Shown here in pieces: positions 1-37,031 of a stretch of DNA of 37,031 bases (the stretch's first letter is position 1; each line of letters begins with the position of its first letter). The translations under genes were made by a program, and so were the position numbers. The stretch is taken from assembly GCA_040225955.1 (NCBI GenBank), contig JBECUL010000018.1, positions 1-37,031 on the forward strand. Reading direction: 5' to 3'. The DNA comes from Candidatus Asgardarchaeum abyssi. Its GTDB lineage: Archaea; Asgardarchaeota; Asgardarchaeia; Asgardarchaeales; Asgardarchaeaceae. The notes under the pieces were generated by a model. It had not been told where the DNA came from. It saw only the letters and a list, made by a program, of their open reading frames with translations, and ran no database searches.

Positions 1-234
1 GATAAGTGGATACGGAGCTTTATTTTTCAAAAGGGGCTGAAATTTGATTTTTTGAGGCATATTTTTTACAAGTGCTCGATTCTAAGAAAAAATTTTTAAC
101 CAAAATACATTATTTTTTAACTTCTTAGAAGAAATTTTATTTTTTTCTTCTATTTTTAATTAAAATGATGATATCTTTAAATTTAAGAAAAACTTACTTT
201 ATATTGTGAATACGATACGCCGAGGATTGAGAGT

Positions 235-1587
235 ATGGATCTCGTCATAAGAAATGGAAAATTTGTTTTCAATGGTGAAATAGTTAGCGGTGGCTTAGCG
301 GTTGAGGATGGAAAGATTGCATTAATTGCAAAAGATACAAAATTACCTAAAGGAGACAAGGAAATAGATGCAAAGGGGAACCTTATTCTTCCTGGTGCCA
401 TAGATGGTCACGTTCACGTCTTAATACCACCTTACCTAAAAGAGGATTTTGTAACTGGAACAAAGGCAGCGGCTGTTGGTGGAGTGACAACAATTGTCGA
501 AATGCCATCACTTTTCGAGTATATAACAACAAAGTATGACAATCTAAAATGGAAAATAGAGCTAGCCGAAAAAGATAGTATAGTAGACGTTGCACTATAT
601 GGTGGAGAGATTCAAACAGAAGAAGATCTAGAAGATATCCAGAAGCTTATCGATGGTGGGGTTGTTGGTTTTAAGATAACAATGGGCGGCGATACGGCAT
701 ATAAGCATGAGGGAATATTTTATGAGGCACTTAGAAGAATTGCTAAGGGTAACTCATTAGCAACCGTACACGCAGAAAACCATCAGCTTTTGGAATACTT
801 CTATAAAGAGGTCGAAGAGAAACTAAAGAGAGGAGAGAAGGTAACATATTCTGACTCTAGACCGAATGTTGTTGAGGCAGAGGCCATTTCAAGAGCCATT
901 TTGTATTCCAGATATATTGGAAACAGATTGCACATAGCACATATGTCCACTAAAGAGGGAGTGGAACTCGTCAAGCAAGCACAATATAGAGGACTTCCTG
1001 TAACAGCTGAGGCGACTGTTCATCATCTACTATTCTCGATCGATGATTATGAAAAGTATAAGCACTACATTATAACTAATCCGCCCCCAAGGAGCAAGGA
1101 GGACCAAGAAAGTCTATGGGAGGGTATACGGCAGGGTGTAATTAGCATTATTGTAACGGATCATTGTGCGTTCTCTCTAGAGGAGAAAGATGAGGGGAAG
1201 GATAACTTCCTTAAAACACCCGCAGGAGTGCATGGTCTTGAAACAGAGGTTAGGCTCATACTATCAGAGGGAGTAAATAAGGGTAGAATTACGCTACAGA
1301 AGTTTATAGAGGTAATGTCAGAAAATCCTGCTAAACTTTTCGGTTTATACCCAAGGAAGGGTGTAATAGCAGTTGGGTCTGATGCTGATGTTATAATTGT
1401 AGACCTTAAGAAAGAAGAGAAAATAACAATGGACATAATTCAGAGCGTAGCTGGATATACACCGTATGACGGATGGATTGTAAAAGGAGCTCCTACAATG
1501 ACAATTGTCCGAGGTGAGGTTGTAGCTGAAGGTTGGGAGCCTGTTGGTAAGAGAGGTTATGGAAAGTTTATTCCTGCAAAAAGGTAA
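235..1587 (+). CDS. Cyclic amidohydrolase (dihydropyrimidinase/allantoinase/dihydroorotase family)
   Basis: 450 aa ORF with PGAIDGHVH metal motif, AAVGGVTT, carboxylated-Lys region GFKIT, VHAEN, LHIAHMST, TDHCAF and NPAKLFGLYPRKGVIAVGSDAD. Confidence 0.9.
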   Translation: MDLVIRNGKFVFNGEIVSGGLAVEDGKIALIAKDTKLPKGDKEIDAKGNLILPGAIDGHVHVLIPPYLKEDFVTGTKAAAVGGVTTIVEMPSLFEYITTKYDNLKWKIELAEKDSIVDVALYGGEIQTEEDLEDIQKLIDGGVVGFKITMGGDTAYKHEGIFYEALRRIAKGNSLATVHAENHQLLEYFYKEVEEKLKRGEKVTYSDSRPNVVEAEAISRAILYSRYIGNRLHIAHMSTKEGVELVKQAQYRGLPVTAEATVHHLLFSIDDYEKYKHYIITNPPPRSKEDQESLWEGIRQGVISIIVTDHCAFSLEEKDEGKDNFLKTPAGVHGLETEVRLILSEGVNKGRITLQKFIEVMSENPAKLFGLYPRKGVIAVGSDADVIIVDLKKEEKITMDIIQSVAGYTPYDGWIVKGAPTMTIVRGEVVAEGWEPVGKRGYGKFIPAKR

Positions 1588-1599
1588 GGAGGTAAAATC

Positions 1600-2949
1600 T
1601 TGCCTGAGAAAGCTGATATAGTTATTAAGAATGGTATTTTAGTTACTATGGATAAAGAAAGAAGAGTATATATGGACGGTGCTGTAGCGGTCGTTGGTGA
1701 TAAGATAGCTGCCGTTGGAAAGACATCTGAAATTGTGCAAAAGTATAAGGGAGAATATGAAATTGATGCAAAAGGAAAAGTTGTAATGCCAGGACTTATA
1801 TGCAGTCATGCTCATACTCATGGACAGACTGTCATGGGCATGCCCTATCCATTAGAGGAACATGACTTCTACTCTGAATTAGCAAAATGGTGGTGGCCAT
1901 ACCTAGAAGATCAGCTCAGGAAGGAAGATGTTTACGGAATTTCAAGATATTCCATTGCAAGAATGACAAAATATGGAGTTACCACAATTTTGGATGTTAT
2001 GGAGGCACCAAAAGATCTACCAGGGATTTTAGATTCTGAAGCAAAAGCATTCTTAGAAGTTGGAGTGAGAGGAATTCTAGCCTTCGAAGCTACTGAAAGG
2101 ATAAGCAAGGAGAACGGAAAACTTGGAATTCAAGAAAATATTGATTTTATTAAGAAATGGAATAATAAGGATGCTTTAGTAAGAGGGATGCTCTGCGTTC
2201 ACACGGTATTCAGCTGCTCTCCAGAAATGTTAAAGGAAGTACGAGAACTTGCTAATGAATACAAATCTGGAATTACACTCCATGTTGAGGAAAGCATGTA
2301 TGAGGTAGAATACTCGCTTGAGCATTTCAAGAAGCGACCCTTTGAACACCTTAGAGATATAGGATTTCTAGGTCCAGATGTATTAGCAGCACAAGTAGTT
2401 AACATATCAGATAGCGAAATTGACATTCTTCAGAGATATGGAGTCAAGGTTGCACATAATCCGATGAGCAACATGGAGTTTGGTGTTGGTGCATGCCCTG
2501 TACCAAAGATGTTAAATAAGGGAATAACTATTGGTTTAGGTAATGACGGCGTAGAGACAATGGACATGTTCGAGGTTATGAGATTCACTTACATTGTGCA
2601 CAAAGGGCTTCTGAAAGATACAACAGTAATACCAGACATTAAAGCTCTTGAGATGGCAACAATTGACAATGCAAAAGCAGTTGGTCTTGAAGACAAAATT
2701 GGTTCATTAGAGGTAGGAAAGAAGGCAGATATTATAGTCTTAGACTTACAAAACGCCACTCCAAAAACTCCTGAGAATATCTACTATTTGATTGTGATTC
2801 TTGGCAGAGGCGACAAAGTTACACACACTATAATAGATGGAAAAATAGTGGCTGAGAATCAAAAGCTGAAAACGGTTGACGAGGAAGAAGTAAATAAGCT
2901 GGCACTAAAAGTTTCAGAAGACATTTGGCGAAGAAATGGTTTCCTATAA
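1600..2949 (+). CDS. Amidohydrolase, MTA/SAH deaminase-like (SsnA/TRZ-ATZ family)
   Basis: MPGLICSHAH, LHVEES, HNPMSNM, GLGNDG, GSLEVGKKADII; AGGAGGT RBS before a TTG start; 12 nt after the previous stop. Confidence 0.88.
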   Translation: MPEKADIVIKNGILVTMDKERRVYMDGAVAVVGDKIAAVGKTSEIVQKYKGEYEIDAKGKVVMPGLICSHAHTHGQTVMGMPYPLEEHDFYSELAKWWWPYLEDQLRKEDVYGISRYSIARMTKYGVTTILDVMEAPKDLPGILDSEAKAFLEVGVRGILAFEATERISKENGKLGIQENIDFIKKWNNKDALVRGMLCVHTVFSCSPEMLKEVRELANEYKSGITLHVEESMYEVEYSLEHFKKRPFEHLRDIGFLGPDVLAAQVVNISDSEIDILQRYGVKVAHNPMSNMEFGVGACPVPKMLNKGITIGLGNDGVETMDMFEVMRFTYIVHKGLLKDTTVIPDIKALEMATIDNAKAVGLEDKIGSLEVGKKADIIVLDLQNATPKTPENIYYLIVILGRGDKVTHTIIDGKIVAENQKLKTVDEEEVNKLALKVSEDIWRRNGFL

Positions 2950-3052
2950 TTCTTTAATTTTTTATTTTAATTTTTTATTTATCTTCGCTACAGATTTATT
3001 TCTAATTGTTTAAATTTTAGGGTTTCACTATTTTATATATGATGACTTCTTT

Positions 3053-5044
3053 ATGGAGAAGGAACGTTTATTAGAATTTTTAAAACATGATCCCTTAGAC
3101 ATATTTGCTCTGCTTGAGTTAGCAAAATATTACGACACAAATACTGCAAGGAATATCTACCAACAGATTCTTTTTAGTAACTTTAATGTAGAACCAGCAA
3201 AAGAAAGTTTTCAGAGATAGCAGACATGGAACTACTAAGAGTAAATATTTTACATTCTGGTGATGTAAGCTCTATTGCTTGCAGCCATAATGGGAGATAT
3301 GTTGCAACAGGTGGCGTAGACGGAACAATAAGAGTTTGGGAAATCGCTACAAAACGGCTTATTAGAGTATTTGAGGGCCATGATTACTTTATTAAGGGAA
3401 AAATTATAAGATTGGGAAGCAGAGAAGTTCGTAATATAGCATGGACGAAGGATGATGCAACTCTTCTTAGTTTGGGATATGATAGGAAAGTAATAAAATG
3501 GAACTTTCTAACAAGAGCTAAAATTGAAGAAATTCAACTTGATACCGAGATAGCCTATGCGGAGATTCATCCATATGGAAATTATATAGTAACTTACAAG
3601 GATGCAAAGTATGAGATTTTGGATCTATCAAGTAATGAGAAAATCAAACGTATATCGGTCACAAAATATTTTAATGACTGCTCATGGTCCTATGATGGGA
3701 AACATCCTGCAATAATGGCTAATTCTAGGACAATATACATATTTGAGATTCCATCATTTGAGCAAGTCGCAGAAATCAAAGGAAGATCCTTTTACTCCAT
3801 TACATGGAGCTTAGATGGCAAATATATAGCTATTAAACTTTCAAGAGGACGTGAAATTGAGGTGTGGGATCCATTTAGTAGGAATATTATTTTCCGTATA
3901 AGAGCCTCATTTTTAAACCGTTCATACCAATGCATTTTTACAAGTTCTTTTGGGGTCCAACGAATAATTATTTTCTGTTTATAATGAGGGGTAACGGAAA
4001 AGTTATGATAAGCGATATTACTTCTAAGAGAGTTTGTTTCTCTACGAAAATAAATGACTATTTTTCACCCGTAACTTTAAGTCATAAGGAAAAAGCAGTT
4101 GCGTTGATTGATAAAAATGGTCATCTTAGAATTGTTAGTGTTAAAGAAAAAGAGAGAAAAATTCAAGACCGTATAATACTAAGAGTCTCTCAGGATTATG
4201 AATTTCGTGACTTAGCCTATAATATTCGCGATCCACATTTACTTGCTATATCAACTACTAGAGGGGTAATAGAGTTTTTTGATTTATACAAGCAAAGAAT
4301 TATTGAAACTAAGAAAATCTCAGATATGTCAGTAGACCAGCTTGTTTGGAACCCAGATGAAAGATTCCTTGCAGCAATATTGAATTGGAGAATTCTGTTA
4401 ATTCTCAGTAAGGAAAAGTGGGAGCGTGTTTCCAGATACAAATTAAAAAAAGTAGTATTAAATGATTTGCCTTGGAATCCAAATGGAACAAAAGTTGCTA
4501 TTGCTTGTGGTGATAAAACTCTGAGAATTTTTGATGTCTTTAAAAAGAGCGTAACTAAAAAAGAAAAAAGAAGCTATTCCTTATGGACCGTGAGTTGGGA
4601 TCCAAGTGGTAAATATATTGCTGCTGGCTTGCCAGGGGAAAAATAGAAATTTTTTCGCAGAATTTATCTCTATTAAGCTCATTAAATCTTAAAAAAACGG
4701 TTTACACTATTAAATGGAGTAATGATGGCTCTAAGTTATGCGCTGGGCTATATAATGGAGATATCGCAGTTCTCGAATTCAAAGATGAAAAACTAAAGGA
4801 AATTTGTAGAAGAAAACTTCACAAAGGAAGAATTTATGATATATGTTGGAGTCTTGACAATGAACACATAGTAACTGGCAGTTATGATAATTATATTTAC
4901 TTAATAAAAATGATGAATGGTGATATAAAAGTACTAAAGAAATGGTTTCTATATGGTGACGTTCAAGGTTTGTTATGGATTCATAGCGCAAATAGAGTTG
5001 TTACCATTACGAATAACGGATATATAGCCATACTAAAGATATAG
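3053..5044 (+). pseudogene. WD40-repeat beta-propeller protein with N-terminal TPR-like helix pair, interrupted by three frameshifts (pseudogene or assembly error)
   Basis: Segments 3053-3220 (MEKERLLEFLKHDPLDIFALLELAKYY...), 3226-3984, 3930-4646 and an unlisted frame about 4637-5044 (GKIEIF...WSNDGSKLCAG...HKGRIYDICWSLDNEHIVTGSYDN...) join by three -1 shifts; WD motifs such as HSGDVSSIACSHNGRYVATGGVDGTIRVWE. Confidence 0.8.
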
Positions 5045-5128
5045 AGAGTGATATCATAATTTGCAACTAATCATCAAAACTTTAGGTGAGAACACGTAAG
5101 AAATAAATAATTCAAAAGTGTATTACTA

Positions 5129-5371
5129 TTGGTGATACCTTTGAGTAGTACCGTTACATTCAAAGTTCCTTTAGAATTAAAAAGGAAAATGAAAAAATAC
5201 AGTAATAAGATAAAGTGGAGCCAAGAGCTTAGAGAGTTTGTTATAAAGAAAATCAAGGAACTTGAAGCTAAGGAGGCATTGGAAAGAGCAAGAAAGATTA
5301 TAGAGAGGACATCAAGTGTTCCTTCTGGATTTGCGTCAAGAGCTATGAGGGAAGATCGTGATAGTAATTGA
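5129..5371 (+). CDS. VapB-type antitoxin (ribbon-helix-helix-like)
   Basis: 80 aa; TVTFKVPLELKRKMKKY...IKWSQELREFV; C-terminal REDRD; overlaps the downstream PIN gene. Confidence 0.8.
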   Translation: MVIPLSSTVTFKVPLELKRKMKKYSNKIKWSQELREFVIKKIKELEAKEALERARKIIERTSSVPSGFASRAMREDRDSN

Positions 5372-5756
5372 TGCCTCCGCATTATCTAAATATGTATTAA
5401 AAGAACCGGGCTGGAGCTCTATTGAGAAATATCTTTATGAGGCATATAGTTTGGATTTTGCGCTTATTGAAAGTGCAAATGCTATTTGGAAAGCGTATTA
5501 CATGAATCTTATATCAGAAAAAGATGCTATAAAAAAGCTTGAAGCTTTGAAAATTATATTCTCTAAAGTTTTAACAGTGATTGATTCTAGCAAATTTATT
5601 GGTGACGCCTTTTCATTTGCTATAGAAAATAGAACTCCTATATATGACATGTTATATATAGCTTTGGCAAAACAACAAAACTTACCATTGCTAACTTCAG
5701 ATAATAAACAAGCAAGGATAGCAAGAAAATATGATATAGAAGTGATTGAAGTGTAG
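5358..5756 (+). CDS. vapC: VapC PIN-domain toxin
   Basis: MIVIDASAL...E.ANAIWK...IYDMLYIALA....PLLTSD PIN motifs. Confidence 0.9.
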   Translation: MIVIDASALSKYVLKEPGWSSIEKYLYEAYSLDFALIESANAIWKAYYMNLISEKDAIKKLEALKIIFSKVLTVIDSSKFIGDAFSFAIENRTPIYDMLYIALAKQQNLPLLTSDNKQARIARKYDIEVIEV

Positions 5757-5890
5757 TATATTATGGATTTACTTATCTATTTAATTTTCTTAGCTTTTTA
5801 ATAACAATATAATATATGTTGATTCAAAACGGAAGATTAAAATGTCAGAGATAGGTCAAAAAATTAAATAAGCTCATAAGAAGTGATTTT

Positions 5891-6757
5891 ATGAGTAAAC
5901 ATCCACTTATGACACTATTAAAGCTTTCAATAGTATCGTACTTCATTTCTTCATTCATTAAAGTGTATGGTGGTTTAGTTTCGGGAAGTCTTGCATTAGT
6001 TGCTGATGGTTTGGATTCTCTGATAAATGTCTTGTCTTCTAGCTTTGCTTATTTCTCATATATTTTATCTTACAAACCTCCAGATGAGGACCATCCCTAC
6101 GGCCACCAAGGTTATGAAGTGCTTTCCGTTATTGTTACAAATTTTGTGATGATATCTATGGGTTCTATTGTCTTTATTCTATCCTTTCTGAGAATAAATA
6201 TCGAATATAGTGTTGGTGAAATTGGTATATACTTTGCTCTTATTTCGACTATAATTATTATAGCTGCTATGATATCTATGTACTTATTATCTAAAAAGAC
6301 ACAGAGTGTATCGTTAAAGGCTGAGTTTAGACATCTTGCAGTGGATTCTTTAGAGTCACTACTTGTTTTAGGTAGTGTTTCCCTAGCAATATACTATAGT
6401 TATATTTTTGATATTTTTGCCGCTCTATTAATAGGCATATTAATGTTCGTTGGTGCAGTTAAAAACACAACAGAGATTTATGAGAGCATCGTATATAAGA
6501 TACCTAGCAAAGAACTCATAGATAGGATAAAGAATATTGTTGAAAGCCATAAGGAAGTTAGGGAGTGTCATAAAATTCGTATTAGGTGTTTGGGGAGGTA
6601 TATATTTGTTGATATGCACGTTCTTGTAGACAAGACTACTCCTATTTCCATCGCTCATGCACTTGCAGATCATTTGGAAAAGGAGATAAAAGAGAAAATA
6701 AAAAATGTTACTGATGTAGTAATACATCTTGAACCATTTAATGACAAAAGTGGGTAA
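5891..6757 (+). CDS. Cation diffusion facilitator (FieF-like) transporter
   Basis: GSLALVADGLDS, KPPDEDHPYGH, hydrophobic helices, C-terminal dimerisation domain ending DVVIHLEP. Confidence 0.92.
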   Translation: MSKHPLMTLLKLSIVSYFISSFIKVYGGLVSGSLALVADGLDSLINVLSSSFAYFSYILSYKPPDEDHPYGHQGYEVLSVIVTNFVMISMGSIVFILSFLRINIEYSVGEIGIYFALISTIIIIAAMISMYLLSKKTQSVSLKAEFRHLAVDSLESLLVLGSVSLAIYYSYIFDIFAALLIGILMFVGAVKNTTEIYESIVYKIPSKELIDRIKNIVESHKEVRECHKIRIRCLGRYIFVDMHVLVDKTTPISIAHALADHLEKEIKEKIKNVTDVVIHLEPFNDKSG

Positions 6758-6862
6758 TTACACATTAATATAGGATTTTCTTGCTTATTTATAGACATTT
6801 TTAATTTTAGATAACCTTATATAACCTAACAGAACTTTATAGTATTAATAAGGTTCTATGAG

Positions 6863-7198
6863 GTGATCATTTTGTCCGAGTATTTACCGCTAAGAATTCC
6901 TGAAGAGGATTCAAAGTATCTTGAAGAGAGGTCAAAGAGAGAAAAAATTCCAAAGGCTGTTCTGGCAAGAAAACTGTTGCACGAAAAGATATTGGAAGAA
7001 AGGTTTAGTGAAGCAGTGCAGAAATACTTAAAGGGCGAGATTTCTCTTGGAAAAGCTGCTGAAAATGCTGGCCTGTCAATTAGAGAGCTCATTGCCCGTT
7101 TAGCTTCTCTTGGTATCGTAATTCGCTACTCTAAGGATTTATTAGAGGCTGATTTAGAGGCTGCAAGAAAATGGGTAGAGAAAATAAAAGAAAAATGA
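6863..7198 (+). CDS. UPF0175-family putative antitoxin
   Basis: YLKGEISLGKAAENAGLS HTH motif with an N-terminal RHH-like segment; ATGA overlap with the next gene. Confidence 0.85.
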   Translation: MIILSEYLPLRIPEEDSKYLEERSKREKIPKAVLARKLLHEKILEERFSEAVQKYLKGEISLGKAAENAGLSIRELIARLASLGIVIRYSKDLLEADLEAARKWVEKIKEK

Positions 7199-7704
7199 TT
7201 TTTAATGCAACCCCTTTAATATATTTAGGAAAAACGAGCGTCCTAAAGAAAATTATAGATGTATTTAATGAAATTTATATAACTGAAGCTGTGTATGATG
7301 AAGTTGTTAGAAAAGGAAAACAAATAGGAGCTGAGGAGGCGCATATTATAGAGGAATATATTAAGCGAGGAATAATTAAAGTTATTAAAGACTCTCCTGC
7401 AACTATTAATTTTTCAGAAACATATCAATTGGGAAAAGGAGAAAGTTCTACCATATTGGTTGCAATAGAAAAAAACTATATTGCCATTATAGATGATGAA
7501 AGAGCTAGAAAGATAGGAGAAAAGTTCAACATAGAAATCCATGGTACATTATTTCTTTTAAAACTTCTATTTCTCCTCAAAAAGTTGAGCAGAGCGGAAG
7601 TAGAAGATGTAATTAGGGATATGGTAAATAAGGGGTTTAGATTGAGTACTGCTGTCATTTTAATGTTTTTAAACGATATAAAACTCGAAGAAAAAATGCA
7701 ATAA
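7195..7704 (+). CDS. DUF3368-family PIN-domain protein
   Basis: MIFNATPLIYL, LGKGESSTI, IIDDERARK, HGTLFLL, GFRLS; start placed at ATG 7195, overlapping the upstream stop. Confidence 0.85.
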   Translation: MIFNATPLIYLGKTSVLKKIIDVFNEIYITEAVYDEVVRKGKQIGAEEAHIIEEYIKRGIIKVIKDSPATINFSETYQLGKGESSTILVAIEKNYIAIIDDERARKIGEKFNIEIHGTLFLLKLLFLLKKLSRAEVEDVIRDMVNKGFRLSTAVILMFLNDIKLEEKMQ

Positions 7705-7836
7705 TTACTTAACAGGTATCATCATTTAATCTTATCTAACTCATTTTACGCATTTTTAAAATAGTAAAATATAGGAATAAGCAATAAAAGTGATGAATAA
7801 TTAATATCTTTTAGTTTTATTAAAAGTGGAGATGGT

Positions 7837-8895
7837 TTGATGGGTGATCATAAGATAAAATTCAGCATAGGATTTGATTTATACTCCAAGAATACAACAC
7901 CAGACATGCTTATAAAATATGCAGCTTTAGCTGATAAGTATGATTTTGATGTTTTTTGGCTTGGGCAAGAGAATTTATACCGAGATATTTTCCAACTTCT
8001 TGCTCTCATAGCAAGATCCACAAAGAATATCTGTATTGGGCCATCGGTCGTTAATCCCTATACAACACATCCAGCTTTGCTTGTTGCATCAGTTGCAACA
8101 TTAGATGAAATCTCAAATGGTCGTGCCTATTTTGGGCTCGGTGCTGGAGGCTCTGCCATTTTAAAGCCATTATCCATTAAGATGTGGGAAAAACCTATAG
8201 CTAGACTAAGAGAAACTATATTGATTGCCAGAAAACTGCTGAGGGGAGAAACAGTAACATTTGATGGAAGGATTCTCAAATTGAATCGTGCCAAGCTCGA
8301 ATTCCCACCAAAACGAGAGATCCCTATTTATCTGGCTGCTAGAGGACCCAAAATGTTAGCGCTTGCAGGAGAACTTGCAGATGGAGTAAACTTGGGTGCT
8401 GTTCCAGCTGGATATATAGATCACGCCAAAACTTTCATTAAAGAAGGCCTTAACAAGGCGGGGCGTGATTTTGAGTCTATTGATATACTGAATCCTCTTA
8501 TGTTATCCTTATCCGAGGACTACAATGAGGCTTATGAGCATCTTATTACTGGTGATCCAGTAATAAAGTATAACACAGTAGTACTTATTGCAGATTCAAA
8601 TAGTTTAGTACTGGAAAAAGCGGGACTTCCACCAGATCTAAATCAGAAGATAAATAGAATACTAATTGAAGAAGGTGTTGATGCAGCAATTAAAGCAATA
8701 CCCGAGAAGGCTATAAATTCGTTCTCAATAGTCGGAGATATCGAGACGTGCATTAAAAGAATAGAGGAATACTTAAAAGTTGGTGTTACACATATTGGAT
8801 TTTTCCAACCTCATGGTCCAGATATTGAGAAGGCTATAAAACTTCTCGGTGAAAAAATAATACCATATATCAAAGAACAATATTCTTATTCTTAA
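7837..8895 (+). CDS. LLM-class flavin/F420-dependent oxidoreductase (Mer-like)
   Basis: IGPSVVNPYTTHPA, TLDEISNGRAYFGLGAG, IPIYLAARGPKMLALAGELADG. Confidence 0.88.
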   Translation: MMGDHKIKFSIGFDLYSKNTTPDMLIKYAALADKYDFDVFWLGQENLYRDIFQLLALIARSTKNICIGPSVVNPYTTHPALLVASVATLDEISNGRAYFGLGAGGSAILKPLSIKMWEKPIARLRETILIARKLLRGETVTFDGRILKLNRAKLEFPPKREIPIYLAARGPKMLALAGELADGVNLGAVPAGYIDHAKTFIKEGLNKAGRDFESIDILNPLMLSLSEDYNEAYEHLITGDPVIKYNTVVLIADSNSLVLEKAGLPPDLNQKINRILIEEGVDAAIKAIPEKAINSFSIVGDIETCIKRIEEYLKVGVTHIGFFQPHGPDIEKAIKLLGEKIIPYIKEQYSYS

Positions 8896-9003
8896 TATCT
8901 TAGATAACTCAGGACTCTCTCAAAAAAGAATAATAAAGAATTATGATAAAGTAAGGAATTATTTTTTGATTAAAAAAATATAAGTTATAGTCTTAAGTCT
9001 GAA

Positions 9004-9030
9004 ATGAAAAACTTATAAACTGCCGCTCCT
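9004..9030. repeat. Left sub-terminal inverted repeat of the IS110 element (partner 10492-10511)
   Basis: ATGAAAAACTT (9004-9014) and TGCCGCTCCT (9021-9030) are reverse complements of 10501-10511 (11/11) and 10492-10501 (9/10). Confidence 0.85.
9006..9019 (+). promoter_or_regulatory. BRE/TATA promoter for the IS110 ncRNA/transposase
   Basis: GAAAAAC-TTATAAA ending about 23 nt upstream of the first paired base (9042) of the structured RNA, typical archaeal spacing. Confidence 0.6.
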
Positions 9031-9041
9031 TTTTATCGAAT

Positions 9042-9197
9042 ATTGGGAGCCTAGGGGCCGCCGGTTTTTATTTTGGGGCTTCGACCCCGTCATAAGTCTG
9101 GCGGGCACGCCTCAAATGGGTGTTCAGTATGGGGCATTGACCCCGTATAGAAGCCCATTGATACGAGGTCGTGCCATTCGCCCCGACAGCTCCCAAT
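9042..9197 (+). ncRNA. Putative bridge RNA of the IS110 element
   Basis: Closing stem ATTGGGAGC 9042-9050 / GCTCCCAAT 9189-9197; two arms each capped by TGGGGC-NNN-GACCCCGT (9074-9090, 9130-9146); internal-loop segments match the element flanks and ends. Confidence 0.8.
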
Positions 9198-9226
9198 TAA
9201 ATAAAATATGAATGAGGTGATAGAAT

Positions 9227-10513
9227 ATGAATGAATTGACTCATTCAAATTATATTTGTGGAATCGATCCACATAAAAAAAGATTTACTTCAGTTATTTT
9301 AAATTTTGCTAACGAATCAATAATCAGTGTAAGAACATTTAGTAACGACCGCTACGGGTATAATGAGCTTGCAGAGTGGCTTTCGGAGAATATGTGTAGT
9401 GAAGTTGTTATCGAAACATCTAATAACTTCTGGTACGCCATCTACGACTGGCTCAAAAAACACGGATTCTTAGTTCACGCAGTTAGTCCATCTCAAGTTC
9501 CAAGAAAGAGGAAGAAGAGCGATAAACACGACGCAGCGTGGATTGCATTGATGTATGCGAAGAAGCTTGTTGAAGAATCTTATGTACCAGATGAAAGCAT
9601 TCGAAAGTTAAGGAACTTGATTAGGGTTCGGAGAAAGTTGGTAGAGGAGAGCACAAGTCACAAGAACAGGGTACAATCGCTTTTATCTGCGGCACGTCTT
9701 GATCTGAAGTGTGTTTTCTCAGATGTCTTTGGAGTTTCCGGAACGAAAGTGCTGAAATCGCTCATCGTAGGTGGTGTGGATGATGCGATAAGGGTTGCAC
9801 CTGCAAAGAAGAGGGGAATGCTCAGAGAGGTTCTTGACAGAGCGTACTTGGCGAACTTAGATAATGATCTAGTTCTTGTTCTATTGACGGAGATAGAGCG
9901 GATTAACGAGGCGATAAGGCGCATAGAAATGATGATAGCTAGAGTTATAGATAGTGATGAGAGGATTAAGAAACAAGTGGAGATACTTATATCGATACCT
10001 GGAGTTGATATGATAACGGCAACGACTGTTATTGCGGAGATTGGCGATTTTAGGAGATTTATTGATGGAAAGCAGATAGCAAGCTATTCTGGGCTAGTTC
10101 CACGCATAAATGAGTCGAATGGTAAGCAGTGGGGTCATGGGATAACGAAGCGAGGGAGTCCCTATCTGAGGCATGTGTTGACGGAGGCTGCTGGATCGAT
10201 AGTGAGGACAAAAGCTTCAAAGAGCTTGTATTTGTTCTATTACAATATTATGAAGAGGAGAGGGCACAAGGTAGCGTTAGTAGCGTTAGCACGAAAGCTT
10301 TTGGTAGTGATGCATGCGTTGGTGTTGAGGGGGGAGCACTATCGGGATATTAGTAGGGGTCAGTTAATTACGAGGAAGCTGAGGCGGATAGAGGCGTATG
10401 CGAGGAGATATGAGAAGATGATAAAAGTTGAGTTAAGCGAGCTGAGGCGGATATTAGAAATATTTAAAAGTGACGGAGTAGAAGATGAAGTAGGGGCGGC
10501 AAGTTTTTCATAG
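9227..10513 (+). CDS. IS110-family transposase/recombinase (DEDD RuvC-like plus Tnp20 domain)
   Basis: CGIDPHK (D), VIETS (E), KSDKHDA (DxxD), SIPGVD...EIGDFRRF, YSGLVPRINESNG (catalytic Ser region), KRGSPYLR, VALARKL; GAGGTGA RBS at 9214-9220. Confidence 0.95.
   Translation: MNELTHSNYICGIDPHKKRFTSVILNFANESIISVRTFSNDRYGYNELAEWLSENMCSEVVIETSNNFWYAIYDWLKKHGFLVHAVSPSQVPRKRKKSDKHDAAWIALMYAKKLVEESYVPDESIRKLRNLIRVRRKLVEESTSHKNRVQSLLSAARLDLKCVFSDVFGVSGTKVLKSLIVGGVDDAIRVAPAKKRGMLREVLDRAYLANLDNDLVLVLLTEIERINEAIRRIEMMIARVIDSDERIKKQVEILISIPGVDMITATTVIAEIGDFRRFIDGKQIASYSGLVPRINESNGKQWGHGITKRGSPYLRHVLTEAAGSIVRTKASKSLYLFYYNIMKRRGHKVALVALARKLLVVMHALVLRGEHYRDISRGQLITRKLRRIEAYARRYEKMIKVELSELRRILEIFKSDGVEDEVGAASFS
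10492..10511. repeat. Right sub-terminal inverted repeat of the IS110 element
   Basis: AGGGGCGGCAAGTTTTTCAT, inside the last codons of the transposase. Confidence 0.85.
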
Positions 10514-10607
10514 AAAATATAAAAAATATTTCATGTATTTTACATCAATTATTTATATTTTTATTATTAGGATTGAATAGGCATCGCATGATTTATGGTG
10601 TATTGAC

Positions 10608-12011
10608 ATGCCCGAAAATGTAGATATTATTATAAAGAACTCAATTATAGCAACAATGGATCCTCAAGAGAGATTATTTGAAGATGGAATGGTTGCAATC
10701 AAAGATGGAATCATCGTAGATGTTGACAAAACTAGTCGCATAGAGGATAAATACACAGCAGATAAAGTCATCGACGGTAAAGGAAAAATAATACTCCCAG
10801 GGTTCATTAATACGCATGACCATCTCTTTCAAGTGTTAATGAAAAGTCTTGGTGACGATTTAGCTATTTTAGATTGGTGGCCTACTGCTGTTGGGCCATA
10901 TGTACAATATTTAGAAAAGGAGCATTCATACTATTCAGCTCTTTTAGGCAGTGTTGAGCTTATTAAAAGTGGTGTTACAACAATTTTAGACTTTCAATAT
11001 GCAAATCCAAATCCAGGAACGGATGTTGCTGTCCTTGAAGCTTGGAAAAAACTAGGAGTCAGAGGGATTCTAGGAAGAGGTTATAGTGATTATGATATGT
11101 GGAATTTAAATTTAGGAAGGCTTATTGAACCTCCAGAGAAAATATTTAGCGAAGTTGAGAACTTAATTAGAAACTGGCACAAAAAGGAAAACGGCAGATT
11201 AAATGTTTGGGTTGCCCCAGGAGCGCCGTTTACTATCTCTGATGAAACAGCTATGAAGACAAGAGAATTTGCTGATAAATATAAAATCGGAATCACTATA
11301 CATCTTCATGAATCAAAGCGTGAGGTAGAGCAGTGGAAGCAACAGTTCGGCACATCCCCACTCCAATACTATTATGAAAAACTCCCCGAGTTTCTCGGTC
11401 CAGACATGTTAGGTGTACATTGCGTCTGGATGGATGAAAAAGATATTAAAATCATGAAGGAAAAGGACATTAAGGTTTCACATAATACAATTAGCAATAT
11501 GTACTTGGCCTCTGGAGTTGCCCCTGTGCCAGAATTTCTAAAGAATGGAATTGTGGTAAGCTTGGGTGTTGATGGTGCCGCTTCAAATAACAGCCAAGAT
11601 TTCATGGAGCTTATAAAAGCTACAGCATTATTGCATAAAGTTGCTAGGGTTGATCCTCAGGCCATCACCGCAAAACAAGTTCTCAGAATGGCTACCATTG
11701 ATGGTGCTAGAGCCGTTTTAATGGAGAACGAAATAGGTTCTATTGAAAAAGGTAAGAAAGCGGATATCATAATCTTCGATTTAAACAATATTCAAATGAG
11801 ACCTGTTAATAATCCACTATCACAGGTCGTTTACTGTGGTAAGAGCTGGAACGTGGAAACAGTAATCGTGGATGGAAACATAATAATGGAAAATCGTGTA
11901 GTAAAAGGCGTTGACGAACAAGAACTCATTTGGAAAGTCCAAGAACTTGCAGATGATCTAGTAGAAAAAGCTGGGAAAACAGAATTGAGAAAACAGTTAT
12001 GGTATAGGTAA
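10608..12011 (+). CDS. Amidohydrolase, MTA/SAH (nucleoside/purine) deaminase family
   Basis: PGFINTHDH, IHLHES, GVHCV, SNMYLASG, LGVDGAASNN, GSIEKGKKAD. Confidence 0.9.
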   Translation: MPENVDIIIKNSIIATMDPQERLFEDGMVAIKDGIIVDVDKTSRIEDKYTADKVIDGKGKIILPGFINTHDHLFQVLMKSLGDDLAILDWWPTAVGPYVQYLEKEHSYYSALLGSVELIKSGVTTILDFQYANPNPGTDVAVLEAWKKLGVRGILGRGYSDYDMWNLNLGRLIEPPEKIFSEVENLIRNWHKKENGRLNVWVAPGAPFTISDETAMKTREFADKYKIGITIHLHESKREVEQWKQQFGTSPLQYYYEKLPEFLGPDMLGVHCVWMDEKDIKIMKEKDIKVSHNTISNMYLASGVAPVPEFLKNGIVVSLGVDGAASNNSQDFMELIKATALLHKVARVDPQAITAKQVLRMATIDGARAVLMENEIGSIEKGKKADIIIFDLNNIQMRPVNNPLSQVVYCGKSWNVETVIVDGNIIMENRVVKGVDEQELIWKVQELADDLVEKAGKTELRKQLWYR

Positions 12012-12098
12012 TATATCATTGCCGCCGAAAAGTAATAAATATTTTTTATCATTTCTATTTTTAGTATTTATGAGAAAATCCTCTTTAACTGAAAAATT

Positions 12099-12560
12099 TC
12101 ATTTAATATGAGCTGATAGCCAATCGTGGTATATTCTCAGTGTTTTTTTCACTTATAGGAATTATGATACTTAAATGTTTTACTTTTGTTTAGTTTCTTA
12201 TTGATCGTGTAAATTATTGAAGCCCTATTTTTTCTGCCAAGGCCACTAGATACCCATCCCATCCATTAATATTGAAATTAAATGCATTTCCAATAGTACT
12301 TATAGTTTCATCAATAGATAAATCTCCAAAAAATACGGGAATCTTAATTCTAGCGTAGTTAATAATTCATCGGCAACTTCTTTACGATTTATTCTCAAAT
12401 ATCGTGTCATAACATGATAAGCTCCAATAAATGCAGTTAAAGGAATTATCGCATAATCTCACTCAAAATTACCTTTTTTATGAAATTTATTGCTTCGCCT
12501 TTCGCAGGATTTTCGCAATGACTTAAAACTACAGGTCCAATATCTACTATACCTAGAGCC
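12099..12560 (-). pseudogene. Multiply frameshifted PIN-domain (VapC-like) gene
   Basis: Minus-strand fragments GIVDIGPVVLSHCENPAK / AIIPLTAFIGAYHVMTRY / NINGWDGYLVALAEK / ASIIYTINKKL, joined by single-base shifts. Confidence 0.65.
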
Positions 12561-12576
12561 CAAGCTTTGTTAGGCC

Positions 12577-12694
12577 CTACTCTTTCTCATTGATATCAAA
12601 AACGGTTCCTACCATAACTATTGGGTTTTCAGGCACCTCCAAAATATAGTTTCCCAATTTTTATAGATTTACCTTTGATCCAAAAATTTTTCAT
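12577..12694 (-). pseudogene. N-terminal remnant of an MtrH/MtgA-like methyltransferase
   Basis: GGTGA RBS, then MKNFWIKGKSIKIGKLYFGG/(shift)PENPIVMVGTVF, resembling the MtrH N-terminal GGxPGExPTVLxGTIF motif; truncated after about 38 codons. Confidence 0.45.
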
Positions 12695-12845
12695 TAAATT
12701 TCACCATAGCTTTTGATTTATTAATCATATAGCATTATTTATAAAATATCATTGCAATAGTGAACTATCTCCTTTATTTTTAATTACTTTTATTGAAAAT
12801 ATATTAAAAAATATTAATAGAGATTTTATATGTTTAATAAAAATT

Positions 12846-14210
12846 ATGTTTCATGGTGAGACTATGGGTGAAATAACGTTATTAAAAAATGGAATTATCG
12901 TAACTATGGATCCCTCTATGGGAATCCTAGAAAATGGGCATTTAGTTATAAGGGAAAATAAAATTGAGTATGTAGGAAAAAGTTACGATGATGCTTTAAA
13001 AGTGGGAAAACCAGATATTGAGATCGATCTCACTAAAAAAGCTGTCATGCCAGGGCTTGTGAACATACATAGCCATGTATATCAAATTCTTCTCAAAGAT
13101 ATAATAAGCGATGTGCCTTATGCTATTTGGGATAACAAGTATGTTTTTCCAATAGCCAGGTATATTAATAAAGAAGTCATGAAATATGCAACATACCTTG
13201 CAACGATAGAGATGATAGAATCTGGAACAACTACAGTGGCTGACACGCATTACTTCCACACAGAATGGGATTGCATTGAGGGTATAGCGGAGGCATTTAA
13301 AGATGTCGGAATTCGAGGAATTTTAGCGTGGGGACTTATTGATTATAACTCACCAGAATATGTTATTAAGGATCCAGATGATTCAATTAAAAAATTCAAA
13401 GTGTTTCGTGAAAAGTGGAATAACATGGAAGAAAGAATGAGAGTAGACATTGCACCAGTAGGTTTCGGAATGACAACAGAAGAGGCATTAACAAAGATTT
13501 CAGATTTGGCAAGGGAGTTAGATTTATGGATACACATTCACTCTGCTGGTACACAAGCATCAAATGACTCAGTGATGTGGAAAAAGCTGGTTTCAGAAAC
13601 TGAGTATTATAATCAGCTTGGCCTTATAGGACCTAAAACTATAGTGGCTCATGCAGTTTGGGTAGATAAGGCAGATATTAAAACTCTTGCTGAGAAAAAG
13701 GCAAGCGTAGCACATAACCCTATGAGTAACATGAACTTATCATTTGGTATAGCACCAGTTGTTGATATGTTAGAAATGGGTGTAAATGTAGGTCTTGGTA
13801 CTGATGGGCTCGGGAGTTACACTCAGGACATGTTTAATGTCATAAGAACAACATTACTTTTGCATAAGCTAAGTAGGGGAGCCTCCGCTATTACAGCAAA
13901 AACGGCTTTGGAAATGGCTACCATAAATGGTGCTAAAGCATTAGGTTTGCAAAATGAAATAGGAAGCATCTCTCCGGGTAAGAGAGCTGATCTTGTAATA
14001 ATTGATCTGAACCATGCTAATACGGTACCTTATCGAAATATATATCCGATATTGGCCAACTCTATAAGCCCAAAGAATATAGATATGGTATTCGTAAACG
14101 GAAAAATGGTTGCCAAAGATGGAAAGGTGACAACCGTTAACAGAGAGGAGATATTAGAAAAAGGCAGAGAAATCGCACAGTCACTTTGGGAAAAATGTGG
14201 TTTTATGTAG
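12846..14210 (+). CDS. Amidohydrolase, MTA/SAH deaminase-like family (HxxE motif altered)
   Basis: MPGLVNIHSH, IHSAGT, VAHAV, HNPMSNM, LGTDG, GSISPGKRAD; the true start may be ATG 12864. Confidence 0.88.
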   Translation: MFHGETMGEITLLKNGIIVTMDPSMGILENGHLVIRENKIEYVGKSYDDALKVGKPDIEIDLTKKAVMPGLVNIHSHVYQILLKDIISDVPYAIWDNKYVFPIARYINKEVMKYATYLATIEMIESGTTTVADTHYFHTEWDCIEGIAEAFKDVGIRGILAWGLIDYNSPEYVIKDPDDSIKKFKVFREKWNNMEERMRVDIAPVGFGMTTEEALTKISDLARELDLWIHIHSAGTQASNDSVMWKKLVSETEYYNQLGLIGPKTIVAHAVWVDKADIKTLAEKKASVAHNPMSNMNLSFGIAPVVDMLEMGVNVGLGTDGLGSYTQDMFNVIRTTLLLHKLSRGASAITAKTALEMATINGAKALGLQNEIGSISPGKRADLVIIDLNHANTVPYRNIYPILANSISPKNIDMVFVNGKMVAKDGKVTTVNREEILEKGREIAQSLWEKCGFM

Positions 14211-14503
14211 AGAGGTATTTATATCACTTTTTATCTTTATTTTCAGAGTCATTCAAGGGTTAAATTGAATAGTATTATGCTTCTATTTTTCTATATCATG
14301 TCTTCTTAAAAATTTTTGAAAATATTCATCAAAAGGACTTTGAATATTATGTCAAAAAATGCGAGTTAAACTCAAATCGGACATCATTCAACGCCCTGCA
14401 AATTTACAAGCATGAAACTCTATTCCAATATTTTTACAAAAACATAAATATGTAAAGATATAATTTTACATAAATAGTATTTTTAAACGTTATAGTTAAG
14501 CTG

Positions 14504-14761
14504 GTGACGAACATGGGCACTATATCGGTTTCTAATGAAACTCGTAAAGAGCTTCTGAGATTGAAAATAGAAGAAAATGTAAAAAGTATCGATGAGCTAC
14601 TGAAAAAAATGATCACTCAATATAAAAAAATAAAATTTCTAGAGGCAAGTCAATTCTTTAGGAAACGCGTGAAAGAAAAACAAATTGATTTAGATGAACT
14701 TCTTCCAGAGGAAATATTGGTGATTGAAATTGCTAAAGAAAGAGAAAAAGGCGGTGATTGA
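14504..14761 (+). CDS. Putative antitoxin (VapB3/RHH-like)
   Basis: TISVSNETRKELLRLK....SIDELLKKMI; overlaps the downstream PIN gene. Confidence 0.7.
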   Translation: MTNMGTISVSNETRKELLRLKIEENVKSIDELLKKMITQYKKIKFLEASQFFRKRVKEKQIDLDELLPEEILVIEIAKEREKGGD

Positions 14762-15161
14762 CACAAATGTCATTTTTTCTGCAGCGTATGATCCTTTTTC
14801 TCTTGCTGGCAAACTGATATTTGCTGCACTTGAAGGAAAGGTGACACTAATAGCTCCGGAGATCTGTAAAGATGAGTTAAGGAGAAATCTTATTAATAAA
14901 CTTAATTATTTTAGTAAAGAGGTTGATACTTTTATTTCCGTATTGCCTATTATTTGGATACCTATGAGCGTATATGAATCATTACTTGAGATCGCTGAGA
15001 AATTAATAAAAGGTGATGATGCCCATTTTGTAGCGGTTGCACTATTATATGATATTCCCATAATTACTGGTGATAAAAAACTTCAAAGCTTAAGTAAGAA
15101 ATATGATAAGGTAAAGGCATACAGTCTTAGAAATTTCTTAGAGAACCTTAAGTTAATATGA
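14724..15161 (+). CDS. PIN-domain protein (putative toxin)
   Basis: AVIDTNVIFSA, DDAHFVAVAL, PIITGDKKL. Confidence 0.88.
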   Translation: MKLLKKEKKAVIDTNVIFSAAYDPFSLAGKLIFAALEGKVTLIAPEICKDELRRNLINKLNYFSKEVDTFISVLPIIWIPMSVYESLLEIAEKLIKGDDAHFVAVALLYDIPIITGDKKLQSLSKKYDKVKAYSLRNFLENLKLI

Positions 15162-15226
15162 TATGTATATTCATTAGTACAAGCTGATGATTTAAATAAA
15201 ATAAAAATTATTTGAGTAAAAATGCT

Positions 15227-16264
15227 TCAGCCCTTTTCTTTTCTATAATCATTTACTGCTTTGCAAAATATATCTAAGTTTCGAATCGGAGTTTCTATAG
15301 CCAATCCGCATCCTGGTGCAGGTATATCGATTCCCTCTTCTAATGCCTTCTTAGTTTTCTCATAGATTTCTTCTTTAGTTCCTCTCCAGAGTACACTGAC
15401 TGGGTCAATATTACCAACTAGAAGTACCTTGCCCTTTAGAATATTGACGGCTTCTTTAAGTTTGGTGTTATGATCAAAGCTAAAGGCATTTGGAGATATC
15501 TGTAATACCTTCTCTAATAGCGGAGTTGCATTACCACATATGTGGAGTATAATAGGTACTTTGACTTTATTAATAAGTTTTTTAATATACGGTTTTAATA
15601 GCTTCTCAAAACGCTTAGGCCCAATAAGTGAGGCGACGGGTTCTAATATCACTATAATGTCTCCACCAAGTTCAATAAGAGAGTTATACAGTTCTATAAG
15701 AAAGTTAGTCACATTATCAAGAATATTATTCAACTTATCATCATTACTCATTAGATATCGTATAGTTTTAGGTATTCCCAGTGCTTGTGCGATAGCAGTA
15801 AATGGGCCACTCATGCTTTCAATTACTGGACGGGTATTATCATTCTCCTTAATTATTTTAGTTGCTTTTGCAACTATATCAAGCGGACTAATAAGAGGAT
15901 CGTTAGGAATTTTTATTTTTGAAACATCATCCACAGGTCTTATGACAGTTGGAGGAGCTGTTTTGCTTCCATATTTTACATACGCACCGAAAGCTTCAGC
16001 CTCGTAGGTAATACCAAATGGAACAACATATACATTAAAACAAGAATATTTTACAGGAGCCATTGCGAGTTTTGCCATGAGTTCAGGATCTCTATGAGCA
16101 TCTGGCCAAAAACTTCTTGTTTTTTCCATGAATTCAATTGTTGAGGGTTGATGAAAAAGAAACGGTTCTAATACAGGATTACGTTTATTTAATCTATCTA
16201 CAAAGAGACTGATATAATCAACATTCATTGCTACACATCTCTCATGTATCATACTTCCAACCAT
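15227..16264 (-). CDS. MtaA/CmuA-like methylcobalamin methyltransferase (uroporphyrinogen decarboxylase family)
   Basis: WPDAHRDPELMAKLA, VPFGITYEAEAFGA, GPFT, ILHICG (Zn ligands), GNIDPV, APGCG. Confidence 0.85.
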   Translation of the reverse strand: MVGSMIHERCVAMNVDYISLFVDRLNKRNPVLEPFLFHQPSTIEFMEKTRSFWPDAHRDPELMAKLAMAPVKYSCFNVYVVPFGITYEAEAFGAYVKYGSKTAPPTVIRPVDDVSKIKIPNDPLISPLDIVAKATKIIKENDNTRPVIESMSGPFTAIAQALGIPKTIRYLMSNDDKLNNILDNVTNFLIELYNSLIELGGDIIVILEPVASLIGPKRFEKLLKPYIKKLINKVKVPIILHICGNATPLLEKVLQISPNAFSFDHNTKLKEAVNILKGKVLLVGNIDPVSVLWRGTKEEIYEKTKKALEEGIDIPAPGCGLAIETPIRNLDIFCKAVNDYRKEKG

Positions 16265-16284
16265 TCCAAGCTTGATATAAAGAG

Positions 16285-17517
16285 TTATGATTTTTTGATT
16301 ACTTTTAACCTTAACCTAGCTATCATTTCTGGAACATTTATTTCCATTGGACAGTGAGCATAACAATTCCCACACATAGCACAAGCAAAAAGCCCGCCCT
16401 TTATTGCTGCATCAAGGCCGAACACAAAAGCTGTTAAAATTATTCCTCGCCCTCCTAGATAGCCACCATATCCAAATCCAGGTTTTTTAAACCAATAGCC
16501 AACACCGGGACCTGCAACAATGTAAACTGGACAATATTCATGACATGTAAAGCATCTAATACATCTTAATACGTCTCCAAAGCCTTCTTTCATTGCTCGC
16601 CTTCGACCATTATCTAAAAGAATAACATACATTTCTTTGCATCCTAGTGCTGGACGTATAGATTTGCCCACAATGGGACCCATTTCACTTGGTCCTCTAA
16701 CTGTAAGATAGTATGATGTACCACCAACACCACTTTCATACAAGGATTGGAGATAGGCTGATGCAAATGCAGCTCTCATATCAGGTAATACTTTTTCTAT
16801 GCCAGCCAAGACAACATAGATCGGCCTAAGTGCCATATGGGCTATATTCGCTGAGCCAAATACAGTAAAAACTGCACCATCTGCAGCAGATATCGCATTA
16901 GCCCCACTTATTCCTATTTTTGCCTTGGAGATCCAATTCATTACATCAGCTCTTACAGCATCTATTACCGCCTCAGGAGTTTTCTCGGGCAGCTTTACTT
17001 TTAGCTTTGTCTCAACTATTTTAACTAATCTATCTAATGTTTTATGCGCCACAGGAGTTGGTTTATCGAAAATTATATCATCGGGATCCAGTTGAGCAAT
17101 CCTATATGCCAGCTCTGAGTGTACATACGTAATTCCTCGTTTTTCAAACTCCTCAAACATTCCAATTTCATTAATAAGGTCTGTTGATGAATAAACCACA
17201 ACTTTTTCATCACCTATTACATCTAGGAGATACTTCCGTGCGTCCTCAGCCGTTTCAGCAAAGAATCCATGAATCCCATGTTCTTCAAAGCTTTCCATCG
17301 CTTTTTTAACGAGTTCTTCGTTATGTTCTAATGCCCACTGTCTGATTTCTCTAACTTCTTTTTCTAGAGCGTATGAATTGAATTTCTCCTTGACTTTTTC
17401 TCTATTTTTATTATAAATGTTAAATTTTTGACTTCTAAGTTTAATGATATCATCTCTTTTTAGCATTTCCTCAAGATTTTTTTCAAAATCTTTAAACGCT
17501 TGAGACATGATAACCAC
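16285..17517 (-). CDS. LUD-domain / 4Fe-4S protein (LutB-like)
   Basis: GISGANAISA..G, AGIEKV, LLDNGR, CIRCFTCHEYCP and CAMCGNCYAHCP. Confidence 0.85.
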   Translation of the reverse strand: MVIMSQAFKDFEKNLEEMLKRDDIIKLRSQKFNIYNKNREKVKEKFNSYALEKEVREIRQWALEHNEELVKKAMESFEEHGIHGFFAETAEDARKYLLDVIGDEKVVVYSSTDLINEIGMFEEFEKRGITYVHSELAYRIAQLDPDDIIFDKPTPVAHKTLDRLVKIVETKLKVKLPEKTPEAVIDAVRADVMNWISKAKIGISGANAISAADGAVFTVFGSANIAHMALRPIYVVLAGIEKVLPDMRAAFASAYLQSLYESGVGGTSYYLTVRGPSEMGPIVGKSIRPALGCKEMYVILLDNGRRRAMKEGFGDVLRCIRCFTCHEYCPVYIVAGPGVGYWFKKPGFGYGGYLGGRGIILTAFVFGLDAAIKGGLFACAMCGNCYAHCPMEINVPEMIARLRLKVIKKS

Positions 17518-17518
17518 T

Positions 17519-18527
17519 TTACAATTGCCCTTTCATAGCGTAATAAACAACATCAACAATATCAATGATCTCTCCATTTCTACCCAAAAGATCTCGCCCT
17601 ATTCGTAACATCATAACACAAGGTGCACAAGCGGTAACTACTAAGTCGGCACCAGTATCGACTAGTTCTTGATATCGATCTACTGCTATTCGTCTAGCAA
17701 GTTTTGGGTATACAACCTCAACGCCACCACCACCGTCACACTTTGTTGCGAGTCTATTGTTTACTGGTTCAACAAGTTTTAGCCCATCTATTCGTTTAAG
17801 AATTTCTCGAGGCTCCTCAGTAATATTCATATATCTAGCGAGATAGCATGAGTCATGGAACACAACAGTTCTTTCTTTACTATCTTTAAGGCGAATGTCA
17901 TTTTTCTGCATATATTCGAAAATTATTTCAGTAATATGCTTTACTTCGATACCAAAACCTTCTACATATTCTGGGTAGTAATGTTTAAAAATTGCTCCGC
18001 AAACTGGATTTATTGTTATTATGCGTTTAACACCACGGTCTTTAAGAAATTGATAAACAGACTTAGCTCTCTCAGCAAAATCTTCCAAGAACCCGTAAGT
18101 GTGAAGACCACCGCCACAACAAGGCTCTTCTTCATAGAGAAATCCAAATTCAATACCCATTTCTTTTAATAATTCAATTGCATGCGCCAGTGTTGCACCA
18201 TACTCTTTATTCAGAGATTTAATACTACTCATAATTTTTATCTAATTTTAGCTTTTGAGCTATTTTTCCTAGTGCTATCATCTTGTCCATGCCAATACCT
18301 AATTTTGATAACGTTTTCTCGTACTTTAGTAAACTTTCAGCATAGCCCATAAGGGGATTCATACAAGATGCAAAAAATATTGTTTCATGTCGCCGTGGAA
18401 GGTCATAGTCAGTAACCCAGTGAAAACGCTCTTCCTTAGGGGCACCAAATGGATTTTCATACTCCAAGTAGTGCTTTCTTGCCTCAATAATAGCTTTTGG
18501 CAAGGAAAATTTTTCTTCAGATGGCAC
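17519..18527 (-). pseudogene. CCG-domain Fe-S oxidoreductase (GlpC/HdrD/LutA-like), split by one frameshift near 18235
   Basis: 18225-18527 (NPFG, FFASC) and 17519-18232 (EPCCG, HDSCYLAR, TACAPC) join if the A5 run in GATAAAAATTATG is read as A4. Confidence 0.75.
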
Positions 18528-18886
18528 AATAGACTACCTCATGAATTTTTCATAAAAGCTTGCTAAACTATAACCTTTTCCTATTTCAAAAATTTTTTGA
18601 AAAAATAATAAAAGCGATTATTTTTTCGAGAATAAACAGATACAATTTTTAAAATTTTTATCATATATATTAGTAAGATTATAATTATTATTGTTATCAT
18701 GTGAAGATATACCTAAAATAATTCTATTCACCCAATTTGAACGTTTGTGCACCATTATCTAATTAAAATCTGTGTTAGGGGGAATTTTATATTAAAACTT
18801 TATTTTTTGCTCCCTAACACCAAAACACTAATATTGCTAACGCTTTATAAGGAAAAGGCAACAGCATTATTGCAATGTGATACTCA

Positions 18887-19459
18887 TTATAATTTAGAAG
18901 CGATCTTATAAAGATAATTAGTTTCATCACGATTTAAAATTTCATTTTGTAACTCCTTCACTCTGACAATTTCTTCTCCTAATATTTCATAAACAGGGAT
19001 ATTTCTTTTAAATGCAAAAGTAATTTCCTTGCCAACACCAGCAGTAATAAATTCCTTAAATTTTTTGAAAACAACCACATCGCATTTACTTACAATTCTT
19101 AAATAACTGTCCATGTCCTTAAATCTGTATTTTTTCGGATTAACAATAGTTGCATTTTTAAAGTGCTTCTTAATGAGGGAAATGTTCCTCTCCTCTTCTA
19201 GGGTATCGTACTCGATCATGGGATGAGCAAAATATATTTTTATTCTTTCACGCCTGAGTACTGCAATAATAAAGTTTCTTTCATTATAATTATGATCCAA
19301 AAATAATGCTGGTTTTAAGGTTTTTGCATGCACAATAACCTTTCCATACAGCCTAAATCTTTTCTTTTTTAAGAAATTCTTGTTCACAACTATGAAAGCA
19401 AAGCCTTGCCTTAAAAGAGTATCAATAACCCTTTCATTCTGCAAAATCATAATACTCAC
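18887..19459 (-). CDS. Hypothetical protein with a C-terminal nucleoside 2-deoxyribosyltransferase-like domain
   Basis: KIYFAHP...IVNP...CDVVVF...TAGVGKEITFAFKRNIPVY pattern. Confidence 0.55.
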   Translation of the reverse strand: MSIMILQNERVIDTLLRQGFAFIVVNKNFLKKKRFRLYGKVIVHAKTLKPALFLDHNYNERNFIIAVLRRERIKIYFAHPMIEYDTLEEERNISLIKKHFKNATIVNPKKYRFKDMDSYLRIVSKCDVVVFKKFKEFITAGVGKEITFAFKRNIPVYEILGEEIVRVKELQNEILNRDETNYLYKIASKL

Positions 19460-19525
19460 TTAAGCTTTACCGGAAAAATATAAGACTCCCTTAAAAATTA
19501 CTATTTAGAATGTGAAAAAGTGAAG

Positions 19526-20422
19526 TCATAGAAGCCCTAAAATTTTTAATCTAAAGCGAATTTCTTCTCTTGCCTTCCTAGTAATTGATTTAACTGGTGA
19601 ACGAGCTTTTCCATATTGGAAGCCCATAATTTCCATTATGTCCTTGAGTATTCCAGGGAAAGTTCCATACTTGAATAAATTGAAGAATTCATTAACTTTC
19701 TGTTGCAACTTTATAGCTTCACCTAGATTCCCCTCTGTAAAGTTTTCATAGAGAGAAACAAGAATGTCTGGTATAGCATTTGCACTAGCTACTACTGCAC
19801 CATCCGCACCTAAAAGCAAACCACCCAAGATATGACACTCAAGTCCTACAAGTATATGAAACTTAGCAGATCTGCATTTCTGAATTAGCTCTACAAGTTG
19901 ACTGAAGTAAGGCGTACTTTCTTTTATTCCAACGATATTTGAAATGTCTCTTAAGCGATACACAGTGTCTGGTTCTAAGTTTATGTTTGTGTTAGAGGGA
20001 TTATTATATAGGAGTATCTTTAGCTCAACGCTCTCAGCAATTTTTTTATAGTGTTCTTCTAATTCCTTTTGTGTAAGTCTTACATAGAATGGTGTAACTA
20101 CCACACCATAATCAATACCAATATCTAAAGCATATTTTGCGAGCTCTATAGTTTCTCTCGTTGTAATTCTTCCGATGCCTGCATAAATTGGAATATTTTC
20201 TCTCTTTACACTAACAGCTGCGTCCATAAGTTTTTTACATTCATCTAATGTTAACGCATAAAATTCTCCTTGCGATCCTAAAATAAAAAGTCCATGAACG
20301 CCTTTATCCATCAAATAATTAAGTAATTCTTTGAACGCATTAATATCAATATTCTCATGCTTATCAAATGGTGTTAGAACGGCAGGAATTATACCTTTTA
20401 TATTATTAGTCAATATTATCAC
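19526..20422 (-). CDS. Dihydrodipicolinate synthase / N-acetylneuraminate lyase family aldolase
   Basis: GIIPAVLTPF, LGSQGEF, TPFY, LYNNP, IVGIKES (Schiff-base Lys). Confidence 0.92.
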   Translation of the reverse strand: MIILTNNIKGIIPAVLTPFDKHENIDINAFKELLNYLMDKGVHGLFILGSQGEFYALTLDECKKLMDAAVSVKRENIPIYAGIGRITTRETIELAKYALDIGIDYGVVVTPFYVRLTQKELEEHYKKIAESVELKILLYNNPSNTNINLEPDTVYRLRDISNIVGIKESTPYFSQLVELIQKCRSAKFHILVGLECHILGGLLLGADGAVVASANAIPDILVSLYENFTEGNLGEAIKLQQKVNEFFNLFKYGTFPGILKDIMEIMGFQYGKARSPVKSITRKAREEIRFRLKILGLL

Positions 20423-20505
20423 CTAACAAAAAATACCTACATGAATTATTTTATGCTAACTTCAATAACTTAAATTTTTAGAATGAGATGATGAGCGAGA
20501 AGCGT

Positions 20506-20782
20506 TCATCGCCTCCTACTGGTGGCAAAATATAGACTATAACTCCATCAGAGAGAGTTATCTCATGGGCGTTTTTATTAGTAACATTAACACCATTAAC
20601 ACTTATTATATGATATGCCCTAAACCACCCATCTTCGAATATTAAGATATTTTTAATTTTATCGCCATATTTTAATGACAACTTAACTAAAGCCTCATAG
20701 AGATTTTCTGCATCTACTTGTGCCACTTGCTCACCAACAATTTTTCTTAGATTTTAAAAAATGATATTCTGACTCTAGCCAT
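20506..20782 (-). pseudogene. MoaD/ThiS/SAMP ubiquitin-like protein with two frameshifts
   Basis: ATG 20782 (GGTGA RBS) MARVRISFL/(shift)NLRKIVGEQ...ISVNG...LSDGVIVYILPPVGG; GGA GGC GA TGA gives PPVGGG* if one G is restored. Confidence 0.75.
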
Positions 20783-20902
20783 AATAGTTCACCATCTAAT
20801 AATCATAATATCACACCGTTATATATTTCTATCGTTAAATTAATCAAATTGGAAAACAATCATAAATTGTAACATTATTATATAGTTATACTTACGTACA
20901 AG

Positions 20903-22138
20903 GTGTTCACAATGTACTTAACTAAAGAAGAGGAAAAAATGTTAGATGGAGAATATGGCCCAGCTGTACAATATGCTATGAAAATGCTAGTTAAATATGG
21001 TGAAATATTTGATGCTGAAAAGATGGTTGAAATCAAACATGCACATATTAGCTGCACTACATGGACTATCGAATACCTATTAGCTGACTGGCTTGAAGAT
21101 TTGGTCAAGATGGGAGCCAAAGTCAGAGTGCCATCGTCGTCCATGATAACAAACATAGACATTGATCAATGGCAAGAGCTTGGAATTTCAAAGGAGTGGT
21201 ACGATAATCAAATGAAATTATTAGAGAAACTTAAAGCAATGGGTATAAAGATGGAACTAACATGCACTCCATATTTTATACCATGGGTAAACCTCAATTT
21301 TGGAGATCATGTAGCGTGGTGCGAATCGTCAGCAATAATATATGGTAACTCAGCAATAGGAATTCGTACAAACAGGGAATGTTGTCAGTCAGCTCTTTTA
21401 GCAGCTATAGCAGGTAGAACCCCAGAATTTGGATTTCACCTAAAAGAAAATAGGAAAGGAAAAGTTTTAGTAAATGTTAAGACTAAACTAAAAGGTTCTT
21501 ACGATTTCAGTATAATGGGTTATGAAATTGCACAGTACCTTGGACTAAGAACTCCTGTATTTAAAGGTGTAGAGAGAGCTAGCGTATTAGATTTAACAGT
21601 TTTATCTGCAGCACTATCTACTAGGAGCGGTGTAACAATGTTTCATATAATTGGTGCTACACCAGAAGCAAAAACGGAAGAAGAAGCTTTCCAAGGAGAT
21701 AAACCAGAGGATAAAATTGACTTTACTGATGAGGATCTGAGAAAAGCTCATAAGCAATTTAGAGTCGGTAATGAAAAGGTAGATTATGTTTATATAGGTT
21801 GCCCTCATCTTAATATGGATAATCTTAAAAAGATTGCAAATCTTCTCAAGGGAAAGAAAGTGGCAAATGGCGTTAAATTGATAATTGGTACACTTAAAGC
21901 TTTAAAGAAAATTGCTGCGGAAGAGGGTATAGAGCAAATAATAAAAGACGCAGGGGGTTACCTAATAAGCGACACTTGCTACGTTGCGATGAGACATGCA
22001 CTGGGTTATCCATCAGGAACCTTCGTTTTTAATTGCATGAAGCAGGTATATTACCTAAGAGAAGGGAAAGCGTATATTGGTAACATTAAAGAGTGTATAG
22101 ATGCTGCTATAACAGGTAGATGGAGTGTAAGAGAATGA
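20903..22138 (+). CDS. Aconitase X catalytic (large) subunit
   Basis: MYLTKEEEKMLDGEYG, TCTPY, AWCESSA, GRTPEFGFHL, IGCPH, DTC. Confidence 0.9.
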   Translation: MFTMYLTKEEEKMLDGEYGPAVQYAMKMLVKYGEIFDAEKMVEIKHAHISCTTWTIEYLLADWLEDLVKMGAKVRVPSSSMITNIDIDQWQELGISKEWYDNQMKLLEKLKAMGIKMELTCTPYFIPWVNLNFGDHVAWCESSAIIYGNSAIGIRTNRECCQSALLAAIAGRTPEFGFHLKENRKGKVLVNVKTKLKGSYDFSIMGYEIAQYLGLRTPVFKGVERASVLDLTVLSAALSTRSGVTMFHIIGATPEAKTEEEAFQGDKPEDKIDFTDEDLRKAHKQFRVGNEKVDYVYIGCPHLNMDNLKKIANLLKGKKVANGVKLIIGTLKALKKIAAEEGIEQIIKDAGGYLISDTCYVAMRHALGYPSGTFVFNCMKQVYYLREGKAYIGNIKECIDAAITGRWSVRE

Positions 22139-22557
22139 GGAAAATTATATTGAGGGGAAAACCAGTTATTGAGGGAATTGTAGAAGGAGAAGCAATAGTT
22201 ACAAAGCAGAGATTAAATTTTCTCCATGATATAAATAAAGAAACTGGTGAAATCATATTAGAGGGACACGAACTTTATGGTAAGAGTGTGAAAGACAAAA
22301 TTTTAGTGTTACCCTCAGGAGTTGGAACAGTAGGACTTTCTACAATACTATATACCCTTATAAAAAATGGCATTGGACCTAAGGGACTAATTTCCCAAGA
22401 ATTAGAAACATCTTTAACTTTTGGAGCAATATTGGCCAACATTCCTATGGTAGCTCAGCTTGACAGGAATCCCGTTGAAGTGATTGAAACAGGAGACCTT
22501 GTAAAAATAGACGGGTCAAGAGGGATAGTAGAAATAATAAAAAAGGAAGATAAATAG
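22135..22557 (+). CDS. Aconitase X swivel (small) subunit, DUF126
   Basis: GIVEGEAIVT, GHELYGKSVKDKILVLPSGVGT, GAILANIPMV; ATGA overlap with the large subunit. Confidence 0.9.
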   Translation: MRKIILRGKPVIEGIVEGEAIVTKQRLNFLHDINKETGEIILEGHELYGKSVKDKILVLPSGVGTVGLSTILYTLIKNGIGPKGLISQELETSLTFGAILANIPMVAQLDRNPVEVIETGDLVKIDGSRGIVEIIKKEDK

Positions 22558-22564
22558 CGTAATG

Positions 22565-23035
22565 CTAAATTGGGCCATACTTACCCTTTGCTACAGCTTC
22601 AATTGCATTAATTATAGGAATATATCCCGTACAGCGACAGAGTACCGAATTTATTGCTTTTTTTATTTCTTCACGTGTTGGATTGGGGTTTTGTTTTAGT
22701 AGAGCATAAGCGACTAATATCATTGCAGGTGTGCAAAAGCCACATTGAATTGCACCATGATCGATAAATGCTTTCTGTATAGGATGTAAATTATAAGGAG
22801 TGCCAATACCCTCGACGGTTGTTACTTCTTTTCCTTCAACATCTTTAAGTTTCATCAAACAAGATTTCATCGGCTTTCCATTGACTAAAATCGTACATAC
22901 GCCACAGACTCCAATATCACAACCTCTTTTAACGCTTGTAATTCCTAGCTCATTGCGTAATACCTTCAGAAGGTTCATCTCCGGATCTAAATCTAGCTCC
23001 ACCACTTTACCATTCAATTTAAATACTATCATCAA
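22565..23035 (-). CDS. Xanthine dehydrogenase/CoxS-family 2Fe-2S subunit
   Basis: KRGCDIGVCGVCT, QCGFCTP, LCRCTGY. Confidence 0.93.
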   Translation of the reverse strand: MMIVFKLNGKVVELDLDPEMNLLKVLRNELGITSVKRGCDIGVCGVCTILVNGKPMKSCLMKLKDVEGKEVTTVEGIGTPYNLHPIQKAFIDHGAIQCGFCTPAMILVAYALLKQNPNPTREEIKKAINSVLCRCTGYIPIINAIEAVAKGKYGPI

Positions 23036-25365
23036 TTATCACCTTGTTCCTTCTTCTTTTTTAGAGCTTCTAACACTTTATCTCGAGTTATAGGTAGTCT
23101 ATAAAACCTGACACCTATTGCGTGTGAAATCGCGTTTGCTATGGCAGAGGCACCTGGCTCTAATGCCGGTTCTCCTATACTTTTTGCTCCAAAAGGTCCG
23201 TTCGGATCTGGATTCTCAATGAATTCTATTTCTACTTCAGGCATATCCATAGCCCTTGCAATTCGATACTTATCAAAGTTAATTGCCTTTGGATAACCAT
23301 TTTCCACTTTAAAGTCCTCAAGCAAAGCATACCCTAAGGACCATGAGATACCACCATAAACTTGGCTCTTTGCAGCTACTGGATTTACTATTCTTCCAGA
23401 ATCATGAACTGCGTATATTTTCAATACCTTTACATTTCCAGTTTGAGTGTCCACCTCCACTTCTGCAACATTCGCACTATAGGCATAAGTGATATATGCA
23501 TTTCCCTTTCCAGTATGTGGGTCCCAGTCTATACCGGTTACATAGTGCCATCCAACGGCACTCATGTTTATCTGTCTTGCATAACAAGCTTGAACAAGCT
23601 CTTTGAAGGTTATTTTATTTTCTGGATCATCTTTAGAGAATACGTAGCCATCTCTGAATATTATCTTTTCTTCAGGAACTTTAAGTATCTCAGAAGCCAC
23701 TTTTTTCATTCTTTCCTTTATTTGCGAAACTGCATTTTTAACAGCCCATCCTCCAATAAATGTACCACGCGATGCCGATGTTGTTAAACTATATGGTGTT
23801 ACAAAGGTATCATCATTGCTATAGATTACATAATCATAGGGTACGCCAAATTCTTCGGCAGCGATTTGTGACAATGCTGTCCTAAGGCCTTGTCCATTTT
23901 CAGATACTCCACCGTACATAGAGATAGTTCCATCTGGAAACACTGTCACGTACACTCCAGCAAAATCGAAACCCTCCCCTCCAAAACTAACTCCTCTAAA
24001 GGTTATAGCAACTCCAATTCCTCTCTTAAATCTTTGATTCTTTTGATTTTTATATTCTTTCCATTTTCTTTCAAAATCAGACATCTCTACTACTTTTTTT
24101 AGGACATCCCTAATGCTTACTGTATGATTGTTTAAAACTTGCCCTGTTGCTATAACAGATCCTTGTTTAAGTGCATTTTTCATTCTAATTTCAATTGGGC
24201 TCATTCCGAGTTTTTCAGCAACCTCATCTATTAAAGATTCGATTGCGAAAAATACCTGAGGATTACCAAATCCTCGCATTGCACTGGAATTGGGGTTATT
24301 CGTTTTAACAACAACGCTGTCAATTCTAACATTGGGAATCTCATAAGCGCCTGTGGCATGTACATGAGATCTAAATAGTACCCATGGCGATGATGCACAA
24401 TATGCTCCACCATCAGCTATGTTTTTCACATCAAGTGCCACTATCGTTCCATCCTTTTTAACTCCAATTTTATACTTTAATATGTATGGATGCCTCTTTG
24501 AAGACTCAATCATGGACTCCTCTCGAGAGTATTCCATTTTTACTGGTCTACCTGTTTTCAAGGCAACTAAGGCTGCACGAACCCCCGCTAAAACTACAGC
24601 TTCATGTTTACCTCCAAACCCACCACCAAGAGTTGCTTGAATTAAGTGAATTTTATTTTGTGGCATATTAAGAGCCGTGGCGATATCTCCTCTAACAAGA
24701 TTGGGGTATTGCGCTGATGCATATATTATCAATCGATCCCCTTCTGGAACTACTACAACAGCCTCTGGTTCAAGATATGAATGTTCTATCCGTTGAGTAC
24801 GATACTCTCTTTCTATTATGAGATCTGCTTCAGCAAATCCTTTTTCAACATCACCCTTCTCTGTATGTAAGTGATCGTATATTCTATTTTCTCCTAAGAT
24901 TTCCTTCGCCTCATCTTTTAATGCTTCAAGAGGGTCATATATCCCTGGTAGTGGCTCATATTCTACTTCTATCAACTCCAGAGCTTTTTCAGCAATTTCC
25001 TCAGAAATTGCTGCAACCACAGCTAGTCCGTCAGCGATACAATTCGTAATGTCACCCTCTTTTACTAGAGGAGGAATATCTCTATGGAAAAATCCAAAAT
25101 TCTTTAAGAATGGAACATCTTTTGCTGTTATAACTGTAACAACACCTGGATACTCAAGAGCTTTCGACACATCTATCTTTTTTATCCTAGCACGAGGATA
25201 TTTTGTTCTGAGAGTTTTTGCATATAACATTCCGGGGAAATAATAATCAGCTGCGTATCTTGCTGTCCCAGTAACTTTATCGATGGCATCTTTCCTTGGT
25301 AGGGATTTACCTACTACTGAAAATTCTTTTTCCTTTTCAATAACTTTACTTATCATAGTGAACAC
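23032..25365 (-). CDS. Xanthine dehydrogenase family molybdopterin-binding subunit
   Basis: DKVTGTARYAAD, GGGFGGK, AMRGFGNPQ, ENGQG, SASRGT, AKSIGEP. Confidence 0.93.
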   Translation of the reverse strand: MFTMISKVIEKEKEFSVVGKSLPRKDAIDKVTGTARYAADYYFPGMLYAKTLRTKYPRARIKKIDVSKALEYPGVVTVITAKDVPFLKNFGFFHRDIPPLVKEGDITNCIADGLAVVAAISEEIAEKALELIEVEYEPLPGIYDPLEALKDEAKEILGENRIYDHLHTEKGDVEKGFAEADLIIEREYRTQRIEHSYLEPEAVVVVPEGDRLIIYASAQYPNLVRGDIATALNMPQNKIHLIQATLGGGFGGKHEAVVLAGVRAALVALKTGRPVKMEYSREESMIESSKRHPYILKYKIGVKKDGTIVALDVKNIADGGAYCASSPWVLFRSHVHATGAYEIPNVRIDSVVVKTNNPNSSAMRGFGNPQVFFAIESLIDEVAEKLGMSPIEIRMKNALKQGSVIATGQVLNNHTVSIRDVLKKVVEMSDFERKWKEYKNQKNQRFKRGIGVAITFRGVSFGGEGFDFAGVYVTVFPDGTISMYGGVSENGQGLRTALSQIAAEEFGVPYDYVIYSNDDTFVTPYSLTTSASRGTFIGGWAVKNAVSQIKERMKKVASEILKVPEEKIIFRDGYVFSKDDPENKITFKELVQACYARQINMSAVGWHYVTGIDWDPHTGKGNAYITYAYSANVAEVEVDTQTGNVKVLKIYAVHDSGRIVNPVAAKSQVYGGISWSLGYALLEDFKVENGYPKAINFDKYRIARAMDMPEVEIEFIENPDPNGPFGAKSIGEPALEPGASAIANAISHAIGVRFYRLPITRDKVLEALKKKKEQGDN

Positions 25366-25569
25366 CTATTCTTATTATTAATTATAAAAATCCAAAATAT
25401 ACATTTTCATATTATTTTCATAAAAGTTTTTCAGTGCACAATCATTTTTGTTGCATTTTATTCTGATTTCTCTATCAGTTAGAATAATATATATTTTCAT
25501 GAAAAAAAATTAAAATATTTTATAAAAAATTTAATTAAGTTAATATTATTTTTTTAAATCGGTGATAAC

Positions 25570-26952
25570 ATGGTGGTAACAACCTTCAAATATGACGAAC
25601 TTTTTGATGAAATACCAAAAATAGTAGTTGAACCACCTGGACCTAAAGCAAAAGTTATTATCGAGAAAAACTATAAATATGTCAGTAGGCTCCAGATGGG
25701 AATCTCAAAGATTCTACAAGTAGTTTTTGACAAAGCATATGGTGCTGTCGTACAAGATGTAGATGGGAATGTATATATAGATTTCACTGCAGCAGTTACC
25801 ACCAATAATACGGGACATACACATCCTAAAGTAGCTCAAGCTATTAAGGAGCAGTCTGAAAAGTTCTTACACGCCTATGAATATCCTACTCAAGTGAGAG
25901 CTGATGTTGCAGAGCTTCTTGCAAAGTTAGCTCCTATAAAATCCTCAGAAGTTAGAGTTATCTTTTCAAATTGTGGAACTGAAGCTAACGAGAATGCTCT
26001 TAGAATAGCAGAACAATATACAGGGAAACACGAAATTATTTCGTTCTGGGAATCTTACCATGGAAAGACAAGAGGTTCCGCAAGTATAACAACATGGAAT
26101 GTAAAAATAAGAAAGGGACTAAAAGTAGTAGGAAATATGTTAAGTGTGCCCTACCCAGATTGCAACCATTGCTTCCTTAAACATAAATATCCAGATTGTG
26201 GACTTGCATGTTTTGATTTCTTGGACTACGTCAAAGAATATCAATCCACAGATGACATAGCTGCTGTTATTATTGAACCAGTGCTTGGTGGAGGATGTAC
26301 ATACCCACCAAAAGAATGGATGAAAGCATTAAGAGAATGGACAACAGAGAATAATGTTCTTTTCATAGACGATGAGGTACAAGCAGGATTTGGAAGGACT
26401 GGGAAATTCTTCGCAATCGAACATTTTGATGTAGAGCCAGATATTATTACTGGTGGTAAAGGATTAGCAAGCGGTCTACCTGCTAGTGCTACTATAATTA
26501 GAAAAGAATATGAAGATGCTATGGTAAACGAATATGGAGGACTTTATACAAGTACTTTTGGTGGTAACCCAATTGCTATGGCTGCAGCAAAAGCCAGCTT
26601 GGAGGTATATATCGAAGAGAAACTACCAGAGCATGCAGCAGAAGTAGGAGAGCACATAATGAAAAGACTAAATGAGGAGATTAAGCCAAAGTATGACTTC
26701 CTTGGATATATTCAAGGAAAGGGCCTACTAATCGGTATTGAATTCGTTACCAAAGATGGTAAGCCAGACAAAAAGATCCCATTAAAGGCTGTAGAAAAAG
26801 CATTCAAGAAGGGCTTACTAATATTTACGACAGGGCACAAAGGCAATTTCTTGAAGATATGTCCTCCATTAGTAATCACAAAAGAATTAGCAGACAAGGG
26901 ATTAGATGTACTAGATGAAGTTTTTGCAGAAATTAAAAAAGAGATGACATAA
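25570..26952 (+). CDS. Class III PLP-dependent aminotransferase (4-aminobutyrate aminotransferase-like)
   Basis: DVDGNVYIDF, SYHG, DEVQAGFGRTG, GGKGLASG, STFGGNP. Confidence 0.93.
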   Translation: MVVTTFKYDELFDEIPKIVVEPPGPKAKVIIEKNYKYVSRLQMGISKILQVVFDKAYGAVVQDVDGNVYIDFTAAVTTNNTGHTHPKVAQAIKEQSEKFLHAYEYPTQVRADVAELLAKLAPIKSSEVRVIFSNCGTEANENALRIAEQYTGKHEIISFWESYHGKTRGSASITTWNVKIRKGLKVVGNMLSVPYPDCNHCFLKHKYPDCGLACFDFLDYVKEYQSTDDIAAVIIEPVLGGGCTYPPKEWMKALREWTTENNVLFIDDEVQAGFGRTGKFFAIEHFDVEPDIITGGKGLASGLPASATIIRKEYEDAMVNEYGGLYTSTFGGNPIAMAAAKASLEVYIEEKLPEHAAEVGEHIMKRLNEEIKPKYDFLGYIQGKGLLIGIEFVTKDGKPDKKIPLKAVEKAFKKGLLIFTTGHKGNFLKICPPLVITKELADKGLDVLDEVFAEIKKEMT

Positions 26953-27029
26953 TAGTTTAACAATATTTTTATTATTTTTATTATTTTGTTATTTGATTCT
27001 ATACTAATAAAAAGTAAGGGGGTTAAAAA

Positions 27030-27518
27030 ATTCCATTTCTGCTTGGTGACCCGGCAAAATGTACAAGATGTCATATTTGTGAACTTGTATGCTCCTTTTT
27101 TAATGCAAACGGTGTTCTTAATCCAAAAAAGGCAAGGTTGAGAATTATTGAAAGCTCGGATAATGTTTTTGATTTTCCTTTAGCTTGCAGACATTGCAAA
27201 GATGCTCCATGTATAATTGCATGTCCAGTGGGTGCTATTTCAAAAAGTAATGATGGAAAAGTCTATGTAAACAAAGATAAGTGCATTGGTTGTGGAGCAT
27301 GTGTTGAGGCATGTCCATTTGGTGCTATGTTCATGGATCCAGATGAGAATTATGCAATAAACTGCATTCTATGTGGAGAATGCGTAGATAGATGCCCGAA
27401 TAATGCATTAACAATTGTCGATATAGATATTGAAAAAATACCTACTTATCTAAAAGAGTTAGAGGGTGTTACTAGGATTACAAATCGACTAAGAGAACTT
27501 ATTAGTGAAAATCGATAA
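27030..27518 (+). CDS. 4Fe-4S dicluster (DmsB/HydN-like) electron transfer protein
   Basis: The frame of ORF 27138-27518 stays open back to 27027 and adds DPAKCTRCHICELVC; further clusters CRHCKDAPCIIACP, CIGCGACVEACP, CILCGECVDRCP; the likely start is ATT 27030. Confidence 0.85.
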   Translation: MPFLLGDPAKCTRCHICELVCSFFNANGVLNPKKARLRIIESSDNVFDFPLACRHCKDAPCIIACPVGAISKSNDGKVYVNKDKCIGCGACVEACPFGAMFMDPDENYAINCILCGECVDRCPNNALTIVDIDIEKIPTYLKELEGVTRITNRLRELISENR

Positions 27519-27933
27519 AATTAAAAGGAGAGCAGTAATCGGTTCATAGAACAATAAGAACCATTATACTGCAAATAAACTTGCAATACAATAGTTTCTC
27601 GAGTAAAGCCCTACGCATATAGTCTTCAGCCTAAGAAATACTTGATAAATCATAAGAAACTCTCTTAAAATAACGTACTTAAGATAAGAATTAAGAAATC
27701 TATCTTATTTTTATCGCTAAATAGAACTTATATGTTTATTTGATCCAAATATTGCTATGGATCATTTCACAGACATGCAAAAATAAAATTAACATAACAA
27801 TAAAAATTAGGACTTATTTTTAGTAAGAATTTTGAGAATTTAGATCTCTATCTGCAAGAGAAAGAGTAACTACAATTTTAGAGTCTGAAAAAAGAAGTTT
27901 GAAGTTTCGCTTCAAGAGGATTTTAATGTTTTA

Positions 27934-28269
27934 GTTGAATGGGAAAAGTTTAGATTTCTTTTAATTCCACCACATAGAAATACCTTCGGACGTGTCTTTT
28001 CGGCGGGCAAAGAGATTAAGAATATTGAAATATTCATTGTGAAAGATATTTTAGAGGTTGGGTTAGGTATTTTGCCAAATAGCTCAATAGATGTAATTGA
28101 ATATGAATATGCTTATTATCCTCTTTTCATCACCAAAGATTTAACGGTTTATGAAGTGGCATATAAGAAAGACCCATCAAATAGTTACTCAACAATAATA
28201 CGGAGCGATGAGGATATAAAAAAGATATCAAAAAGTAATAGAATGACCCTCCAGCTTCTAACCTTTTGA
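27934..28269 (+). pseudogene. Probable fragment of a degraded hypothetical gene
   Basis: Open frame VEWEKFRFLLIPP...YEYAYYPLFIT... with protein-like composition but no credible start; family not recognised. Confidence 0.3.
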
Positions 28270-28546
28270 AATATCGAAATCGGAAAACATTAAAGGAAAT
28301 GTCAAAATACTATTACAATATTATTTTTTGATTATGAGGCCTTTGTTGAAATTATTATTTCTTATTGTATGGATATTTTAATAAGCTTAGATCCACCTTT
28401 AGGGTGAAAGATTACGAGTTAGTAATCAGTCTGATATGCCCGTTTGGGAATATCTAATAAATTCTATATAATTATAGCTAAAGCATTCTGAAAACATAGT
28501 GATTTATAAATGGTTTTGAAATAAAACGTTATTAGGATGTGAGAAG

Positions 28547-29764
28547 ATGTGCAATCTTGCTGATGCATTGGACTTTATAATAGAAAAATGTAATATTAAA
28601 GATAAAGATGTCCTAGAGAAGATTCGAGAAAATAAAACGCACACGGGAAAGCGGTTTCTCGCGAAGGGTGTAATGCAAGAAGTATTCATAAAAGCCAAAG
28701 GGATAAGAATAAAGCCGTTTGATATCGAATATTATAGAGTTGAAAATGGATTGCCGAATCTTCGTACGGGATCCACAATTATTTGTAAAGGTGATCAATT
28801 TCTGTTAATTTCTGGATATCCCGAGTTAGAACCTGTAAAGGTTATGCATAACGATTTGCCAGACTTCAGTGATTTGATTGGAAAAGATTTAGTAATACAA
28901 TACAAAGTAGATGGTTACAACACAAGGCTAGTTTATGTTGATTGGCTTGAGAAATACGTTGCGATTTTAAGAGGGGGAGATATTGACCTCAGAACGACAT
29001 ACCTCCTTTGGAATAATCAAAAAATAAATGAGGTATTAATTGACTTCTTCTCCAGAAATAGAAATATTATCATTAACGTAGAAACTGTGGGAAAGTTATC
29101 TCTAAATACTCACCACGCAGAATATTACCAGAAACATTATAACATCGGCGATATCGGATTTTTCGTCTTTGATATGATGAATATAGAAAATTCTAATTTC
29201 TTATTATATGAGGAGATCAAAAAACTTTCAGAGGAATATAATTTCTTAACCGTGAAATCTGTTGACAGTCTCGATCTCAAGAACGCTGATGCAGTTGTGC
29301 ACAATGTTCTCGATCCTATGTTTAGAGAGGGTATTTACGAGGGATTAGTATTTAAAGAAAATTCAAGAGCATACACAAGGATTATGAAAAAACTCAGGCT
29401 TGAGTACTTTAAAAAATATAAAACACTATTAGAGAAATTACCGAAGAAAAAAGCTCGTAAAAAAGCCATAGAGGAGGTAATATTTGAACATTTTATACAA
29501 GGTTATCCTGAACCGCCATGGTTAATCAGAGGGATCCAACCTGAAGAAACTGCAGAGCTCAATAAGCTATTAGAAAAATTAAGAAAAGCTGTTGAAAAAA
29601 ACGAAAATATAAGGAACATAGTTGGTGAAATAACTGAATTGCTACTTGGCTTTATACTTAGAGCAATTCATAGTGAAAAAATTAGGAAAATAGACAAAAA
29701 TAAACTGGAAAAAGCAATAAAGAGATATGTAGGAAAACAGATTGGCAAAATGAAGAAATTCTAG
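28547..29764 (+). CDS. ATP-dependent RNA ligase, Rnl3/Pab1020-like
   Basis: Nucleotidyltransferase motifs I YKVDGYN, III NVETVG, IIIa FFVFDM, IV EGLVFKE, V MKKLR; upstream GYP motif. Confidence 0.75.
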   Translation: MCNLADALDFIIEKCNIKDKDVLEKIRENKTHTGKRFLAKGVMQEVFIKAKGIRIKPFDIEYYRVENGLPNLRTGSTIICKGDQFLLISGYPELEPVKVMHNDLPDFSDLIGKDLVIQYKVDGYNTRLVYVDWLEKYVAILRGGDIDLRTTYLLWNNQKINEVLIDFFSRNRNIIINVETVGKLSLNTHHAEYYQKHYNIGDIGFFVFDMMNIENSNFLLYEEIKKLSEEYNFLTVKSVDSLDLKNADAVVHNVLDPMFREGIYEGLVFKENSRAYTRIMKKLRLEYFKKYKTLLEKLPKKKARKKAIEEVIFEHFIQGYPEPPWLIRGIQPEETAELNKLLEKLRKAVEKNENIRNIVGEITELLLGFILRAIHSEKIRKIDKNKLEKAIKRYVGKQIGKMKKF

Positions 29765-30006
29765 AAATTCCTTTTTACTATTTTTATAAATACGCTTCTA
29801 GGCACCAAGATTCGTCAGTCCTCGAAATTTGAAATCCTAATAAAAATGATTTTTCGCACCAATACGGATTTTTCACCTAATTAGTGCAGGGAGCACTGAG
29901 CCTATCAAATCCTTTTTATAGTCATCATCCTCTAAAAAATGTATTTCACCTTCTGAGGAAAACTTTAATAGAATTATACATCAAAGTCATATAGAGAAAT
30001 AGGCTA

Positions 30007-31374
30007 TTGGTGTTAGTTGTGCCTAAATTACGGCTAGGTAAGTTCGTTAAGCAGGTTAAGAAAAAAGTTCCATGGATTGAACATTTAATTGAAGATGAGA
30101 GTATCGCTGGGGAGTTAAATCCCGAGTTAATTGCATTTAAAGTTTCTAGAAGATCTTTATGTGTGATTTGTAAGGGGAGTAAATTATTATGTGGAAAACC
30201 TAGATGTCCCATTCTTGAGAAGTTTTATACATTCACTAAAATAGCTAAAGGTTTAGATACCACAGATTTAGATGGCGACTCGCCACCTAGCGTTTTTGTA
30301 GGTCGTTTTGGATATCCTCATGTGATGATCGGACCTATGGTTCCACCAGTTGAAGGAGACACATCTATTTTTGACCTCCCAGAAGCATGGTTCGGTAAAA
30401 GTATCGAAGAGATTTTAGATTACAGGATAAAACTTGTTCGTGGTACATTCCTGGCAAATGTAAAGAAAATTCATAATTTGGAAAATAATAAACTTCTTTT
30501 AAGAACTCAAGAATTAGCGATGAGTGAGAACCCTGTCGACAGTGAATTGTTATTAAAGAAAAAACCGAAGCAGAAGCTCTTAGTTGATAGTTATGTGCAA
30601 CCAATGGGTCCATCGGCACCCCTAAACGATTTTCAAATAGATAATGTCAAAATTCCTAAACCTGTTCAAAAGGTGTATGATGACTATGATTTGAGGGCCA
30701 ATGAGGCTATTCTGACGTTGTATAAGAAAGAAATTCCTGTTACGAAAATTCAACGTATCTTAAGTGTTGGTGTGTTGGGAGTCAAGTTTGATAGAAAATT
30801 GGTTCCTACTAGATGGAGTATTACTGCCGTTGATAGTATACTTTCCAAGGCACTAAGGGAGAAAATCAAGCAGTATCCGCTAATTTCAAAGTACATGGTC
30901 TTTGAAGTAAATTACCTTGACAATAAATTTGTTATTCTTATGATGCCAAGAGCGTGGAGCTATGAATTAATAGAGGCTTGGTTTCCAGGATCTACTTGGA
31001 ATCCAGATGGAACGATGATTGGAATGGTAGGAGACTGGGAAGGATACAAAGGAAGAAAAACATATGCATCAATTGGTGGCTGTTATTATGCAGCAAGACT
31101 TGCAGTAACGGAATATCTACAAAAAATTAGAAGGCAGGCATCAATTGTTATTTTCAGGGAAACTTATCCTAGTAGTCTAATGCCATTAGGAGTGTGGTTT
31201 GTTAGAGAGTGTGTAAGAGCTGCATTAAGAAGACAACCATTTCAATTTGATACATTAGAGGAAGCACTAAAATTTGTGTCATCAGGGCTGAAAATCCTAC
31301 TAAGGAACTGGCTTGAAATAAGTGGTGTGCTTCAAAATATAAGAAGACAAAGATTAATTACAGAGTTCATATAG
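30007..31374 (+). CDS. nreA: DNA repair protein NreA (Nre family)
   Basis: CVICKGSKLLCGKPRCP, SPPSVFVGRFGYP, RKLVPTRWSITAVD, GGCYYAARL, PLGVWFVRE; C-terminal PIP-like QRLITEFI. Confidence 0.92.
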   Translation: MVLVVPKLRLGKFVKQVKKKVPWIEHLIEDESIAGELNPELIAFKVSRRSLCVICKGSKLLCGKPRCPILEKFYTFTKIAKGLDTTDLDGDSPPSVFVGRFGYPHVMIGPMVPPVEGDTSIFDLPEAWFGKSIEEILDYRIKLVRGTFLANVKKIHNLENNKLLLRTQELAMSENPVDSELLLKKKPKQKLLVDSYVQPMGPSAPLNDFQIDNVKIPKPVQKVYDDYDLRANEAILTLYKKEIPVTKIQRILSVGVLGVKFDRKLVPTRWSITAVDSILSKALREKIKQYPLISKYMVFEVNYLDNKFVILMMPRAWSYELIEAWFPGSTWNPDGTMIGMVGDWEGYKGRKTYASIGGCYYAARLAVTEYLQKIRRQASIVIFRETYPSSLMPLGVWFVRECVRAALRRQPFQFDTLEEALKFVSSGLKILLRNWLEISGVLQNIRRQRLITEFI

Positions 31375-31388
31375 GTCAGGTATTAAAA

Positions 31389-32207
31389 ATGGTCAAGATT
31401 GTTGAGATTTTTCCTAAAAGTGTGATCAGCAAGAGTGGAATATACTCAATAGATTATTCAATAAATCCATACATAGGATGCCAACATGGATGTGCTTACT
31501 GTTATGCTCGTTTTATGAAGAAATATATTAATACGCAAGAAGAATGGGGGAACTTTGTGTTTGTTAAGGTTAATGCGCCAACTCTCGTTGCTAAAGAATT
31601 GAAAAGAGTTCCCCAAAATTCAACGGTACTCCTTAGCAGTGTGTGCGATCCATACCAGCCTATGGAAAAGAAATACGAGCTAACAAGAAAAATATTAGAG
31701 GTCTTACTCAAAAGAAGGGATCTCTATATCTATATATTAACAAAATCTGATTTAGTTCTTCGAGATATAAATGTTCTAAAAGAATTTCCAAAGCTAGAGG
31801 TGGGATTCACTATAGTATTTATTGATGAAAAATTAAAAGATATTTTTGAACCAGGAGCACCTCCAATTAAGAGACGATTAGATGCTATGAGAATTTTGTT
31901 AGAAGAAGGTATAAGAACCTATCTCTTTATAGCACCGATGCTTCCATATATTACTGAAAACTATTTGGAGAATTTAATTGATTTTGCAAATAAAAATAAG
32001 GTCGCATATGTATTTTTTGACACTCTAAATATAAAGGCAGGGAATTGGAAAACGATAAAACAAGCTCTTGAAAAGTTTGACTCTTCTCTTATAAAGAAAT
32101 ACGAAGATATTCTTTTTTCAAGAAATTCTAGTTATTACAGAGCTCTTAAGAATAAAACAATACAATTATGCAATAAGTTTAGAGTAGATTGCAATTTTGC
32201 CTTCTAG
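31389..32207 (+). CDS. Radical SAM protein, spore photoproduct lyase-like (Rv2578c/SplB-related)
   Basis: INPYIGCQHGCAYCYA, SSVCDPYQP, TKSDLVLRD. Confidence 0.9.
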   Translation: MVKIVEIFPKSVISKSGIYSIDYSINPYIGCQHGCAYCYARFMKKYINTQEEWGNFVFVKVNAPTLVAKELKRVPQNSTVLLSSVCDPYQPMEKKYELTRKILEVLLKRRDLYIYILTKSDLVLRDINVLKEFPKLEVGFTIVFIDEKLKDIFEPGAPPIKRRLDAMRILLEEGIRTYLFIAPMLPYITENYLENLIDFANKNKVAYVFFDTLNIKAGNWKTIKQALEKFDSSLIKKYEDILFSRNSSYYRALKNKTIQLCNKFRVDCNFAF

Positions 32208-32254
32208 TTCTTATTGAATCACTTTCTATTACATGCATTTTTGATAAAAATAAA

Positions 32255-32710
32255 TTATTTGACAATCTCCTTGAAAGAACTCCAACTCATTACTAGTTCA
32301 TGAGGAAGAATATTTATTATATCGCTATCCTCTGTTACAAGAGGCATTCTTTCAGATATTGCAGTTGACATTATAATCGCATCAAACGGATCTTTATGCA
32401 TTTTAAGGAGGTTAGTTGTATTTTTAATTATATTATACGAGGCATAATTAATTTTTCTTAACAGTTGAGAATTTTTTATAGTGAAAAAAGCTTTAAATGC
32501 CTTTTTAAATAAACTATCAAGCTTTCTTTTTCTTGCAATAGAGATTGTTTTGAGATAAGCTTCTAGGAGGGAAATTTCAGAGATATATAGTTTATTACCA
32601 GCATTAATATGTTTTTGCAATACATATTTAATCTCTGAATTTGTTGCAAAGTTGACAGATATTCCGAATGTTGGCAAGATAAAAGTTGTATCCAATAATA
32701 TCCGATACAT
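32255..32710 (-). CDS. PIN-domain protein (VapC-like)
   Basis: ILLDTTFILP, ISEISLLE, HKDPFDAIIMSTA, LVTED. Confidence 0.88.
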   Translation of the reverse strand: MYRILLDTTFILPTFGISVNFATNSEIKYVLQKHINAGNKLYISEISLLEAYLKTISIARKRKLDSLFKKAFKAFFTIKNSQLLRKINYASYNIIKNTTNLLKMHKDPFDAIIMSTAISERMPLVTEDSDIINILPHELVMSWSSFKEIVK

Positions 32711-32767
32711 TTATATTCACCAGAAAAAATATTAATCACCAGAACTTATAAAAACTATGGTGATTTC

Positions 32768-33022
32768 ATGAAGAAAATAAAGGCTATTGGCAAAGTAGGT
32801 TCTAAAGGAGAATTGTACCCGAATAAGAAAATTCGCGAAGTTGTTGGCATAAAACCAGGGCAAAATGTATTATATATTGCTACTGAAGATAAGTTAGAGG
32901 TTATTCCGATCAAGAACTTCTTGGAATTATTTGATGAGAAGCCACTAGTAAAAATTTCTGTAGAAGAATTTGAAAGATTAACCGAAGAAGTACTAGGCTC
33001 AATGGAAAAAAATAAAAAATGA
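32768..33022 (+). CDS. AbrB/MazE/SpoVT-family DNA-binding protein (antitoxin)
   Basis: KVGSKGELYPNKKIREVVGIKPG. Confidence 0.85.
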   Translation: MKKIKAIGKVGSKGELYPNKKIREVVGIKPGQNVLYIATEDKLEVIPIKNFLELFDEKPLVKISVEEFERLTEEVLGSMEKNKK

Positions 33023-33110
33023 TTGTATGTTGTTTTTATCACGTTCTATACTTACTACGTTTTCTGACAATAACTTCAAGATTATAGCCATTATTGCTAC
33101 ACCAACCAAT

Positions 33111-33188
33111 AGTTATTACAGAGCTCTTAAAAATAAGATAGCACGATTATGCAATAAATTTGAAGTAGATTGCGTTTTTACCTTTTAA
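33111..33188 (+). pseudogene. Orphan duplicate 3' end of the radical SAM gene
   Basis: SYYRALKNKIARLCNKFEVDCVFTF* versus SYYRALKNKTIQLCNKFRVDCNFAF*. Confidence 0.8.
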
Positions 33189-33443
33189 TTTCTTGCTAAT
33201 TGCTGACATTTGATTAAAAGTTAGTGAATTACTCTTAAATCGATATTTATTGCTAATTCTATTCGGTCTCTACGTAAATAATATCCTCCTCTCTACCTTA
33301 GCAAGACTACTTTCCGTTTTCCAATTTTCTTCAATTGCAAGCCAAAAAATGATTAAGTGCATGCTATTCTTTTTCACCCAACCAAGTCTAATACGACATT
33401 ACATAATTCAAGGTATTTTCTTTGGACTATATTCAAAATGCTT

Positions 33444-33677
33444 TCAAAGATTAAACAAATTTATAAATGCTTTTAGATTTATTACCTGTAGCGGCTTAGC
33501 TCTTAGGCGATTTAACTCTTTAAATTGATCACTGTGCTTTGCAAAATCTAGAATTTTGGTATCTTCTGTGATTAAAATATCTGCGAATACGAGCGAAGAG
33601 GCTAATATGATCCAATCTATTGAGTCGTTAATATACTTTCTTAAAGTTATATCTAATTATATCTTCGTGTTACCCAA
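33444..33677 (-). pseudogene. Internally deleted PIN toxin downstream of AbrB
   Basis: TTG start overlapping the AbrB stop: MGNTKI*LDIT joined directly to the C-terminal LRKYINDSIDWIILASS...LITED...; nonsense codon plus a missing middle. Confidence 0.65.
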
Positions 33678-33930
33678 TACTCTCGGATAGTTCTCGTCTG
33701 AATTTGTGAAACTCATCTAATGAAATTTCAACTTCTGGCTTCTTTGAGAGAAGATCTTCAAAATCCTTAACTGGAATTATGATGAGCAGTCCGTCTTTTA
33801 TACGAATAATTATTTTGTCCTTAGGTCTTAATCCTAGCTGCTCCCTAATTTTCTTGGGAATGTATATTTCCCCTTTGGTTCCGATAGATGTTTTTATTTC
33901 TACGATTTCTTTACTCAATCTCTGAATCAC
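33670..33930 (-). CDS. AbrB/MazE/SpoVT-family antitoxin
   Basis: SIGTKGEIYIPKKIREQLGLRPKD. Confidence 0.87.
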   Translation of the reverse strand: MIQRLSKEIVEIKTSIGTKGEIYIPKKIREQLGLRPKDKIIIRIKDGLLIIIPVKDFEDLLSKKPEVEISLDEFHKFRRELSESIG

Positions 33931-34014
33931 CTGAAAAAGGTATGTATTTTCGGAATTTTAATCTTTTGTTATTTATTTTCAATTCAGTTATGCACTTTTA
34001 TATTGTGAAGTAAG

Positions 34015-34088
34015 TGGAAGTTTCTGTAGAAGAATTTGAAAGACCAACTGAAGAGATATAGGTTCGATAAAAAAAGAATGAAAAATAA
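34015..34088 (+). pseudogene. 3' remnant of an allele of the AbrB gene at 32768-33022
   Basis: VEVSVEEFERPTEEI/GSIKKNEK* versus VKISVEEFERLTEEVLGSMEKNKK*. Confidence 0.65.
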
Positions 34089-34120
34089 TATATGTCATGA
34101 ATTATATCATGCTTCATAAT

Positions 34121-37031
34121 TCATTTACGTTTTCTAACAATGATTCGCGAAATTATGACCACCGCTGCTACTCCGATAACAAGTCCCCCAGCAAGACCTA
34201 TTGATAGATACATTAGCGATGCTTTAGATTTCTCTGTTTCATAATTTTCGGTTTTTATGTATATCGCATCCTCACTCATATTTCCAGCTTTGTCAAAAGC
34301 TCTCACTTTTATTGTATGCCAGCCATCACCTAATATTGATGTATTAAATAATATAGCTGTTACATTATTTTCAATTCTGATTGTAATATTATCATCAATG
34401 AGTATCTCAACCAGTAATAGATTGTTCTCCTCAATTGTCCAATTTATGGCAATAATTCCAGTCACAGTAGTACCATTCAGTGGATTCGTAATGATAACCT
34501 CGGGTTTCGTATTATCGATTGTCACATTTACACTATCAATTGCCCAATGATTGGTCTTATCTGTTACGTTAAGCAGTAAGGTGTATGTGCCATCAACCAG
34601 TTCACTGACATCTATTGAACATGTCCCATTGAATATAGTGATATAGTATTTAGTTCCATTTATTTCGAGATAAGCCTCTTTTATATTACTCTCATCTATT
34701 AGATACTGCACCATAAGAGTCCCGCTTATGTAACTATTCATCTCTGGAGACAGTATCTCAACGACTGGTGCTGTGTTATCAACAATTACATTAATAACAG
34801 CTTCGGTTGTGTGGTTTGCTCTATCGGTAACTTTTAATTTGAACGTATACAGTCCATCACCCATCGATAATGTTGATAGCAAGTAATATGACTTTTCAGT
34901 AACGTTAACATCAACAGGGATATCATTTATCATAAAGACTGCTGACATAATGTGCTCATCGTAGATATACCAGCTTACATTGACAACTTGGCTTATATAT
35001 GATCCATTGGCTGGAGAAAGGAAGCTCGCCGCTGGATATGTATTATCCGTTTCAAATGTAATTACTTTGCTATCTACTTCGCCAGAAGAGTAATAAGCGG
35101 TAATATTAATGGTATGTATGCCATCGCTATATGCAGTTGTATCAATCACATAGGTACTTGCTGAACTAGTCAAGTTGGCAACGGATACATTATCGAAGAA
35201 TATCTCAACTTTAATCAAATAAAGTTCTCTTGTGGAATAATTAACTACTAAATCACCAGCAATGTATTCGGCGGTTCCATCACTTGATAATGAAACATTT
35301 AATCCTGTAGGTTCTCGAGCAACATAGATTGTATAGAATACGTAAACACTTCTGTTGAAGTAGTCAAATCCAATTATTTTGATTGTATGATTTCCACTCT
35401 CTAGATCAAATGTATATGTGCCGCTAAATTTACCAAAATCTATAGGAGTACCACTATCAATTATTATAGTAACGTTCCTCGGACAGGCATCGATAAGCTG
35501 TATGTTAACAGGTATTGTACTGAAATAGTATGTATTATTGCTGAGCCCAGAAACTATTAGGGATGGTGGAGTATTATCGATATATACACTAAATGACGCT
35601 TGAGCTGCCTTTCCAGCGTCATCATAAAATTCAAACTTTATCTCTTTGAGACCTTCTCCAAATAATTCTGTGATCCTCGTAGTGTTTAAATTATAAGTTC
35701 CATTACAAGGCGCATAATCGAAAAAGTTTTCATTGACGAAAACAAGTGTTTGAAGCCCGTATGGAGAGAACCAACCTCCAACATCTGGATTACTTTCAAA
35801 TACGGTAATATTAATTGGAACAGAGCCAGTTAGATAATCACCATTACTAATTCCTGTAACAGTTATGGCTGGAGGATTTTCATCCACTAAAATATACCCA
35901 GTCCAGTTATCATACCTGCCAAAGTAGTCAGTAACTTCTAGGAATAACTTATAGTAGCCTTCTGAAAGATTTGTTGTGTTAATTATTATAGATTCATTCC
36001 ACAATAGGGTATCAGATTTAATTTCAGTGCCATTTAAGTATGTGAAGTTATAGAAGTATGTCTGTACAGCAGGTTCTGTTAAAACCTCAATTATCTCCGC
36101 CTTACTTTTACCTAATATTTGTGTGGTTGGTTCAATTACAGTAGTAGCTCCATTATCTATGTTAAGACAGGTCGTATAACCTGGAAGTATTCCATTAGAC
36201 TGAACTTCTAATTTCAACATAACATCCCTGAGATCACCGATTAGAGTATCTGTGTCAATTGATATCTTATTACCAGACGAGGTTACAATTATGGAGTATG
36301 TTATAACTTCCAGAGTGTATCTCGCATAGTTCCCTGAGTACATTAATATATCAAATTTGTAATAGCCACTCTTGGATGCAGTAAACTCTATTTTCTCTGG
36401 CCTATTGAAAGTTGCTGACTGATACCAATTTGAGATTAAATTATCATCCGGGTCATAAATGATTAGGTCCAAATCTTCTGCATACAGCCAGTCAAGCGTC
36501 ACAGAGACGTATGTCCCAGCGGATATGTATATTGAATGTTCCACACCAGGATACTCTTCATCCCAGGGAGCCACAATTTTAGATGTGTTTTCAAATATTT
36601 CTCCGCTATATTCAGTTTTTGCACCCATCATTGCTTTTAACCCAGTTATATTTAGCAGTCCTCCAGATTGGCTTGATGGATTAATAGTCGCATTTATCCA
36701 ACCATAAGCAAAACCTTCATTAAAGCCAGACAATCCAGACGAGACGGACCATGAGATTATATACGGATCCTCAGTTAAGTATACAGCTTTAAGAGTTATG
36801 TCCTCTGGGAATATTATCCCGTCCGCACGCGTATTATGAATAACGACAGTATATACACCATCACCCTGATATGGCACCCATAATAATTGCTCTCTGGGTG
36901 CTGTTGTTGAAAAATCAAATACCCCATCACCTTGATATTCTATATCTGATGTAACAACTATATATGAGTTGTTGAATACCACAATAACGTCAACCTGCGA
37001 ATAATCTCCATTCCAAGTTATGTCTACTAAT
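34121..37031 (-). CDS. Large membrane-anchored surface protein (5' end outside window) with PPC-like domain(s), tandem Ig-like repeats and a C-terminal TM helix
   Basis: Frame open to the window edge; VTLDW...DLDLIIYDPD...PEKIEF...GYY (PPC-like); repeated DNTxPxVxIxSPxN; many NxS/T sequons; hydrophobic C-terminus followed by VRKRK. Confidence 0.8.
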   Translation of the reverse strand, partial: LVDITWNGDYSQVDVIVVFNNSYIVVTSDIEYQGDGVFDFSTTAPREQLLWVPYQGDGVYTVVIHNTRADGIIFPEDITLKAVYLTEDPYIISWSVSSGLSGFNEGFAYGWINATINPSSQSGGLLNITGLKAMMGAKTEYSGEIFENTSKIVAPWDEEYPGVEHSIYISAGTYVSVTLDWLYAEDLDLIIYDPDDNLISNWYQSATFNRPEKIEFTASKSGYYKFDILMYSGNYARYTLEVITYSIIVTSSGNKISIDTDTLIGDLRDVMLKLEVQSNGILPGYTTCLNIDNGATTVIEPTTQILGKSKAEIIEVLTEPAVQTYFYNFTYLNGTEIKSDTLLWNESIIINTTNLSEGYYKLFLEVTDYFGRYDNWTGYILVDENPPAITVTGISNGDYLTGSVPINITVFESNPDVGGWFSPYGLQTLVFVNENFFDYAPCNGTYNLNTTRITELFGEGLKEIKFEFYDDAGKAAQASFSVYIDNTPPSLIVSGLSNNTYYFSTIPVNIQLIDACPRNVTIIIDSGTPIDFGKFSGTYTFDLESGNHTIKIIGFDYFNRSVYVFYTIYVAREPTGLNVSLSSDGTAEYIAGDLVVNYSTRELYLIKVEIFFDNVSVANLTSSASTYVIDTTAYSDGIHTINITAYYSSGEVDSKVITFETDNTYPAASFLSPANGSYISQVVNVSWYIYDEHIMSAVFMINDIPVDVNVTEKSYYLLSTLSMGDGLYTFKLKVTDRANHTTEAVINVIVDNTAPVVEILSPEMNSYISGTLMVQYLIDESNIKEAYLEINGTKYYITIFNGTCSIDVSELVDGTYTLLLNVTDKTNHWAIDSVNVTIDNTKPEVIITNPLNGTTVTGIIAINWTIEENNLLLVEILIDDNITIRIENNVTAILFNTSILGDGWHTIKVRAFDKAGNMSEDAIYIKTENYETEKSKASLMYLSIGLAGGLVIGVAAVVIISRIIVRKRK

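Follow-up and report, generated by a model that had tools for sequence, protein, structure and literature searches.

The closest known relatives of the element treated here are bacterial: the bridge recombinases, a kind of enzyme described in 2024 (Durrant et al., 2024, PMC11208160; Hiraizumi et al., 2024, PMC11208158). IS621 of E. coli, a member of the IS110 group, combines a recombinase with a bridge RNA of 177 nt, in which LTG lies on the 5' side (nt 50-58) and RTG on the 3' side (nt 77-80). LTG is complementary to the bottom strand, RTG to the top one; the core reads CT, with hardly any variation at the T, and handshake guides are found 3' of RTG and RDG (PMC11208160; PMC11208158). Subterminal inverted repeats measure 2-3 bp in the IS110 group and 7-17 bp in the IS1111 group (PMC11208160). 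Archaeal IS110 recombinases are known as proteins, 662 of them (bioRxiv 10.1101/2024.06.21.599552). Our literature search turned up no paper devoted to an archaeal bridge RNA, and Rfam is without a model.

The window, i.e. the whole stretch of 37,031 nucleotides analysed here, had been read from its letters alone as holding an archaeal IS110 element with a twin-loop bridge RNA (the sequence-only reading). The best explanation, which we hold with high confidence, is an active-looking archaeal IS110 insertion sequence at 8998-10513 with a predicted bridge RNA and an AG core (Table 1). The protein of ORF 9227-10513 matches Pfam PF01548 (5.5e-27, residues 11-154) and PF02371 (3.7e-24, residues 252-330) as well as NCBIfam NF033542 'IS110 family RNA-guided transposase' (264 bits, cut-off 140). 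Its PDB matches are IS621 and ISCro4 transposases only, with 8wt6 as the best and ISCro4/IS622 (PDB 9t56; bioRxiv 10.1101/2025.05.14.653916) as the second (E = 1.5e-13). Against the IS621 transposase (E = 1.8e-15), about 290 of 428 residues are alignable at low identity; in the phmmer alignment GID, IE, D..D and ES fall on identical residues. Read from this alignment, in which residue numbering was checked by hand (chain offset of 2), the RuvC-like site retains its D, E, D and D and the Tnp domain its Ser, giving a DEDD/RuvC-like plus Tnp-domain recombinase as in IS621. These matches uphold the assignment to the IS110 family, and the archaeal host is borne out by an archaeal SRP RNA (193 bits) and an archaeal RNase P RNA (175 bits) in the same assembly. 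Judged by its sequence, the element is an archaeal relative of the bacterial bridge-RNA recombinases that has a guide layout of its own and occurs with many natural guide variants. A DNA search of 60 genomes of the same phylum gave matches confined to its own genome, and a protein scan of genome contigs found no relative. The ribosome-binding site is flanked by an inverted repeat (9199-9216/9240-9257).

Table 1. Features of the element and its target, in positions of the window
Feature	Position	Strand	Evidence
Left target CTTA and target-side core AG (8996-8997)	8992-8997	+	Flanks of other insertions; C70 empty allele
Mobile element, 1516 bp with one core copy (AG 10512-10513)	8998-10513	+	Occupied/empty comparisons; copies
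Left-end donor bases TCTGAA (TCTGAT in B families), putatively read by loop-2 5' strand	8998-9003	+	Family covariation
Left subterminal inverted repeat ATGAAAAACTT	9004-9014	+	Invariant in A, B, C
TTATAAAC, possible archaeal TATA box, ~25 nt upstream of the first stem of the RNA	9013-9020	+	Sequence reading
Predicted bridge RNA gene, 156 nt	9042-9197	+	Fold, covariance model R1, compensatory changes
Loop-1 5' strand, right-target guide	9065-9074	+	9/10 against 10514-10523
Loop-1 3' strand CAUA-AG-UC: left-target guide, core, 1-2 handshake-like bases	9091-9098	+	Own flanks match
Loop-2 5' strand UGUUCAGUAU, putative left-end guide, discontinuous pairing	9121-9130	+	Shared CTGAA
Loop-2 3' strand AUAG-AAG: right-end AT, core AG, then AAG	9147-9153	+	Invariant
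Shine-Dalgarno-like GAGGTGAT before ATG 9227	9214-9221	+	AGGTGAT block invariant in alignment A2
IS110-family RNA-guided transposase, 428 aa	9227-10513	+	Pfam, NCBIfam
Right subterminal inverted repeat AAGTTTTTCAT	10501-10511	+	Repeat search
Right target AAAATATAAA, host DNA	10514-10523	+	C2 empty allele starts shared part right after CATAG

The leader upstream of the gene folds at -84.8 kcal/mol (z = -6.4 against 200 shuffles), in line with the two arms under like hairpins and the 9-bp closing stem that had been proposed. The order is an outer stem of 9 bp (9042-9050/9189-9197), a putative target-binding arm (9060-9104) and a putative donor-binding arm (9105-9176), and the apical hairpins of the two arms are near-identical. 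In an alignment of 11 sequences, pairing holds in 97.4% of cells and compensatory changes occur in 17 of 35 pairs; with 21 homologues these values are 95.7% and 31 of 35, which is the structural covariation that the earlier note had suggested looking for with a covariance model. The 21 sequences have a covariation score of 0.692; sliding the partners gives 0.132 at the most, and 0 of 500 shuffles come up to 0.692. Covariance model R1 scores 178.8 bits at 9042-9197 and has full-length matches directly ahead of another 12 distant IS110 genes in the phylum. Rfam gave nothing relevant, either by E-value in 8700-10800 or at gathering thresholds over the whole window. The loop-2 strands are paired by unconstrained RNAalifold, but they were treated as loop because those pairs break in B1 and L061. 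On this comparative evidence, 9042-9197 is a conserved structured RNA. The description of it as compact holds in that it is shorter than the IS621 RNA, but only modestly so (156 against 177 nt). CTTATAAC is conserved in all families, and the RNA would be transcribed from the TATA-like box inside the left end.

The ends of the element were fixed by two occupied/empty pairs, which stem from different insertions and each inform one junction. At the left junction (L017 against G000 C70), the empty allele reads ...GCAAAGAAG/AAATAAAAAATG and the occupied allele ...GCAAAGAAG/TCTGAAATG. The shared part stops at ...GAAG, and T8998 is counted as part of the element because the empty allele has A where the occupied allele has T. 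At the right junction (L023 against G000 C2), ...GCATAAAT/AAGTTTAAAATG in the empty allele compares with ...CATAG/AAGTTTAAAATG in the occupied one, and AA is already present in the target. The empty alleles thus place the crossover at 8997/8998 and 10513/10514, and not at 8998/8999 and 10516/10517, where the sequence-only reading had let its matches abut; AAA at 10514-10516 is target, and the 'ATAGAAA' that it took for the right end combines 4 nt from the element with 3 nt from the target. Sequence common to the copies within the same genome is confined to these same limits, and the third base of the right target differs among elements that are otherwise identical. The other copies and empty alleles support the earlier expectation in part: flanks match their own guides, but the boundaries differ from those claimed. 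The left end measures 229 nt (8998-9226) and the right non-coding end 0 nt, as the transposase stop codon TAG (10511-10513) closes the element and contains the core AG. The terminal inverted repeat that had been noticed is present as subterminal repeats (9004-9014/10501-10511) of 11 nt, 100% complementary in a repeat search.

AG occurs at 32 of the 33 junctions on the left, at all 38 on the right and once in the C70 empty site, and no other dinucleotide is both constant at the two junctions and backed by existing targets. In the C2 empty site AT takes the place of AG at the core, and the best left-guide match of this site is off by 1 nt. L017 and L062, the contigs giving left-flank comparisons, each join flanks of two loci. 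Read from the junctions, the core is the 2-nt AG, which flanks the element at both sides; on the other strand it is CT, the core of IS621. This fits site-specific insertion over a short core common to both partners, as expected of the IS110 family, with no long target duplication. The target given before as CTTAAGT/ATATAAA is corrected to CTTA-AG-AAAATATAAA, and the circle junction ATAGAAA/CTGAAAT to a predicted ...TTTTTCAT-AG-TCTGAAATG....

A reading that keeps the bridge-RNA element but gives it blunt ends (8999-10516, without shared core) is very unlikely. It would account for the common register of both 3' loop strands relative to their closing stems (CAUAAGU/CTTAAGT and AUAGAAG/ATAGAAA), for AGT before CTGA in 32 of 33 left junctions and for AA after CATAG in 38 of 38 right junctions. 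However, the A in the C70 empty allele means that T8998 arrives with the element, AA was present beforehand in the C2 target, and elements encoding an identical protein differ in the base at 10516 (A 22, G 9, T 6). Moreover, a conservative recombinase of the IS110 family requires an overlap common to donor and target. A shade less credible again is a core placed elsewhere, e.g. GT (8997-8998) or AA (10514-10515), with heteroduplex repair leaving unequal junctions. Such a core could draw on the 3' loop strands, which both end in AAGU in the B and C families, and on CATAGAAGT at four right junctions (L023, L073, L078, L081). Still, under GT a target with AT or AA would be expected to leave that dinucleotide at roughly half of the left junctions, which is seen in 0 of 32, in all 5 right junctions of B2 CATAGAA is followed by AT, and the C70 empty site has no GT; for AA, the B1 left junctions read TA-GT. 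Both models were rejected on these junction statistics in favour of AG. A GA core (target ...AGTCT-GA-A...) was likewise rejected, as it gave 0-1 genome hits at <=2 mismatches, against about 18 insertions.

Other candidate empty sites were less informative. L022 compared with C7 was uninterpretable, with an identity of only 95% and differences in the first 4 nt. The empty-site pattern of the window's own insertion had 0 matches in metagenome contigs, and look-ups of both flanking genes returned occupied contigs only. Joins of C120 with C101 and of C68 with C23 were tried as interrupted ORFs and dropped: the genes involved (HMG-CoA reductase N-terminal domain, F420 ligase, KaiC) are complete and distinct from one another, and the insertions lie between genes.

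The target loop provides evidence for guidance. All eight strings of the sequence-only reading lie where it put them (flanks CTTAAGT 8992-8998 and ATATAAA 10517-10523, ends CTGAAAT 8999-9005 and ATAGAAA 10510-10516, loop strands TTTTTAT 9065-9071, CATAAGT 9091-9097, TGTTCAG 9121-9127 and ATAGAAG 9147-9153), its match counts (6/7, 6/7, 5/7, 6/7) are correct, and its four assignments were kept: loop-1 5' strand with the right flank, loop-1 3' with the left flank, loop-2 5' with the left end and loop-2 3' with the right end. Its caveat about short AT-rich matches was apt, since single-copy matches are weak with the register freely chosen, and significance comes from other copies. The guide strands exceed 7 nt. 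The loop-1 5' strand reads 10 nt, matches 10/10 in L061, C23, L072, L074, L076 and L080, and the position of the base that interrupts its run of U follows the first T of the flank. The last 1-2 bases of the loop-1 3' strand equal the first bases of the element. Five sub-families (A, B1, B2, B3, C) differ in loop-1 letters. In A the loop-1 3' strand is CAUAAGU and the flanks are CTTAAGT, TATAAGT, CTAAAGT, AATAAGT, AAGAAGT and CAAAAGT; in B1 it is AAAUAGU (7 flanks AAATAGT, 2 ATATAGT), in B2 AAAAAGU (4 AAAAAGT, 3 xAAAAGT), in B3 AUAAAGU (2 ATAAAGT, 1 AAAAAGT) and in C AAAAAGU (7 AAAAAGT).

The comparison of guides with flanks covered 32 left and 26 right junctions belonging to five guide types. 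On the left, the flanks of 32 independent insertions finish in AG; they agree with the loop-1 3' strand of the sub-family concerned at 114 of 128 informative positions (mean 87.6; 0 of 100,000 label permutations). For right flanks this was 161 of 208 (mean 142.1; 1 of 100,000 permutations). Right flanks match their own guide at 6.4-6.9 of 8 positions, against 4.3-5.9 for guides with T elsewhere; the background is high because targets are A-rich. A shift of 1-2 nt improves the fit of 7 of the 26 right junctions, and both B3 sites are shifted by 2. As the sub-families are few, the five guide types do not amount to many independent trials. Within one genome, T at position -4 is found in 8/8 B1 against 0/6 B2 flanks (Fisher p = 0.0003), and T at position 4 after CATAG in 0/7 B1 against 5/5 B2 (Fisher p = 0.0013). 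The B2 flanks were observed before the B2 leader, which then read GGCAAAAAGU and CUUUUUAUUU, as the flanks implied. The target loop thus covaries with left and right flanks across the five sub-families, as the earlier note had asked of homologues. That the leader is a mere structured 5' untranslated region, with the protein picking the target and chance making the matches, is barely credible: the four single-copy matches are indeed short and A/T-rich, and the repeat 9199-9216/9240-9257 suggests that the leader region may regulate translation too, but in five sub-families a change of loop letters goes with a change of flanks, with the stems kept paired by compensatory changes, both B2 loop-1 strands agreed with flanks seen earlier, and RNA guidance is established for the family of the protein.

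The donor loop appears to match the element ends, a view for which conservation is the main support. When reverse-complemented, the loop-2 5' strand reads ATACTGAACA and has CTGAA in common with AG-TCTGAAAT. In the A and C families, where the end is TGAA, this reverse complement has TGA plus A; in B1-B3, where the end is TGAT, it has TGA plus T, or C (G-T wobble). One position of the strand therefore covaries between families, and 3-4 bases match nothing. AUAGAAG of the 3' strand is invariant in all families, and all 38 right ends finish in CATAG, followed in the DNA by AA and then A, G or T. The AAG of this strand equals the first bases of the right target, resembling a handshake guide.

As in IS621, the RNA is encoded in a long left end before the gene, with the target loop first and the donor loop second, and each guide region is an internal loop under a stem-loop whose strands would pair with top and bottom DNA, respectively. 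Also shared are a 2-nt core common to donor and target, bases 3' of the core-reading strand that repeat the other partner, and a predicted pairing with the left end of the element that is discontinuous. Unlike in IS621, the host is archaeal, the RNA lacks a 5' stem-loop, the 10-nt guide ends before the core and the right end has 0 nt of non-coding DNA. Furthermore, on the coding strand the 5' loop strands would read RT and RD, and the 3' strands the left-hand partners. The guide order is a mirror image of that of IS621 on the transposase strand, and the geometry is equal once the DNA is turned round. With AG as core on the coding strand and right-hand partners assigned to the 5' loop strands, the donor site would be inverted with respect to the genes when IS621 is the reference. 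Where IS621 rebuilds a sigma-70 promoter at the circle junction, the archaeal element may have a TATA-type promoter wholly inside its left end. The long RNA-bearing left end and short right end resemble the IS110 group and not IS1111. The 11-bp perfect subterminal repeats are unlike the IS110 group and within the IS1111 range; long subterminal repeats are shared with IS1111-group elements, whose bridge/seek RNA lies in the right end (PMC11208160). In the frame that the guides define, the RNA gene adjoins the right-hand end, as in the IS1111 group. It differs from that group in lying upstream of the recombinase on the same strand, and its putative donor-binding part forms a simple internal loop where IS1111-group elements have a multi-loop. 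A two-loop programmable RNA is also found in ISCro4/IS622, which is bacterial.

Family membership, conserved structure, covariation of target loop and flanks and two crossover points are demonstrated here, and from them the following mechanism may be proposed. The 229-nt left end would encode the 156-nt bridge RNA, next to the recombinase gene, as two pseudo-symmetric arms. In arm 2, the donor loop, the 5' strand would read the left end TCTGAA and the 3' strand the right end CAT-AG. Directly 3' of the core, each arm carries bases identical to those with which the other partner begins, in the manner of the IS621 handshake guides. The excised circle (...TTTTTCAT-AG-TCTGAAATG...) would recombine with a target N4-AG-A-rich 10-mer, giving an inserted element with AG at each junction. 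We infer that the RNA is made and bound by the enzyme, that the handshake bases act as such and that the circle forms.

Both the mirror-image guide order and the length of the inverted repeats are relevant to the relationship between the IS110 and IS1111 layouts. A distinct architectural branch of bridge recombinases, with inverted donor site, IS1111-like 11-bp repeats, upstream RNA and internal archaeal promoter, is a tentative proposal that we rate somewhat below an even chance. If it is true, the RNA would come from an internal promoter and integrated copies would therefore remain guide-competent. If, in addition, no described bacterial orthologue is so arranged, the branch would be an intermediate form bearing on the move of the RNA gene between the IS110 and IS1111 ends. 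It would also offer small recombinases for A/T-rich targets, already reprogrammed by nature. R1 makes it possible to annotate these leaders, as it detects the RNA ahead of distant IS110 genes throughout the phylum. The five sub-families, with different target-loop letters and more than 30 mapped insertions, constitute a natural reprogramming series, which reveals without experiment which loop positions are read and how far mismatches are tolerated. Three of the sub-families co-occur in one 2.6-Mb genome. About 36 contig breaks of the assembly are accounted for by these elements.

The ORF that follows the leader in the window encodes a protein with PF01548 and PF02371 domains, which scores 264 bits against the NCBIfam model NF033542 'IS110 family RNA-guided transposase' (cut-off 140). 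Its sole relatives in the PDB are the IS621 and ISCro4 transposases, and when aligned to these it keeps its catalytic D, E, D, D as well as the serine. The host is an archaeon, since two archaeal RNAs were detected in the same assembly, SRP RNA (193 bits) and RNase P RNA (175 bits). Together these matches bear out the sequence-only reading that an IS110 element resides in an archaeon. Archaeal IS110 recombinases are known and several independent acquisitions have been proposed (bioRxiv 10.1101/2024.06.21.599552). Among the papers listed by a literature search, none had an archaeal bridge RNA as its subject, and judged from its sequence the element belongs to the bridge-RNA/IS110 kind as a new archaeal member, and a well-documented one.

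Locations of the element's features and of related loci (G000, the MAG holding the window)
Sequence	Position	Feature
Window (C18)	5376-8900 (L028)	Upstream of element: PIN/RHH and UPF0175/DUF3368 gene pairs, cation-efflux gene, luciferase-like monooxygenase gene
Window	9042-9197	Leader, candidate bridge RNA
Window	9042-9050/9189-9197	Outer 9-bp stem of leader
Window	9199-9216/9240-9257	18-nt inverted repeat (89%) around ribosome-binding site GAGGTGAT and transposase ATG; could occlude translation initiation
Window	9227-10513	Transposase ORF, 428 aa
G000 C4	71500-72296	Remnant of a B-like transposase gene, broken by frameshifts and stops; right end GAAGTTTTTCATAG retained
G000 C33	13577-13640	Empty B2 target adjoining apparent tRNA gene 3' end, opposite strand
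G000 C112 (L006)	5340	Left end with flank TTTTTATCTTT
L059	187-2764	A-type transposase of 441 aa (88% identical) lacking leader RNA; its start overlapped by an upstream ORF (426 aa) from no known family

The leader has a G+C content of 56%, against 34% for the assembly, and folds at -84.8 kcal/mol (z = -6.4) into the two-arm structure that had been read from the sequence, in which the outer stem encloses two arms with near-identical apical hairpins. An Rfam search gave nothing matching the leader. In an alignment of 11 leaders, seven helices find support, with 97.4% of cells paired and changes on both sides of 17 of the 35 pairs. A covariance model, which the sequence-only reading had proposed as a check, gave full-length matches directly upstream of 12 further IS110 genes in other genera of the phylum, whose proteins share 28-35% identity. 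Across 21 sequences, in an alignment that was fitted to this model and thus somewhat favours the structure, 95.7% of cells pair, 31 of the 35 pairs are compensatory and the covariation score is 0.692, versus 0.07-0.13 for slid partners (0/500 shuffles). Pairs that RNAalifold placed between the two loop-2 strands are broken in divergent members and were rejected, so these strands form an unpaired loop.

The window is one contig of a 189-contig MAG, about 36 contig ends of which fall within relatives of the element. Three element kinds (A, B1 and B2) coexist there. Although transposases of B are only ~42% identical to those of A, both have the 11-bp subterminal inverted repeat, with TCTGA(A/T)ATG and CATAG as end sequences. 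Because the MAG assembly breaks 72-73 nt into every B copy, full elements were taken from public assemblies, as were B3 and family C, the ten loci of which all encode one identical protein.

Element families, their loop-1 strands and their left flanks
Family	Left ends in MAG	Loci in public assemblies	Loop-1 5' strand, reverse complement	Loop-1 3' strand	Left flanks
A (window's kind; leader variants A1-A3)	present	L018, L020, L060, L061 (full)		CAUAAGU	CTTAAGT, TATAAGT, CTAAAGT, AATAAGT, AAGAAGT, CAAAAGT
A1			AAAATAAAAA		
A2/A3			AAAAAATAAA		
B1	8	L058 (full)	AAAATAAAAG	AAAUAGU	AAATAGT x7, ATATAGT x2
B2	6	L062 (full)	AAATAAAAAG	AAAAAGU	AAAAAGT x4, xAAAAGT x3
B3		L063, L082, L084	AAAAAGAAAA	AUAAAGU	ATAAAGT x2, AAAAAGT x1
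C		ten loci	AAATAAAAAA	AAAAAGU	AAAAAGT x7

The element ends were found by comparing flanks of external copies with MAG contigs; the basis is two such comparisons, each made at a different insertion. Firstly, the left flank of L017 (GCA_054384775.1) continues in C70 without the element (empty ...GCAAAGAAG|AAATAAAAAATG, occupied ...GCAAAGAAG|TCTGAAATG), and T at 8998 therefore belongs to the element. Secondly, C2 holds the continuation of the L023 right flank (empty ...GCATAAAT|AAGTTTAAAATG, occupied ...CATAG|AAGTTTAAAATG); this puts the element end at 10513 and assigns the following AA to the target. The junctions proposed earlier, 8998|8999 and 10516|10517, thus have to be moved. The third base after CATAG varies among otherwise identical elements (A 22, G 9, T 6), which fits a target starting after 10513, and a third occupied/empty pair, L062 (ERZ27227320) versus C33, is compatible with the same ends. 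L017 and L062 each join flanks of two loci around an identical element (left of C70 to right of C18, and left of C33 to right of C66, respectively); these two donor contigs reflect either chimeric assembly or rearrangement mediated by the element.

All eight strings on which the guide assignment had been based occur where they were reported, and their match counts (6/7, 6/7, 5/7 and 6/7) are correct. The 7 nt left of insertions track the family-specific loop-1 3' strand: at four informative positions the own guide is matched at 114/128, against a permuted-label mean of 87.6, and 0/100,000 family-label permutations attain 114. Within the single genome, T occurs at -4 in 8/8 B1 and 0/6 B2 left flanks (Fisher p = 0.0003). 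The B2 flanks were observed before the B2 leader, which proved to be GGCAAAAAGU and CUUUUUAUUU, as the flanks implied. When reverse-complemented, the loop-1 5' strand aligns with the 10 nt after CATAG, with 9/10 matches in the window and 10/10 at L061, C23, L072, L074, L076 and L080. Over 26 right junctions 161/208 positions are matched (permuted mean 142.1; attained by 1/100,000 permutations), where targets are A-rich and only five guide types contribute to this and the left-flank covariation. T at position 4 after CATAG is found in 0/7 B1 and 5/5 B2 junctions of the single genome (Fisher p = 0.0013), and there the flank differences between B1 and B2 are exactly their guide differences. A shift of 1-2 nt improves the fit at 7/26 right junctions; the B3 junctions (L063/L084, L082/L083) differ from those of all other families in that the best match is 2 nt more distant from CATAG. 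The left-end flank of L006 fits the left-target guide at 1/7 only, T replaces C of its TCTGA, and in reverse the flank resembles a right target; this is not a normal insertion.

Neither the donor-loop 3' strand AUAGAAG nor the right end CATAG varies. Reverse-complemented, the donor-loop 5' strand reads (C/T)GA in every case, followed by A in families A and C, whose left end is TGAA, and by T, or wobble-compatible C, in B1-B3, whose left end is TGAT. The 3-4 loop-2 bases adjoining the apical hairpin match nothing, which recalls the discontinuous right-donor guide pairing of IS621 (PMC11208160, PMC11208158). By itself, this pattern would be weak support for the guide reading.

AG is present at 32/33 left and 38/38 right junctions, and the C70 empty site has a single AG. 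This is how a core dinucleotide would behave, and AG is probably the shared core. GT and AA cores were ruled out on junction statistics. GA, the only other dinucleotide common to both invariant junction parts, would require targets that are absent from the genome. The C2 empty site has AT at the place of the AG core; on the other strand AT stands for CT. This agrees with IS621-like elements, in which the second core base hardly ever varies and the first is less constant (PMC11208160, PMC11208158), since the T of CT is kept.

The IS621 target loop runs from a stem through the left-target guide (nt 50-58), a stem-loop and the right-target guide (nt 77-80) to the handshake guides (nt 81-82), and its left-target guide is the sense of the top-strand left target adjoining the left end (PMC11208160, PMC11208158). 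In the archaeal element, it is instead the right-hand partners to which the 5' loop strands are complementary, and the left-hand partners whose sense the 3' strands have. With the DNA turned round it coincides with IS621: the core is CT, the long guide is 5' and the short guide is 3' and covers the core. The mechanism therefore looks isomorphic. Bases after the short guide have the same letters as the other partner: in loop 1 the U(C) that follows AG is the element's T(C), and in loop 2 the AAG that follows AG corresponds to AAA/AAG in the right target. Unlike in IS621, the donor site is flipped with respect to the genes for the RNA and the recombinase, a mirrored layout that is possibly an architectural novelty. 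Further differences from IS621 are the 11-bp repeat, an IS1111-like trait (PMC11208160), a leader without a 5' stem-loop, a long guide of 10 nt that leaves the core uncovered, a right end without non-coding bases, and a conserved TTATAA, a possible internal archaeal promoter, ~25 nt ahead of the RNA.

Two amidohydrolase genes lie downstream of the window element. Several other insertions, for example in C5, are located 15-25 nt upstream of gene starts.
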